In this document: positions 1 to 64,000 of the stretch, in pieces
How positions within the stretch are numbered: the stretch's first letter is position 1
How the letters are laid out: the number at the start of each line of letters is the position of its first letter
DNA from: an uncultured Caldisericota bacterium
GTDB lineage: Bacteria; Caldisericota; Caldisericia; B22-G15
NCBI GenBank assembly: GCA_964640995.1
Contig: CAZXJJ010000003.1
Location: 75,272-139,271, forward strand
Length of the DNA: 64,000 nucleotides
Direction: 5' to 3'
Made by a program: the position numbers and the translations under genes
Notes under the pieces: model-generated
Told to the model about the DNA's origin: nothing
Database searches by the model: none
What the model saw: the letters and a program-made list of their open reading frames with translations, nothing else

Positions 1-1316
1 AACATTGGTGTTAATTTTCCATTAAATTTTATCTTTTCTTTTTTGTACCTTTCTTTTTGAATATACCATGCCCTCTTTACTCTTTCTCTTATAATTTTTG
101 ATGTCTCTCCACTCTCTTTGCTAAATACTTCACTTTCTTTCACTCTTGGAACTTTTATTTTTATATCAAACCTATCCCAAAGCGGACCTGAAATTTTGCC
201 TCTATATCTTTTTATTTCATTTAAAGAACAGGTACAATTTTTTTCTGAATCACCAAAGTATCCACAAGGACATGGATTCATTGCACCAATTAAAAGAAAA
301 TCTGATGGATAAGTTAAAGAGGTCTTAACTCTTGAAATTGTTACAAAACCATCTTCAATGGGTTGCCTTAAAACTTCAAGAACATCTCTTCTAAATTCAG
401 GAAGTTCATCAAGAAAAAGTATTCCTTTGTGCGCTAAACTTATCTCTCCTGGTTTTGGATTTGTTCCTCCTCCAACAAGACCTGCATAAGAAATTGTATG
501 ATGTGGCGCTCTGAATGGTCTTCTTTTTATTATCTCTTCATCTACTCTTAAAAGACCTGCTATTGAATAAATTTCTGTTATTTCAACTGCCTCTTCAAAA
601 GAGAGTTCTGGCATAATTGTTATCATTCTTTGAGAAAGCATTGTTTTCCCTGAACCAGGAGTCCCAATCATAATTAGGTGATGTTTTCCAGCAGCAGAAA
701 TTTCCATTGCTCTTTTTACAAAGTTTTGACCTTTTACATCTGAAAAATCGATATCAAAATTTTCCTCATAAAACTCAACTGGATAATTTTTAATGATCTC
801 TTTTTCTATCTGACCTCTTAAAAACAGAACAACTTCATTTAAATTCTTAAATGGAATAAGTTTTGTTTCTTTTGATAAAGCACATTCAGATAGATTTCTA
901 TTTGGAATTATAAGAGGTTCTTCTTTATCTTTTAAAAACAAAGAAAGAGAAAGTCCACCATTTATTTTTCCAAGTTCACCTTCAAGTGTAAGTTCTCCAA
1001 CAAAATAATATTTTTCAAGCTCTTCTTGATTTATCTGTCCTGATGCAGCAAGAATACCAATTGCAATTGGTAAATCAAAGATGGTCCCCTCTTTTTTAAT
1101 TTCACCTGGTGCAAGATTTACTATTATTTTTCTTACAGGAAACTCTAACCCTGAATTTTTAATTGCAGCCCTAACCCTCTCTTTTGCTTCCTGAACTGAA
1201 GTATCAGGAAGACCTACAATTGTGAATGAAGGAAGACCAGAAGAAATATCAACCTCGACAAGTATTTCATAAACTTTTAGCCCAACATTAATCAAACTTT
1301 TTACTCTCGCGTACAT
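1..1316 (-). CDS. comM: YifB/ComM family Mg-chelatase-like AAA+ ATPase (3' end runs off the window)
   Basis: Not in the ORF track. Manual reverse translation from ATG at 1316 gives MYARVKSLINVGLKVYEILVEVDISSGLPSFTIVGLPDTSVQEAKERVRAAIKNSG..NLAPGEIKKEGTIFDLPIAIGIL, with Walker A GTPGSGKT; the frame stays open towards base 1. Confidence 0.93.
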   Translation of the reverse strand, partial: MYARVKSLINVGLKVYEILVEVDISSGLPSFTIVGLPDTSVQEAKERVRAAIKNSGLEFPVRKIIVNLAPGEIKKEGTIFDLPIAIGILAASGQINQEELEKYYFVGELTLEGELGKINGGLSLSLFLKDKEEPLIIPNRNLSECALSKETKLIPFKNLNEVVLFLRGQIEKEIIKNYPVEFYEENFDIDFSDVKGQNFVKRAMEISAAGKHHLIMIGTPGSGKTMLSQRMITIMPELSFEEAVEITEIYSIAGLLRVDEEIIKRRPFRAPHHTISYAGLVGGGTNPKPGEISLAHKGILFLDELPEFRRDVLEVLRQPIEDGFVTISRVKTSLTYPSDFLLIGAMNPCPCGYFGDSEKNCTCSLNEIKRYRGKISGPLWDRFDIKIKVPRVKESEVFSKESGETSKIIRERVKRAWYIQKERYKKEKIKFNGKLTPM

Positions 1317-1365
1317 TAATTTTAAGAATAATAAAAAAAATCAATTTTTCAATAATAATTAAAAT

Positions 1366-1394
1366 TTGACAGAAGGGGGAAATAATATTATACT
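1366..1394 (+). promoter_or_regulatory. sigma70-type promoter for the hpf-secA-prfB cluster
   Basis: TTGACA (1366-1371), 17-nt spacer, TATACT (1389-1394); SD AGGAGG precedes the hpf ATG. Confidence 0.7.
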
Positions 1395-1451
1395 AAATAA
1401 AAGTTAGCTTTGATTTTTATAATTTATTTAAAACATATTTAGGAGGATGAT

Positions 1452-1982
1452 ATGAAACTTATCGTTCAAGGAAAAGGTATTAACTTAACAGATGATGTTA
1501 TTAATTATGCTGAAAAGAGATTTGCAACTGCTGAAAGATATTTTGAAAATATCCAAGAAGCAAATTTAATTATTTCAAAAGAGAGAGGTCTTTTTAAATC
1601 AGAGGTTACAATTTCTTTGTCTGGAACAGTAATTAGAGGTGAGAGCAAAACTCAAGATATTTATGCTTCAATTGATGATGTTCTTGATAAAATTAAAAGA
1701 CAGATTAAAAAATACAAAGAGAGTTTTGTTGAGAGAAGAAGAGAAACAAAGAAATTTTTAGAAAAAACAGAAGCATCTACTTCAGAAACTACAGTTGAAG
1801 ATTTTCCAAAAATTGTAAAAGTTAAAAAATTTGTCTTAAAACCAATGGATGAAGAAGAAGCAATAATGCAAATGGAACTTTTAGGACATACATTCTTTGT
1901 TTTCTTAAATTCAAATACAGATAAAATAAATGTTGTATATAAAAGAAACGATGGAAATTATGGCTTAATAGAGCCAGAATAA
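1452..1982 (+). CDS. hpf: Ribosome hibernation promoting factor (long HPF, RaiA family)
   Basis: N-terminal S30AE-like domain (DIYASIDDVLDKIKRQIKKYKE) plus C-terminal KPMDEEEAIMQMELLGHTFFVFLN..VVYKRNDGNYGLIEPE; typical position upstream of secA. Confidence 0.95.
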   Translation: MKLIVQGKGINLTDDVINYAEKRFATAERYFENIQEANLIISKERGLFKSEVTISLSGTVIRGESKTQDIYASIDDVLDKIKRQIKKYKESFVERRRETKKFLEKTEASTSETTVEDFPKIVKVKKFVLKPMDEEEAIMQMELLGHTFFVFLNSNTDKINVVYKRNDGNYGLIEPE

Positions 1983-1984
1983 GT

Positions 1985-2425
1985 ATGAAAAAATTTATTC
2001 TTTATACATTAATTTTTTTAATTATTATATTTTCAATTCTTCTTGTTTATAGAAAATATTCAGAGGGAAAAGAGAAAACTTTTTATGTAATTGTTAAAAT
2101 GTCAGTTTCAAATGTTTTACCTGAAGTTTGTGATAATTTAAATGTTGGTGATTATCTAATAGATAATAGTGGAAACAAAATTTTTGTAATAATCTATAAA
2201 TTAGTAAAAGATGCTGAACATCCTGTTGAAACACCAAGTGGCAAAATTGTAAAATCTCCACATCCTATTTTTAAAAGTATGATATTAACTGTAAAAAGTG
2301 TTAACAGATCAAAAAGATTAGTATTATCATATAATAGAATAACTGTTAGAGTTGGGGGTAAAATAATATTTGAAACAGGAAAGGTAAGATTTGTTGGAAC
2401 AATTTTATCATTAGATAAGGAGTAA
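1985..2425 (+). CDS. Membrane-anchored hypothetical protein, DUF4330-like
   Basis: N-terminal TM helix; VGD motif and C-terminal [11 protein letters not shown] resemble DUF4330 (recognition by eye). Confidence 0.55.
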
Positions 2426-2426
2426 G

Positions 2427-4904
2427 ATGGCAAATTTTTTAAAAAAGATATTTTCAGGAGAAGAGAGAGAACTAAAAAGATTATCGAATTTTGTTGGAAA
2501 AATAAATTCTCTTGAGAGTGATATTAGTAAACTAACAAATGATGATTTAAAAAATAAAACAAATGAATTTATTAAAAGAATTGAAAATGGTGAAAAACTT
2601 GAAGATATATTATGTAAAGCATTTGCAGTTGTAAGAGAAGTTTCGAAAAGAACAATTGGCTTGAGACACTTTGATGTTCAACTCATGGGTGGAGTTGTTC
2701 TTCATGAAGGAAAAATTGCCGAAATGAAAACAGGTGAAGGTAAAACTCTTGTTGCAACACTTCCAATTTACCTTAACTCCCTTTTAGGAAGAGGAGTTCA
2801 TCTTGTAACTGTTAATGATTATCTTGCAAAAAGAGATTCTTTATGGATGGGTCCAATATACAAATTTTTAGGAAGAAGTGTTGGAGTAATTCAACATGAA
2901 GCATCTTTTCTTGTTGAGTGGGACGATCCCCAAAAATTTACTGTTAAACTTGTTCCATGTTCAAGAAGAGATGCTTATCTTGCAGATATAACCTATGGAA
3001 CAAACAATGAATTTGGTTTTGACTATTTAAGAGACAACATGGCTATATCATTAGAGCAGGTTGTTCAAAGAGAACTTTTTTATGCAATTGTTGATGAGGT
3101 TGATTCAATTTTAATAGATGAAGCAAGAACACCATTAATAATTTCAGGTCCAAGCGAAAAAAGCACTCAAGTTTATTACAAAGCAGCACAAATTGCCAAA
3201 CAATTAAAAATAGATGAAGATTATAAATCAGATGAAAAAGAAAAAAATGTAACTTTAACAGAATCTGGTGTTAAAAAGGTTGAGAAATTTTTTGGAGTTG
3301 AAAATCTTTATGCAAGCGAAAATGTTGAACTTGTAAGCCATGTTATTCAGGCATTAAGAGCACTTGTTCATTTTAAAAAAGATGTAGACTACATTGTTAA
3401 AGATGGTGAAGTAATTATTGTTGATGAATTTACAGGAAGACTCATGTTTGGAAGAAGATACTCTGATGGACTTCATCAAGCAATTGAAGCAAAAGAGGGC
3501 TTAAAAGTAAAAGAAGAAAGTCAGACACTTGCGACAATAACTTTTCAAAATTATTTCAGAATGTATAAGAAACTTGCGGGAATGACTGGAACCGCCAAAA
3601 CAGAAGAAGATGAGTTTATTGAAATTTATGGTCTTCCTGTTGTTGTAATTCCAACAAATAAACCAATGATAAGAATAGATTATCCAGATGTTGTTTATAG
3701 AACAGAAAAAATAAAATTTAAAAAAATAGTTGAAGAAATAAAAGAGTGGTATAAGATAGGAAGACCTGTTCTTGTCGGAACCAGGTCAATTGAAAAATCA
3801 GAAATTCTCTCCTCAATGTTAAAAAGAGAAGGAATCCCACATCAAGTTTTAAATGCAAAATATCATGAAAAAGAGGCAGAAATAATTAAGCATGCTGGCG
3901 AAAAAGGAATGGTAACAATTGCAACAAATATGGCTGGTAGAGGAGTAGATATTGTTTTGGGAGAAGGAGTGAAAGAATTTGGTGGATTACACATAATTGG
4001 AACAGAAAGACATGAATCAAGAAGAATAGATAATCAGTTAAGGGGAAGAGCAGGAAGACAAGGAGACCCAGGAAGTTCAAGATTTTATCTTTCTCTTGAA
4101 GATGAAATTTTAAGAATTTTCGGTGGTGACATGATAAAAAAACTAATGGACTTCTTTAAGATGGATGATACTCCTCTTGAACATCCACTTCTCTCAAAAA
4201 CAATTGAAAATGCTCAAAAAAGAGTTGAAGCATATCACTTTGAAATAAGAAAACATCTCCTTGAATATGATAATGTTTTAAATAAGCAAAGAGAGATAAT
4301 TTATAAAGAGAGAAGAAGAATTTTAGAAAAAGCAGATTTAAGAGAAGATGTTTTTAAATTTTTAGATGAAATTATAAATGAAATTTGTGATATATGCCTT
4401 TCTAAAACTCTTGAAGAAAAAGATTATGAAGGACTATCAAAAGCATTTTTAGATTTAACTCAAATACTTATTCCTCCTCAAGAACTTGCAAAAGCAAAAG
4501 AGAGTGAAATAAAAAAAATTTTATATGAAATAGCACAAAAAAGGTATATTGAAAAAGAGGTAAGATTAAGAGAACTTTCAAAAAGTGTCGAAGAGATTAA
4601 AAACTCTTTTGGAGAAGATCCATTAAGAGAAATTGAAAGATACCTTCTTTTAAGAATTATTGATAATAAATGGAAAGACCACCTTTATAATATGGACCAC
4701 CTCAAAGAGGGAATCGGACTCAGGGCATATGGTCAACAAGAACCTCTTATTGCATACCAACTTGAAGGTTTTGAACTTTTCCAATCTATGATGAATTCAA
4801 TTAGAGAAGATTGGATTAAATTTTTATTTAGAGTGGAGATAACAGTTGAACGAAAAAAGAATAGAGAGGAAAGAAGAAGAGAACTTAAAAAAACTAAAAA
4901 TTGA
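2427..4904 (+). CDS. secA: Preprotein translocase ATPase SecA
   Basis: [47 protein letters not shown] and [18 protein letters not shown] motifs. Confidence 0.99.
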
Positions 4905-5985
4905 GTTTGAAAACCTCTCTCTTAATGAGGAACTTCAAAAGTTAAATTCAAAAATAAAGGAACTGGAAGAAAAAACATTTAAAATAACAGATTGGGGAAG
5001 TGAAGAGGCAAAAAGAGTTTTATCTTCTCTTGAAAGATTAAAGGAAGAAAAAGAGAGAGGAGAGACAATTATTTCTTTATTAAAAGAGAGCGAAATTATT
5101 CTTGAACTTCTTGAAAAAGAAGAAGATGAAAGTTTAAGAGAAGAATTAAGAGAAAACATAAAGAAACTTAATGAAAATTTAGAAGAGTATAAAAAAGCTT
5201 ATTTTCTTTCAGGTGAGTATGATGATAAAAATGCAATACTTTCTCTTTCTTCCGGAGCAGGTGGAGTTGATGCAATGGATTGGACTCAAATTTTATTTGA
5301 AATGTATTTAAGGTGGTGTGATAAAAAGGGTTTTAAAACTGAAGTAGTTGACATCTCTTATGGAGAAGAAGCAGGTATTAAAAGTGCAACAATTTTAATT
5401 AAAGGTAAATATGCTTATGGACTCCTTAAAGGAGAGATTGGAGTGCATAGATTAGTAAGAATTTCTCCTTTTGATGCAAATAGAAGAAGACATACTTCAT
5501 TTGCTTTGGTTGAAGTGATCCCAGAAATTGAGGATGAAGAGTTAAAAATAGATGAAGATGAATTAAGAATAGATGTGTTTAGAGCAAGTGGTCATGGTGG
5601 TCAATATGTAAATAAAACAGATTCTGCTGTTAGAATAGTTCACCTCCCAACAGGAATAACAGTTACATGTCAAAATGAAAGGTCTCAGTTGAAAAACAAA
5701 GAAACTGCAATGAAAATTCTTATGGCAAAACTCATAGAACTAAAAAGAAGAGAAAAAGAAAAGAAATTATATGAACTTAAAGGTGGCTTTGTTTCTGCTT
5801 CATGGGGTTATGAAGTAAGAAGTTATGTTTTTCATCCTTACACTCTTGTAAAAGACCATAGAACTCAATTAGAAATTTATAATTTTGAAGATGTAATTTC
5901 AGGAAATATTGATGATTTTATATGGAGTTATTTAAAATATATTAAAGATGAAAAAGACAAAAGTTCCGATAAAGAAACTAATTAA
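4846..5985 (+). CDS. prfB: Peptide chain release factor 2, encoded in one continuous frame
   Basis: SPF anticodon motif (RISPFD), GGQ motif ([16 protein letters not shown]); TTG start with GGAG 7 nt upstream; follows secA. Confidence 0.96.
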
Positions 5986-6820
5986 AAGATTAATAGGAAT
6001 AACTTTTGGATCTATAATTCAAGCGCTTGGAATTGTTTTATTTTTATCACCAAACAAAATTGCTCCAGGTGGTTTTTCAGGTCTATCTATTATAATATTT
6101 CACTTAACTGGATTTCCTGTAGGACTTATGTATTTTATCTTAAACCTGCCACTTTTTATAATTGCAGGAAAAAAGTGGGGTTTTAATTTTATAGGATTAA
6201 CTCTTTTTGGTGTAATTACCTCTTCATTTTTTATAGATTTCTTTTCAATTTATTTTTCATCTTTAACTTCAAATCCTCTCCTTGCTGCAATTTATGGAGG
6301 TGTGCTCGTCGGTGTTGGAGTTGGAATAGTTTTTAAAAATTGGGGAAGTACAGGCGGAACAGACCTTTTGGGTCAAATTATATATAGTTTTACAGGACTT
6401 TCTTTTGGAACATCAATGTTTATTCTCGATACAACAATTGTTTTAATTGCAGGAATTGTTTTTAAAGCACTCGAGTATTCTCTTTATGGTATGCTTTCAC
6501 TTTTCATCTCTTCAAAAGTTGTAGATGCAGTTCAAGAAGGTTTTTTGTCTGCAAAAACAGTTTTTTTAATTTCGGATTCAGTTGACAAAATTAAATTAAG
6601 AATTATGGATGAACTTGAAAGAGGTGTAACAGAGGTTACTGTAACTGGAGCATATACTGGAGTTGAGAAAAAAGCACTAATTTGTGTAATTCATCAGAGA
6701 GAAATATCAAAATTAAAAGAGATCATTCATGAGGAAGACCCCAAAGCATTTGTTGTTATAGGTGATGCAAGGGAAGTAATTGGAGAAGGATTTATTCCAA
6801 TTGAGGAGGCGAAAAGGTGA
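5948..6820 (+). CDS. YitT family membrane protein (C-terminal DUF2179)
   Basis: Multi-TM; IAPGGFSGL, STGGTD and RGVT..GAYTG..HEEDPKAFV motifs. Confidence 0.9.
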   Translation: MKKTKVPIKKLIKRLIGITFGSIIQALGIVLFLSPNKIAPGGFSGLSIIIFHLTGFPVGLMYFILNLPLFIIAGKKWGFNFIGLTLFGVITSSFFIDFFSIYFSSLTSNPLLAAIYGGVLVGVGVGIVFKNWGSTGGTDLLGQIIYSFTGLSFGTSMFILDTTIVLIAGIVFKALEYSLYGMLSLFISSKVVDAVQEGFLSAKTVFLISDSVDKIKLRIMDELERGVTEVTVTGAYTGVEKKALICVIHQREISKLKEIIHEEDPKAFVVIGDAREVIGEGFIPIEEAKR

Positions 6821-7533
6821 AAATTGAAGTTGATACTCATACTCATACAATTTTAACAGGACATGCTTTTTCTACTTTGCTTGAAAATGTGACTCAGGCA
6901 AAAAAATTAGGACTTAAAGGAATTTGTATAACAGATCATGGACCATTAAGACCAGACAGTCCAAGTATTGAATATTTTAAAATGCTTGCATCAAGGTATT
7001 TACCAGAATATATTGAAGGTGTAAAAATTTTTACAGGTGTTGAATTAAATGTAATTTCTGATGAAGGAGATGTGGATCTTCCTGAATCAATAATAAAAAA
7101 TTTAGATTTCAATATTATTGCATTTCATAATCAAACTCCATATTCATCAAATTCAATTACAAAAAACACAAAAAGTATGATTAAAGCGCTTGAAAGAAAA
7201 TATATAAAAGGAGTTGCTCATCCAGGAGACCCATATTTTCCATATCCTATAAAACTTGAAGAAGTTGTAAAAGAGGCATCAAATCTTGGTAAATTTTTAG
7301 AGTTAAACAACAATGTTTTGAAAAGAGGAGAAGCTTGGATTAATTATTACAAAGAGATGTTATATCTTTGTGAAAAATATAATGTTAAAGTTTTTATATC
7401 ATCAGATGCGCATTTTTCTTATTATGTTGGTGATTTTTCTATAGCACTTGAGTTAATAAGGGAGTTTAATGTAAAAGTAATTAATGAAAAACAAGAGGAG
7501 TTCGAAAAGTTTTTGAAAGATACTTTGAAATAA
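6817..7533 (+). CDS. PHP-family phosphatase (YcdX-like)
   Basis: DTHTHT, HAFST, TDHGP, GVELN, AHPG, ELNN and SSDAH metal-binding motifs. Confidence 0.9.
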   Translation: MKIEVDTHTHTILTGHAFSTLLENVTQAKKLGLKGICITDHGPLRPDSPSIEYFKMLASRYLPEYIEGVKIFTGVELNVISDEGDVDLPESIIKNLDFNIIAFHNQTPYSSNSITKNTKSMIKALERKYIKGVAHPGDPYFPYPIKLEEVVKEASNLGKFLELNNNVLKRGEAWINYYKEMLYLCEKYNVKVFISSDAHFSYYVGDFSIALELIREFNVKVINEKQEEFEKFLKDTLK

Positions 7534-7631
7534 AAAGACACATAAAAAAATATTACAAAAGATATATAGTTCTTATAATAATTTTATTTTTTATTTGGCT
7601 TATTTATTATAACTATATCTATTTTTTAACA

Positions 7632-8957
7632 TTGATAAGCAATCCACAAGAACTTCCATTTCCAATAGTTCACTATTATAAAACAAATAATGAATTTGAG
7701 ATAATAGATAAACTTTATTTTGAAAGAGATTATAGTTTTAGTTTAAAAATAAAAATTGAAAATCCTTTAAATGCGAATGTTGAAATAATCGAATGGGCTC
7801 TTGGCGAAAGAGAGAGACAAAACAATAACTTCAACTGGATTAAACCAATTTATGAAAATGGTTTTTATCATCTTGATGGAATTCTTCCAAAAAGAGAGAT
7901 TTTTTTGAAACTAAAAATAAAAACAAACTCCCTTGAGGGTGTTTATAATGGAAAAATTTCTTTCAATCACTATTTTAGACCTTATGAATTAAAAATAGTT
8001 ATAGGAACAGTTAATAATTTTAAATTTGATTTCAAAAAAGAATTAATACCCTATATTGTTGGATACAATTTTGAATATGGTATAACAACACCTCTCCTTG
8101 AAAAAGAAGGAGGAATTCATCCATTCAATGAAAAAATAAAATTCTATGCAGAAAAATTTAAAAAAGAGAAAGAATTTGAAACTTCAAAAGAACTTTTAAA
8201 TTTTGTAATGAAAATTTTTGCTTCAGGAATAAATGTAACTTTTACAGGAGATTATCCAGATTATTATTATATTGAAAAATTTGAAAAAGAGGGTTCAATT
8301 TATGGAGTTTGTTCAGAAAGGTCTATTGTTCTTCTCTCTCTTTTAAGAAGTTTAGGAATTCCATCTCGACTTGTTTTTGCATCTGGTTTTCCAGTTGACC
8401 ATGTATTTGTCGAATCATTTATAAATGGAAAATGGATTAATTTAGACCCAACATATGGTTTTATTGACAAAAATGATGGCTATTATGATAAAGAAGTAAG
8501 AAATTTAACAACACTACAATCATTTTTTGCTGGAGTTAGAGGTGATTTTAAAAAAAATAGAAACAATTTTATAGGAATTTATCCATATGAAGAGATTGTA
8601 AATAATGGTTATTTAAAGGAAAATATTGTAATTACAGGTATTGGTGGAATTAAAATTGATAGTTTTTACTTTTTAAAAATAAAAACTAGGTGGTCTTTAT
8701 TTGAATTTAAAGATAAATCACTATCAATTTTTATATTTGATGGATTAAATAATAAAAGGATTGGAGAAATATTTGTATCAAATCTATTTTTTAATTTTGG
8801 TGAGGGTTCTGTTTTAATTAAACTTGATACTAAAAAATTTTCTGAGAAAAATAATAAAAAATTTTTTAAATTGAAAGTTTATTTAAAGAAAAACAATATT
8901 TTAATAGATCTATATGAACCTGGTGAAGGACTTTTACTTGAAAACTTTTCTATTTAG
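7632..8957 (+). CDS. Transglutaminase-like domain protein; true start may lie upstream near 7530
   Basis: Cys-His-Asp triad context GVCSERS..LLRSLGIPSRLV..DHVFVESFINGKWINLDPT. Confidence 0.8.
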   Translation: MISNPQELPFPIVHYYKTNNEFEIIDKLYFERDYSFSLKIKIENPLNANVEIIEWALGERERQNNNFNWIKPIYENGFYHLDGILPKREIFLKLKIKTNSLEGVYNGKISFNHYFRPYELKIVIGTVNNFKFDFKKELIPYIVGYNFEYGITTPLLEKEGGIHPFNEKIKFYAEKFKKEKEFETSKELLNFVMKIFASGINVTFTGDYPDYYYIEKFEKEGSIYGVCSERSIVLLSLLRSLGIPSRLVFASGFPVDHVFVESFINGKWINLDPTYGFIDKNDGYYDKEVRNLTTLQSFFAGVRGDFKKNRNNFIGIYPYEEIVNNGYLKENIVITGIGGIKIDSFYFLKIKTRWSLFEFKDKSLSIFIFDGLNNKRIGEIFVSNLFFNFGEGSVLIKLDTKKFSEKNNKKFFKLKVYLKKNNILIDLYEPGEGLLLENFSI

Positions 8958-8961
8958 AACC

Positions 8962-9666
8962 TTATCCTCCCAGATATGCTTCTTTTACTCTCGGGTCATT
9001 TAATAGTTCTTTAGCATCACCTTCAAGTGCAATTGTTCCAACTTCAAGAACATAAGCATAATTTGCAAGGTTAAGTGCTTTTCTTGCATTTTGCTCAACA
9101 AGAAGAATTGTAGTTCCTTGTTTATTGATTTTTTCAAGAATATCAAAAATTTCATCAACAAGAATTGGGGCAAGGCCCATTGATGGTTCATCTAGAAGCA
9201 TAATATCTCCACCTGTAGTTAGTGCTCTTGCAACAGAAAGCATTTGCTGTTCTCCACCCGATAAAGTCCCTGCAAGTTGTTTTCTTCTCTCTTTTAATCT
9301 TGGGAAAATTTCAAAAACCATTTCAAATCTTTCATTTCTAATTTTTTTATCTTTAACTGTCCATGCAGCAAGTTCAAGATTTTCCATAACAGTCAAGGTC
9401 CCAAAAACTCTTCTTCCTTCTGGAACATGTGAAATTCCAAGTTCAACAATTTTGTGAGCATCAAGATTGGTTATATCGTGACCTTTAAAATAAATTTTTC
9501 CACCAGATGGCTTTATTAGTCCACTAATTGTTCTCAAAGATGTTGATTTCCCTGCACCATTCGCACCAATCAAAGTTACAATTTCACCTGGTTTAACTTT
9601 AAATGAAATTCCTTTTAGGGCTTTTATTGCTCCATAGTTTACCTCAAGATTTACAACTTCAAGCAT
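8962..9666 (-). CDS. livF: Branched-chain amino acid ABC transporter ATP-binding protein
   Basis: GANGAGKS, LSGGEQQML, LLDEPSMGLAP; start moved to the ATG at 9666, which has a GGAGG SD. Confidence 0.95.
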   Translation of the reverse strand: MLEVVNLEVNYGAIKALKGISFKVKPGEIVTLIGANGAGKSTSLRTISGLIKPSGGKIYFKGHDITNLDAHKIVELGISHVPEGRRVFGTLTVMENLELAAWTVKDKKIRNERFEMVFEIFPRLKERRKQLAGTLSGGEQQMLSVARALTTGGDIMLLDEPSMGLAPILVDEIFDILEKINKQGTTILLVEQNARKALNLANYAYVLEVGTIALEGDAKELLNDPRVKEAYLGG

Positions 9667-10441
9667 TGTATTTTCCTCCTTCACTTCCAAGATAGGCTTC
9701 AATTACTCTTTTGTCATTTTTAATCTCATCTGGTGTTCCTTCAGCAATTGTTTCTCCAAAATCCATAACCTTAATTCTCTCACAAATTCCCATAACAACC
9801 CTCATCTGATGTTCAACAAGAAAAATTGTTACTTTAAATGTGTCTCTTATTGAATGAATCAATTCCATAAGATTTCCAACCTCTTTTGGATTCATTCCTG
9901 CTGCTGGTTCATCTAAAAGAAGTAGTTTAGGTTTTGTCGCAAGTGCTCTTGCAATTTCTAGTTTTCTCAACTCTCCATAAGGCAAATGTTTTGCGAGGTC
10001 ATTTGCTCTATGTTTCAACCCAAAAATTTCAAGAAGATCAATTGCTTCTTCTTTTATTCTTTTTTCTTCTTCAAAATATCTTTTTGTTCTTAATATTGCA
10101 TCAAAAATTGAGTAGTTTGTTCTAAAATGTCGTGCAACTCTTATATTATCAAGAACAGAAAGTTCATTGAAAATTCTTAAATTTTGAAATGTTCTTGCAA
10201 TTCCTTTTTCTATTATTAAATGTGATTTTAAACCAGTTATATCTTGATTTTCAAAAATTATTCTTCCCTCAGTTGGAGTGTAAACACCAGTTATTAAATT
10301 AAATATAGTTGTTTTTCCAGCACCATTCGGACCAATTAAACCCCACAAGGCTCCTTTGGGTAAATCTATATTAAAATTACAAACTGCTCTTAATCCAACA
10401 AAATAGTGAGTCACATTTTTAAGTGAAAGAATTGTGTCCAT
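9659..10441 (-). CDS. livG: Branched-chain amino acid ABC transporter ATP-binding protein
   Basis: GPNGAGKTT, GIARTFQNLR, LPYGELRKLEIARAL, LDEPAAGMN; start moved to MDTILS. Confidence 0.95.
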   Translation of the reverse strand: MDTILSLKNVTHYFVGLRAVCNFNIDLPKGALWGLIGPNGAGKTTIFNLITGVYTPTEGRIIFENQDITGLKSHLIIEKGIARTFQNLRIFNELSVLDNIRVARHFRTNYSIFDAILRTKRYFEEEKRIKEEAIDLLEIFGLKHRANDLAKHLPYGELRKLEIARALATKPKLLLLDEPAAGMNPKEVGNLMELIHSIRDTFKVTIFLVEHQMRVVMGICERIKVMDFGETIAEGTPDEIKNDKRVIEAYLGSEGGKYNA

Positions 10442-10442
10442 T

Positions 10443-11444
10443 TTATCTTTCCTCCTCTTCTGGAACAAGAATCTTAAGTTCCCTTTTTCCCATAAGACCT
10501 TCAGTTCTAAATAGCATAATTAAAATTAAAAGTAAAGCGTAGATAACCATTCTCCATTCAATTCCAATTGAAATTGTTGGTGTCATATCATCAAGTGTTC
10601 TTAAAACAAGTCTCAAACCTTCTGACATGAAAGTTAATCCGAATGCTGCAATAATTGAACCTGAAATACTTCCCATTCCCCCAGCATAAACCATTACAAG
10701 AACTAAAACTGTTCCTAAAAATCCATATTGTGTAGGGTGTGCAATTTGAAGAAGGTGACACAATAGTGAACCAGCAATGCCTGCAAAAAATGAAGCAACT
10801 GTAAAAATCATCACTTTATATTTTGTTGTATTTACTCCAACAAGTTCTGATGCAATAGGATCTTCTCTAATTGATTTGAATGCTCTACCATGAGTTGAAT
10901 AAACAATATTTCTCATTATGATAACTGAAATTAAAGTAATAACAAAAATAATTGAGAAGTTTGAAAATTTTGGAATTCCAAGAAGACCTCTAGGTCCTCC
11001 AACATAATCAATATTATTAATTATTGTTCTAATTATTTCACCAAATCCAAGAGTAACAATTGCAAGATAATCTCCTCTTAATCTTAAAGTTGGAAGACCA
11101 ATAAGATAGCCTATTCCCATTGCACAAATTCCACCAATTATCATAGCAATAATAAAAAGAAAATAACTTTGTAAATTAACTGGTTTTATTTTCCAAATAA
11201 GGGTTGTTAAAATTCCTGAAATATATGCACCAACAGCTGCAAAACCCATATGCCCTATTGAAAATTGACCTGTAAATCCATTAATTAAGTTTAAACTAAC
11301 AGTTAAAATAACATAAATAAGGGAAACATTTATTATATGAAGAATATAATCATTTATCAAAATTCCAAATCTATGTGTCAAAAATACAAATAGATAAAAA
11401 ATTAAAGCATAAAAAATCAATTGAATATTCCTTGATAATTTCAT
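10443..11444 (-). CDS. livM: Branched-chain amino acid ABC transporter permease
   Basis: LNLINGFTGQFSIGH, LRLRGDYLAIVTLGFGEI motifs. Confidence 0.95.
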   Translation of the reverse strand: MKLSRNIQLIFYALIFYLFVFLTHRFGILINDYILHIINVSLIYVILTVSLNLINGFTGQFSIGHMGFAAVGAYISGILTTLIWKIKPVNLQSYFLFIIAMIIGGICAMGIGYLIGLPTLRLRGDYLAIVTLGFGEIIRTIINNIDYVGGPRGLLGIPKFSNFSIIFVITLISVIIMRNIVYSTHGRAFKSIREDPIASELVGVNTTKYKVMIFTVASFFAGIAGSLLCHLLQIAHPTQYGFLGTVLVLVMVYAGGMGSISGSIIAAFGLTFMSEGLRLVLRTLDDMTPTISIGIEWRMVIYALLLILIMLFRTEGLMGKRELKILVPEEEER

Positions 11445-11454
11445 CTACACCCTC

Positions 11455-12363
11455 CTAAATTTTTTCTGCAACTGTTTCACCGAGAAGTCCTTGAGGTCTA
11501 AAGATTAAAACAATTATTAAGATGGCAAAAGCAATACCTTCTCCAAGAAGAGAGTTATAAGATGTTGCAAAGGTTTCAGATATTCCCATTATATAACTTC
11601 CGAGCATCGCACCAGGAATGTTTCCAATTCCACCCAAAACTGCAGCAATAAATGCTTTAAGTCCTGGAAGAATTCCCATATATGGAAATATTCTTGGGTA
11701 TGAAATTCCAGTTAATATTCCTGCAGCACCAGCAAAAGCACCTCCTACAACAAAGGTCATCATTATTATTTTTTCAATGTCGATTCCCATTAATTTTGCA
11801 GCATCTTTATCTTGAGATACTGCTCTCATCGCTTTTCCAATTTTTGTGAATTTAACAAGATAGGTTAAAAATATCATAAGACCTATACTAACAAGAACAT
11901 CAATGATTGCATAATTTGAAACTGTTGTTGTTCCTAACTCATAAATTCTATTTTTAATAAGTTGGTCATTTGGAAACGCTCTATATGATGGTCCAATAAA
12001 TGGAAGTGCAGAAAAAAGATATTCTATAAACATAGAAACTCCAATTGCAGTAATTAAAGCCGATAGTCTCGGTTTATATCTTAATGGTTTATATGCAACC
12101 TGATTTGCAAGTGCTGCTACTCCAGCACCTGCTGTCATACTTATAATAAAGACGACAATAAAAGGAATGTTTAGACCCCTTGCAGTTGATAGAACCACAG
12201 TAAAGTAGGCAGCAAAGGCTCCGATCATGAAGTAATCACCATGAGCAAAATTAATTAATCTTACAATTCCATAAACCATTGTATATCCAAGAGAAATTAA
12301 AGCATAAATACTGCCAAGTTGAATGCCATTTATTAATTGTTGTAAATTAAAAATTTTTTCCAT
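11455..12363 (-). CDS. livH: Branched-chain amino acid ABC transporter permease
   Basis: YALISLGYTMVYGIVRLINFAHG, GKAMRAVSQD, AAVLGGIG motifs. Confidence 0.95.
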   Translation of the reverse strand: MEKIFNLQQLINGIQLGSIYALISLGYTMVYGIVRLINFAHGDYFMIGAFAAYFTVVLSTARGLNIPFIVVFIISMTAGAGVAALANQVAYKPLRYKPRLSALITAIGVSMFIEYLFSALPFIGPSYRAFPNDQLIKNRIYELGTTTVSNYAIIDVLVSIGLMIFLTYLVKFTKIGKAMRAVSQDKDAAKLMGIDIEKIIMMTFVVGGAFAGAAGILTGISYPRIFPYMGILPGLKAFIAAVLGGIGNIPGAMLGSYIMGISETFATSYNSLLGEGIAFAILIIVLIFRPQGLLGETVAEKI

Positions 12364-12373
12364 AACTCTCCTT

Positions 12374-12404
12374 AAAGAAAAAGGGAGGGAACAAACCCTC
12401 CCTT
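12374..12404 (-). terminator. Intrinsic terminator-like hairpin between livK and livH
   Basis: AAGGGAGGG (12381-12389), 6-nt loop, CCCTCCCTT (12396-12404); followed on the - strand by a U-rich tract. Confidence 0.75.
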
Positions 12405-12421
12405 GTGAAATTTCTTATTTC

Positions 12422-13567
12422 TTATGGATTTACTGTTGTCTTATACACTTGTTGACCATTTTTAATCTCAATAATAACTGCTGATTTTACAGGATTTCTA
12501 AATTGGTCAAATGTAATTAAGCCAGATACACCCTTAAAACTAATATTCTTCATTGCATCTCTAATCTTTGCACCATCTGTTGAACCAGCATTTTGAATTG
12601 CAGTAAGCATAATGTTCATAGCATCATAAGCAAGAGCAGCTAAAGCATCAGGGTCTTTTCCAAATTTTGCTTTATATCTTTTAACAAAATCTTGTACTTC
12701 AGGTCTCTGGTCGTCCTTTGAGAAGTGGTTTGTGAAGAATCCACCTTCAACTGCTTGACCTCCAATTTCAACTAACTTTGGTGAATCCCAACCATCACCA
12801 CCCAAGAAATATCCCTTAAATCCAAGTTCTCTTGCTTGCTTCATTATTAGTCCTGCATCATTATAATAATCAGAAATATAAATTAACTCTGCTCCTGCTT
12901 TGATTAGATTTGTTAATTGTGCTTTGAAATCTGTTGCACCTGTTGGATGTGATTCAAATCCAACAATTTGACCACCGAGTTTTAAGAATTGATCTCTAAA
13001 GAACTCTGCTAAACCTTTTGTATAATCATTTCCAATATCGAAGATACATCCTGCTTTTCTAATACCTAAATCTCTATATGCAAAGTTTGCACCAACTGTT
13101 CCTTGGAATGGATCAATAAAACATGCTCTGAAAATATAATCTCCAACTTCAGTTACTTTTGGGTTTGTTGATGTTGGAGAAATCATTGGAACTCCCTTTG
13201 CTTGACAAATTGGTGCGCCTGCAAGAGAACACTTGCTCATAACTGTTCCAACAATTCCAACAACTTTATCTTGTTCAATTAATTTTGTGAAGACAGTTGC
13301 TGCCTCTGTTGGATCACCTTTGTCATCTTCAAAGACAAGTTTAATTTTTTTACCCAAAACTCCGCCTTTTGCATTCCACTCTTCAACTGCTAATTCTGAA
13401 CCTTCTCTTGTTGAAAGACCAAATGTCGCTGCCTCACCAGAAATTGGTCCAACTCCACCGATTTTAATCTCTTCTTGAACCTGTTGTTTAGGTTTGCAAG
13501 CAGAATTTAGGCCTGCAAGCCCAAATAACAAAACTAAAACAACCAAAATTAAAGTTAACCTCCTCAT
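12422..13567 (-). CDS. livK: Branched-chain amino acid ABC transporter substrate-binding lipoprotein
   Basis: Signal peptide with lipobox-like LNSAC; EDDKGDP, ISPTSTNPKVT, FRACFIDPFQG, GGDGWDS motifs. Confidence 0.92.
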   Translation of the reverse strand: MRRLTLILVVLVLLFGLAGLNSACKPKQQVQEEIKIGGVGPISGEAATFGLSTREGSELAVEEWNAKGGVLGKKIKLVFEDDKGDPTEAATVFTKLIEQDKVVGIVGTVMSKCSLAGAPICQAKGVPMISPTSTNPKVTEVGDYIFRACFIDPFQGTVGANFAYRDLGIRKAGCIFDIGNDYTKGLAEFFRDQFLKLGGQIVGFESHPTGATDFKAQLTNLIKAGAELIYISDYYNDAGLIMKQARELGFKGYFLGGDGWDSPKLVEIGGQAVEGGFFTNHFSKDDQRPEVQDFVKRYKAKFGKDPDALAALAYDAMNIMLTAIQNAGSTDGAKIRDAMKNISFKGVSGLITFDQFRNPVKSAVIIEIKNGQQVYKTTVNP

Positions 13568-13599
13568 GGTGACCTCCTTACTTGGGTATTAAATTAATT

Positions 13600-13627
13600 A
13601 TATTAACACATTAAAATTTTTTGTCAA
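13600..13627 (-). promoter_or_regulatory. Probable sigma70 promoter of the liv operon
   Basis: TTGACA on the - strand (13622-13627); TAATAT at 16-nt spacing (13600-13605); a perfect TATAAT also lies at 13597-13602. Confidence 0.5.
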
Positions 13628-13717
13628 ATGAAATAAAAAAATAAAAATATAATAATTACCTCAATGGTTATTTTTTTAAATAAAAATATTAATTTTGAAA
13701 ATTTATTTACATAAAAA

Positions 13718-14854
13718 TTAATATTCTTCTTTACCTCTTTGGGCTACTTTTGATTCTTCTCCTTTAAAATCTTTATATTTTAAGTACCAATTTTCTCCTT
13801 CATCTTCAATTTTTATATTTGCAAAACTCTGAAAATATGGATGTTCAAAGAAAGGAACTGCTTTAACTGATGCATCAACAAGTTTATAATATCTTTCAAC
13901 ACCAGTTGTTTTAAGCCACAAACTCATACTTGAAGCATCAGGGAAAAATTTTGTGAATTCTTTCCAAACTGCTCTTCCTGCAAGAAATCCATTTGCGCGT
14001 GACTCACTTGCAATTTCAACATTAATTAGAAATTCTTCAATATCAACTCCAGCAGATAAAATAACCCAAGGAATTCTTGAAGTTTCTGTAATTGATTCAC
14101 AAAATTCATAAGCATCATCTAATGTAAAAACAGCATCTCTTTCTTTTCCATCAAATGCGCCCCAGGAAAAATCATCAACAAATTTTAAATCAACTGGAAA
14201 TTCAAGTTTTAAAATATCGACACCATATTCCTCTTTTGAAAACTCTTCGACTGTTTTTAAAACTATTTCTGGCTTTTTTCTTATAAAGTTTGTCTCATTT
14301 TCAACTTCATCATCTTTTAATGGATAACTCATCGGTTCAAGTACAAATGGAAAATCTAATCTTTTTGCCTCACTTCCTACCATTCTTACAATATTTTCTT
14401 GATGTTCTTTGATTTCAGGAGAGGAGTCTGGTCTGTAATATAAAAGAAGTTTAACAGCATCTGCTCCTGCTCTTTTAATTTTTTCAACACTCCAACCCTC
14501 AAGAATAGGAGTTAATTTTTCTCTATTTTTATAACCGCCATCTTTTGTTCCACTCTCTTCGATTGCAAGTAGAAGAGCTGAATCTCTATCAAGAAATCTA
14601 ATTCCTTCTGGAAGTCCATATTGAGGATCAGTTAAAGTTGCAGAAAAGAGTGGAGAGAGATATTCAATAACTAATTTTTTTGCGAGAGCCATATCTTCAT
14701 ACTTTATCTCTTTTGAATCTTTATTAATTGTCTTTGATAACATTTTTCTTAAAGAACCTCTCTGGTCTATTGCAAGCATCCTAAATCTTCCAGTGTCATC
14801 TGCCAGTCTTTTTAAACCTTTAAATTTACCTGGAGTTAATAATCTTTTTTCCAT
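13718..14854 (-). CDS. lacD: Tagatose-1,6-bisphosphate aldolase (LacD/class I aldolase family)
   Basis: MLAIDQRGSL, GADAVKLLLYYRPD, GVDILKLEFPV, PWVILSAGV and GFLAGRAVW motifs; the true substrate could be another ketose phosphate. Confidence 0.85.
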   Translation of the reverse strand: MEKRLLTPGKFKGLKRLADDTGRFRMLAIDQRGSLRKMLSKTINKDSKEIKYEDMALAKKLVIEYLSPLFSATLTDPQYGLPEGIRFLDRDSALLLAIEESGTKDGGYKNREKLTPILEGWSVEKIKRAGADAVKLLLYYRPDSSPEIKEHQENIVRMVGSEAKRLDFPFVLEPMSYPLKDDEVENETNFIRKKPEIVLKTVEEFSKEEYGVDILKLEFPVDLKFVDDFSWGAFDGKERDAVFTLDDAYEFCESITETSRIPWVILSAGVDIEEFLINVEIASESRANGFLAGRAVWKEFTKFFPDASSMSLWLKTTGVERYYKLVDASVKAVPFFEHPYFQSFANIKIEDEGENWYLKYKDFKGEESKVAQRGKEEY

Positions 14855-14877
14855 GAGTTTATCCTCCTTTTAATTTA

Positions 14878-15477
14878 TTATATCTTAAAAGAACTCATAT
14901 TTTCTCTTCCAAGTTCAAAAGAAATTTTGTTTAATTCTAAACTTTTCCCTTTAAAATTATTTTCTAAAACCTTATAAAAATTTTCCAAATTGAAATTTAG
15001 AGGGTTTAAATAAGAAAAAACACCAAACATGAAAGAGTTTAATGTATAAGCAATATTTTTTTCTTCTAAAATTTCAGTTCCATTTAAAATGAAAACTTTT
15101 TCTGCAATCTCTTTTAAAGATTCATAAATTTTTTCTCTATCTGGATATGATGAAATTCCTAAAGATACAGTAAAAGGTATAATCTCATAATCATTAATTA
15201 AAATAATTGAATTCTTTTTAATTTTATGAAGATATCTTAAAACTTCTGAAGGCTCTAATGAAATTAAAAGGTCTCCTTCTCCGTCTTCAAAAATTGGACT
15301 CAAAACATTCCCAATTCTTACTTCAGAAAAAACTGAACCACCTCTTTGAGCCATACCATGAATTTCACTCATTAATGCATTTTTATTTTCAAGAAGTGCT
15401 ACCTCACAAATCATTTCAGCAAGTTTTAAAACTCCTTGCCCACCTACTCCAACAATTAAAATATTATATTCATTCAT
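14878..15477 (-). CDS. iorB: Indolepyruvate:ferredoxin oxidoreductase beta subunit
   Basis: GVGGQGVL, SEIHGMAQRGGSVFSEVRIG; adjacent to iorA. Confidence 0.93.
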   Translation of the reverse strand: MNEYNILIVGVGGQGVLKLAEMICEVALLENKNALMSEIHGMAQRGGSVFSEVRIGNVLSPIFEDGEGDLLISLEPSEVLRYLHKIKKNSIILINDYEIIPFTVSLGISSYPDREKIYESLKEIAEKVFILNGTEILEEKNIAYTLNSFMFGVFSYLNPLNFNLENFYKVLENNFKGKSLELNKISFELGRENMSSFKI

Positions 15478-17336
15478 TTTTTCACCTCTATTGCTTCAAA
15501 TGGACAAACTTCACTACAAACACCGCATCCATCACACAAAACTTCATTAATTTTAATTTTTTTATCTTCATCGACATAAATTGCAGGACAGGAAAATTGT
15601 CTTACACAGATTAAACACTTCTTGCATTTTTCTTCATTAACAAAATATTTAACTAAAATTCCTTCTTTTCTCATTCTGTCATCTCTAATCAATGCACACT
15701 CTCTTCTTGCGATTATAACTTTAACTCCATCCTCCTTTAATGCTTCTTCAATAACTTCCATTGTTTGAGGTAAATTATATGGATCAACAACTTTTACAAA
15801 TTTAATTCCAATTCCTTTTACTAAATCTTCTATTTTAACTTTCTGTGAAACTTCACCCATTCCATCAACTCCCATTCCAGGATTTGGCTGATGGCCTGTC
15901 ATTGCAGTAGTTTCATTATCAAGAATAATAAGAAGAAAGTTATCTTTGTTATAGAAACCATTTATTAATGGTGGAATTCCTGCATGGAAAAAGGTTGAAT
16001 CACCAATAAATGCAATCACTTTTTGTTCTGTTGATTTTGATAAGCCACAAGCAACACCAACAGAACTTCCCATAGAATAACATGTATCAGCCATATCAAA
16101 TGGTTTTCCAATTCCAAGAGTATAACACCCTATATCAGAAGGAAATATTGCATCTTTAATTTTTAATTTTCTTAATACTTTAAAGAGAGCATAATATGTT
16201 GCTCTATGAGGACAACCTGGACACAAAATAGGAGGTCTTAGTGGAGGATTTATATTTTCTATTTTAAAAATTTTTCTCTCACTCTCTTTACCTAAAAAAT
16301 TAAATAAAAAATTTTTTACTCTATCTGGTGTATATTCATAAAGATTTGTAAAAAATTTATCATCTTTACCAAAAATTTTTGTATTAAGACCCATTTTTTC
16401 TTTTAAAATTCTAACTTCATTTTCTAAAACTGGTTCAAGTTCTTCAACTACAATAATACCTTCATAATTTTCTATAAATTCTTTAACTTTCTTCTCCGGA
16501 AAAGGGTTTGAAAATCCAATAGATAAGATATCGAATGGAAGATTATATTTTTTAACTATATCAATAACATGATTTGAAGAGATGCCTGAAGTAACTATTC
16601 CATAATTTCCATTATTTTTAAATATTAAGTTGAAGGGTGAATTTTCTACTTCATCTTTAATTTTTTGGATTTTTTCAATTAAATTTTTATGTAAAACTCT
16701 TGCATTTGCTGGTATTGGAACAAATCTTCCAGGGTTTTTATTAAAATAAGTGTTTCTTTGTAACTTTTCGATCTCTCCAAGCTCAACAATGCCTCTCATG
16801 TGTGATAATCTTGTAGTTGATCTTATAAAAACAGGTATTTCGTATTTTTCTGATATTAAAAAACCATATTTCACCATAACTCTTCCCTCATCTGGATTTC
16901 TCGGTTCAAGAATTGGTAATCCTGCAAATTTTCCAAGAATTCTATTATCCTGTTCATTTTGAGATGAAAACATACTTGGGTCATCACATGAAATAATTAC
17001 AAAACCACCTATTGTTCCAAGATAACCTGAACTCATGAAAGAATCCATAGCAACATTAAGGCCTACATGTTTAAAGAAAGTCATACTTCTTAAACCAGAT
17101 AGAGCAGATGATGCAGCAACCTCAAAGGCAACTTTTTCATTTACAGAAAATTCAAAATAAATTCCAGCATCTTTTGCAATTTTACTAAGAACATTACCTA
17201 TCTCAGATGAAGGTGTTCCAGGATATGTTGCTGCGAGTTTCCCACCTCCTTCAATAAAACCTCTTGCAAATGCTTCATTACCAAGAAGAAAGACCTTCTT
17301 ACCCACTTCACTTGAAATAATTTCATTTAATTTCAT
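15474..17336 (-). CDS. iorA: Indolepyruvate:ferredoxin oxidoreductase alpha subunit
   Basis: LLGNEAFARG, YPGTPSSEI, SVNEKVAFE, KHVGLNVA, LCPGCPHR, GDSTFFHAG; two C-terminal 4Fe-4S motifs. Confidence 0.96.
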   Translation of the reverse strand: MKLNEIISSEVGKKVFLLGNEAFARGFIEGGGKLAATYPGTPSSEIGNVLSKIAKDAGIYFEFSVNEKVAFEVAASSALSGLRSMTFFKHVGLNVAMDSFMSSGYLGTIGGFVIISCDDPSMFSSQNEQDNRILGKFAGLPILEPRNPDEGRVMVKYGFLISEKYEIPVFIRSTTRLSHMRGIVELGEIEKLQRNTYFNKNPGRFVPIPANARVLHKNLIEKIQKIKDEVENSPFNLIFKNNGNYGIVTSGISSNHVIDIVKKYNLPFDILSIGFSNPFPEKKVKEFIENYEGIIVVEELEPVLENEVRILKEKMGLNTKIFGKDDKFFTNLYEYTPDRVKNFLFNFLGKESERKIFKIENINPPLRPPILCPGCPHRATYYALFKVLRKLKIKDAIFPSDIGCYTLGIGKPFDMADTCYSMGSSVGVACGLSKSTEQKVIAFIGDSTFFHAGIPPLINGFYNKDNFLLIILDNETTAMTGHQPNPGMGVDGMGEVSQKVKIEDLVKGIGIKFVKVVDPYNLPQTMEVIEEALKEDGVKVIIARRECALIRDDRMRKEGILVKYFVNEEKCKKCLICVRQFSCPAIYVDEDKKIKINEVLCDGCGVCSEVCPFEAIEVKK

Positions 17337-17344
17337 ATATCCTC

Positions 17345-18580
17345 CTATGGAATAAAATGCAATGGAATATTAAAAATTTTTCCATTTAAATCTTGAACTA
17401 ATAAATTTTTATAATCAATAATTTTTTTTCCATAAACTCTCTTTTCTTCTCCATTCGAATTAATAATAAATGGCTCTTCAAAAATTTTAAAATTTCTTTC
17501 TAAATCAGAAATTATATGATCTAAATTTTCATTTTCATAATATATTAAATTTCTCTTTAACTCACTTAAAAAAAGTGATAAAATCTCATCAAGAAACAAA
17601 AATTTTTCAGTTTCAATATATAGTGATGTAGTTTTATTTATCAATTCATCTGGAAAATCGCTCTTACTTTGATTTACATTTAATCCAACACCAATAATTT
17701 CGCCAGCGAGTTTTTCTTCTTTGAAATATCCCTCTGAAATAACCCCACAAATTTTTTTGTTATTTAAATATAAATCATTTGGAATTTTTATCTTTAAATC
17801 TAATAAACCTAATTTTTTTAAAACATTTGCCATTGAATAGGTGACAAGAATCGGTAAAAAATAAATATAATTAAATGGTTTTAATGAAAAAGAAAAATAT
17901 AATCCACCTTTTTCTGAAAACCAGTATGAACCTTTTCTTCCCCTTCCTTTTGTTTGAATTTTAGAGAGCACAAGTTTATTTAAAGAAAAGTTCTCTTTTA
18001 AATAATCTTGAGTTGATGAAATTTCATCAAATATTTCTATTTCATAATCTTTTTCATTGATAATATTTATGTTTAAATCGCTATAAATCTCTCTTAAAAA
18101 ATTTTCACTATCAATTTTTTTGACACTTCTTTTATCAACATTATAGTAAATATCTTCTATTTTTCTTTTACTTTTTGGATTTATTATGTATTTATTTATT
18201 TCAAACAAAGGAACTACAACAAAACCTCTCTCTTCAAAAAACTTATGTGGTACTATTAAATTTTCTTTTTCAATTATTTTATCTCCATATAAAATTATAT
18301 CTATATCAATCTCTCTTGGACCCCACTTGAAACTTTCTCCTCTTCCAACCTTTTTCTCAACATGTTTTATAAATTTAATCAGATCATCTGGATCCTCTTC
18401 ACTTTCTCCTTGAATAACGATGTTTAAAAAATTATCCTGATCTTTGTATCCCCATGGTTCTGTTTCATAAAGAGAGGAAATTTTATTGATTTTTATTTTT
18501 TCTCTTAAATAAAAAATAGCCTTCTTTAAAAAATCCTCTCTTGGTTCAATATTACTTCCAAAGGATAAAAATAATTCCAT
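17345..18580 (-). CDS. Fusion of FolK (HPPK) and biotin-protein ligase (BirA catalytic domain, no HTH)
   Basis: About residues 1-160: SFGSNI, SSLYETEPWG, WGPREIDIDI, VPH (FolK). C-half: SSTQD, QTKGRGRKG, PNDLY..KKICGV, GVGLNV (BPL). One continuous ORF. Confidence 0.9.
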   Translation of the reverse strand: MELFLSFGSNIEPREDFLKKAIFYLREKIKINKISSLYETEPWGYKDQDNFLNIVIQGESEEDPDDLIKFIKHVEKKVGRGESFKWGPREIDIDIILYGDKIIEKENLIVPHKFFEERGFVVVPLFEINKYIINPKSKRKIEDIYYNVDKRSVKKIDSENFLREIYSDLNINIINEKDYEIEIFDEISSTQDYLKENFSLNKLVLSKIQTKGRGRKGSYWFSEKGGLYFSFSLKPFNYIYFLPILVTYSMANVLKKLGLLDLKIKIPNDLYLNNKKICGVISEGYFKEEKLAGEIIGVGLNVNQSKSDFPDELINKTTSLYIETEKFLFLDEILSLFLSELKRNLIYYENENLDHIISDLERNFKIFEEPFIINSNGEEKRVYGKKIIDYKNLLVQDLNGKIFNIPLHFIP

Positions 18581-19492
18581 TTAAATTTCTCTTAAGACAA
18601 TCTCTTTTTCAACTTCAACTATGTTTTTAGGTTTTTCGATTTTATCAATAGTGCTTTTTGTAGAAATATAGAAAGCATATTTTAAACTATCAAAGAAATT
18701 TATTCCTTCATCAAGGTAATATGACAATGAAGCAATAAAAGTATCTTTAATTACTTCATATGGAACATCTTTTAATAAATCTTTTGAAAGAAGATTGAAA
18801 AATTTATCTTCATAATTAAAAATTATGTTTCCCTTATCAACAGTAATTATAAAATATTCTGGTTTTGAATCATTATAACTCTTAAATCTTTTGATAAGAG
18901 AGACAAGATTTGAACCAGAGAGAAAATCAAAATCTTCTTTATCAATTCTTGCAATGTACGGTTCTGCTCTTAAGCCTTCTCTAAGCATTTCTCCTTTTGC
19001 ATCAAAAATTACCAATTTATCTTTATCTTTAGAAATTTGGATCAAATGTTTAAAAATATCTTTGCATATTCCATTAGGGGCTCCATCGGTAAGCAAAATT
19101 ATGTCAAAATTTTTAACTTTTTCTCTAAATTTATCTTCAAAATTTTTTATATCAACGGGTGCAATTACAGGATCTTTTTCATAAAAATCTGTTTCAACTC
19201 CTCTTTCATCAAAAATTTCAAGATGAACTGGATTTTCTTCATCTGAAAATATAAAATCGAAATCAATCTTCTCATTTTCAAGTGAATCTTTTATAAACTC
19301 ACCATTTTTTCCACCAATTATACTTAAAACACTAACATTTCCACCAAGTTTTTTAATGTATCTTGCGGCATTGATTCCTCTTCCCCCTGGTTTTTTACTA
19401 AAAATTTCTAATTGATTTTTTCCTCCTAATTGAAATCTTTTAAGGTTTGCTTTTTCTTCAACAAAAGGATTTAAAATAACAGATAATATCAT
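18581..19492 (-). CDS. 1-phosphofructokinase/LacC-like PfkB family protein with degenerate motifs
   Basis: LNP..GGRGINAAR..IGGKNGEFI N-terminus and IFDAKG are PfkB-like; the C-terminal GAGD signature reads VIKD. Confidence 0.75.
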   Translation of the reverse strand: MILSVILNPFVEEKANLKRFQLGGKNQLEIFSKKPGGRGINAARYIKKLGGNVSVLSIIGGKNGEFIKDSLENEKIDFDFIFSDEENPVHLEIFDERGVETDFYEKDPVIAPVDIKNFEDKFREKVKNFDIILLTDGAPNGICKDIFKHLIQISKDKDKLVIFDAKGEMLREGLRAEPYIARIDKEDFDFLSGSNLVSLIKRFKSYNDSKPEYFIITVDKGNIIFNYEDKFFNLLSKDLLKDVPYEVIKDTFIASLSYYLDEGINFFDSLKYAFYISTKSTIDKIEKPKNIVEVEKEIVLREI

Positions 19493-19496
19493 AGCA

Positions 19497-21500
19497 TCAT
19501 CTCTCCTTTTTGATTAGTGTTCTTAATTTTTTCTTTAACTCAATAATTTTGTCTCTAATTTTTGCTGCTTCTTCAAATTCGAGTGTTTCTGCTTTAAGAT
19601 ACATCTCTTCTTCTAGTTGAGTAATAAGAGATTCTATATACTCTAAACTCATATATTTTTCACTCTCTTTTACAAAACTCTCAATTTCTTCTTTTTCTTT
19701 ATATGGTAAATCAATTAATTCTTTAACTGCTTTCTTTACAGTTTCAGGTTTAATACCATGCTTTAAGTTATATTCCATCTGAACTTTTCTTCTTCTATTT
19801 GTCTCATCAATTGCTTTTTTCATTGATTCAGTTAATTCATTTGCATACATTATCACTTTACCACTAACATTTCTTGCTGCTCTTCCAATAATTTGGATTA
19901 AAGAAGTGTGTGACCTTAAAAATCCTTCTTTATCAGCATCTAAAATTGCAACAAGAGAAACTTCTGGAAGATCTAACCCCTCTCTTAAAAGATTTATTCC
20001 AACAAGACAATCAAACTCTCCTTTTCTGAGATCCCTAATAATTTCTGCTCTTTTAATTGTATCTATATCAGCATGAAGATATCTAACCCTTATTCCTCTT
20101 TCATAAAGATATATCGCAAGGTCTTCTGCAACTCTTTTTGTTAGAGTTGTAACCAAAACTCTTTCATTTCTTTTAACTCTCTCATTAATTTCTTTTATTA
20201 AATCTTCAATTTGATTTGCACATTTCCTAACTTCAACCTCAGGGTCAATTAAACCTGTAGGTCTTATGAGTTGTTCAACAACCAGATCTGAAATTGAAAG
20301 TTCATAATCTGATGGAGTTGCAGAAACAAAAATAATTTGATTTGCCTTTTCTAAAAACTCTTCATATTTTAGAGGTCTATTATCAAGACAAGAGGGTAAT
20401 CTAAATCCATACTCAACAAGTGTTTCTTTTCTTGATCTGTCTCCATTGTACATTCCTCTTAATTGAGGGACTGCAATGTGTGACTCATCAATAAAGATTA
20501 AAAAGTCAGATGGAAAATAATCAATTATTGTATATGGAGGTTCACCTGGTTTTCTTCCTGAAAGATGCCTTGTGTAATTTTCTATTCCTTTAACATAGCC
20601 TGTTTCAAGTAGCATCTCAATATCAAAATTTGTTCTTTGAGTTAATCTTTCTGCTTCAAGATATTTGCCTTGTGATAAGAAATATTCAACTCTTTCTTTC
20701 AACTCCTTTTTAATACTCTCAACTGCTTTTAAAATTCTCTCTTCTGTTGTTAAAAATTGTTTTGCTGGAAAGAAAATAAAACTTGGAAGTTCCTCAATTT
20801 TTGTAGAAAGAAGTGGATCAATAAGGTAAATTTTATCGATAGTGTCTCCAAAAAATTCTATTCTTACTGCATAATCTGTATCTATTGGATATATGTCAAG
20901 AATATCTCCTCTTGCCCTAATTTTCCCTCTTGAAAAATCTATGTCATTTCTTTCATATTGAAGCATAACTAAATTTTTAATAAGTTCTTTCCTTGAAATA
21001 TTATCTCCAACCTTAACTTCAATTAAACCTTTCAGAAATTCTGTTGGGTCATCCCATCCATATATGCATGAAACAGAAGAAACAACAATTGTATCTCTTC
21101 TTTCCATTAAACTTCTTAAAGTTTTGTGTCTCAATTTTACAAGGTCTTCATTTATATCAGCATCTTTTTCAATATAAAGGTCGCTTTGAGGAACATATGC
21201 TTCCGGCTGATAGTAATCATAATAACTTACAAAATATTCAACTCTATTATGAGGAAAAAGGTCTCTAAATTCAGAATAAAGTTGTGCTGCAAGGGTTTTA
21301 TTATGACAAATAATTAGAGTTGGTTTGTTAACCTGTGCTATAACATTTGCCATTGTATATGTTTTTCCAGAACCTGTGACTCCAATAAGGGTTTGAAACC
21401 TGAAACCTTTCTTTACTCCTTCAACTAACTTTTCTATTGCCTGAGGTTGGTCACCTTTCGGTTTATATTGAGAAATAAGTTTAAAGTTATCTTCACTCAT
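19497..21500 (-). CDS. uvrB: Excinuclease ABC subunit B
   Basis: [51 protein letters not shown]; C-terminal UVR domain. Confidence 0.99.
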
Positions 21501-21603
21501 AAATGCAAATATAATTTTAAATGAATTTTTAAAAAACTCAAGGTGGATTTTTTGTTAAAAATTAACAAAAAGTGAATCTATCTATGTGATATAATTTAAA
21601 ATT

Positions 21604-22959
21604 ATGAAAATCGATACTCTTGTTGTTGAAATTGGTTCTACTATAACAAAAGTAAATGCTTTCGATAAGATAAAATCGAAAAATCCAATTTACCTTGGAA
21701 AGGGAATATCATATACAACTGTCAATGAGGGAGATATAACAATTGGATTAAATAGATCAATTGAAGATTTAAAAAACAAATTAAAAGTAGATAAAATCAC
21801 TTGGTCTCATATGTATGGAAATTCATCTGCAGCAGGTGGACTTAAAATGACTGTTCATGGTCTTGTTCCTGAAATGACAGCAAAAGCAGCAAAGGAAGCA
21901 GCTCTAGGTGCTGGTGCAATTACAAAAATGGTTACAGCAGGTCTTTTATCTCAATATGATTTAAAAAAAATAGAAGAGATTAATCCAAATATAATACTTC
22001 TATCGGGTGGAGTTGATTATGGAGAAAAAGATATTGTTCTTGAAAATGCTAAAAGATTATCAACTTTGAATGTTAAACCCCCAATTATTTATGCTGGAAA
22101 TATAGCGATACAGGAAGAGGCTAAAAAAATTTTTGAAGAGAAAAATTTTAAAGTTTATATAACTGAAAATGTATATCCTGAGATTGATAAGTTGAATATT
22201 GAACCTGTAAGAAGAGTTATTCAAAAAGTTTTTGAAGAGCACATTATTCATGCTCCTGGAATGGAAAAAATAAGAGATTACATTGAAGGAGAAATCATTC
22301 CAACACCTGGTGCAGTTATGAACTCTTTCACTCTTTTATATGAAGAGATAGGAGATGTTATGGGTTTTGATATAGGTGGTGCTACAACTGATGTTCATTC
22401 AGTAACAGAAGGAAAGGTTGAAAAAGATTCAATAGTTATTTATCCAGAACCACTAAACAAAAGAACAGTTGAAGGTGATCTTGGTGTGTATGTCTCAAGT
22501 CAAAATGTACTAAATCTATTTTCAGATTTGGAAAAAGAAAAATTAAGTGAATATATGAAATATTTAAAACCAATACCAAAAACAAAAAATGAAATTTTGA
22601 TAACAAAAAAATTGGGTGAAATGTGCCTTAAAACCTCTCTTTTAAGACATGTTGGTGAGATAAGGTTTTTATATACTCCATCTGGAAAACTTAAAGCAAT
22701 TTATGGAAAAGATTTGAGAAATGTAAAATATGTTATTGGAACTGGTGGAGTTTTAACACAAATTCCATCAATGAAAAAAATGATGGAAGAAATCTTTAAA
22801 GGAATCATTGATGAAAGAATACTTCTTCCTAAAAATCCAAAAATATTAATAGATAAGAACTATATTTTTTCAAGCATAGGCACAATATCAAAAATATATA
22901 AAGAAGCATCAATAAAACTTCTTATAGAATCAATTGGATTAAAAGACAAAATGTTTTAA
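21604..22959 (+). CDS. GlmL/MutL-related reactivase-like protein (B12 aminomutase-associated family)
   Basis: VEIGSTITKV, SSAAGGLKM, LSGGVDYGE, PTPGAVM, DIGGATTDVHSV, RTVEGDLG motifs. Confidence 0.88.
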   Translation: MKIDTLVVEIGSTITKVNAFDKIKSKNPIYLGKGISYTTVNEGDITIGLNRSIEDLKNKLKVDKITWSHMYGNSSAAGGLKMTVHGLVPEMTAKAAKEAALGAGAITKMVTAGLLSQYDLKKIEEINPNIILLSGGVDYGEKDIVLENAKRLSTLNVKPPIIYAGNIAIQEEAKKIFEEKNFKVYITENVYPEIDKLNIEPVRRVIQKVFEEHIIHAPGMEKIRDYIEGEIIPTPGAVMNSFTLLYEEIGDVMGFDIGGATTDVHSVTEGKVEKDSIVIYPEPLNKRTVEGDLGVYVSSQNVLNLFSDLEKEKLSEYMKYLKPIPKTKNEILITKKLGEMCLKTSLLRHVGEIRFLYTPSGKLKAIYGKDLRNVKYVIGTGGVLTQIPSMKKMMEEIFKGIIDERILLPKNPKILIDKNYIFSSIGTISKIYKEASIKLLIESIGLKDKMF

Positions 22960-22972
22960 AAAACTTTATATC

Positions 22973-23000
22973 TTGACAAAATTAAACTTTATTTTATAAT
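22973..23000 (+). promoter_or_regulatory. Consensus sigma70 promoter of the tetR-SDR operon
   Basis: TTGACA 22973-22978, 16-nt spacer, TATAAT 22995-23000. Confidence 0.85.
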
Positions 23001-23023
23001 TATACCAACTAGTCGGTATAATT
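22998..23023. promoter_or_regulatory. Probable TetR operator (26-bp palindrome)
   Basis: AATTATACC-A-ACTAGT-C-GGTATAATT, one mismatched pair; overlaps the -10 box and expected start site. Confidence 0.8.
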
Positions 23024-23037
23024 TATAGGAGATTACT

Positions 23038-23637
23038 ATGGTTGGGAAAAAATCAAAAGGAGAGAGAACAAAAAGAAAAATTCTTGATGCAGCAACTCTT
23101 CTTTTCAACGAAAATGGATACCATAAAACAAGTATTCAAGATATATGCGAGAAAGCAGGTGTTAGTAAAGGAGCATTTTTTCATCATTTTCCTACTAAAG
23201 AATTGTTGTTCCTCGAAATTTTAAATGAATTCCTAGAAAAATTAGATATAAGAATTAAGGAAATTGAAAAAAAATCAAAAAATGTTCTTCAAGCAATGAT
23301 TGATATGACTAAGATACTTGAAGAAATTTTTATAATTTCTGAAAATAAATTGACAATATTTCTTGAATTTGTTAAACAAGCTGAAAAAAATGATGATATT
23401 ATGAAAAGCCTTTCTAAACAATTTGAAAAATTTGAAAAATACATAGAAAATTTGATTGAAAATGGTAAAAGGGAAGGAAGTATAAAAAAAGAAATTAACT
23501 CAAAATTTTTCTCCTCTTTAATTGTTTCTCTTTCAATTGGAATGATTTTAAGAAAATCTCTTTTTAAATATGATAAAAAGGCCTTATCAAAAGAGTTGTT
23601 TAATTTTATTTTTAATTCTATAACAAGGAGGAATTAA
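23038..23637 (+). CDS. TetR/AcrR family transcriptional regulator
   Basis: ILDAATLLFNENGYHKTSIQDICEKAGVSKGAFFHHFPTKE helix-turn-helix. Confidence 0.95.
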   Translation: MVGKKSKGERTKRKILDAATLLFNENGYHKTSIQDICEKAGVSKGAFFHHFPTKELLFLEILNEFLEKLDIRIKEIEKKSKNVLQAMIDMTKILEEIFIISENKLTIFLEFVKQAEKNDDIMKSLSKQFEKFEKYIENLIENGKREGSIKKEINSKFFSSLIVSLSIGMILRKSLFKYDKKALSKELFNFIFNSITRRN

Positions 23638-23638
23638 T

Positions 23639-24625
23639 ATGAAGGTTCTTGTAACTGGTGGATTTGGTAATATAGGAAAGTATGTTGTAGAAGAATTAAT
23701 AAAAAGAGACATTAATCTAAGAATTTTTGATTTAAAAACAAAGAAAAATATAAAATTATCAAAGAAATTAAAGGGTGCAGAATTTTATTGGGGAGATATT
23801 ACAAATAAAAGTGATGTTCTTAATGCTCTGAAAGGTGTTGACTTAGTTGTTCATCTCGCATTTATAATTCCAAAAATTTCATCAACAAATGTTAATATTG
23901 TTAAACAACCAAAAATTGCAGAGAGGATAAACATAGAAGGGACTAAAAACTTGATAGAAAGTATGAAAGAAAATAAATCTCCCAATAAAATAATATTTAC
24001 ATCCTCTGTACATGTTTACGGAATAACACAACATCTTAAACCACCAAGAAGAGTTAATGAGGAACTAAATCCAAATGACTTATATTCATATCATAAAGTT
24101 TTATGTGAAAAATTAATAAAAGAATCTGGTTTAAACTATATTATTATGAGATTAGGAGCATCGATTACAACAGATCTTAAAATTATTAATTTTATAAGAG
24201 ACCTATTTGAAATACCTCTTGATAATAGAATTGAGTATATACATCCAAAAGACATAGCAATTGCAATTACAAATGCAATTGAAAAAGATAATTTCTGGAA
24301 TAAAACATTTAATATTGGTGGTGGAAAAAGATGTCAATATCTTTATAAAGATTTTGTTGCAAAAATACTTGAAGGAATTGGAATTGGTATGCTTCCAGAC
24401 TATCTTTTTAGTAAAAATTATTTTGCTGTTGACTTTCTTGATACAGATGAAAGTGAAGCACTTCTAAATTATCAAAATAGAGATTTAAATGATTATATAA
24501 CTGATTTAAAGAAAAAATTGGGTTTTAAAAGATATCTAATAAAACTTTTTAAACCTTTTATAAGATATTATATTATTTCAAAGTCCCCAAATTTTGTTCC
24601 AAAATGGTCCTTTAAGAGTTTTTAA
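23639..24625 (+). CDS. NAD-dependent epimerase/dehydratase (extended SDR)
   Basis: TGGFGNIG Rossmann motif, HLA, FTSS and YxxxK (YSYHK). Confidence 0.9.
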   Translation: MKVLVTGGFGNIGKYVVEELIKRDINLRIFDLKTKKNIKLSKKLKGAEFYWGDITNKSDVLNALKGVDLVVHLAFIIPKISSTNVNIVKQPKIAERINIEGTKNLIESMKENKSPNKIIFTSSVHVYGITQHLKPPRRVNEELNPNDLYSYHKVLCEKLIKESGLNYIIMRLGASITTDLKIINFIRDLFEIPLDNRIEYIHPKDIAIAITNAIEKDNFWNKTFNIGGGKRCQYLYKDFVAKILEGIGIGMLPDYLFSKNYFAVDFLDTDESEALLNYQNRDLNDYITDLKKKLGFKRYLIKLFKPFIRYYIISKSPNFVPKWSFKSF

Positions 24626-25376
24626 CCTTTATTATTTCTGCTAAAATACTTATTGCTATTTCTTCAGGAGTGATGGCATTAATTTCTAAGCCAATTGGAG
24701 AATGAATTTTATTTATTCTCTCTTCTGAAAAACCTTCGCTTTTTAATTTTTCTCTAAACTCTTTCGCTTTGTTTTTACTTGCAATAAGACCTAAATAAAA
24801 TGGCTCTTTCTCTTTCTTTAAAATTTCTTTGACAACACCAAAATCTATTGCATGTGCTCTTGAAACAATAACTATGAAATCTCTCTCTTTTATCTCCATT
24901 TTACTTGCAAATTCGATCATATTTTCTTTTAATACTTTTGCATTTGGAAATCTCTCCTCTTTTGTGTATTCTTCTCTGTCATCAACAACAATTATTTTAA
25001 AAGGAAAGTTTACTAAAAATTTGTAAAGTGAATAACCAACATGACCTGCACCAAAAATATAAACTCTATCTTTTACACCAATTACATCAACAAATGCTGT
25101 GACACTCCCTCCACAAATCATCCCTAGTTCTTTAAGTTCTCTTCTAATAACTCTTGGTTTTTCGTCTTCAATTGCTTTTATCGCTTCTTTTGTTAAAAAA
25201 TATTCAAGAGTTCCTCCGCCTACTGTTCCTATGGTCTCACCATCTTTTGTAACAAGCATCTTAAAACCAGGTTTTCCTGGAGATGAACCTTCTGCTACAA
25301 CTATTGTAACTATTGAAAAAATTTCACCTGAATCCAAAAGTTCTTTACTTTTTTTAAAAATTTCATTATCAAGCAT
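24612..25376 (-). CDS. xdhC: XdhC/CoxI family molybdenum-hydroxylase maturation factor
   Basis: GSSPGKPG, GTVGGGTLE, MICGG, FGAGHVG, VDDR, HSPIGLEINAITPEEIAISILAEI. Confidence 0.92.
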   Translation of the reverse strand: MLDNEIFKKSKELLDSGEIFSIVTIVVAEGSSPGKPGFKMLVTKDGETIGTVGGGTLEYFLTKEAIKAIEDEKPRVIRRELKELGMICGGSVTAFVDVIGVKDRVYIFGAGHVGYSLYKFLVNFPFKIIVVDDREEYTKEERFPNAKVLKENMIEFASKMEIKERDFIVIVSRAHAIDFGVVKEILKKEKEPFYLGLIASKNKAKEFREKLKSEGFSEERINKIHSPIGLEINAITPEEIAISILAEIIKVKNS

Positions 25377-25983
25377 TATGTTCCTCCTTTTCTCTTAAAT
25401 AAACTTCATAATTATCAATATCTTTAACTGTATCTGGGTCTCCTGTTTCTAAATCAAGAACAAGTTTTTTATTTCTTGCACAGTAAATTATGTTTCTTAA
25501 ACCTTCTGTCTCAGGTTCTAAAGATAAAATTTCATCTTTAAATTTCATTGAAATAAAAGTTGGGTGGCCTCTTTCGCCCTTGTAGCATGAAACAATTATT
25601 GGATATTCACCCTTTTTTGCTTCATTTATGAGAATTTTTACAGTTTCTATGTTTAAAAAAGGTTGGTCTCCTAAAAAAACAACAAAACCATCAAAATTAG
25701 ATTCTACCCTTTTTAAAACTTCTTGAATTGATGTTAACATTCCCCTTTTATAATTTTCATTTATTATAATTTCAAATTTTTCTGTTAAAAGGTCTTTAAT
25801 TGAATTATAAATTTTATCCTTTTCATATCCTAAAACTATAAAAATTTTATCCAACTCACTATCCTTTAAGGTCTCTATTATTGAACCAAGAATTGTTGAA
25901 TTTTTCCATGGAAGAAGTTGTTTTATCCTTCCTTCCATTCTTCTCCCCTCACCTGCAGAGATAATAATTCCAAAAATTTTCAT
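25369..25983 (-). CDS. mocA: Molybdenum cofactor cytidylyltransferase-like NTP transferase
   Basis: SAGEGRRM..KQLLPW, GMLTSI, LGDQP, RGHP, DIDN; adjacent to xdhC. Confidence 0.85.
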   Translation of the reverse strand: MKIFGIIISAGEGRRMEGRIKQLLPWKNSTILGSIIETLKDSELDKIFIVLGYEKDKIYNSIKDLLTEKFEIIINENYKRGMLTSIQEVLKRVESNFDGFVVFLGDQPFLNIETVKILINEAKKGEYPIIVSCYKGERGHPTFISMKFKDEILSLEPETEGLRNIIYCARNKKLVLDLETGDPDTVKDIDNYEVYLREKEEHNA

Positions 25984-26612
25984 TATGAATATACCTCCTT
26001 TAATATATTATTCATTAAATCTTTAAATCTCTCAACAGGTAGAATAATAATTTTTTTGTTTTTTCTCTTTAGAAGAGTTAACTCATCATCTTTTAAAATA
26101 TTTCCAAAATCCTTTAAATATTTTTTTATTTTTTCTTTTAAACTCTCTTCAAACAAAATCAATATAAAATCGCTTTTTAATATTAACTCCTCAATCGATG
26201 ATAAAATTTCAGATTCTTCAGAGATTGTTAAATTTATTTCATCTACAACCATTTTGTATTCTTTGAATATCTCAAAAAAATCAAAAGGCAAATTTTTATA
26301 AAAATCTATTTCTTCACATATTAAAATGATTGATAGAGTGGATTCCTTTATTTCAACCAATTTTATAAAATCTGTATTTAAAAGCATATTTATAATTTTC
26401 AACTTTAAAAGTTTATCTTCCCTATCTAATTCTATCTCTAAAAATTTTTCATTTTTTCCTAAAAAGTTCTCTTTAAGAATTTTTAATTTCACCTTATTAT
26501 TTAATTGTTCTTTAAAATATTTCGAATCCATTATTAAAAAACCATCTATTTTAGATATCAACTCAATTTTTTTATTTGAAACTTTTATTTTAAAATTTTC
26601 ATAATTTAACAT
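25983..26612 (-). CDS. Hypothetical protein
   Basis: 209-aa ORF overlapping both neighbours within an operon; no family recognised. Confidence 0.65.
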   Translation of the reverse strand: MLNYENFKIKVSNKKIELISKIDGFLIMDSKYFKEQLNNKVKLKILKENFLGKNEKFLEIELDREDKLLKLKIINMLLNTDFIKLVEIKESTLSIILICEEIDFYKNLPFDFFEIFKEYKMVVDEINLTISEESEILSSIEELILKSDFILILFEESLKEKIKKYLKDFGNILKDDELTLLKRKNKKIIILPVERFKDLMNNILKEVYS

Positions 26613-27501
26613 TAAGGCCTGTAAAAACTTTTATCTTTTTGTTATCAATTTCAAAAGTTTTAGGTAATCCTCCAAAAAGGTCTCCATCTGCTTGTGTTTT
26701 AATGAAAGAGTCTCCTTGAACTTCGATTTTTTTACATTTTAAACTTTCAATCCCACTTATTTTTATATGCCCTCCACCAGTATAAACTTTTGGAAAATGA
26801 TACAAAAATCTTAATTTTGGCATTTTATGAAAAATAATTACATCTAAAAATCCATCTTTAATATCTGACAGAGGAGATATTTGCATTCCGCCTCCACCAT
26901 ATTTTCCATTAGCAATTGTTATTAAATATGCTTTAACTTTTCTAATTTTCCCATCAATTTTAAATACAAATTCAGGAATTTTCCAATAACACAAAACATA
27001 AAAAAGACCAAGAAGGTAAGAGAGAATTCCTAACCCTCTAAATTTCTTATTTGCAACAAAGGTAACTTCTGCATCAAGGCCAATGCCAGCAAAATTTAAA
27101 AATCTAGTGTTGTCAAGTTTTGGATGGTCTATTTCAACAATATTCCCATCTTTTAATATTAATTGAAGTGCTTTAATAGGGTCTTTTGGAATATTTAAAC
27201 TTCTTGGAAGGTCTCTTCCTCTTCCTGCTGGTATTATTCCTAAAACACTTTCATTATTTTCAATTCCCTGAGCAATTTCTCTTGTTGTTCCATCTCCTCC
27301 AACTGAAATTATATATTTAAAACCTTTTTTAATGGCCTCTTTTACAATCTCTGTAGCATGTCCTGGATATTCAGTTATCATATAATCAAATTTAATTTTT
27401 AAATTTTCAAGAACTTCTTTTATCTTATTCCAAACTTTAAGCGCTTTACCAACACCTGCAACAGGATTAATGATAAAAAAATAATTTTCATTCTCTCTCA
27501 T
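26599..27501 (-). CDS. Diacylglycerol kinase family lipid kinase (YegS/DagK/BmrU)
   Basis: IINPVAG, TEYPGHA, VGGDGT, IPAGRGRD, ANGKYGGG, DGD motifs; start moved to the ATG at 27501 (SD GGAGGTG). Confidence 0.92.
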   Translation of the reverse strand: MRENENYFFIINPVAGVGKALKVWNKIKEVLENLKIKFDYMITEYPGHATEIVKEAIKKGFKYIISVGGDGTTREIAQGIENNESVLGIIPAGRGRDLPRSLNIPKDPIKALQLILKDGNIVEIDHPKLDNTRFLNFAGIGLDAEVTFVANKKFRGLGILSYLLGLFYVLCYWKIPEFVFKIDGKIRKVKAYLITIANGKYGGGGMQISPLSDIKDGFLDVIIFHKMPKLRFLYHFPKVYTGGGHIKISGIESLKCKKIEVQGDSFIKTQADGDLFGGLPKTFEIDNKKIKVFTGLNVKL

Positions 27502-28975
27502 AAACTTTTTCACCTCCAATAAAAACCATTTTAACTTTTGCATCCAATTTCATTGGATCATCTTCAAAAACTACAAAATCAGCAAATTTCCCCTCTTTTA
27601 AACTTCCAATTTTGTTATCCTCATTAACGCTTTTTGCTGGATTTATTGTATATGCTTTAAAAGATGATAAGAGATCTATCCTCTCCTCTCTATAAAACTC
27701 TTTTTCATTAACTACTCTTTCAACTGAAACTTTTATTCCTCTTAAAGGATCGATATCTTCAATAGGCGCATCTGTTCCAAAACAGATAATTTGATTTAAA
27801 TCTAAAAATGTTCTAAAAGGATATGTATATCTTCCTCTATCTCCTAAAAATTTTTCAATTTTATCAATATCAAGAATTATATGTGATGGTTGAACAGATA
27901 GAAAGAATACTCCCTTTTTAAGATTTTCTAAAAAATCTTTTGATACAATTTGAGCATGTTCTATTCTATTAAATTTATTATTTCCAACCTCAAAAAAAGA
28001 TTTCAAAACGAGTTCATTTGCCAAATCTCCAATTGCATGAACCCAAACATAAAAACCTTTTTCATTTATTTCTTTAACCAATTCTTTTAGTTCATCATAA
28101 TCATAATAAGATAATCCTTTGTTTTGAGGCTCATCCGTGAAACCATCTTTCATAAAACAAGTTTTTGATCCAAGAGAGCCGTCCATAAAAATTTTCACTC
28201 CACCAATTTTTACAAACTCATCCCCAAAGAAACTTTTAACTCCTATTTTTGAAAAATCTTCAAACCTATTTACTGGAATTGCATTAAAAATTCTTAATTT
28301 AAAATTTTTATTTATTAGATAATCTAAAATATCTCCATCCATATTACATATAGCTGTAATTCCGAAATTGTGAAGTTTTTCAATTCCCTTCTCAATATAT
28401 TTTATATAATCAAACTCATTTTTAAATTTTTCAAGAACAAAATCACCTGCTCTATCCCTTAAAACTCCAGTTGGTTCACCATTTTCATCAATCTCAACCT
28501 TTCCACCTTTAAATTCTGTATCGCTTTTTATATTTAAAATATTTAATACTTTTGAGTTTACCCAAACAGAATGACCATCTCTTCTTTTTAAAATGACTAT
28601 CTTATCTTTAAATATCACATCAAGAAACTTTTTATGTGGCTTGACACTCCATTTTTCATCATCCCAACCAAAACCGAAAAGAGTGTTTTCTTTTTTATCG
28701 CTTTCTTTAAGAGTTTTTAAAACTAAATCAAAGTTATTTAGATTGGAAAGGTTTATCTCATAAAGAGACTTTGAATATAAACCAAGGTGAAGATGAGAAT
28801 CAAAAAATCCTGGAAAAACAAAATCACCTTTAAGGTCTATTTTTTCTTTTTTGAAAGGTGTAATTAAATCTTCTTCATCGCCTAAATATAAAATTTTATC
28901 TTGATTAACCACAAGGCACCTTTTTAAATTAAAATTTTCATCATAAATTCTTCCATTATAAAAAACTTTTATCAT
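27488..28975 (-). CDS. YtcJ-like amidohydrolase (amidohydrolase 3 family)
   Basis: PGFFDSHLH, RRDGHSVWVNS, KIFMDGSLGS, VHAIGD, RIEHAQ, GTDAP, KFADFVV. Confidence 0.92.
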   Translation of the reverse strand: MIKVFYNGRIYDENFNLKRCLVVNQDKILYLGDEEDLITPFKKEKIDLKGDFVFPGFFDSHLHLGLYSKSLYEINLSNLNNFDLVLKTLKESDKKENTLFGFGWDDEKWSVKPHKKFLDVIFKDKIVILKRRDGHSVWVNSKVLNILNIKSDTEFKGGKVEIDENGEPTGVLRDRAGDFVLEKFKNEFDYIKYIEKGIEKLHNFGITAICNMDGDILDYLINKNFKLRIFNAIPVNRFEDFSKIGVKSFFGDEFVKIGGVKIFMDGSLGSKTCFMKDGFTDEPQNKGLSYYDYDELKELVKEINEKGFYVWVHAIGDLANELVLKSFFEVGNNKFNRIEHAQIVSKDFLENLKKGVFFLSVQPSHIILDIDKIEKFLGDRGRYTYPFRTFLDLNQIICFGTDAPIEDIDPLRGIKVSVERVVNEKEFYREERIDLLSSFKAYTINPAKSVNEDNKIGSLKEGKFADFVVFEDDPMKLDAKVKMVFIGGEKVYERE

Positions 28976-28984
28976 CTCTAAAAT

Positions 28985-29539
28985 TTAAAAAAGATAAACT
29001 ATTAAAATTATAAAATAAATGAGTATTGTAATTAGAAAACTTCTTTTAAATGATAAATTATATAAATACCTTATACCTAAAAAAGTGTAAAGAAAAAGTA
29101 TAATCCTTGGAGGATAATAAAAGAAAAAGAGCGCTTTTTTTAAAAGTTCATTGCTTGCATAAGAAAAAAGATAAATTAGTCCATACATAAATTTGCTGAG
29201 TGTTGGATAAAAAAATAAAACCATAAAAAAGAAAATAACAAAAGAAGGAACAAAAATAAGTAATGTTTCGCTAATTACAAGAATAAATTTTCTATCAATT
29301 CCAAAAATTTTTATAAAAACTTTTATGAATAAAGATATGAAAATTATAAACACAATATTAAATAAAAGTTGAATAGTAGCACCATAAAAAAGTTTCTTAT
29401 CTCCAAAAAATCTATTTAAATAATAAATTAAAATTAGAAAAAGAATCGAATAGAATGGTATGAGTTTATATAATAAATTTTTATTTTTTATCCCCTCAAA
29501 GCACTTTTTAGGATTTAAAAGAACTAAAATAATTTCCAT
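28985..29539 (-). CDS. Multi-pass membrane protein, YIP1-like
   Basis: About five hydrophobic segments; LLNPKKCF N-terminus. Start uncertain (29539 or 29566). Confidence 0.55.
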   Translation of the reverse strand: MEIILVLLNPKKCFEGIKNKNLLYKLIPFYSILFLILIYYLNRFFGDKKLFYGATIQLLFNIVFIIFISLFIKVFIKIFGIDRKFILVISETLLIFVPSFVIFFFMVLFFYPTLSKFMYGLIYLFSYASNELLKKALFFFYYPPRIILFLYTFLGIRYLYNLSFKRSFLITILIYFIILIVYLF

Positions 29540-29565
29540 AAAAAATTTATAACATAAAATTAACA

Positions 29566-29600
29566 AAAATAAAAAGGGCTCTGGTTAATTCAGAGCCCTT
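29566..29600 (-). terminator. Intrinsic terminator of groESL
   Basis: 10-bp stem AAGGGCTCTG / CAGAGCCCTT with a 7-nt loop, followed by a U-tract on the - strand. Confidence 0.88.
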
Positions 29601-29626
29601 AAAGATTGTAAAATTCTAACTTTTTA

Positions 29627-31243
<1,617 letters not shown>

Positions 31244-31250
31244 TCACCTC

Positions 31251-31538
31251 CTACTCGATTATTGCTAAAATATCCCTATCAGATAAAATCAAATATTCCT
31301 TATCCTCAATTTTTACTTCAGTTCCAGCATATTTTGAATAGATTACAGTATCCCCCACTTTAACTTCCATTTGGCTTCTTTGCCCATTATCAAGAACTTT
31401 TCCAGGTCCGACTGCAATAACTTTGCCTTTTTGTGGTTTTTCTTTTGCAGTATCTGGTAAAACAATTCCTGATTTTGTTTTTTCTTCTTCTTTTTCAGGT
31501 TCAACAATTATCTTGTCACCAATTGGTTTTAACTTCAT
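31251..31538 (-). CDS. groES: Co-chaperonin GroES
   Basis: [32 protein letters not shown]. Confidence 0.99.
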
Positions 31539-31553
31539 ATGCTCACCTCCTTA

Positions 31554-31580
31554 TTAGCACTTTGATATATAGAGTGCTAA
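31554..31580. promoter_or_regulatory. CIRCE element (HrcA operator)
   Basis: TTAGCACTT-N9-GAGTGCTAA, one mismatch from the consensus TTAGCACTC-N9-GAGTGCTAA; lies between the promoter and the groES SD. Confidence 0.95.
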
Positions 31581-31592
31581 ATCTAATATAAA

Positions 31593-31620
31593 ATTATAAA
31601 AAGGATTATTTTTTTGTCAA
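31593..31620 (-). promoter_or_regulatory. Consensus sigma70 promoter of groESL
   Basis: TTGACA (31615-31620), 16-nt spacer, TATAAT (31593-31598) on the - strand. Confidence 0.88.
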
Positions 31621-31649
31621 GAGTTTTAATTTATACAAAATATGCTATA

Positions 31650-32156
31650 TTAACTCTCTTCTACCATCTCACTCCACTTTTTACTCAATTCATCTCTTCT
31701 TGGTTTATAGACTGCTTCAAAAAAATATCTTTGAGACAAAAGAATCCCTTTATCATAAGAAGAGACAATTTTAATTGCTTCTTTCCATGCCTCTTCGAAT
31801 TTCCCTTTAAATCTTCTCTCTATTTCTTTCTCAAAATCTTCTTCAGTTTGAATTTCTCCTCCAATTGTGTAATAAGTTTTTCCATCAATTTCTACTGCAT
31901 AGGCCATCTCATCACCAATTGTTTCAACTTTAAAAGTTTCTCTTATTTTCTTTAACTTATCTTCACTTACTTTTTTTCTTTTTAAAATTATCTCAGTTGG
32001 AGTTACCTCTTTTGCTCCTTTAAAACCTTTTTTTGCTGCTGCATAAAAAATTGCTCTATTTAATCCAAAACTTTTCGCAGTGCTTATATCTTTTCCTAAA
32101 ACATATGCTCTTGCTGCTTGAAGTGTTGCCATAACTTGAAATCTTCCAACTGCCAT
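31650..32156 (-). CDS. Uncharacterised protein coupled to the primase-ligase gene
   Basis: Start MAVGRFQVMATLQAARAY at 32156 with SD AAGGAGG that overlaps the stop of the upstream gene; sequence is clearly non-random (GLNRAIFYAAAKKG). Confidence 0.85.
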   Translation of the reverse strand: MAVGRFQVMATLQAARAYVLGKDISTAKSFGLNRAIFYAAAKKGFKGAKEVTPTEIILKRKKVSEDKLKKIRETFKVETIGDEMAYAVEIDGKTYYTIGGEIQTEEDFEKEIERRFKGKFEEAWKEAIKIVSSYDKGILLSQRYFFEAVYKPRRDELSKKWSEMVEES

Positions 32157-32158
32157 TT

Positions 32159-33451
32159 TTACCTCCTTACTCCTTTTATTTTTTTCCAATATAAAGTAAC
32201 AATCGGAGAATCTTTTCCAACAATATATTTGCTATTTATTTCTTTAATAACAATACCTTCATTACCTAAAGAGATACTTTCTCTTAAATCTTTTTCTAAA
32301 TCTTTAAGTTCTTTGAATTTTAAAATTTGAACTACCTCGCCAAATTTTAATGAATTTAAAATCTCCTTTCTTCTAAAAAGAGGTAAATCTCCTATAAATT
32401 CTCCCTTGTAATATATAATGTCAAAAATATAAATTATTGGTTTTGCTTTATAAGTTTCTGAAAAGAGTGATGGTATAAATCTTCTTCCTTTATCTGAATA
32501 GAGTTCTCCATCTAAAATTGTTCCATCAGGAACGTGCTCAAAAATTTCTTTTGAAATTTTCAACTTATCACTCCAATCAGGATTTTTCTCTAATCTTCTC
32601 CCATAGAAATAAACCTTACCTTTAACTTTAATTATCTCTAACCTCCAACCATCAATTTTTGGTTCAACAATCCACTCACCTTCTAATTTCTCTCCAAAAT
32701 ATTGAATTGGTTGCATTAGCCAAACTGGTTTTAAGGTTTCAAAAATTTCTTTACCTCTATTTAAAATAAAATTTAAAAGTTTTGTATCTTCTTCTCTTGT
32801 AGTCGGTTTATCTATCCAACATGAAACTCTATGAGACCTATTATTACTTTCTATTCCTTTTATGTTTTTTGTGCCGATAAATTTAACAATTCTTGGAAGA
32901 TCATACATATTATCAATTTTTAAATTAAGTTTTTTAATGTCTTCTTTAAATTTTTCTTTTATAAAATTTTCAAACCAAAGAAGCGCTTCTTCAACTTCAA
33001 ACCTATTTGAATCATTAATTTCAAAATAAGGTAGTACAAAAAATATATCAACACCATTTCCTGTAACTCCTATTAATGATTTTTTAAAACCTTCTTCTTT
33101 AAAAAAATTAATTATTTTGATTGAAAGAAAAATTGCTCTATTTAATTCCTCATCTGTTGATGGAAAGTTTTTTGGTCTAATTGGATCAATATCAATAACG
33201 GTAAGATTGAGCCCAACTATATCTTCTTTTTTTGCCGCATATTTTATATCTTCTTTCCTATCTCTTATTCCAACATAAATATTTCTTTTCCCATTAAAAT
33301 CAATACATGTTTTTAAAAAATCTTCCTCTTTTCTAACAAATTTAACAACAGGAAAGGATTCTTCTTTAAGCATCCATAATTCAGTAGGACCTTTGTGGTC
33401 AAGTAATTTATATGTAAATTTTAAATCTTCTATATTAATATCCTCACTCAT
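32159..33451 (-). CDS. AEP primase/polymerase-like domain fused to an ATP-dependent DNA ligase adenylation domain
   Basis: N-half: D87-I-D89, TGNGVD(130-135), D184-LPR..GTKN. C-half: motif I EPK265IDGWR, LDGEL, IFDII, EGIVIK, WKKIK; protein ends at residue 430. Confidence 0.85.
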   Translation of the reverse strand: MSEDINIEDLKFTYKLLDHKGPTELWMLKEESFPVVKFVRKEEDFLKTCIDFNGKRNIYVGIRDRKEDIKYAAKKEDIVGLNLTVIDIDPIRPKNFPSTDEELNRAIFLSIKIINFFKEEGFKKSLIGVTGNGVDIFFVLPYFEINDSNRFEVEEALLWFENFIKEKFKEDIKKLNLKIDNMYDLPRIVKFIGTKNIKGIESNNRSHRVSCWIDKPTTREEDTKLLNFILNRGKEIFETLKPVWLMQPIQYFGEKLEGEWIVEPKIDGWRLEIIKVKGKVYFYGRRLEKNPDWSDKLKISKEIFEHVPDGTILDGELYSDKGRRFIPSLFSETYKAKPIIYIFDIIYYKGEFIGDLPLFRRKEILNSLKFGEVVQILKFKELKDLEKDLRESISLGNEGIVIKEINSKYIVGKDSPIVTLYWKKIKGVRR

Positions 33452-33512
33452 TTCTCTTCAAATTTATTTTATAAAATTTTATGCTATAATAAAAAACTGT
33501 TACTTTAAAGAC

Positions 33513-34451
33513 ATGAAAGATATTGTTGATATATTAAAAAAAGAGATAACTTCTCTAAAAGATTTTTTGGAACTTGATTATATCTCCATAAAAACAAAAA
33601 GTGGAGATATTACAATTGGAGAAAATTTAAACAATTTTTATAAGTATAAAATGCAAATTGATGAATATACAACATTTGAAGCATCAAGAATAGAAGATTT
33701 TAATGAAAAAGAATTATCTGTTTTAAAATTTTTTGCAAAACTTATTTTTGATTCCTATTTTGTAAATGGATATTTAAATTTAATCAATATATCAAATGGC
33801 ACAGAAATAAATGGCTTTTATAAAGATATATATAACAGCAACATACAATTATTTAACAGCAACATACAATTTAAAGAAGAGTTGGTAAAAATTTTACTTG
33901 AAACAATTAAAGTAAAAGATGAAGAGACATATGAACACTCAATAGGTGTTGCATACTATTCAAAATTAATTGCATCAAAATTTTTTAATGATGAATATAA
34001 AGTTAGAGAAATTGAAATCGGAGCCCTTCTTCATGATATAGGAAAAATTTCTATAAAAGAGCAGATTCTTTTTAAACCATCAAAGTTAAGAGAAGATGAA
34101 TTTGAAATAATAAAAAAGCATCCAGAAATTGGATATAAAATTGTTTCAAAAAGTGAAATTTTAAAAGATATTGCAAATTATGTTCTATTACACCATGAAT
34201 GGATAAATGGAATGGGATATCCTTTTGGACTCAAAGGAGATCAAATTCCAGTTGAGGCACAAATTATTTCTGTTGCTGATTTTATTGAAGCAAATCTTCA
34301 TGGCAGAAATTATGCAACAAGAAAAACAGTTTCTGAGGTTATAAAAGAGTTAAACTCACTTAAAGGAATAAAGTTTATAAAAGAAATTGTTGATTTAGCA
34401 AACGAAGTACTTGAAATAATAGAGGAAGAGGGTGAAAGTATTATATATTAA
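33513..34451 (+). CDS. HD-GYP domain protein (c-di-GMP phosphodiesterase family)
   Basis: TYEHSIGVA, LLHDIGK, HHEWINGMGYP, ISVAD; start moved to the ATG at 33513 (extended -10 TGCTATAAT at 33482-33490). Confidence 0.9.
   Translation: MKDIVDILKKEITSLKDFLELDYISIKTKSGDITIGENLNNFYKYKMQIDEYTTFEASRIEDFNEKELSVLKFFAKLIFDSYFVNGYLNLINISNGTEINGFYKDIYNSNIQLFNSNIQFKEELVKILLETIKVKDEETYEHSIGVAYYSKLIASKFFNDEYKVREIEIGALLHDIGKISIKEQILFKPSKLREDEFEIIKKHPEIGYKIVSKSEILKDIANYVLLHHEWINGMGYPFGLKGDQIPVEAQIISVADFIEANLHGRNYATRKTVSEVIKELNSLKGIKFIKEIVDLANEVLEIIEEEGESIIY
33833..33871 (+). repeat. In-frame tandem duplication (18-nt identical unit, 21-nt period)
   Basis: TAACAGCAACATACAATT at 33833-33850 and 33854-33871, giving YNSNIQL-FNSNIQF. 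Confidence 0.9.
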
Positions 34452-34830
34452 ATCAAGAAAAAGAATTGAAGCGATTGATATTACAGATTCAGTTTTAAAT
34501 TTTGTTAAAGAAAGTGTAATTAAAGATGGAATTCTTGTAATTTATATACCACATACAACAGCTGGTTTGACTATAAATGAAAATGCTGATCCAAGTGTTA
34601 TAGAAGATATTTTAAATAAAACAAGCGAACTTGTTCCAAGGTCATTTAATTATAAACATCTTGAAGGAAATGCTGATTCTCATATAAAATCCTCAATTTT
34701 TGGTGTATCTCATCAACTATTAATTGAAGATGGAAAGGTTTTACTTGGAACTTGGCAAGGAATATTTTTCCTTGAATTCGATGGACCTAGAGAAAGAAAG
34801 GTATATTTGAAAATTATAAAGAATGGATGA
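34432..34830 (+). CDS. yjbQ: YjbQ/UPF0047 family (secondary thiamine-phosphate synthase)
   Basis: PHTTAGLTINENADP, HLEGNADSHIKS, LGTWQGIFFLEFDGPR. Confidence 0.93.
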   Translation: MKVLYIKSRKRIEAIDITDSVLNFVKESVIKDGILVIYIPHTTAGLTINENADPSVIEDILNKTSELVPRSFNYKHLEGNADSHIKSSIFGVSHQLLIEDGKVLLGTWQGIFFLEFDGPRERKVYLKIIKNG

Positions 34831-35338
34831 AAACTCTTGTTTGATAATAATTGGGGAGGGATGTATTCCAACAGACTTTCCAAAAAGTGATTCTGTTGAA
34901 TTTTTGAAACTCAAATCGAAAATAGATTCCTATTTAGAGTTAAATGATGATGAAAAAAAATTTGAGAAACTAAAAATAAGATTTAAAAATTGGAAAAGAA
35001 ATTTCAGAAATGATGAATATTACCATTCAATATTAGATTTAACAGATTTTGTTTCATCTAAATATAAAATAAAAACCTTTTACTCATTTCTTGACTATTG
35101 TGAACCAGATTTATTTAAATCAATAGAAGATGCAATAAATTCAAAATATAAAAGAATTTATATAATATCAACAAAATTAATTTTAAAAAAAGAAAATATT
35201 CTTAAAGTTCAAGATACACTTAAATTTGTAAAAATGAAACATAAAGATGTTGAGATAGTTTATTTATTAAAACTAAACTTTGATGAAATCTCTGAATTCT
35301 TAATAAATTTTATTAAAAGAAGAGGTAAAGAGATTTGA
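34823..35338 (+). CDS. CbiX/SirB-like chelatase-fold protein, degenerate
   Basis: IPTDFP..WKRNFRND.Y..FLDYCEPDL pattern resembles a CbiX/SirB N-domain subfamily; the usual His ligands are not evident. Confidence 0.55.
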   Translation: MDENSCLIIIGEGCIPTDFPKSDSVEFLKLKSKIDSYLELNDDEKKFEKLKIRFKNWKRNFRNDEYYHSILDLTDFVSSKYKIKTFYSFLDYCEPDLFKSIEDAINSKYKRIYIISTKLILKKENILKVQDTLKFVKMKHKDVEIVYLLKLNFDEISEFLINFIKRRGKEI

Positions 35339-36225
35339 TAATAAAAATTGTATCATTTTTAATTTTAATCTTTCTTGGATTTTTTTTAAAAAAAATAAAG
35401 TTTTTAAATGAAAATGAGGGTGAGTTATTAAGAAAAATTTTATTTAATGTATCTCTTCCATCTCTTGTTATGTATTCAATTATAACTTCAAATTTTACAG
35501 GAAATTTTTATAAAATTTTCTTGATTGTACCTTTATCAATGATAATTCAATTTATAATTGCATTTTTAATAGGAAATGTATATTTCAAAGATAAAAAAGA
35601 ACTTGCAACTTTAATTTTAATCTCAGTTATGGGTAATACTGCTTTCCTTGGATACCCTCTTGTTGAAATGTTTTTTAGTTCAAAGAATCTCCCATTTGGA
35701 ATTTTTTATGATCAGGTTCATTTTTATACTTTTCTAATACTTATCTACCCTCTTTTAACATTTATTTCAAAAAGCGAAAATAGGAGTTTAAAATCTTCAT
35801 TTATAACTCCTCCTGTAATTGCTTTTCTTGTATCTCTTATCTTAAGAAATTTTTTTATACCTCAAGTTGTTATTGAATCATTAAACATATTAAAGCAATC
35901 AGTAACTCCACTTGTTCTTCTTTATCTTGGAATTAATCTTGATCTTAACATTTCAAAAAAAGATCTATCTTATTTAATTCCAGTAATTATCCTTAAACTT
36001 ATAGTTTTACCCTATATAACACTTTATATTTCTAACCTATTTAAAGCAGAATCAATAATTAAAAGTGTGTCTTTACTTCAATCAATGATGCCAACAATGA
36101 TGGCAACAATTATCTTTGGTTCTCAAATAGGACTAAATAGAAAAATAATAGCAAAGGCAGTCGGTATAACAACTATTATATCATCGATCACAATAACTAT
36201 TTTATCAAAGGCTTTAATAGGTTAA
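35335..36225 (+). CDS. AEC (auxin efflux carrier) family transporter
   Basis: About ten TM segments; VSLPSL, MGNTAFLGYPL, LLYLG, LQSMMPT. Confidence 0.9.
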   Translation: MIIKIVSFLILIFLGFFLKKIKFLNENEGELLRKILFNVSLPSLVMYSIITSNFTGNFYKIFLIVPLSMIIQFIIAFLIGNVYFKDKKELATLILISVMGNTAFLGYPLVEMFFSSKNLPFGIFYDQVHFYTFLILIYPLLTFISKSENRSLKSSFITPPVIAFLVSLILRNFFIPQVVIESLNILKQSVTPLVLLYLGINLDLNISKKDLSYLIPVIILKLIVLPYITLYISNLFKAESIIKSVSLLQSMMPTMMATIIFGSQIGLNRKIIAKAVGITTIISSITITILSKALIG

Positions 36226-36269
36226 AATAAATAAAGTGATTTAATACCAAAAAGAAAAGGAGGTGAGAG

Positions 36270-37280
36270 ATGGAAAGATTAAGAGAAGAGATTCTTTTTA
36301 TTCTCTCAAGAAAGAATACAGATTTTTTTGAAATAGTTTCAAAAAGTAACTTTACTGCTAAAGGAGTTTTAGATGAATTAAAAAAATTAAAAGATGAGGG
36401 TTTAATTGAAGAGAAAAATGGAGTTTTCGAATTAAAAGAGAAAATTGAAGTAAAAATTTCAACTGATTTTATTTGTGATAAATGTAAAGGAAGAAGAGTT
36501 TATGATAAGGGTGGTTTATGGGATAATCTGAAGAAAAAATATGAAGAGATTGCTAAATTAAGACCTCGCCCTGTTCAAGTTTATGACCAGGGAGTAATTG
36601 ACTCTGAAACTGCAATTGGAAGGTTTTTATATATGTTAACAAGAGGTGATATATATAAAAAGAAAATTTTAATTTTGGGGGATGATGATTTAATGGGAAT
36701 ATTATTATCTTTATCAGATATAACAGATGAAATAGTTGTTCTTGAAATTGATAAGAGACTGGTTAATTTTATAAATGATATTAAAAAAGAATACAAATTA
36801 AATAACCTGATAGCTTATGAGTATGATGCAAGAGAAAAACTTCCAGATGATTTAGTTGATAAGTTTGACACTTTCTTTACTGATCCAGTTGAAACAGTTG
36901 AAGGTCTACTCATTTTTGTTTCAAGAACTCTAATGGGTCTTAAAGGAAAAGAAAATGCTGGCTATTTTGGACTAACCTCAATTGAGTCTAATGGAGAAAA
37001 GTGGCTTAAGATTCAAAAAGAATTAAATGATATGAATCTTGTAATAACTGATATTGTAAGGAATTTTTCATTTTATGAACTTGGAGATGATATTTTAAAG
37101 AGCGATCTTTTGATAGTAAAAGAAAATCCTTTCAACATTCAAAATCCTAAATTTTACTGGTATAACTCTCACCTTTATAGAGTTGAAGTTGTTGGAACAA
37201 AGAAACCAAAATACATACAAAGTGTTAATATAGGAAGAGAATTATATTTTGATGAATATACATATGTTGTAACACCATGA
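36270..37280 (+). CDS. bpsA: Branched-chain polyamine synthase (N4-bis(aminopropyl)spermidine synthase)
   Basis: CDKCKG zinc-like motif, YDQG, ILGDDDL, EIDKRL, YDAREKLP, FDTFFTDPVET, GYFG (DUF43/BpsA pattern). Confidence 0.88.
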   Translation: MERLREEILFILSRKNTDFFEIVSKSNFTAKGVLDELKKLKDEGLIEEKNGVFELKEKIEVKISTDFICDKCKGRRVYDKGGLWDNLKKKYEEIAKLRPRPVQVYDQGVIDSETAIGRFLYMLTRGDIYKKKILILGDDDLMGILLSLSDITDEIVVLEIDKRLVNFINDIKKEYKLNNLIAYEYDAREKLPDDLVDKFDTFFTDPVETVEGLLIFVSRTLMGLKGKENAGYFGLTSIESNGEKWLKIQKELNDMNLVITDIVRNFSFYELGDDILKSDLLIVKENPFNIQNPKFYWYNSHLYRVEVVGTKKPKYIQSVNIGRELYFDEYTYVVTP

Positions 37281-38443
37281 GTAATGAAAATATTTTATTA
37301 AGGCCCTTCTGGGCTGAAATTAATCTTGACAATTTAAAGAGAAATTACCTTTTTTTAAGGAGTGTAATTAAAGATAAAAAATTAATTTCTGTTGTCAAAG
37401 CAGATGCTTATGGTCATGGTGCTCCTGAAATAGCAGTAGAACTTGAGTCTTTGGGTAGCGACTACTTTGCAGTCGCTACCCTTGAAGAGGGGGTTGAGTT
37501 AAGAACAAACGGTATATCAAAACCAATTCTTATATTTGGATACATTTTTCCAAAACAGGTTGACTATATTGTAAATTTTTCTTTAACTCCAACAGTTTAT
37601 TCAATTGATTTTGTAAAAGAACTTGACAAAATTTGCAAAATAACAAGAGAAAGAGCGAATGTTCATATTAAAATAGACACTGGAATGGGAAGAGTTGGTA
37701 TTCTCTGGAATGAGGCAATTCCATTTATAAAAGAGGTGTTTAAATATAAAAATATAAATGTTGAGGGTCTATATGCTCATTTTTCTTCAGCAGATGAAAA
37801 GGATAAAACCTTCACAAGAATTCAATATGAAAGATTTATGAAAGTGCTAGATGAACTAAAAAAAGAGAAAATTGAGATTCCTCTTAAACATCATGGAAAT
37901 TCAGCAACAGTAATTGACCTTCCAGATTATATTTTAGATGGAGTAAGATGTGGAATCTCTCTTTATGGTTTAAGACCCTCTGAAGAGGTTAAAAAGGTAA
38001 AACTTTTTCCTGTAATGAGTTTGCATTCAAAAATAATTTTCTTAAAAAAGGTTCCAGAAGGGACTCCAATAAGTTATGGAAGAACTTACACAACAAAGAA
38101 AGAGAGTTTAATTGCTACACTTCCTTTTGGTTATGCAGATGGTTATCCAAGAATTTTATCAAACAGAGGTGTTGTACTTTACAAAGGAAAGAGAGCAAAA
38201 ATAGTTGGAAGAGTAACTATGGACCAAGTTATGATAGATTTAACAAAATTTAAAGAAGCTAGAGTTGGAGATGATGTTATAATAATGGGTAAAGATGGAA
38301 AAGAAGAGATAACTGCTGATGAGATTGCAAAAAAATGTAAAACAATTAACTATGAGATTGTCACAAGAATTGGAAAAAGAGTGCCAAGAGTGTATATTAA
38401 GAATGGAGAAGTTATTAAAATTAAAACTCTTTTAGATAGATAA
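37277..38443 (+). CDS. alr: Alanine racemase
   Basis: VVKADAYGHG (PLP Lys), KIDTGMGRVG, ISYG, GYADGY, GRVTMDQ, INYEI. Confidence 0.98.
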   Translation: MSNENILLRPFWAEINLDNLKRNYLFLRSVIKDKKLISVVKADAYGHGAPEIAVELESLGSDYFAVATLEEGVELRTNGISKPILIFGYIFPKQVDYIVNFSLTPTVYSIDFVKELDKICKITRERANVHIKIDTGMGRVGILWNEAIPFIKEVFKYKNINVEGLYAHFSSADEKDKTFTRIQYERFMKVLDELKKEKIEIPLKHHGNSATVIDLPDYILDGVRCGISLYGLRPSEEVKKVKLFPVMSLHSKIIFLKKVPEGTPISYGRTYTTKKESLIATLPFGYADGYPRILSNRGVVLYKGKRAKIVGRVTMDQVMIDLTKFKEARVGDDVIIMGKDGKEEITADEIAKKCKTINYEIVTRIGKRVPRVYIKNGEVIKIKTLLDR

Positions 38444-38453
38444 GGAGGAAAAG

Positions 38454-39485
38454 ATGGAAAAGAAAAAATTTGTTAAAAAAAGTGAAAATAGTTTGAAAAC
38501 ATATTTTATCATTACAGGTATAATTATTGTTGCCTTTGTTTTGCTTATTTCATTATTAAATTTACCTAACAGAGAAATTTCTCTTGATAAAGCTCTTAAA
38601 GAACTTTTTGGAAAAGATTATAAAGTTTTAGAATCAAAAAGTTTCTCCTTGCCTGAAGATCCAAATTTTGCTTTATCTATTGACACAGTTGTCAATTCAA
38701 AAGGAACAATAATCGGAAAATATTCCCTTCTTACTATTAAAGATTTGTCACTTAAAAATGTTGATAATACTATTAAACTTGTTGTTACATTTGATGATAA
38801 AGGAAAAATTTATAAGATAAAGCCTTTAAGTAAAATAAAAACAGATAAAGAGACAAATTGGGATGAATATTTCTTAAAATTTTCTGGAAAAGATTATAAA
38901 GATTTACTAAGTACAGCGATACCGCTTCCTTCCGAAAGCTCCCAACTTGCAACAAATTTAAAAGATAAATTAATAAAATGTGCAGCGATTTCATACATCA
39001 GTGAATATGGCATTGAAGCATACACCTCTTTAAAACCAACTCAAAAAGAAAACGAAACAAATAGATTATTAATTGGTGATAAAATCCCATCTTTTGAAGC
39101 AACAGATATAAATGGAGAGACAATCTCAAGTGAATCAATAAAAGGCAAAAAAACAATAATTATCTCAACGAACGCAACATGTGGCACATGTATTGATAAA
39201 ACACACGCTTTTGATGAACTTATTTATAAAATTGGTAAAAACAAAAATTTCAACTATATACTTATTTCTGAAACATCAAAAGAAAAAACAATTAATGAAT
39301 ATTTAACAAAAACTAAAAACAGAAATATGAAAATAATAATAGATACTTCACAAGAACTTCTCAGAAAACTAACAATTGAATTTGTACCAGATATATTATT
39401 TGTTGATTTGGATGGAACAATTGTTTTTCACAACTTTCCGACATCTCAAGATATTGAACAAAGATTAATTGAATTTCTAAAATGA
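38454..39485 (+). CDS. Membrane-anchored protein with FMN-binding-like region and C-terminal TlpA-like thioredoxin domain
   Basis: TM helix; middle region resembles RnfG/FMN_bind; C-terminal IGDKIPSFEATDINGE..CGTC..VPDILFVDLDG. Confidence 0.7.
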   Translation: MEKKKFVKKSENSLKTYFIITGIIIVAFVLLISLLNLPNREISLDKALKELFGKDYKVLESKSFSLPEDPNFALSIDTVVNSKGTIIGKYSLLTIKDLSLKNVDNTIKLVVTFDDKGKIYKIKPLSKIKTDKETNWDEYFLKFSGKDYKDLLSTAIPLPSESSQLATNLKDKLIKCAAISYISEYGIEAYTSLKPTQKENETNRLLIGDKIPSFEATDINGETISSESIKGKKTIIISTNATCGTCIDKTHAFDELIYKIGKNKNFNYILISETSKEKTINEYLTKTKNRNMKIIIDTSQELLRKLTIEFVPDILFVDLDGTIVFHNFPTSQDIEQRLIEFLK

Positions 39486-40660
39486 AATTGAAAATTTTTT
39501 TAATTACATTTTTAATGCTTGCATCCCTTCTTTCTTTTCAAATAAAATCTCTTTTTTCAAATAATAAAGAAATAATAATTTATTACTTTTATATTGAAGG
39601 ATGTCCTGAATGTACAAGAGCTAAACCTTTTCTTGAAACACTTGAGTCAAGATTTACTGATTTAAAAATAACAAAACTAAATATTGCAGAGGTTGAGAAT
39701 CAAGAATTAAGAGCAAAATTAGATGATATTTATAATGTTCCAGATGATAAAAAAGGGGTAGTTCCTGCTATCTTCATAGGAAAAAGTTTTTTTATTAGAG
39801 AGAAAGATATTTTTGAAAACTTAACAAAAAAAATTGAAAATTTTGATTTTTCAGAAAATAGTTTCTTAATTGATGCAATATCAAAAGAAATGTCTGGCAA
39901 AGAAAAAATAAAAGAATATTTTGAGAAGTTTGGAATATTTGTTATTCTATTTGCAGGACTTATTGATGGAGTTAATCCATGCGCATTTGCTGTTTTAATT
40001 TTTTTTATAACATTTCTTTTAACAACAGGTAGAAAAAGAGAGGATATATTAAAAGCTGGCTCTTTTTTTACACTTGGTGTTTTTATAGCTTACTTTGTTT
40101 CAGGAGTTGGAATATTTAGAGTTATACAAAAATATTCAATTGTTGGGATATTTTCAAAAATTCTGTATCTTGTGACAGCAACCATTGTTTTAATATTTGC
40201 AATTCTTTCTTATCTAGATTATTTAAAAATAAAAAGTGGAAAAGGAGAAGAGATAACACTTCAACTTCCTGGATTTTTTAAAAAAACTGCAAGAGATATT
40301 ATAAAAAAGAATTTAAGCACATCATTTATTTCTCTTTCAGCATTCCTTGTTGCATTTCCAATATCGATTATTGAATTTTTATGCACAGGACAAACATATC
40401 TCCCGACTATTGTTTATATTATTGGAGTACCAGAACTAAAAATAAAAGGTATATTTTATTTGATTATTTATAATTTTATGTTTGTTGTACCATTAATTTT
40501 TATATTTCTTGGAGTTTATTTTGGTATTTCTCAAAGAGCGCTTGGAAAATTTATGAGAGAGAATGTTGGAAAAATTAAACTTATTATGTCAATAATCTTC
40601 TTTATTCTCAGTGGTTATTTAATTTATCTTGTTTTAAAATCTTTTGGAATTATCTTTTAA
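39482..40660 (+). CDS. Thioredoxin-like domain fused to a CcdA/DsbD-type transmembrane domain
   Basis: CPEC, VPAIFIG; AGLIDGVNPCAF and EFLCTGQTYLPT transmembrane cysteines. Confidence 0.88.
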   Translation: MKLKIFLITFLMLASLLSFQIKSLFSNNKEIIIYYFYIEGCPECTRAKPFLETLESRFTDLKITKLNIAEVENQELRAKLDDIYNVPDDKKGVVPAIFIGKSFFIREKDIFENLTKKIENFDFSENSFLIDAISKEMSGKEKIKEYFEKFGIFVILFAGLIDGVNPCAFAVLIFFITFLLTTGRKREDILKAGSFFTLGVFIAYFVSGVGIFRVIQKYSIVGIFSKILYLVTATIVLIFAILSYLDYLKIKSGKGEEITLQLPGFFKKTARDIIKKNLSTSFISLSAFLVAFPISIIEFLCTGQTYLPTIVYIIGVPELKIKGIFYLIIYNFMFVVPLIFIFLGVYFGISQRALGKFMRENVGKIKLIMSIIFFILSGYLIYLVLKSFGIIF

Positions 40661-40678
40661 AGTTTTATAATTAATTAG

Positions 40679-42040
40679 ATGAGAAAAAGGGAGATTAAAA
40701 AAAGAGTTTATAAAGAAAGAAGACTTGCCTTTTTATTTATATTAATCTTTATAGTAATTTTTCTTTTCTCATTAAGATTTTTTTCTATAAATCCACAAAA
40801 TGAAAATATAAAAGTTTATTTTTATGATAAAAAATCAAATGAACTTGTTTTTGAAAAAAGAGTAATTCCAAAATATAGAAATTTAACAGAGAAGATTAAA
40901 AGGATTACTGAAGAGGTTATAAAAGGGCCAAAATCAGAAACCTTAGAAAGAGTCGTTGACCCAATTACAAAGATTCTGTCAATAGATATCGATAAAGATA
41001 GAGCGATAATTTCTTTTTCAAAAGGAATAAAAAGAAGAGTTTTAGATGGAATTTCAGGTGAAGCAGCATCACTTTATTCAATTGTCAATACTATAATTGT
41101 TAACACTTCTTTAAGAAGTGTAGATATTTTAATTGAAAATAAAAGGGAAAATTTTTATTGGGATTCAATTTCAATATCATCACCATTGAAATTCTTGTCT
41201 TCAAAACTTCCATCTGGAAGAAAAATTTTACTCTATTTTTATGATAAAAATCTAGAATATCCAATTTTAATTCAATCAGAAATTCAAGAACCAAAAGATA
41301 CACTTGAATGGGCAAAATTAATTTTTGATAAGTTAAAAAGTGGACCACCCGTTATTTATGAGAACTATCTTTCAAAAACAATTCCAGATGTTGCAACTCT
41401 TAAAGAGATAAAAATTGAGGGAGATAAAGTAATTTTGAATTTTAGTCCTGATATACTCTCATATAAAGGGTTTGGTTCATCATCAGAAATTGCATTTATG
41501 TATTCAATAACACTTTCTATGACTGAAATTCCTGGAATTAAGAAAGTACAATTTCTAGTTGATGGTAAAGTTGTTGAAACAATTGGTGGAAATTTTGAAA
41601 CTCTTAAACCAATAACAAGATGGTATTATGATTTAAATCCTCCTCCTGAAAATATGTATGGTTATCCTGTTTATTATATTTTAAAAATATCTGATAAATT
41701 TTTCTTATCACCACAAGTTGTCTTTACAAACAAAAAGGATGAAGCAAAATTAATCTTTGAAAAATTAATCTCTCCATCATCACCACTTTTAACATATATT
41801 CCAAAAGATTCTAAATTAAATTCTTATATGATAAAAAATGAAATTTTATCTTTGGACATAAATCTTGATCCATCAAAAATTGACTCAAAAGAAAAAGAAG
41901 AATTAATGATAAAGCAAATTGTTTTAACATATTTTGATTCAATGAATATAAAAGAGATCAATATATCAATAAATGGTAAAAAAATAAAACTTCCTTTTGG
42001 AACAGATCTTTCTAAAAGTTTTACAAAAGATTCATTATGA
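40679..42040 (+). CDS. Membrane-anchored multi-GerMN domain protein
   Basis: TM anchor; repeated LYF..E.R..LIKGP..AIISFS..SIVNT and FSP..GSSSE..SITLSMTEIPGIKKVQFLVDG patterns; a third weaker repeat at the C-terminus. Confidence 0.8.
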   Translation: MRKREIKKRVYKERRLAFLFILIFIVIFLFSLRFFSINPQNENIKVYFYDKKSNELVFEKRVIPKYRNLTEKIKRITEEVIKGPKSETLERVVDPITKILSIDIDKDRAIISFSKGIKRRVLDGISGEAASLYSIVNTIIVNTSLRSVDILIENKRENFYWDSISISSPLKFLSSKLPSGRKILLYFYDKNLEYPILIQSEIQEPKDTLEWAKLIFDKLKSGPPVIYENYLSKTIPDVATLKEIKIEGDKVILNFSPDILSYKGFGSSSEIAFMYSITLSMTEIPGIKKVQFLVDGKVVETIGGNFETLKPITRWYYDLNPPPENMYGYPVYYILKISDKFFLSPQVVFTNKKDEAKLIFEKLISPSSPLLTYIPKDSKLNSYMIKNEILSLDINLDPSKIDSKEKEELMIKQIVLTYFDSMNIKEINISINGKKIKLPFGTDLSKSFTKDSL

Positions 42041-42399
42041 AAATAAATGGAGTTGTAACATCAGGGTTTAAAGAAGGTTCAAAATATGTAATATTATATA
42101 AAGATAAAATAAAAAAATCAATTGGAATTCAACCTTTTGAAGGAACACTTAACATTAAGGTTGATTTTGATGTTAAAGATATAAAATTTAAACAGAAAAT
42201 AAAAATTGATGGATTTAATGGTTTTGGAGCAATATATTTAATACCATGTAAAGTTAATGAATTTAATGGGTATATTGTTGTTCCTGAAAAAACAAAACAT
42301 AAAAATATAATAGAAATTATTTCTGATGTTTCATTAAGAGATAAAGGTAATTTTAAAGACGGAGATAAAATTTTTATAGAATTTGAAACTTCTGACTAA
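42037..42399 (+). CDS. ribK: Archaeal-type CTP-dependent riboflavin kinase (DUF120 family)
   Basis: GVVTSGFKEG..Y..IG..PFEGTLNI..IEIIS..SLRD..KDGD pattern. Confidence 0.85.
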   Translation: MKINGVVTSGFKEGSKYVILYKDKIKKSIGIQPFEGTLNIKVDFDVKDIKFKQKIKIDGFNGFGAIYLIPCKVNEFNGYIVVPEKTKHKNIIEIISDVSLRDKGNFKDGDKIFIEFETSD

Positions 42400-42401
42400 T
42401 T

Positions 42402-42980
42402 TTAGATAACTTTTTTAACCACAAGTTTTGAAATTAGTTTAAGGCAATCCATTACACCAATTCCCTGAACTGCAACTGCTTCGAAAAATGGAAATGAATT
42501 TATATTAAGTGCTTTGTTTAAATCTTCAACCGCAACAATATTTGGGAGGTCTCTTTTATTATATTGAAAAACAATTGGTGTATCTTCTAAAGAGAGTCCA
42601 TAATCTTTCATATTCTCAATCATATCTTTAAAAGATTCCAAATTTTTTTCAAAAATCTCCTTTTGAGAATCAGCAACAAAAACAATTCCATCTGTTGCCC
42701 TTAAAATTGTTTTTCTTGTTAGTGAATATATTGCCTGACCTGGAACAGTATATAAAGAAAGTTTTATAGTATAACCTTTTATGTTTCCAAGGTCAAGTGG
42801 TAAAAAATCAAAAAAGAGTGTTCTTTCATCTTGAGTTGCGATAGATGTAAATTTGCCTTTTAGGTCCTGAGGCAATCTTTCATAAATAAACCTTAAATTT
42901 GTGGTTTTCCCACTCATTGCAGGACCATAATAAACTATTTTAAAAGTTATCTCTTTGGTGGAATAGTTGATTAGTGCCAT
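42402..42980 (-). CDS. mglA: MglA-family small GTPase
   Basis: KIVYYGPAMSGKTTNL, RTLFFDFLPL, LYTVPGQ, DGIVFVADSQ, NKRD. Confidence 0.95.
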   Translation of the reverse strand: MALINYSTKEITFKIVYYGPAMSGKTTNLRFIYERLPQDLKGKFTSIATQDERTLFFDFLPLDLGNIKGYTIKLSLYTVPGQAIYSLTRKTILRATDGIVFVADSQKEIFEKNLESFKDMIENMKDYGLSLEDTPIVFQYNKRDLPNIVAVEDLNKALNINSFPFFEAVAVQGIGVMDCLKLISKLVVKKVI

Positions 42981-42996
42981 TGATATGAGTTAAGTA

Positions 42997-43482
42997 TCAA
43001 AAGAGGTTTTCGAGCTTATTCTCAATCTCTTCTTCTAGTCCCTCTTTTTCTTCTAATTTCCTTTCTTTTGTTGTTGTTACATTCTTTAAAAATGGAGAAA
43101 TCTCAGAATGTATCTTTTTTGACCAAAATCTAATAGCGCCAACTGGTGCATTATTGTCAAAAACTATTATTAAAAGCACTTGAGGGACTAGAAGTGATAT
43201 ATGTATATTTGTCTCTTCTCCTTGATGGAAAGTAACGGTAAACTCTTTTTCTCCTAAGAGTTTTGCGAGTTCATTTGTTGCTGAGAAAAGTCCTGCAGAT
43301 AGAGCACAAATATTTGAAGCATCTCTTCTTGAAATAGATCCATGTTTTGTTATGAGTTGTCCTGATCTATCTGATAACAAAATTTGTTTTGCCTGTGAAT
43401 CAGCGAGAGTTTGAGCAAGATAATCATCCACTCTTTTTAAATCTTCATCAGATATTACAACTGAACTTAATCCTTCAGCCAT
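42997..43482 (-). CDS. mglB: MglB-like roadblock/LC7 protein (GAP)
   Basis: LLSDRSGQLI, ALSAGLFSATNELAKLLGEKEF..FHQGE..IH; adjacent to mglA. Confidence 0.92.
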   Translation of the reverse strand: MAEGLSSVVISDEDLKRVDDYLAQTLADSQAKQILLSDRSGQLITKHGSISRRDASNICALSAGLFSATNELAKLLGEKEFTVTFHQGEETNIHISLLVPQVLLIIVFDNNAPVGAIRFWSKKIHSEISPFLKNVTTTKERKLEEKEGLEEEIENKLENLF

Positions 43483-43485
43483 TAT

Positions 43486-44016
43486 CTACTCCTTTCTAAA
43501 AGAAATTATACCTTTTTTATTTAATTCTTCAACAATATTGATCATTTTGATTTTTTCTGTTCCCATCTCCTCAATTATATCACAACACTTCTTTTTTCCA
43601 TCTATTAAATTTAAAAATCTCCACTCATCTATATTCAAAGAAAAATTTTCTTTTTCAATTTTTTCATTAAGGATAGGAATATAGTTTAAAATGTCCTCTT
43701 TTGTTTTAAACTCATCTTGAAGGGATATTGCCTCAAGAACAGATTTTGAAGTGTCATCATCAATTGTGGGTGCAGGAAGAATAATATTCTCTACAAATCT
43801 AAACGAACCTTTATTCCAATTTAATATCTCAATAAGGGCTTCTTTTCCAATATTATCAATTGAGTGAGCATGAATGAGCTTTCCATTTTTAAAAAATAGT
43901 TCCCCTTTCTCTCTTGTGGGTAAAACAATCTCAAGTTTCCCCGTTTTACCCATGTTTGAAAGTGTTTGAATTAGTTCTAAAATTCCTAAAACTCCAATAT
44001 CTCCCTTTAGTTCCAT
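43486..44016 (-). CDS. DUF4388 (PATAN-like) domain protein
   Basis: LKGDI..LELIQTL..KTGKL..GELFFKNGKLIHA..LNWNKGSFRF; C-terminal EWRFL..IDG winged-helix-like part. Confidence 0.88.
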   Translation of the reverse strand: MELKGDIGVLGILELIQTLSNMGKTGKLEIVLPTREKGELFFKNGKLIHAHSIDNIGKEALIEILNWNKGSFRFVENIILPAPTIDDDTSKSVLEAISLQDEFKTKEDILNYIPILNEKIEKENFSLNIDEWRFLNLIDGKKKCCDIIEEMGTEKIKMINIVEELNKKGIISFRKE

Positions 44017-44090
44017 AAATTAAGCACCTTTAATTTTTTCGTTTTTATGTTATTATACAATAAATTAAAAAAATTATTATGAGGTGAAAA

Positions 44091-44357
44091 ATGGGAATAC
44101 CGATAGGACCGAGAGTAAGAAGAGTAGGAGTAATGATACTTACCTCATCAAATTATATGATAAAAGGGAAGATCTCTGTCCCTGAAGATATGAGATTTTC
44201 AGATGCTTTAAATAAATTTTTAAAAGAAACAAAGTTTATACCTGTTATTGAACTTGAAATTTTGGATTCAAATCAAAAAGTAATTGGAAAAGGAGATTTT
44301 TCTCTTGTAAATAAAGAATTAATTGTTGCGATATATCCACTTGAAAAGGGCTTATAA
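44091..44357 (+). CDS. Small conserved hypothetical protein (DUF6812-like)
   Basis: I.GKISV..MRFSDALN..FIPV..LVNKELIV pattern; SD GAGGTG. Confidence 0.6.
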   Translation: MGIPIGPRVRRVGVMILTSSNYMIKGKISVPEDMRFSDALNKFLKETKFIPVIELEILDSNQKVIGKGDFSLVNKELIVAIYPLEKGL

Positions 44358-44413
44358 GTAAAGTATTATTCAATTCTATTTTTTAAAATTTCAAGATATT
44401 ATTAATTAATCAG

Positions 44414-44422
44414 TGTTATAAT
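44414..44422 (+). promoter_or_regulatory. Extended -10 promoter upstream of clpC
   Basis: TG-T-TATAAT at 44414-44422; SD GGAGGTG before the ATG at 44447. Confidence 0.6.
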
Positions 44423-44446
44423 TAATTTGAGAACTGGAGGTGAACA

Positions 44447-46921
44447 ATGGAATTTTGGGATTATCTTACAGATAACTCGAGACAGGTTTTCTACCTTGCT
44501 CAGGAGGAAGCCCAGAGATTAAATAATAATTATATAGGAACAGAGCACCTTTTGCTTGGTTTAATTAGACTTGAAAATACAACTGCTGCAAAAGCGCTTT
44601 CTCGTTTCAATCTTGATTACTCAATTTTGGCATCCAAAATAAGAGAAATGGTTTCTGGACTTTCTACTAAAGAAGATTATTATTCTTCAAAAAGAATAAT
44701 TCTTACTCCAAGAGTTAAAAGAATTCTTGAGTTATCTAAAATGATTGCTCAAGAGATTGGAGAATATTATGTAGATACAGAACACATACTTTTAGGAATG
44801 ATAGAAGAAGGGGAGGGAATGGCAATAAAAGTTCTTGAAGAACTTGGAATAGAAATGGATAGATTAAAAGAAGAAATTTATGAACTAATTGAAGAAAGAA
44901 AATATGGAAAGAGAGTTGAAGATAGAAGAGATAGAACAAAAGAAAGAACAAAAACACCAACTTTAGATCAATTTTCAAGAGATCTAACCCTTCTTGCCCA
45001 ACAAAATAAACTTGATCCATTAATTGGAAGAGAAAAGGAGATAAGTAGGGTTATTGAAATTCTTTCTAGAAGAACAAAAAATAACCCAGTGCTCATTGGA
45101 GACCCAGGAGTTGGAAAAACTGCAATTGTTGAAGGACTAGCACAAAAAATTGTTAAATCTGAAGTTCCAGAACCACTTAAGAATAAAAGAGTTATTGCAC
45201 TTGACCTACCTTCTCTTGTTGCTGGAACAAAATATAGAGGAGAATTTGAAGAGAGAATGAAAAGAGTTTTACAAGAAATAAAAAGGAGTCAAGGAGAAGT
45301 TATTTTATTCATAGATGAAATTCACACACTTGTTGGTGCAGGAAGTGCTGAAGGAGCAATTGATGCATCTAATATTTTAAAACCAGAACTTGCAAGAGGA
45401 GAAATTCAATGTATTGGAGCAACTACATTAAAAGATTACAGAAAATATATAGAAAAAGATTCTGCTCTTGAAAGAAGATTTCAGCCAGTTTTTATTGAAG
45501 AACCTACACCTGAACAAACAATAGAAATTTTAAAAGGTCTTAGAAGTAAATATGAAGAGCATCACAAAGTAAAAATTTTGGATGAGACATTAGTTGAAGC
45601 AGTAAAACTTTCAACAAGATACATTACATCAAGATTTTTACCTGATAAGGCAATAGACCTTATAGATGAAGCAAGTGCAAAAGTTAGATTGAGATTGTCA
45701 CTCAAACCACAAGAAATTATTGAACTTGAGAATAAAATAAAAGAAACAAAGGAAAAGAAAATGAAAGCGATAAGTGAACAGAAATTTGAACTCGCGGCAA
45801 AATATAGAGATGAAGAAAGTAAACTCAGATTAAAACTTGAAGAGACAAAAGAAAATATTAGAAAATTGAGAGAAAGTGAGAGACCAGAGGTAAGACCAGA
45901 AGATGTTGCAGAAGTTGTTTCAATGTGGACAGGTATTCCTGTTAAAAGATTAATGGTTGAAGAAAAAGAGAGATTGCTTAACCTTGAAGAAGAACTACAT
46001 AAAAGAATAATTGACCAAAATGAAGCAGTGGAAGCAGTTGCAAAAGCAATAAGAAGAGCAAAAGCAGGACTTAAAGATCCAAATAGACCCATTGGTTCAT
46101 TCTTATTTTTAGGACCAACTGGAGTTGGAAAAACAGAACTTTCAAAAGCACTTGCAGATATTCTTTTTGATAGCGAGGACGCTTTAATTCGACTGGATAT
46201 GTCAGAGTATATGGAAAAATTCAATGTCTCAAGACTTATAGGTTCACCTCCAGGTTATGTTGGATATGAAGAAGGTGGCCAACTAACTGAAGCAGTAAGA
46301 AGAAGACCATATTCAATTGTTTTGTTTGATGAAATAGAAAAGGCACACCCAGATGTTTTCAACATTCTTTTACAAATTCTTGACACTGGAAGATTAACTG
46401 ATAGCCAAGGACATATTGTTGATTTCAGAAATACAATAATAATTCTTACTTCAAATCTTGGAACTTCTTATGATGCATCGAAAAAATTTGGATTTATAAA
46501 AGAGGATGAAATTGATTATAAAGAGATGAAACAAAGAGTTTTGTCAGAACTTAAAAATACATTTAGACCAGAATTATTAAATAGGATTGACGAAATTGTT
46601 ATATTTAATTATCTTTCTAAAGAGGATGTTAAAAAGATACTTGATATTATGATGAAAAGAATAAAAGATGAGTTAAAAGATAGAAGCATCACAATTCAAC
46701 TAACAGAAGATGCAAAAGATTTTATAATAGAAAAAGGATTTGATAGGAATTTCGGTGCAAGAAACTTATGGAGAACAATTCTTAAAGAAGTTGAAAACCC
46801 ACTTTCTGAAAAATTACTTAAAGGCGAATTCGAAGATGGCAATACAATACTCATTGACAAAGACACAGATTCATTAACTTTTAGAAAAATTGAAGAAAAA
46901 GAAAGTATCTCTCAGGGATAA
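44447..46921 (+). CDS. clpC: ATP-dependent Clp protease ATP-binding subunit ClpC
   Basis: Two Clp-N repeats, GDPGVGKT and GPTGVGKT Walker A motifs, short UVR-type middle domain, [11 protein letters not shown]. Confidence 0.96.
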
Positions 46922-47858
46922 TTATTTAAAAACAATAAATGAAGTAATAAAAGGGGAGTTATTCCCCTTTTATATTTTATTAGGAGACAATTTTTACCTA
47001 AAAAATCAACTTATTGAAAAAATAAAAGGAGCTCTTAAAGTTGACAAAGTTAATATTATTGATGGAGAAATTGATAAAAAAACAATACTTGATATAATTG
47101 AATCTCCTTCTTTTTTCTTCACTTCCCTTCTATTTTATATCAAATATGCTGATAAAATTGAAAATTTTAAGTGGGAAGAATTTAATTCAAGGAAAAATAG
47201 AATTATAATTTTTGAATCAAAAGAAGATAAAATTCCAGCACCTCCTATTTATCTTGAAGAAAAAGTAAAAGTTGTTTTTGATGAGCCACTTGATGAAAAT
47301 ATTTTAAAAAAATGGGTTATAAAAAAGTTTGATGAAAATAATAAAAAAATTGATGATAGAGTTGCAACTAAACTTATTTTTGAACTCCAGGGAAATTTAG
47401 ATTTGCTTTATAGTGAAATTGAAAAACTCTCCCTTCTTGATAAAGATTTAATAAGTGAGGAAGATATTGATAATTACACATATAAATTAGTCATTCCAAA
47501 TATTTTTGAAGTTATATCAACTTACCTTAAAGGAAGGAAAAGAAAATTTTTAGGTCTTTTAAATGAACTTCTTCAAAGTGGAGAATCATTTGAAAGAGTT
47601 TTTTATCTTTTACTGAATAGAGTTTTGAATTTAATTGATATAAAAGTTGCTATGATAAAAGGATTGAGTGAGAAAAATTTAAGGGAGAGCCTTAAGCTCT
47701 CCCAATTTCAAATCTCAAGTTTAATCAATGAATCAAAAGAATATTCTTACGAAGAACTTTATGAATTTTTAAAAGATTTACTTGAAATTGAAAAAAGCAT
47801 CAAATTAAGTAAAGGTTATCTAAAAGAAAAACTTGAACTTGATCTTGTGAAAAGGTAA
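46890..47858 (+). CDS. holA: DNA polymerase III delta subunit
   Basis: [35 protein letters not shown]; convergent with rpsT as is common. Confidence 0.85.
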
Positions 47859-47861
47859 ATT

Positions 47862-48116
47862 TTAAAATCTTGAAAGTTCTTTCATTAATCTACTTTTTTT
47901 TCTTGCAGCAGTGTTTTTATGTAAAACTCCTTTGCTTACTGCATGATCAATAAAAGAAATAGCAACTCTAGATTTCTCAAGAAATTCCTCTTTTGTTGTT
48001 GCTTTCATTGCTTCTTTTATTAAATTCTTAACTCTTGTTTTATAATATCTATTTCTTGCTTCTCTTTTTAAACTCTTTTTAGCATTCTTTATTCCAGACT
48101 TAATTCTCTTTGCCAT
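47862..48116 (-). CDS. rpsT: 30S ribosomal protein S20
   Basis: IKSGIKNAK..RNRYYKTRVK..IDHAVSKGVLHKNTAARKKSRL. Confidence 0.97.
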   Translation of the reverse strand: MAKRIKSGIKNAKKSLKREARNRYYKTRVKNLIKEAMKATTKEEFLEKSRVAISFIDHAVSKGVLHKNTAARKKSRLMKELSRF

Positions 48117-48174
48117 GTCTCAGTTTACTCCTTTCAAGATAAAATCAACTTATACATTTTATCAAAATATTTAA

Positions 48175-48690
48175 TTATTTCAACTTATTTAGTTTCATTT
48201 CACAAATATCACAAAAAGCCTTATCTTTTTTGTCGACATCTAAAATTGAAAGAGAGAAACTCATCACACATTTTTTATTAATACAATGATTTAAACCAAA
48301 TGTATGACCTAACTCATGTACTGCTTCTTTAACACATCTATCAATAAACTTATCAACATTTTTATCATATAATCTGAATATTGAAATCAAAGAATATTTA
48401 CCAGAAAGTTCAGCACTTCCAAATAAAAAATTATAACCTTCATCAAAAATATCCTCATTTATAACTCCAAGAATTTTATCTCTTTCATCTATTATTTTCT
48501 CTCTTAAATAATCTATCAATTTACTTGCATAATATTGATTTCTTATAAAATTTTTATGTATATCTTTTGGAATTAATTTTTCACCAATATCTACCTCTAA
48601 ATTAAAAATCTTCTCCAAATTTTTTCTTATTTCATCAAGAAGAAAATGAGGTGGGTCTATAATAGGTATAATCTTTATTTTTCCTTTCAT
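48175..48690 (-). CDS. Archaemetzincin-family zinc metalloprotease
   Basis: KEAVHELGHTFGLNHC..CVMSFS..D.K..FC..C; RNQY, FLFG. Confidence 0.92.
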   Translation of the reverse strand: MKGKIKIIPIIDPPHFLLDEIRKNLEKIFNLEVDIGEKLIPKDIHKNFIRNQYYASKLIDYLREKIIDERDKILGVINEDIFDEGYNFLFGSAELSGKYSLISIFRLYDKNVDKFIDRCVKEAVHELGHTFGLNHCINKKCVMSFSLSILDVDKKDKAFCDICEMKLNKLK

Positions 48691-48746
48691 AATAATATTT
48701 TAACAAAAATAATGTGATATAATTCTATGGACAAGGAGGTAATAAG

Positions 48747-50294
48747 ATGGGAAGACTCAAAAAGATTAAAGAAGAAAGGAAAAAACTTAAAAAAGAAGGA
48801 GTTTTAGATAAAAATAAAATAAAAAATATAGTTTTAAAATCTATTGCTTTATTTTTAATAGCAATAATTTTAGTTTTTAGTATAACATTTTTAATTGCAT
48901 ATAAAGATAGAGATATATATGCAAAAATTGGTTCAACAGTAATTAAAAATAGTGAACTGAATTCAAGAATTGAAGCAGTAAAAAATCAATATAAAAGTTA
49001 TGGAATCGACCCAGAAGATGAGCAATATAAATCAATTTTTGAATCAATAATTGAAAGTGTGAAAGATGAACTTATTAATCAAGCAATTTTTGAAGAGTAT
49101 GCAAAAAGAAACAACATTAAACCAACAGACGAAGAGATAAAAGCAAGAGTTGATAAAGAAATTGAAAATATAAAAAGTGGATTTAAATCTGAAGAAGAGT
49201 ATCAAAATGCAGTTAAACAATCAAGATTTAAAACAGAAGAGGCATTAAGAGAAGAACTTAAAAAATATGTTATACCTGATATTCTTGAAGCAAAAGCACT
49301 TCAGGAAGTTTACTCTCAAATTAAAATTACTGATGAAGATGCTTTAAAATATTTCAATGAGGTTACTCAAGTAAGAGCGAGACATATTTTAATTAAAGTT
49401 GATGAAAATGCAGATGAAAAAACAGTTGAAGAAAAGAAAAAACTTGCAGAGTCCATAAGACAGAGAATTTTAAATGGAGAAGATTTTGCAAAATTAGCAA
49501 AAGAGTATTCTGAAGATGAGGGAACAAAAGATAAGGGTGGAGATCTTGGTTTCTTTGGAAAAGGACAAATGGTTCAAGAGTTTGAGAATGCTGCATTCTC
49601 TTTAAAACCAGGAGAGATTAGTGAGTTAGTAAAAACAAAATATGGATTTCACATAATTCAAGTTCTTGAGACAAAAACAAAGGGTGAAAGTTATGATCAA
49701 CCTGAAAAAGTCAAAGCAAAACATATCTTAATTAAAGTTGATAAAAATGCTCCTCAAGAGGAGATTCAGAAAAAGAAAAATCTAGCAGATGAAATTTATA
49801 GCAAATTATTAAAAGGAGAAAATTTTGATAAACTCGCTAAAGAGTATTCTGAAGATGAAAATACAAAAGAAACCGGCGGAGATTTAGGAGAAGTTGCAAA
49901 AGGAACAAAAGGAGAGAGTTGGGATAATGTAGTTTTTGCTTTAAGGAAAGGCACATTTTCTAAACCATTTGAAACTGATGAAGGTTATGAGATTGTTTAT
50001 GTCTATGACAAGATTCCATTTAAAAAAGCAAAATTTGAAGATGTAAAAGATGACATAATTAAAACTCTTGAAAATCAGAAAAGAAATGAATTAAAAAATC
50101 AATGGTTAAGTGAAAAGAAAACAGAATTTGGTATAAAATATGGAAGTATGTTGACTGAAGTGACAAATTATATGAAAAAAACTTTTTTAGATCCTCTAAA
50201 AAACATTATTTCAAAATTGAGAAGTTCAATTCAACAAAATACTGGAACAACTTCAACAGAAAATCAATCTAATAATAGTGAAGAAAAACCATAA
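48747..50294 (+). CDS. Membrane-anchored SurA/PrsA-type foldase with two parvulin domains
   Basis: TM anchor, SurA-N-like region, two ARHILI/AKHILI..AKEYSED..GGDLG rotamase domains. Confidence 0.92.
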
Positions 50295-50310
50295 AAAATA
50301 GATTATTAGA

Positions 50311-51396
50311 ATGAATAAAAAAAGAAAAGCATTAAAAATTAATTTTAAGAAATTTTTAATTCCAATAGCACTTGTTTTAGTTATAGGAATATTTACCTTT
50401 GACATCTATTCAAAAAGAGATATTGCAGCGATTGTCTGTGGTGAAAAAATTTATAAAGCAGAGGTTGAAGCAGCAGTAAACAGAAAAATCAAAGAGTATC
50501 AAAAAGACAATATAACTCTTTCAGATATTGAGATTGCAGCAATAAGAAAACAGATTTTAAATGACCTTATTGAAAATATTCTTCTTGATACATACGCAAA
50601 AGATCACAATATAAAAGTCACAGAAGATGAGGTTAAAAATGAAATACAAAGAATGAGAGAGTATACAGGTCTTTCAGAGGATGAGGTTTATAAACAAGCA
50701 CTTAGCAAATATCAACTTCTTGAATCAGATATAAATGAAATGGTAAGAAGTGCTCTTCTTGCAGATAAAGTTTATTATGAAGTTATTAAAAATTTAGATA
50801 TAAGTGATGAAGAATTGTGGGAATATTTTATTAAAAGAGTAAGTTTTTATAATGGTTCAAGAAGGGTTTCTCATATTTTTATTGCTGTTAATACACAAAA
50901 AGATACAATTGATGATATAAATTCAAAGTTTGAGAAAATGAAAAAAATAAAAGAAGAAATTTTGAAGGGTAAAAAATTTGAAGATCTTGTTAAAGAGTAT
51001 TCTGAAGATTTATCAACAAAAGAAAAAGGTGGAGATCTTTTCTGGTTTAGAAAAGGAACAATTTCTGACTCAGAAATATCAAAGGCAGTTTTCTCACTAG
51101 ATAAAGGAGAGATTTCAGAGGTTGTAAAAAGTCAATATGGATTTCATATTTTTAAAATTACAGATTCTGTTCCAGAGAATCTCTCATCTTTAAAAGAAGA
51201 GGAGATTAAAAAATATTTTGAAAAGATAAAAGAACTAATAAAGATTGATGCTCTATATCAGAAAAGTGAAGAAAAGATAAAGGAATTTAATAAATCTTTG
51301 TGGGAAATTTATAAGTCAAGAATTAAAATTGGAAATACATGGGATAAAATAATAAGTATAATGAATAATTTTTTAAAAAAACTTGAGGGAAGTTAA
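50311..51396 (+). CDS. PrsA-like peptidyl-prolyl isomerase (one parvulin domain)
   Basis: TM anchor; VSHIFI..KEYSED..GGDL..SQYGFHIFK. Confidence 0.9.
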   Translation: MNKKRKALKINFKKFLIPIALVLVIGIFTFDIYSKRDIAAIVCGEKIYKAEVEAAVNRKIKEYQKDNITLSDIEIAAIRKQILNDLIENILLDTYAKDHNIKVTEDEVKNEIQRMREYTGLSEDEVYKQALSKYQLLESDINEMVRSALLADKVYYEVIKNLDISDEELWEYFIKRVSFYNGSRRVSHIFIAVNTQKDTIDDINSKFEKMKKIKEEILKGKKFEDLVKEYSEDLSTKEKGGDLFWFRKGTISDSEISKAVFSLDKGEISEVVKSQYGFHIFKITDSVPENLSSLKEEEIKKYFEKIKELIKIDALYQKSEEKIKEFNKSLWEIYKSRIKIGNTWDKIISIMNNFLKKLEGS

Positions 51397-51397
51397 A

Positions 51398-52273
51398 ATG
51401 AAAAAAAGTATCATAATTTTAATTATTGTTATTGCATTAATTTTAATTGGTGGGTTCATATTTTTTACAGGAACTCACATTGAGGGAATTGTTTATGATG
51501 CGCAAACAAATAAAAGGATTTCTGATGCATTAGTTACAATTAATGGTATTAAATTTAAGACAGATATCGATGGAAGATTCAGAGCATATTCACCACCATT
51601 AAATAAGGTTATAACAGTTGATAAAAGTGGATATAAAACTTTTTCTGAGGTTTTTCCAGCAAAATTTGGAATTCAAATTATAGAAATTGGTATAAAACCA
51701 TACACTTTTGATGAAATATTCTCAGATTTTAAAAATAAATTAGGTACTATTAAAAGTTATCACTATATATACGAAATTCAAAGTGAAATCGATGGAAAAA
51801 CTGAAAAGATGAATATGGAACTTTATCAAACAGTCGATGCTTCACACTTTATTTCAAAAAAGGAGAATGAATCTTTTTTAGAAATATACATATTTAATGA
51901 TTTTATTTATTATAGAGATAATGAAACAAAACAGTTTGAAAAAATTGAAAAAAATAAATTTCAAGAGAATATTCCAGTTTTAACACTTAAAGATATTTTT
52001 GAACTATTTTCAATAAAATCCACACCATCATCCTTTTCATTTTTAAAAGAAACAAAAATTGACAATGAAGATGCACTTATTTTTAACGCAAAATGGGAAG
52101 ACCTTTTTTCAAATTCAGAAGGAAAAATATATTTAAGAAAAAAAGATAATATTGTAATTAAAATGGAATTTATTGATACAGGAGTAAATGAAGAGGGGAA
52201 AAATGTAAAAACAACAATTAATTTTGATCTTAAAGATATTAACAAAGAAATAAAAATTAATCCACCCCAATAA
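51398..52273 (+). CDS. Exported protein: carboxypeptidase-regulatory-like beta domain plus LolA/LppX-like domain
   Basis: Signal/TM; EGIVYDAQTNKRISDALVTI..TDIDGRF..KSGYK; C-half with sequential beta strands ending INKEIKINPP. Start moved to 51398. Confidence 0.6.
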   Translation: MKKSIIILIIVIALILIGGFIFFTGTHIEGIVYDAQTNKRISDALVTINGIKFKTDIDGRFRAYSPPLNKVITVDKSGYKTFSEVFPAKFGIQIIEIGIKPYTFDEIFSDFKNKLGTIKSYHYIYEIQSEIDGKTEKMNMELYQTVDASHFISKKENESFLEIYIFNDFIYYRDNETKQFEKIEKNKFQENIPVLTLKDIFELFSIKSTPSSFSFLKETKIDNEDALIFNAKWEDLFSNSEGKIYLRKKDNIVIKMEFIDTGVNEEGKNVKTTINFDLKDINKEIKINPPQ

Positions 52274-52307
52274 AAAAATTTATAATATCTCTTTTTAATA
52301 ATACCTC

Positions 52308-52335
52308 TTGACAATTTTTAATTATTTATTATAAT
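52308..52335 (+). promoter_or_regulatory. Consensus sigma70 promoter of hsp20
   Basis: TTGACA 52308-52313, 16-nt spacer, TATAAT 52330-52335. Confidence 0.85.
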
Positions 52336-52374
52336 AATAATAGATAAAAAATCTTTTAAAAGGAGGTGATGCTT

Positions 52375-52818
52375 ATGGCAATTAGAAGATGGGAACCATG
52401 GGAAATTGATATTTTCTCTGATTTTGAAAAATTAAGAAGAGAAATTGATAGAATGTTTGAAGAATTTATTCCAGCAAGAAGAGAAATTACCTTCAGACCC
52501 AGTATTGATCTTATTGAAACAGATAATGAAGTAGTTCTCAAAGCAGAACTTCCTGGACTCAAGAAAGACAACATTGAAATTACTGTCACAGAAGATGAAG
52601 TTCATCTAATAGGTGAAAAGAAAGAAGAAATGGAGGCCAAAAAAGAAAATTACTTAAGAAAAGAAATCTGCTATGGAAAATTTGAAAGAGTCATCTCTCT
52701 TCCAGCAGAAGTTGATCCAGAAAAAGTTGAAGCAGAATTTAAAGATGGAATTCTAGAAATAAAAATGCCAAAGAAAGAAGAGGCAAAAAGAAAGGTTAAG
52801 AAAATTGAATTGAAATAA
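52375..52818 (+). CDS. Small heat-shock protein (Hsp20/alpha-crystallin)
   Basis: PSIDLIET..LKAELPGL..YGKFERVISLP..AEFKDGILEIKMPK; ATG at 52375 follows SD GGAGGTG. Confidence 0.96.
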   Translation: MAIRRWEPWEIDIFSDFEKLRREIDRMFEEFIPARREITFRPSIDLIETDNEVVLKAELPGLKKDNIEITVTEDEVHLIGEKKEEMEAKKENYLRKEICYGKFERVISLPAEVDPEKVEAEFKDGILEIKMPKKEEAKRKVKKIELK

Positions 52819-52830
52819 TATAAAAAACAT

Positions 52831-52877
52831 TAGGGAACTCTTGAGGAAACTTTATCCTTAGGGGTTCCCTATTTTTT
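52831..52877 (+). terminator. Intrinsic terminator of hsp20
   Basis: 17-bp stem (52831-52847 / 52855-52871, three G.U pairs), 7-nt loop, T6 at 52872-52877. Confidence 0.85.
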
Positions 52878-53114
52878 ATTATATATATATTCCACAACAC
52901 TATTCAAATCTATAAGTTTTTCTAACTCTTCATCCTTAACCTCAATATTAAACTCTTTTTCAACTCTCTCAACAAGATCAAGAATACTTAATGAATCCAT
53001 TTCAAGGTCTTCAATAAATTTAGGATTTTCTTTCCCTAAAACTTTAGATTTTTTAATATGAACTCCATTAATCAGAATGTCCAAAATTTTTTCTTTAATC
53101 TTTTCTCTATCCAT
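52869..53114 (-). CDS. acpP: Acyl carrier protein
   Basis: FIEDLEMDSLSILDLV..EKEFNIEV; DSL phosphopantetheine site; acidic, 81 aa; SD AAGGAGG. Confidence 0.88.
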   Translation of the reverse strand: MDREKIKEKILDILINGVHIKKSKVLGKENPKFIEDLEMDSLSILDLVERVEKEFNIEVKDEELEKLIDLNSVVEYIYNKK

Positions 53115-53160
53115 AATTTCCTCCTTTACACTAATTTTACATTATAATATAATTCAGATA

Positions 53161-56100
53161 ATGGGAATAGAAAAAAACTTTGATGATAATTTATACGAGA
53201 GTTTTGAAAAATTTAAAAGTTTTTTTTATAATCACCCTGAAGCTCTTATTTTTATAGATAAAGATGGCTTTATTGTTGAAATTAACCCAAAATTTACTGA
53301 AATTTTTGGATTTACATTAGAAGAAATAAAAGGGAAAAATTTAAATGATATTTTCTTTATACCAGAGGAGTTGTCTGAAGAAGGTAAAAAGCTTGATGAA
53401 ATTGCCCTTAAAACTGGATACATAAATTTCGAAACAAAGAGAAAAAGAAAAGATGGCACAATTATTCCTGTGTCAATTTCAGGTTCATCAGTTACTATTA
53501 ATGGTAAAGTCAAAGGAATTATTGGACTTTATATAGATTTAAGTGAAAAGAAGAAAAAAGAAGAAGAATTAAAATTTTTATCAACACATGATAATCTTAC
53601 TGGTTTATATAATAAACAATTCTTTAGTGAAAGATTCATAGCTGAAAAGGAGAGAGCAAAGAGATATGGTGAAAAATTTGCAATTCTTTTTTTAGATTTA
53701 TATGATTTTAAATATATAAATGATATATATGGACATAGTTTTGGAGATATAGTTTTAAAAGAAATTGCTAAAAAATTAGAACAAAACATGAGAAAATATG
53801 ATCTAATTGCAAGGGCTGGTGGTGATGAGTTTTTAATTTTAATTACCAATATAAAAAAATCAGAATGTTTAGTCAAAATAACAAAGAGATTAATAGATAA
53901 TATATTTGGAAATCTTATCATAAATGATATTATGATTGATACTGGAGTAAATATTGGAATATCAATATATCCTGATGATGGTGAAGAATTAGATGAGTTG
54001 ATTAGAAAAGCAGATATGGCAATGTATCATGCCAAGTCTATTGGTAAGAATATTTTTTCCTTTTATTCAAAAGAGTTAAATATTGAATCTAAAATCTCAG
54101 AACCAAGAAAGATAGAGAGAAAATTTGAATCAATATTTAACAATATTCCAATAGCAATTATTATATTTGATAGAGATAAATTTATTAATTTTGTTAATGA
54201 TAAGGTAGTTGATGTTTTAAATTTAAAAAAAGATGAAATGATAGGAAAAAACATAAAAGAATTAATTAACTCAGATTTAGATTTAAAAATAGATGAATTT
54301 ATTGAAAATAACTTAGATCAATATTCATTAATAAAAGAATATAAAACAAAGGAAGAAACAAAATTTTTAAATTTATCTTTTTTTAAAATTTTCGATAAAG
54401 ATTACAATACATATTATTATCTTCTATCATTAGTTGATATAACAAAGGAAAAGCTTTTAAATTATGAACTTGAAAAAGAGAGAGAATTTTTATCAAACTT
54501 ACTTGAAAACATAGAAGCAATTATAACAATTGAGGATCTAGATGGTAATGTTCTTTATATAAATAAAAAGGGAAAAGAAATATTAGGTTATGAAATAAAA
54601 GATATAATAGGTAAAAATTGGGTTGAATCATTCACTCCAGAAAACTACAAAGATGAATTAAAAAGATTTTATGAAAATTTGAAAAAAGGAGAAATAGAAG
54701 ATTTAAAAGTTCATATAAATCCAATTAAAACAAAAAATGGAACAGAAAAAGTTGTTTTATGGAAGAATAGTTTTATAAATTATGGAAAAAATCAAAAAGC
54801 CCTTCTTTCATTAGGAATAAATATAACAAAAGAGTTAGAATTACAAAAAGAATTAAGAAAAAAGGAAGAAATATTAGAAAAGATTTTAGATTCTTCAACT
54901 GAGATAATTTTTGTTAACGATATAGAAGGAAAATTTTTATATGCAAATAAAACCTTTTTAGATATATTTAATCTATCTAAAGATAAAGTTATTGGTAAAA
55001 AATATATTGAAACATTTCCTCAATTTGAAGATTTGATTATGAAATTGCATAAAAAAATATTAATTGAGAAAAATCAATTTTCAACTGAAGAATCGATTAC
55101 AATTGATGGTAAAAAATATATTTTTGATGTTACCATCTCTCCGGTTTTAGACGAAAAAGGAAATATAATTCAAATTATTGTTTTTGCAAAAGATATATCT
55201 GATTTGAGAACAAAGGAAAATGAACTTGAAAATCTTATAGATGCATTAAGATATGAATTATATTTCCAGGAGAAATTGAGGGTAATATTTTTAATTTTCC
55301 ATTCTCAAGAAAACTTGGATAAACTCCTTGAAGTTATTCTTGATGAGATAGAAAAAATTATTCCATCATCATCATCAAATATTGCATTTTTAGAAAAAAA
55401 TTATCTTGTTAATGTAGCAATTAGAGGTTATGAAAAATATGGAATTGAAGATTATGTTAAAAATATGAAATTAAATATTGATGAATTTCCGGTTGAAAAG
55501 TTTGTACTTGATACGAAAAAACCTTATATAATATATAATACTATTGAAGAAAAAAATTGGATAATTTTTGAAAAAACAAAATATATAAAATCCCGTATAA
55601 TAGTTCCAATAACTGTAAAGGATAAAATAATTGGTGTTATTAGATTGGATTCGGATAAAGAAAACTACTTTTCAAACAAAGACGCTGATAGATTAACAAT
55701 TATCGCTGGTTCTCTTGGATTGGCTATCGAAAACATTAAAAATTTAGAGAAAATAAGAAGTTTTTCAGAACAAATATTGAATTTGGTATCAAAAATTATA
55801 GAATTAAAAGACCCATATACAGCAGGACATCAGAAAAATGTAAGTGACTATGCTATTAAAATTGCTAAACAAATGAATCTTTCTGAAGAAAAAATTGAAG
55901 TTATAAAAGTTGCTTCTCTATTACATGATATAGGTAAAATGATTCTTCCTTTTGAAATTTTAACTAAACCATTTAAACTAACCCCAAGAGAATATGAACT
56001 TATTAAAGAGCATCCCAAATATGGTTATGAGTTATTAAAAGATATTAACATTCCAGATATAATTAAAGAGGTAATATTACAACACCATGAAAGATTAAAT

Positions 56101-56325
56101 GGAACTGGTTATCCTAAAGGTCTTAAGGGTGACGAAATTTTATTAGAAACAAAAATAATTGCAGTTGCAGATGTTTTTGATGCAATGAATTCACATAGAC
56201 CATACAGACCAAAATATCATATTAAAGAAATATTGAATGAGTTAATTTCAAATAAAGGAACTTTATATGACCCACAAGTTGTAGATGTTCTTCTTGAACT
56301 TTACAAAGAGAATAAATTAATTTAA
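53161..56325 (+). CDS. PAS-GGDEF-PAS(x3)-GAF-HD-GYP multi-sensor c-di-GMP enzyme
   Basis: THDNLTGLYN, RKYD I-site plus AGGDEF, ADMAMY; several PAS/PAC repeats; GAF (IVPITVKDKIIGVI); HDIGK, HHERLNGTGYP, VADVFDAM, RPYR. Start moved to 53161. Confidence 0.93.
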   Translation: MGIEKNFDDNLYESFEKFKSFFYNHPEALIFIDKDGFIVEINPKFTEIFGFTLEEIKGKNLNDIFFIPEELSEEGKKLDEIALKTGYINFETKRKRKDGTIIPVSISGSSVTINGKVKGIIGLYIDLSEKKKKEEELKFLSTHDNLTGLYNKQFFSERFIAEKERAKRYGEKFAILFLDLYDFKYINDIYGHSFGDIVLKEIAKKLEQNMRKYDLIARAGGDEFLILITNIKKSECLVKITKRLIDNIFGNLIINDIMIDTGVNIGISIYPDDGEELDELIRKADMAMYHAKSIGKNIFSFYSKELNIESKISEPRKIERKFESIFNNIPIAIIIFDRDKFINFVNDKVVDVLNLKKDEMIGKNIKELINSDLDLKIDEFIENNLDQYSLIKEYKTKEETKFLNLSFFKIFDKDYNTYYYLLSLVDITKEKLLNYELEKEREFLSNLLENIEAIITIEDLDGNVLYINKKGKEILGYEIKDIIGKNWVESFTPENYKDELKRFYENLKKGEIEDLKVHINPIKTKNGTEKVVLWKNSFINYGKNQKALLSLGINITKELELQKELRKKEEILEKILDSSTEIIFVNDIEGKFLYANKTFLDIFNLSKDKVIGKKYIETFPQFEDLIMKLHKKILIEKNQFSTEESITIDGKKYIFDVTISPVLDEKGNIIQIIVFAKDISDLRTKENELENLIDALRYELYFQEKLRVIFLIFHSQENLDKLLEVILDEIEKIIPSSSSNIAFLEKNYLVNVAIRGYEKYGIEDYVKNMKLNIDEFPVEKFVLDTKKPYIIYNTIEEKNWIIFEKTKYIKSRIIVPITVKDKIIGVIRLDSDKENYFSNKDADRLTIIAGSLGLAIENIKNLEKIRSFSEQILNLVSKIIELKDPYTAGHQKNVSDYAIKIAKQMNLSEEKIEVIKVASLLHDIGKMILPFEILTKPFKLTPREYELIKEHPKYGYELLKDINIPDIIKEVILQHHERLNGTGYPKGLKGDEILLETKIIAVADVFDAMNSHRPYRPKYHIKEILNELISNKGTLYDPQVVDVLLELYKENKLI

Positions 56326-56364
56326 AATTGAATTAATTATAATCTTTAAGGAGGAATTTTTGTT

Positions 56365-56832
56365 ATGGAAACAAAAACATTAAAAGTTCAAGATAAATTT
56401 ATAGATTTTACTTTAAAAGATCAAAATGGTGAAAAATTAACTATCTCTTCTTTTACTGGAAAAAAGGTGCTTCTATCTTTTCATCCACTTGCCTGGACTT
56501 CCATTTGTGCAGAACAGATGAAAGATCTTGAGAAAAATTATGATGAATTTTTAAAATATAATACAATTCCATTAGGAATAAGTGTTGATCCAGTTCCAAC
56601 CAAAAAAGCATGGGCAGATCATTTAGGTCTTAAAAATCTAAAAATTCTTTCAGATTTTTGGCCACATGGTGATGTATCAAAATTATATGGAATTTTTAGA
56701 GAAAAAGAGGGATTTTCAGAGAGATCAAATATTTTAATCGATGAGAATGGAAAAATTATATTTATTAAAATATATGAGTTAAGTAAAGTACCTGATTTAA
56801 AAGAAATTTTTGATTTACTTGATTCTCTTTAA
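56365..56832 (+). CDS. AhpC/TSA family peroxiredoxin (one-Cys, AhpE-like)
   Basis: FHPLAWTSIC, LSDFWPHG, SERS..IDENG. Confidence 0.9.
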   Translation: METKTLKVQDKFIDFTLKDQNGEKLTISSFTGKKVLLSFHPLAWTSICAEQMKDLEKNYDEFLKYNTIPLGISVDPVPTKKAWADHLGLKNLKILSDFWPHGDVSKLYGIFREKEGFSERSNILIDENGKIIFIKIYELSKVPDLKEIFDLLDSL

Positions 56833-56835
56833 TAA

Positions 56836-59346
56836 ATGAAAAAATTAATTAAGAGGATTTTTCTTCTTTTACTAATATTCTCTCTTATTCCATTAATTTC
56901 TCTTGTTAAAGCAAAAACACCATATTATATTGTTCTTTTAAACCAAAAATTAGAAAAAGTACCTTTATCTCTTGAATTTATAAAAGAGGTGGAAAATGGT
57001 TTTTTGTATTTATATAATGGAACTCATAAAATAAATTATCCTTATAAAATAATTAGACAAATAAGAGAAGACTCTAATGGATATCATAAATTAAGTGATG
57101 TAATAGAAAAGCTCTCTTTTTATAATGAAAAATATAAAGAGATAACTGAATTAAAAATTATTGGCAAAACATTTGAGAATAGAGATATTTATGCATTAAA
57201 AATTTCAAAGAAAGACAAGGAAGACAAACCAACAATCTTAATTGTAGGGTGTCATCATGCAAGAGAATGGATGAGCATAGAGATTTCTATGAAAATTATA
57301 GAATACCTTCTTGAAAACTATGAAAAAAATGAAATTGTTAAAAGTTGGATAAAAAATTTTGAAATTTGGACAATTCCAATTTTAAATCCAGATGGTTTTG
57401 AATATTCAATTAAAAATGATAGAATGTGGAGAAAAAATAGAGTATTAAATTTCGATAATTCAAGAGGAGTTGATAACAATAGAAATTATGGATATATGTG
57501 GGGACTATCTGATGGATCGTCTGCGGTTCCTTCTTCTGAAACATATAGAGGAAAAGCACCTTTTTCAGAACTAGAAAATCAAGCAATAAGAGAATTTGTT
57601 TATGAAAATCCTCCATCAATAACACTTTCATATCACTCATTTTCAGAACTCATTTTGTACCCATGGGGATATACCTCTGAACCACCACAGGATAAAAAAC
57701 TTCTTGAAAAAATTGCAGTTGAAATGGCAAAAACAACTGGTCCACCTAATGATAGTGATTATCCGGGACCATATGATTACTATCCAATGCAATCAAGTTT
57801 TCTTTATCCGACAAGTGGAGACTTAACAGATTTTTTATATGGAGAAATTGGAACTTTTGCATATACAATTGAATTAAACTCAGTTCAAGAATTTTTTGAT
57901 CCACCACCAGAACTTATTGAACCAACTTGGGAACAGACAAAAGGAATATTTTTTGTAGCAATGAATTATGTTGATGAGTTAGGGCTTTTAAAATTAAATA
58001 TTATTGACAAAGATGGAAATCCTTATGAAGGAGAAATATCAATTTTAGAAAAAAATTTAAAGAAAAAAACTCAGAAAGAGGGAATTTTTAACTATTTATT
58101 ACAAGAAGGAGAATATACAATCTCTATAAAAGGAAAAAAATATAAAGTAAATATTAAAAATGGTGAGACAAATGAATATTTTATAGACTTAGGAGAAATT
58201 TACATTGATAAAAATTTAATTGATTTTGGTGAGATAGGGTATAAGGAAAAAATTGAATTTCAATTTGAAGTTGAAGGTGAGGGAAAAATTGATGTTGAAA
58301 AAGGAGTTTATTTAAATAAATATGAATTTTCTGGAAAAGAGAAAATGTTAGGGTTCATTGATACAAAAGATTTCGAATTAGACAAAGAGTATGTATTTCA
58401 TATAAAAATCATTGGAAAGGCAGATACAAAAGAAATAATAATAAAATTTAAATTTGTTTTAGATCGAACTCCTCCAGAAATAACTTTTAATATTGATAAT
58501 GAGTATATAACAAATAAGGACAATATAAAAATTTCTGGTTTTACTGAAAAAGAAGCAAAAGTTTTTTATTTTGATAAAGAAATTACTATAGATGAAAATG
58601 GAAAATTTGAATTAGAAATAAATCTATTGGAAGGAACAAATGAGTTAAAATTTTCTGCAAGAGATAAATTTGGAAATTCAAGAGATTATTATTTAAATGT
58701 AATTCATGATATAAAAACTCCAGAGGTTTACTTTCTAATTCAAGATGTTTTTAAAACAACCACAGATAAAATAATTTTAAAAGGAACTCTCAATGAAAAA
58801 TCTAAAATTTTTATAAACAATATTGATTTTGGAATTTTTGATAAAGGAGATTTTGAAATAAATTACCCACTTGAAAAAGAACTAAACATTTTAAATATCG
58901 AAATAGAGGATTTAGCAAAAAATAAGACCAAATCAATAAAAACAATTTATAAAGTAGAACAAAAGATAATTGAACTTTTTGTAGGAAATAAAAAATTTGT
59001 TATAAATAGAATTGAAAAAGAGATTGATATTTCTCCATTTATTTTGAATGGTAGAACTTATGTTCCAATTAGATTTATTGTTGAAGCATTTGGTGGAAAT
59101 ATAACTTATAATGAAAAAGATAAAAGCATACTATTTACTCTTCATGATAAATCAGTTTTAATGTTTGTTGATAAGAAAAACTATTTTATTAATTTTAAAG
59201 AGTTCTTTATGGATTCACCACCAATAATTGTAAAACCTGGAAGAGTTATGGTGCCAATAAGATTCATTGCCGAAGCAATTGATTCAAAGGTTTTATGGGA
59301 TGGAGTTATAAAGAAAATAACGATTATTTATCCAGATAGAGATTAA
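56836..59346 (+). CDS. Exported M14 zinc carboxypeptidase with Ig-like repeats and C-terminal copper-amine-oxidase-N domain
   Basis: HHAREW, MWRKNR, GVDNNRNY, SYHSF, YTIEL; DRTPPEI and D.FGN Ig-like repeats; NGRTYVPIRFIVEAFG and GRVMVPIRFIAEAI stalk repeats. Confidence 0.9.
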   Translation: MKKLIKRIFLLLLIFSLIPLISLVKAKTPYYIVLLNQKLEKVPLSLEFIKEVENGFLYLYNGTHKINYPYKIIRQIREDSNGYHKLSDVIEKLSFYNEKYKEITELKIIGKTFENRDIYALKISKKDKEDKPTILIVGCHHAREWMSIEISMKIIEYLLENYEKNEIVKSWIKNFEIWTIPILNPDGFEYSIKNDRMWRKNRVLNFDNSRGVDNNRNYGYMWGLSDGSSAVPSSETYRGKAPFSELENQAIREFVYENPPSITLSYHSFSELILYPWGYTSEPPQDKKLLEKIAVEMAKTTGPPNDSDYPGPYDYYPMQSSFLYPTSGDLTDFLYGEIGTFAYTIELNSVQEFFDPPPELIEPTWEQTKGIFFVAMNYVDELGLLKLNIIDKDGNPYEGEISILEKNLKKKTQKEGIFNYLLQEGEYTISIKGKKYKVNIKNGETNEYFIDLGEIYIDKNLIDFGEIGYKEKIEFQFEVEGEGKIDVEKGVYLNKYEFSGKEKMLGFIDTKDFELDKEYVFHIKIIGKADTKEIIIKFKFVLDRTPPEITFNIDNEYITNKDNIKISGFTEKEAKVFYFDKEITIDENGKFELEINLLEGTNELKFSARDKFGNSRDYYLNVIHDIKTPEVYFLIQDVFKTTTDKIILKGTLNEKSKIFINNIDFGIFDKGDFEINYPLEKELNILNIEIEDLAKNKTKSIKTIYKVEQKIIELFVGNKKFVINRIEKEIDISPFILNGRTYVPIRFIVEAFGGNITYNEKDKSILFTLHDKSVLMFVDKKNYFINFKEFFMDSPPIIVKPGRVMVPIRFIAEAIDSKVLWDGVIKKITIIYPDRD

Positions 59347-59348
59347 AT

Positions 59349-61151
59349 TTAACCCATTCCTCCACCTGAACCACCGCCTCCCCCTCCGCCACCACCTGAA
59401 AATCCTCCACCCCCTCCGCGACCAGAACTCCAACTACTACTTGATGTCTTATAAGCAGTTGATGTTGCAGTTGCAATTTGAGAAATAGCGCTATTTATTA
59501 AGTTTAAACCTCTATCAAAACTTGAAAATTGTGATGCTGTTGCAAAAGCAAGAAGTCTTCCATTTTGAATATCTTCAATTTGAGGAAACAAAATTTTTAA
59601 TACTTTAAGAACTGTACTTGCAACTCCTAATACAGTTGCATAAATTAAATATTTTTCCCATAAAAAAATAGATTTAGGCCCATAATCTTTTAAATTTGAA
59701 AAATCGCTTAAGAATCTCTTGAATGCAACCCACTTATCGAACTCTTCTTTTCCTTTAAATGACCTTCTTCTAATTGCAATAGAACCAAATATTAAATAAA
59801 TTGGTGATAAAATTAGCCATGTTAAATATAAGAAATTTTGAAAGAAAATAGTTAAGATGGTCGCTAAAAAAGGAATAAGACAACCTAATCCATATACAAA
59901 ATCGCTTCTTTTCTTACTTGTTTTATCAAAAAAGTCATATTTTTGTGATTCGCTATTTATCTCTTTTTTGAATTTTTCAAAACTATAATAATATTTTTCT
60001 TGATTTTTTCTAATCTTTTTATTTAAATCTTTAATAGTGAATGAATCCTCTTTGTCAAATAAAATTTTATCAATTAAAATTTTTTCAAATTCAGATAAAT
60101 TTTCCATTTTCTTTTCATAATTTTCTCTATCAAGAACAAAAATTAAGTCTTTCTTTGAAGAAGGATTCTCCTCTAAATCGATAATTTCTTGATGAATCAA
60201 ATCCATAACAGTTGCCTTAAGAAATGAACCTTGAAATGTACCAAAAGTCATAAGATGCCCTAAAACAGCTGGTTTAATATCACATGGTGGTTCTCTATAA
60301 TACTCATAATTTTTAGGAATATTGTACTCTTTTCCATATTTAAAATATTGATAAATTAAAAGAATAATAAATAAAATTAAACCAACAAATGGAAGAAAAA
60401 TATTTATTTTTGCTAGAACTCTCTTTCTATTTGCCTCCCTTGCCCATTTTGTCTCTTCTTCAATAACTTTTTCTTTTATATTTCCTTCTAATTCATTTGA
60501 AACTCCAAAATAGGTTGATGGAATAAGAATTCTTGCTTCAACAAAAGTTTTTGGAGGAACATCTTCAACATATAAAAAAATTGTTTTTTCATCTATTTTC
60601 TTAATCTCTCCCCAAAGTGGTCCATGAGCCCATATAAAATATTCATCTTTTGGAACAGGAGAGACAAGTTTTATTGTTGACTCAAATTCTCCAATCTTTT
60701 TATCCCAGCCCTCACCTTGAAGTTTCCAGTAGAATTCTCCATAATCTTCATAAACTTTAATAACTCCACCTAATTTATAAATAAACTTGAATGTTTTAGT
60801 TTCGTCTTGTGCAGTGTAATAGAAAAAAATTCTAAAAAAAGTCCCGCCATCCTCTATATAATATGTATAAGGTAGTTTTGTTTTATCTTTTTTATAAACC
60901 TTATCTCCCTCATAAACCTCAAATAATTCAAGTGTTTCGAAACCTGTTTTTGGTAAATCATAATAACCAAATGTGAAACTTCCTTGAAATGTATATGTTC
61001 TCTCTTCAATAAAATATGCACTTCCATCTTTGTTTAATGTAACATCAATTTTAACATTTGTAATTGAATAATCTTTTGAAAATGAATTGTTAATGCTTGT
61101 TGTAAAAATCAATAAAAATAGAATAAATATTTTAAGTGATATTTTTTTCAT
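59349..61151 (-). CDS. DUF2207 family membrane protein
   Basis: YSI..V..DGSA..EERTY, EFYWKLQG, WAHGP, W.AFKRFL.DF, WEKYLIYATVLGV; Gly/Ser-rich tail. Start moved to 61151. Confidence 0.92.
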   Translation of the reverse strand: MKKISLKIFILFLLIFTTSINNSFSKDYSITNVKIDVTLNKDGSAYFIEERTYTFQGSFTFGYYDLPKTGFETLELFEVYEGDKVYKKDKTKLPYTYYIEDGGTFFRIFFYYTAQDETKTFKFIYKLGGVIKVYEDYGEFYWKLQGEGWDKKIGEFESTIKLVSPVPKDEYFIWAHGPLWGEIKKIDEKTIFLYVEDVPPKTFVEARILIPSTYFGVSNELEGNIKEKVIEEETKWAREANRKRVLAKINIFLPFVGLILFIILLIYQYFKYGKEYNIPKNYEYYREPPCDIKPAVLGHLMTFGTFQGSFLKATVMDLIHQEIIDLEENPSSKKDLIFVLDRENYEKKMENLSEFEKILIDKILFDKEDSFTIKDLNKKIRKNQEKYYYSFEKFKKEINSESQKYDFFDKTSKKRSDFVYGLGCLIPFLATILTIFFQNFLYLTWLILSPIYLIFGSIAIRRRSFKGKEEFDKWVAFKRFLSDFSNLKDYGPKSIFLWEKYLIYATVLGVASTVLKVLKILFPQIEDIQNGRLLAFATASQFSSFDRGLNLINSAISQIATATSTAYKTSSSSWSSGRGGGGGFSGGGGGGGGGSGGGMG

Positions 61152-61193
61152 AAAATACTCTCCTTTTAAAATAAATTTATTCAATTTTATCAC

Positions 61194-61424
61194 TTATTTA
61201 ATTATTTCTCCACTATAAGTAAAACTACCTTTTTTTAATTTAATATAAATTTTTGTATCAACTCCAATTAAATTACCACATTCACAGAAATATTTATCTT
61301 CAACTTTGTTAATGTTATAAGCTTCTTTTATCCTATTTTTCCATAAGTGAAGCAATCTTCCCTCTCCAATTTTTTCATATTTATACAATTTTCTTTTACA
61401 TTTAGAGCATCTCAAGGTTAACAT
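61194..61424 (-). CDS. Small zinc-ribbon-like hypothetical protein
   Basis: RCSKC..KYEKIGEGR..FCECG..IG; start at MLTLR is assumed. Confidence 0.65.
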   Translation of the reverse strand: MLTLRCSKCKRKLYKYEKIGEGRLLHLWKNRIKEAYNINKVEDKYFCECGNLIGVDTKIYIKLKKGSFTYSGEIIK

Positions 61425-61556
61425 AATTAAAATGCAATTTTGATGCAACTTTTAAATAAAAATATTAAAACTATCAATAAGATAACAAAAATTATTAATC
61501 GAAATAAACAACTTATTAAACAATATCCATTTTTCATATGTTAATTTTAAAATAAT

Positions 61557-62657
61557 TCACAAAGATTTTAAACCACTTCCTGTTAAAATACAAACTATAT
61601 TTTCTTTTTTATTTAAATTATTTAAATATTTTTTTAAACCCGCATATTGAACTGCTGAAGTTGGTTCAACAAAAATTCCTCTTCTTGCAAGTTCTTTTTG
61701 CGAATTGATAATCTCATCTTCATTTACAGTTAGAACTTCTCCATTTGTTTCATAAATTACCTTTAATATATCTTTACCTCTAACTGGATTTGCAATTGCA
61801 ATTCCTTCTGCAACTGTGTCTTTTTTATGAAATTTTTTTATTAAGAAACTCTTATTTTTAAATGCTTCAAAAATTGGAGCACAATTTTTAGATTGAATAC
61901 AAATTAATTTAGGATATGAATCTATAACACCACTTGTTTTTAAATCTTTTAAACCTCTATAAATTCCAAGAAGTAGTGAACCATTTCCAACTGGAATAAC
62001 AATTGAATCAGGAAGAGAAAAATCGAGTTGCTCGAAAATTTCAAAAATAACTGTTTTTGTTCCTTGAATAAAGTAAGGATTCAAAAAGTGACTTGCATAA
62101 TAAAAATTTATTGAAAACTCTTTTGCCTTAAGATGAACCTTATCTCTTGAAAGTGGTAAGATGTGTAAATTTGCACCAAAAATTTCAATCTGTTTTATTT
62201 TATTTTTCGAAGCACTTTCAGGAACAAAAATATCACACTCAATTTCAGCAATAGCAGAGTATGCTGCAATTGATGCCCCAGCATTACCAGAAGAATCTTC
62301 AACTACTCTTTTTATTCCAAGTTCTTTTACCTTACTAATTAGAACAGTTGAACCTCTATCTTTAAATGAAGAGGTTGGAAATAAAAAATCAAGTTTAAAA
62401 TAAATATCATAATCCTCAATTTTTAATTTGATTAAAGGAGTAAAACTTTCATTAAAAGATATTATATTTTTCTCATCCTTTATTGGTAAAAATTTTTTAT
62501 ATCTCCAAAGCCCCTCCCTTTTTTTATCAATCTTATCGATTTTAAACAATGGATAGAATTCTAAATCTAAGCATCCCCCACAATCACATATAACTTTTTT
62601 GTCTTCTTCTCTATAAACTCTCCCACACTTAACACATTTAACTTTTATTTCTTCCAT
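61557..62657 (-). CDS. thrC: Threonine synthase-family PLP enzyme
   Basis: N-terminal CxxC..CxC, PTSSFKDRG, DSSGNAG, PVGNG, AEGIAI, GIFVEPTSA, LTGSGLK. Confidence 0.88.
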   Translation of the reverse strand: MEEIKVKCVKCGRVYREEDKKVICDCGGCLDLEFYPLFKIDKIDKKREGLWRYKKFLPIKDEKNIISFNESFTPLIKLKIEDYDIYFKLDFLFPTSSFKDRGSTVLISKVKELGIKRVVEDSSGNAGASIAAYSAIAEIECDIFVPESASKNKIKQIEIFGANLHILPLSRDKVHLKAKEFSINFYYASHFLNPYFIQGTKTVIFEIFEQLDFSLPDSIVIPVGNGSLLLGIYRGLKDLKTSGVIDSYPKLICIQSKNCAPIFEAFKNKSFLIKKFHKKDTVAEGIAIANPVRGKDILKVIYETNGEVLTVNEDEIINSQKELARRGIFVEPTSAVQYAGLKKYLNNLNKKENIVCILTGSGLKSL

Positions 62658-64000
62658 CTGAAAAATTAATATCTATTTCCTTATTTATAATCAATTCCTT
62701 AAGAGTGTCAACAACAATTGGGTCATATAAAATTCCTTTATTCTCTTTTAATTCTCTCAAAGCATCATTTACGCTAAATGCTGGTCTATAAGGTCTATGA
62801 GATGTCATTGCTTCAAAAACAAGGCAAACAGCAATAATTCTTACCTCAAGAAGAATTTCATCATCCTTTAGTCCTAATGGGTATCCTGAACCACATAATC
62901 TTTCATGGTGTTGAAGAACAATATCTGCAACTGGAGTCAGATATTCTACTCTTTTTATTATTTCATAACCGTTTTTACTGTGTTCTTTTACAAGCAAATA
63001 TTCATTTTCAGAAAATTTTCCTCCTTTATTTAAAACCTCAGTTGGAATTGTTAGTTTACCAATATCATGTAAAAATGATGCTAATCTTATTCTCTCAATA
63101 ATATCTTTGTTTAAATTTAATTTTTCAGCAATTTTTATAGCCATGTATGCAACTTTTCCTTGATGTCCCAAAGTATAAGGGTCTTTCATCGCTGTTATTT
63201 TTGTTATTAAATTCAAAATATTAACAAGAGACCTAGAAAGTTTTCTTCTTCTCTCTTCAATCTCTTCTTTTAATTCTTTTTCTTCAGTTTTATCTCGTAA
63301 CATCCCAACTGCATATAAAAAATTATTATTTTCATCATAAATTGCTGATGTAAAAAGATGACCCCAAAAGATTGTTCCATCTTTTCTTATATATCTTTTT
63401 TCAATTTCAAAAGAATCTATTTCTCTATTAATAAGTTTTTCAATTAACTTTTCCTGTTTTTCCCAATCATCTGGATGAATTATATCTTTCCATGTCAAAT
63501 TTTGTAATTCTTCTTTTTTATAGCCTAGTAATTTTAAATAAACTTCATTCATATTGATAAAGTTATTGTCTTTAAAGTCTACTATAACAACTCCAAGGGG
63601 ATTTTTCTCAAAAAATAATCTATATCTTTTTTCACTTTCTGTAAGCGATTTCTCTAACATTTTTCTTTCTGTGATATCTTCAATCATAGCAATTTCATAA
63701 AGGAAATTTCCATCTTGATCATCAACTCTTACAACTTTTATATTTATCCAAATTACTTTTTTATCTTTTCTAATCGCTCTTTTTTTCAGGTGAATAAGAA
63801 TATATTTCTCCCTTAATTAATTTATTAAATTTTTCTAAATCTTCCTCTATGTCTTCTGGATAGGTTAAATCCATCCATTTAACATTTTTAAGTTCCTCAA
63901 ATTTATATCCCATTATCTCTTACCATTTTGGATTACAATATAATAACTCTCCATTTTTATCAGTTAAGGTGATACCAATTGTAGCATATTCAAAAAGAAA
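62638..64000 (-). pseudogene. Multi-PAS HD-GYP protein disrupted in its 5' part (5' end outside the window); 62638-63687 remains an intact PAS-HD-GYP ORF
   Basis: The upstream PAS frame FLFEYATIGITLTDKNGELLYCNPKW*EIMGY.. has TAA at 63920-63922. A 7-base A run (63780-63786) shifts it by +1 relative to the downstream EKRAIRKDKKVIW..MIEDITERK PAC frame. Confidence 0.8.

Follow-up and report, generated by a model that had tools for sequence, protein, structure and literature searches.

A conserved HPPK-BirA fusion in one family of Caldisericia, probably a bifunctional FolK/BirA enzyme

Within the window – the whole stretch of 64,000 nucleotides that we analysed, taken from an uncultured Caldisericota bacterium – one uninterrupted ORF on the minus strand (17345-18580), 411 aa from ATG to TAG, joins the folate enzyme HPPK (FolK) to a class I biotin protein ligase (BPL, BirA). 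This HPPK-BirA fusion is conserved and apparently undescribed. We consider it probable that folK::birA is a bifunctional housekeeping FolK/BirA whose two active sites work independently and which is fixed in a single family of Caldisericia; both the activities and their independence are what we infer. The gene, its parts and its immediate neighbours are as follows.

17345..18580, minus strand: the whole folK::birA ORF, 411 aa plus TAG (family models above curated cut-offs; AF2 model)
18110..18580, minus strand: HPPK (FolK) domain, aa 1-157 (PF01288, TIGR01498, structural superposition)
18044..18109, minus strand: structured connector, aa 158-179, helix 159-167 plus loop (DSSP on the model, pLDDT 88-95)
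17516..18043, minus strand: biotin protein ligase catalytic domain, aa 180-355 (TIGR00121, PF03099, HMMER alignment to the A. aeolicus BPL)
17345..17515, minus strand: BPL C-terminal beta-domain (SH3-like), aa 356-411 plus stop (model, strands 371-406)
18581..19492, minus strand: pfkB-family sugar kinase, upstream of folK::birA, its TAA stop abutting the ATG of the fusion
15474..17336, minus strand: iorA (indolepyruvate:ferredoxin oxidoreductase alpha), downstream of folK::birA, starting 8 nt past the stop of the fusion

A preliminary description of this DNA had placed HPPK and a biotin-ligase domain in one 411-aa frame, which is confirmed by the ORF list, its translation and the Pfam and NCBIfam matches; the strand, absent from that description, comes from the ORF analysis. 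A translation scan of folK::birA detected no stop, frameshift or internal Met at the domain junction. Indeed, the next Met past Met1 lies at ~aa 250, and with none near the junction, no ordinary ATG start is available from which the ligase half could be translated on its own. The ribosome-binding site of iorA (GGAGGA) overlaps the TAG stop of the fusion. The wider locus, window 13718-21500 (minus strand), is a tightly packed, co-directional run of uvrB, the pfkB/LacC-like kinase, folK::birA, iorA, iorB and a tagatose-bisphosphate-aldolase-like gene, with unrelated genes standing between kinase and aldolase; this order is kept in two sister genomes (G007 and G008).

The HPPK half is matched by Pfam HPPK (PF01288) over aa 4-129 (117.4 bits, cut-off 25.7) and by NCBIfam TIGR01498 folK (132.8 bits, cut-off 54.1). 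In the structural model it shows the full alpha-beta-alpha HPPK fold (Foldseek TM 0.93), and residues 1-156/158 fit whole HPPK chains from S. aureus, B. anthracis and E. coli with Z 24-27 and rmsd 1.1-1.5 Å. Invariant in all 55 close fused homologues are G8-S9-N10, Y38-E-T-E-P-W-G44, N53, R80, W86-G-P-R89, D92, D94, H112, R118 and F120. Among these are the equivalents of the Mg/ATP- and pterin-binding residues (T40, N53, R80, W86, R89, D92, D94, H112, R118 and F120), which we take to be the counterparts of T42, N55, R82, W89, R92, D95, D97, H115, R121 and F123 in E. coli HPPK; all of them except W86 are also invariant in a 37-sequence alignment that takes in distant fusions. Stand-alone HPPK/FolK enzymes (EC 2.7.6.3; S. 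aureus 4crj and 5etq, B. anthracis 8sk1, E. coli 1hq2) have the same full-length fold at 30-45% identity, and their signature residues are all kept in the fusion, which differs by ~250 extra C-terminal residues – the biotin ligase – and by a gene that lies outside the folate operon. Among members of the genus, dN/dS for this half is 0.07-0.09, a rough ratio given a dS of ~1. As the sole HPPK of a genome that also carries folE, folB, folP and folC, it would be an active pyrophosphokinase on 6-hydroxymethyl-7,8-dihydropterin.

The ligase half is matched by Pfam BPL_LplA_LipB (PF03099) over aa 186-301 (62.7 bits, cut-off 21) and by NCBIfam TIGR00121 birA_ligase (140.8 bits, cut-off 83.1). The LplA/LipB branch of PF03099 was considered and rejected, with LplA-B_cat reaching only 14.2 bits against a cut-off of 27 and the LplA of the genome being a separate ORF. 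Pfam BPL_C does not match the C-terminal domain; nonetheless, model residues 171/178-411 fit whole class I BPLs right to the C-terminus (residues 1-231 in P. horikoshii and 2-229 in A. aeolicus; Z ~26, rmsd 2.4-2.8 Å), so the C-terminal beta-domain is included. More broadly, class I BPLs from Aquifex aeolicus (3efs), Pyrococcus horikoshii (1wnl, 2ejf) and M. tuberculosis (4xtv) align with the fusion end to end (Z ~26-27), and share with it the catalytic Lys, the GxGxN motif (here G297-V-G-L-N301) and the lack of a DNA-binding domain. They differ from it in having no N-terminal HPPK, and in reading GRGRxGRxW where the fusion has GRGRKG[S/A/N]xW, and KWPND where it has KIPND.

No HTH_11, HTH_24 or other HTH family of Pfam or NCBIfam matches folK::birA, whose N-terminus is HPPK; the absence of the repressor HTH, proposed in the preliminary description, is thereby borne out, and with no winged helix-turn-helix the ligase is not a class II BirA. 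That FolK had taken the place of the HTH is a different matter, and this part of the description does not stand. Across Caldisericota, unfused BirAs are of class I and short, at ~184-317 aa from stop to stop, and never had an HTH, so HPPK did not replace one; moreover, some Bacillota-type fusions keep their HTH behind HPPK.

The same description had noted KIPND in place of the usual KWPND, and K265-I-P-N-D269 (nt 17774-17788) is indeed what the translation reads. K265, P267, N268 and D269 are invariant in the fused homologues, and the Trp is replaced by Ile in 54 of 55. The biotin-binding loop, GRGRKGSYW (aa 212-220, nt 17921-17947), keeps G212, G214, R215 and W220 of GRGRxGRxW, with the third Arg replaced by S, A or N across the Caldisericia fusion clade; in some fused members the loop reads GRGRKNN or GHGRKNN. 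The ligase signatures – STQ, Q209, G212, G214, R215, W220, GGL, K265, PND, K276, G279, E283 and GxG – are invariant in the 55 close fusions, and most of the ligase and HPPK signatures are still invariant once distant fusions are added (37 sequences). The ligase half has a dN/dS of 0.16-0.20 among genus members, again a rough ratio at a dS of ~1. With the third Arg absent and Trp changed to Ile, the kinetics of the ligase may differ. We rejected the idea that either change is an effect of the fusion: in other Caldisericota families, the loop of unfused BirAs reads GYGRKGAFW or GRGRNGNIW and the motif KYPND or KEPND, whereas the distant fusions all have KWPND. Judging from these sequences, KIPND and the lack of the third Arg are the norm in this phylum and owe nothing to the fusion.

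How the two halves sit together can be approached through the AF2 model, which has a mean pLDDT of 94.2 and a pTM of 0.91 (alignment of 37 fused homologues). The connector, ~12-20 residues long by structural boundaries, is ordered in the model and conserved in the Caldisericia clade as a VKKI[ED]...F.K.V[YF]SE.N.NL block that begins at ~aa 152, in the C-terminal tail of HPPK; between fused groups, its sequence and length are unrelated. The two domains are predicted to pack rigidly via this conserved connector, and the fusion may also stabilise the protein. Together, the pTM and the clade-conserved connector hint at something more than beads on a string. For a Bacillota-type fusion, the model gave a pTM of 0.58 and a disordered linker, a contrast that is suggestive only, being confounded by alignment depth (15 sequences only, against 37). 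A structure comparison found no solved chain spanning both halves.

Each half has a pathway to serve, as the rest of both pathways is present in the source genome (1.42 Mb, 22 contigs, 100% complete by marker genes). Its sole HPPK is folK::birA. It encodes two PF03099 proteins, and the second, considered as a candidate second birA, was rejected since it is an LplA-type lipoate ligase adjoining the lipoyl synthase LipS2. Further copies of folK or birA, for which the preliminary description had proposed a search, occur neither in this genome nor in the five sister genomes from the same genus. About 87 kb off, on the same contig, lies a folE-folP-folB operon that lacks folK, and folC is also present. 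On the biotin side, a BioY transporter stands beside an mmdA-oadG-BCCP-beta Na+-decarboxylase cluster, and the 136-aa carrier of this cluster (MmdC-like) is the only BCCP-type acceptor of the genome; the remaining biotin/lipoyl matches are a lipoyl E2 and an H-protein-like ORF.

From these parts, a division of labour can be proposed. The N-terminal HPPK would transfer pyrophosphate from Mg-ATP to 6-hydroxymethyl-7,8-dihydropterin, and the pterin diphosphate would then pass to the FolP encoded in the distant operon that lost folK. The C-terminal class I ligase would adenylate biotin imported by BioY, and load it onto the one BCCP-type carrier, part of a Na+-pumping methylmalonyl-CoA-decarboxylase-like complex. 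ATP is all that the two reactions would have in common, and the fusion would have been kept because both halves provide essential single-copy functions.

The fused gene is widely sampled yet narrowly distributed. A word-indexed search returned 55 clusters (90% identity) with both Pfam domains, 354-412 aa long, 46-99% identical and from many independent assemblies; their named members are Caldisericia MAGs, with one Caldisericia-like cluster member labelled Firmicutes, MAG source names being loose as taxon labels. In a set of 93 Caldisericota species genomes, only one family has the fused gene, which constitutes a clean lineage marker for that family. All six genomes of the window's genus, its own included, carry the intact 411-412-aa fusion (open frames of 411-420 aa) and no other folK or birA, and the fusion is found in all three genomes of the sister genus. 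In other Caldisericota families folK and birA are separate, with folK ORFs of 153-247 aa or fused to other partners, and birA of ~184-317 aa; in a complete Caldisericota genome of 1,558,103 bp, they lie 600 kb apart. Among unfused relatives, folK directly follows folP in two genomes (G070 and G075) and lies ~1.8 kb downstream of it in a third (G016). The most economical history places the origin of the fusion in the ancestor of one Caldisericia family, with folK moving out of the folate operon to join birA.

Some copies look broken. In the sister genus, the apparent breaks are an N-run (G002), a contig end (G003) and one short frameshift or deletion (G001); in the latter (L027:4235-5409) the ligase half shifts frame and ~25 residues are missing before the C-terminal domain. 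On another contig (L163), the fused gene is split into ORFs of 199 and 291 aa. The interruptions in G001 and L163 are either real decay or assembly errors. Separately, two other Caldisericota families (f3 and f4, about 34 genomes) have birA and almost never an HPPK, a pattern that points to folate auxotrophy or to non-orthologous replacement.

Beyond the phylum, phmmer run exhaustively against 1.84 billion representatives retrieved 18 further 50%-identity representatives with an N-terminal HPPK and a C-terminal BPL, at 24-37% full-length identity. They show two architectures, HPPK-BPL-BPL_C (~412-448 aa) and HPPK-HTH_11-BPL-BPL_C (483-524 aa), the HTH_11 being found in P0124, P0127, P0140, P0145 and P0179. 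Their source names are Bacillota/Firmicutes, Clostridia, Clostridiaceae, Peptococcaceae and Armatimonadota MAGs, and each is automatically annotated as just one of the two enzymes. The Bacillota, Clostridia and Armatimonadota fusions (for example MDI6870879.1, NLJ60147.1 and MBI4277335.1) have the same order of HPPK, BPL and C-terminal domain as the Caldisericia gene; they differ in having KWPND, a full GRGRxGRxW, unrelated and variable linkers, in some cases a class II ligase with an HTH, and, for the Bacillota-type protein, weak predicted inter-domain packing (the pTM of 0.58 from the 15-sequence alignment). Their gene contexts also differ: one distant group, on contigs of 49-51% G+C, has folP-folB-[folK::birA], a contig of 70% G+C has folE-folP-...-[folK::birA], and in all six complete distant contigs examined (50-70% G+C), the fused gene ends a folP-folB or folE-folP operon. 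This position at the end of a folP-folB operon, and the non-homologous, apparently flexible linkers, are as expected from a merger of neighbouring genes. On three metagenome contigs (L165, L166 and L202), folK and a ~340-aa birA are separate same-strand ORFs ~700 nt apart, an arrangement of unfused neighbours that may be related to the Bacillota-type fusions. Such adjacency is not general, since a BPL lies within 6 kb, and not adjacent, at only one of the best 80 HPPK loci in the species-genome collection, all of which are HPPK-only.

Did the fusion arise once or several times? In the HPPK tree as in the BPL tree, the fused proteins fall into the same three groups, with stand-alone enzymes placed between them. 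For the BPL domain, AU tests rejected neither a single clade of all fused ligases (p=0.168) nor a grouping of the Caldisericia fusion with unfused Caldisericota BirAs (p=0.35). Several independent fusion events are likely, if not proven by phylogeny, because the connectors are unrelated, the gene contexts and base composition differ and the domain trees separate the groups. That the same domain pair, in the same order, occurs in several lineages could, instead of being a coincidence, stem from selection for a functional link.

This last idea deserves to be weighed against that of two independent active sites. HPPK could be a structural or regulatory N-terminal module of the ligase, by analogy with the winged-HTH domain that organises the active site of class II BirA, or a liganded ligase could control HPPK, thereby tying folate synthesis to biotinylation demand. 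In its favour are the rigid predicted arrangement and ordered, clade-wide connector, the contrast with the looser Bacillota-type model, the recurrence of HPPK-then-BPL in at least three sequence groups, and the contigs on which folK and birA are neighbours without being fused. On the other hand, no metabolite other than ATP is common to the two pathways, class I biotin ligases work without any N-terminal domain, the ligase motif changes also occur in unfused Caldisericota BirAs and so are not adaptations to HPPK, and the pTM comparison is confounded by its 37 versus 15 sequences. On balance we think such coupling unlikely. A bolder version holds that the recurrent joining marks a real folate/biotinylation link that matured in Caldisericia into an integrated two-domain enzyme, with HPPK packing rigidly and either organising the altered biotin-binding loop or being controlled by the biotinyl-AMP/apo-BCCP state of the ligase; this, taken as a whole, we hold to be quite unlikely. 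The preliminary description had worded the fusion as linking folate synthesis and protein biotinylation, and in the sense of a chemical or regulatory link between the halves this is unproven. If coupling were true, it would represent an unrecognised cross-talk between two vitamin pathways.

Could one half instead be inactive or re-purposed, for example a ligase weakened by the loss of the third Arg and the change of Trp to Ile, with the fusion kept for its other activity? The departures from the near-universal GRGRxGRxW (GRGRKG[S/A/N]xW, GRGRKNN or GHGRKNN) and the KIPND of 54 in 55 fused homologues would fit. We nevertheless regard this as very improbable, considering that the gene is the sole birA and sole folK of a genome with both a BCCP acceptor and a FolP consumer, that both halves are under purifying selection (dN/dS 0.07-0.20), that Lys265, the Gly/Arg core of the loop, Trp220, GxGxN and the Mg/ATP/pterin residues of HPPK are invariant, and that the same substitutions are found in other Caldisericota whose only BirA is unfused. 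An artefact of assembly or frameshift that joined adjacent genes, to which the split-looking sister-genus copies might point, has a negligible chance of being correct and was rejected: 55 clusters, drawn from independent assemblies, and the six genomes of the genus share an uninterrupted frame of 408-412 aa, and the sister-genus splits come down to the N-run, the contig end and the one short frameshift or deletion. A bifunctional enzyme with two independent active sites is therefore the reading we prefer.

Both halves are textbook enzymes and drug targets, and the chemistry proposed here is not new, both enzyme types being well established. Fusion as such has precedents: BirA is joined to type III pantothenate kinase (NCBIfam NF009862), another ATP-using cofactor kinase, and HPPK occurs as FolB-HPPK, HPPK-DHPS and HPPK-GTP cyclohydrolase (FolE2-type), so that both enzymes evidently tolerate partners. 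These differ from folK::birA in partners and domain order; whereas the usual partners of HPPK belong to its own pathway, here the partner comes from an unrelated one. We found no description of an HPPK-BirA fusion in the full-text literature, the coverage of which was incomplete, or in the folate-gene comparisons PMC1971073 and PMC4224340. The domain-architecture check suggested in the preliminary description gives a matching picture: with 55 clusters and 18 distant representatives, HPPK and BPL in one ORF is neither common nor, as far as we found, characterised. To this set, the Caldisericia fusion adds a locus outside the folate operon, a strictly class I ligase, a clade-conserved structured connector and a family-level boundary.

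There is a practical side to this, as databases name each copy for only one of its enzymes, and automated metabolic reconstructions of these uncultured lineages would then wrongly score either folate synthesis or biotinylation as missing. Furthermore, these proteins provide a natural experiment on whether enzymes of unrelated pathways merge neutrally or with a hidden coupling, as they come in at least three versions of distinct sequence, the Caldisericia one compact and the Bacillota one apparently loose.

Several minor observations were made elsewhere in the genome. The LplA-type lipoate ligase (255 aa) is translationally coupled to the LipS2-family lipoyl synthase (L002, G000:C4:53756-57133) and convergent with dnaB, their 3' ends overlapping by 4 nt, and an H-protein-like lipoyl carrier lies ~4 kb from the pair. 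FolP (402 aa; L006:7492-7896, minus strand, G000:C3 ~181.5-181.9 kb, outside the window) has an N-terminal extension of ~135 aa without a Pfam or NCBIfam match; it is conserved, by tblastn, both elsewhere in Caldisericota and in the Bacillota-type folP genes of 50% G+C, and an Atlas look-up gave only 'hypothetical protein' clusters, below 0.9. On the same piece, likewise outside the window, a RarA/MgsA-type AAA ATPase (L006:4582-5761, minus strand) is encoded in two overlapping ORFs of 172 and 231 aa, a split that a frameshift, a pseudogene or a sequencing error could explain. Finally, a B12-dependent ribonucleotide reductase ORF of 1150 aa (L006:9696-13148, minus strand, also outside the window) matches, over ~aa 270-680 of nrdJ, only intein-bearing proteins (DnaB, IF-2, PolII large subunit and V-ATPase A models), which suggests that one or more inteins are inserted there.
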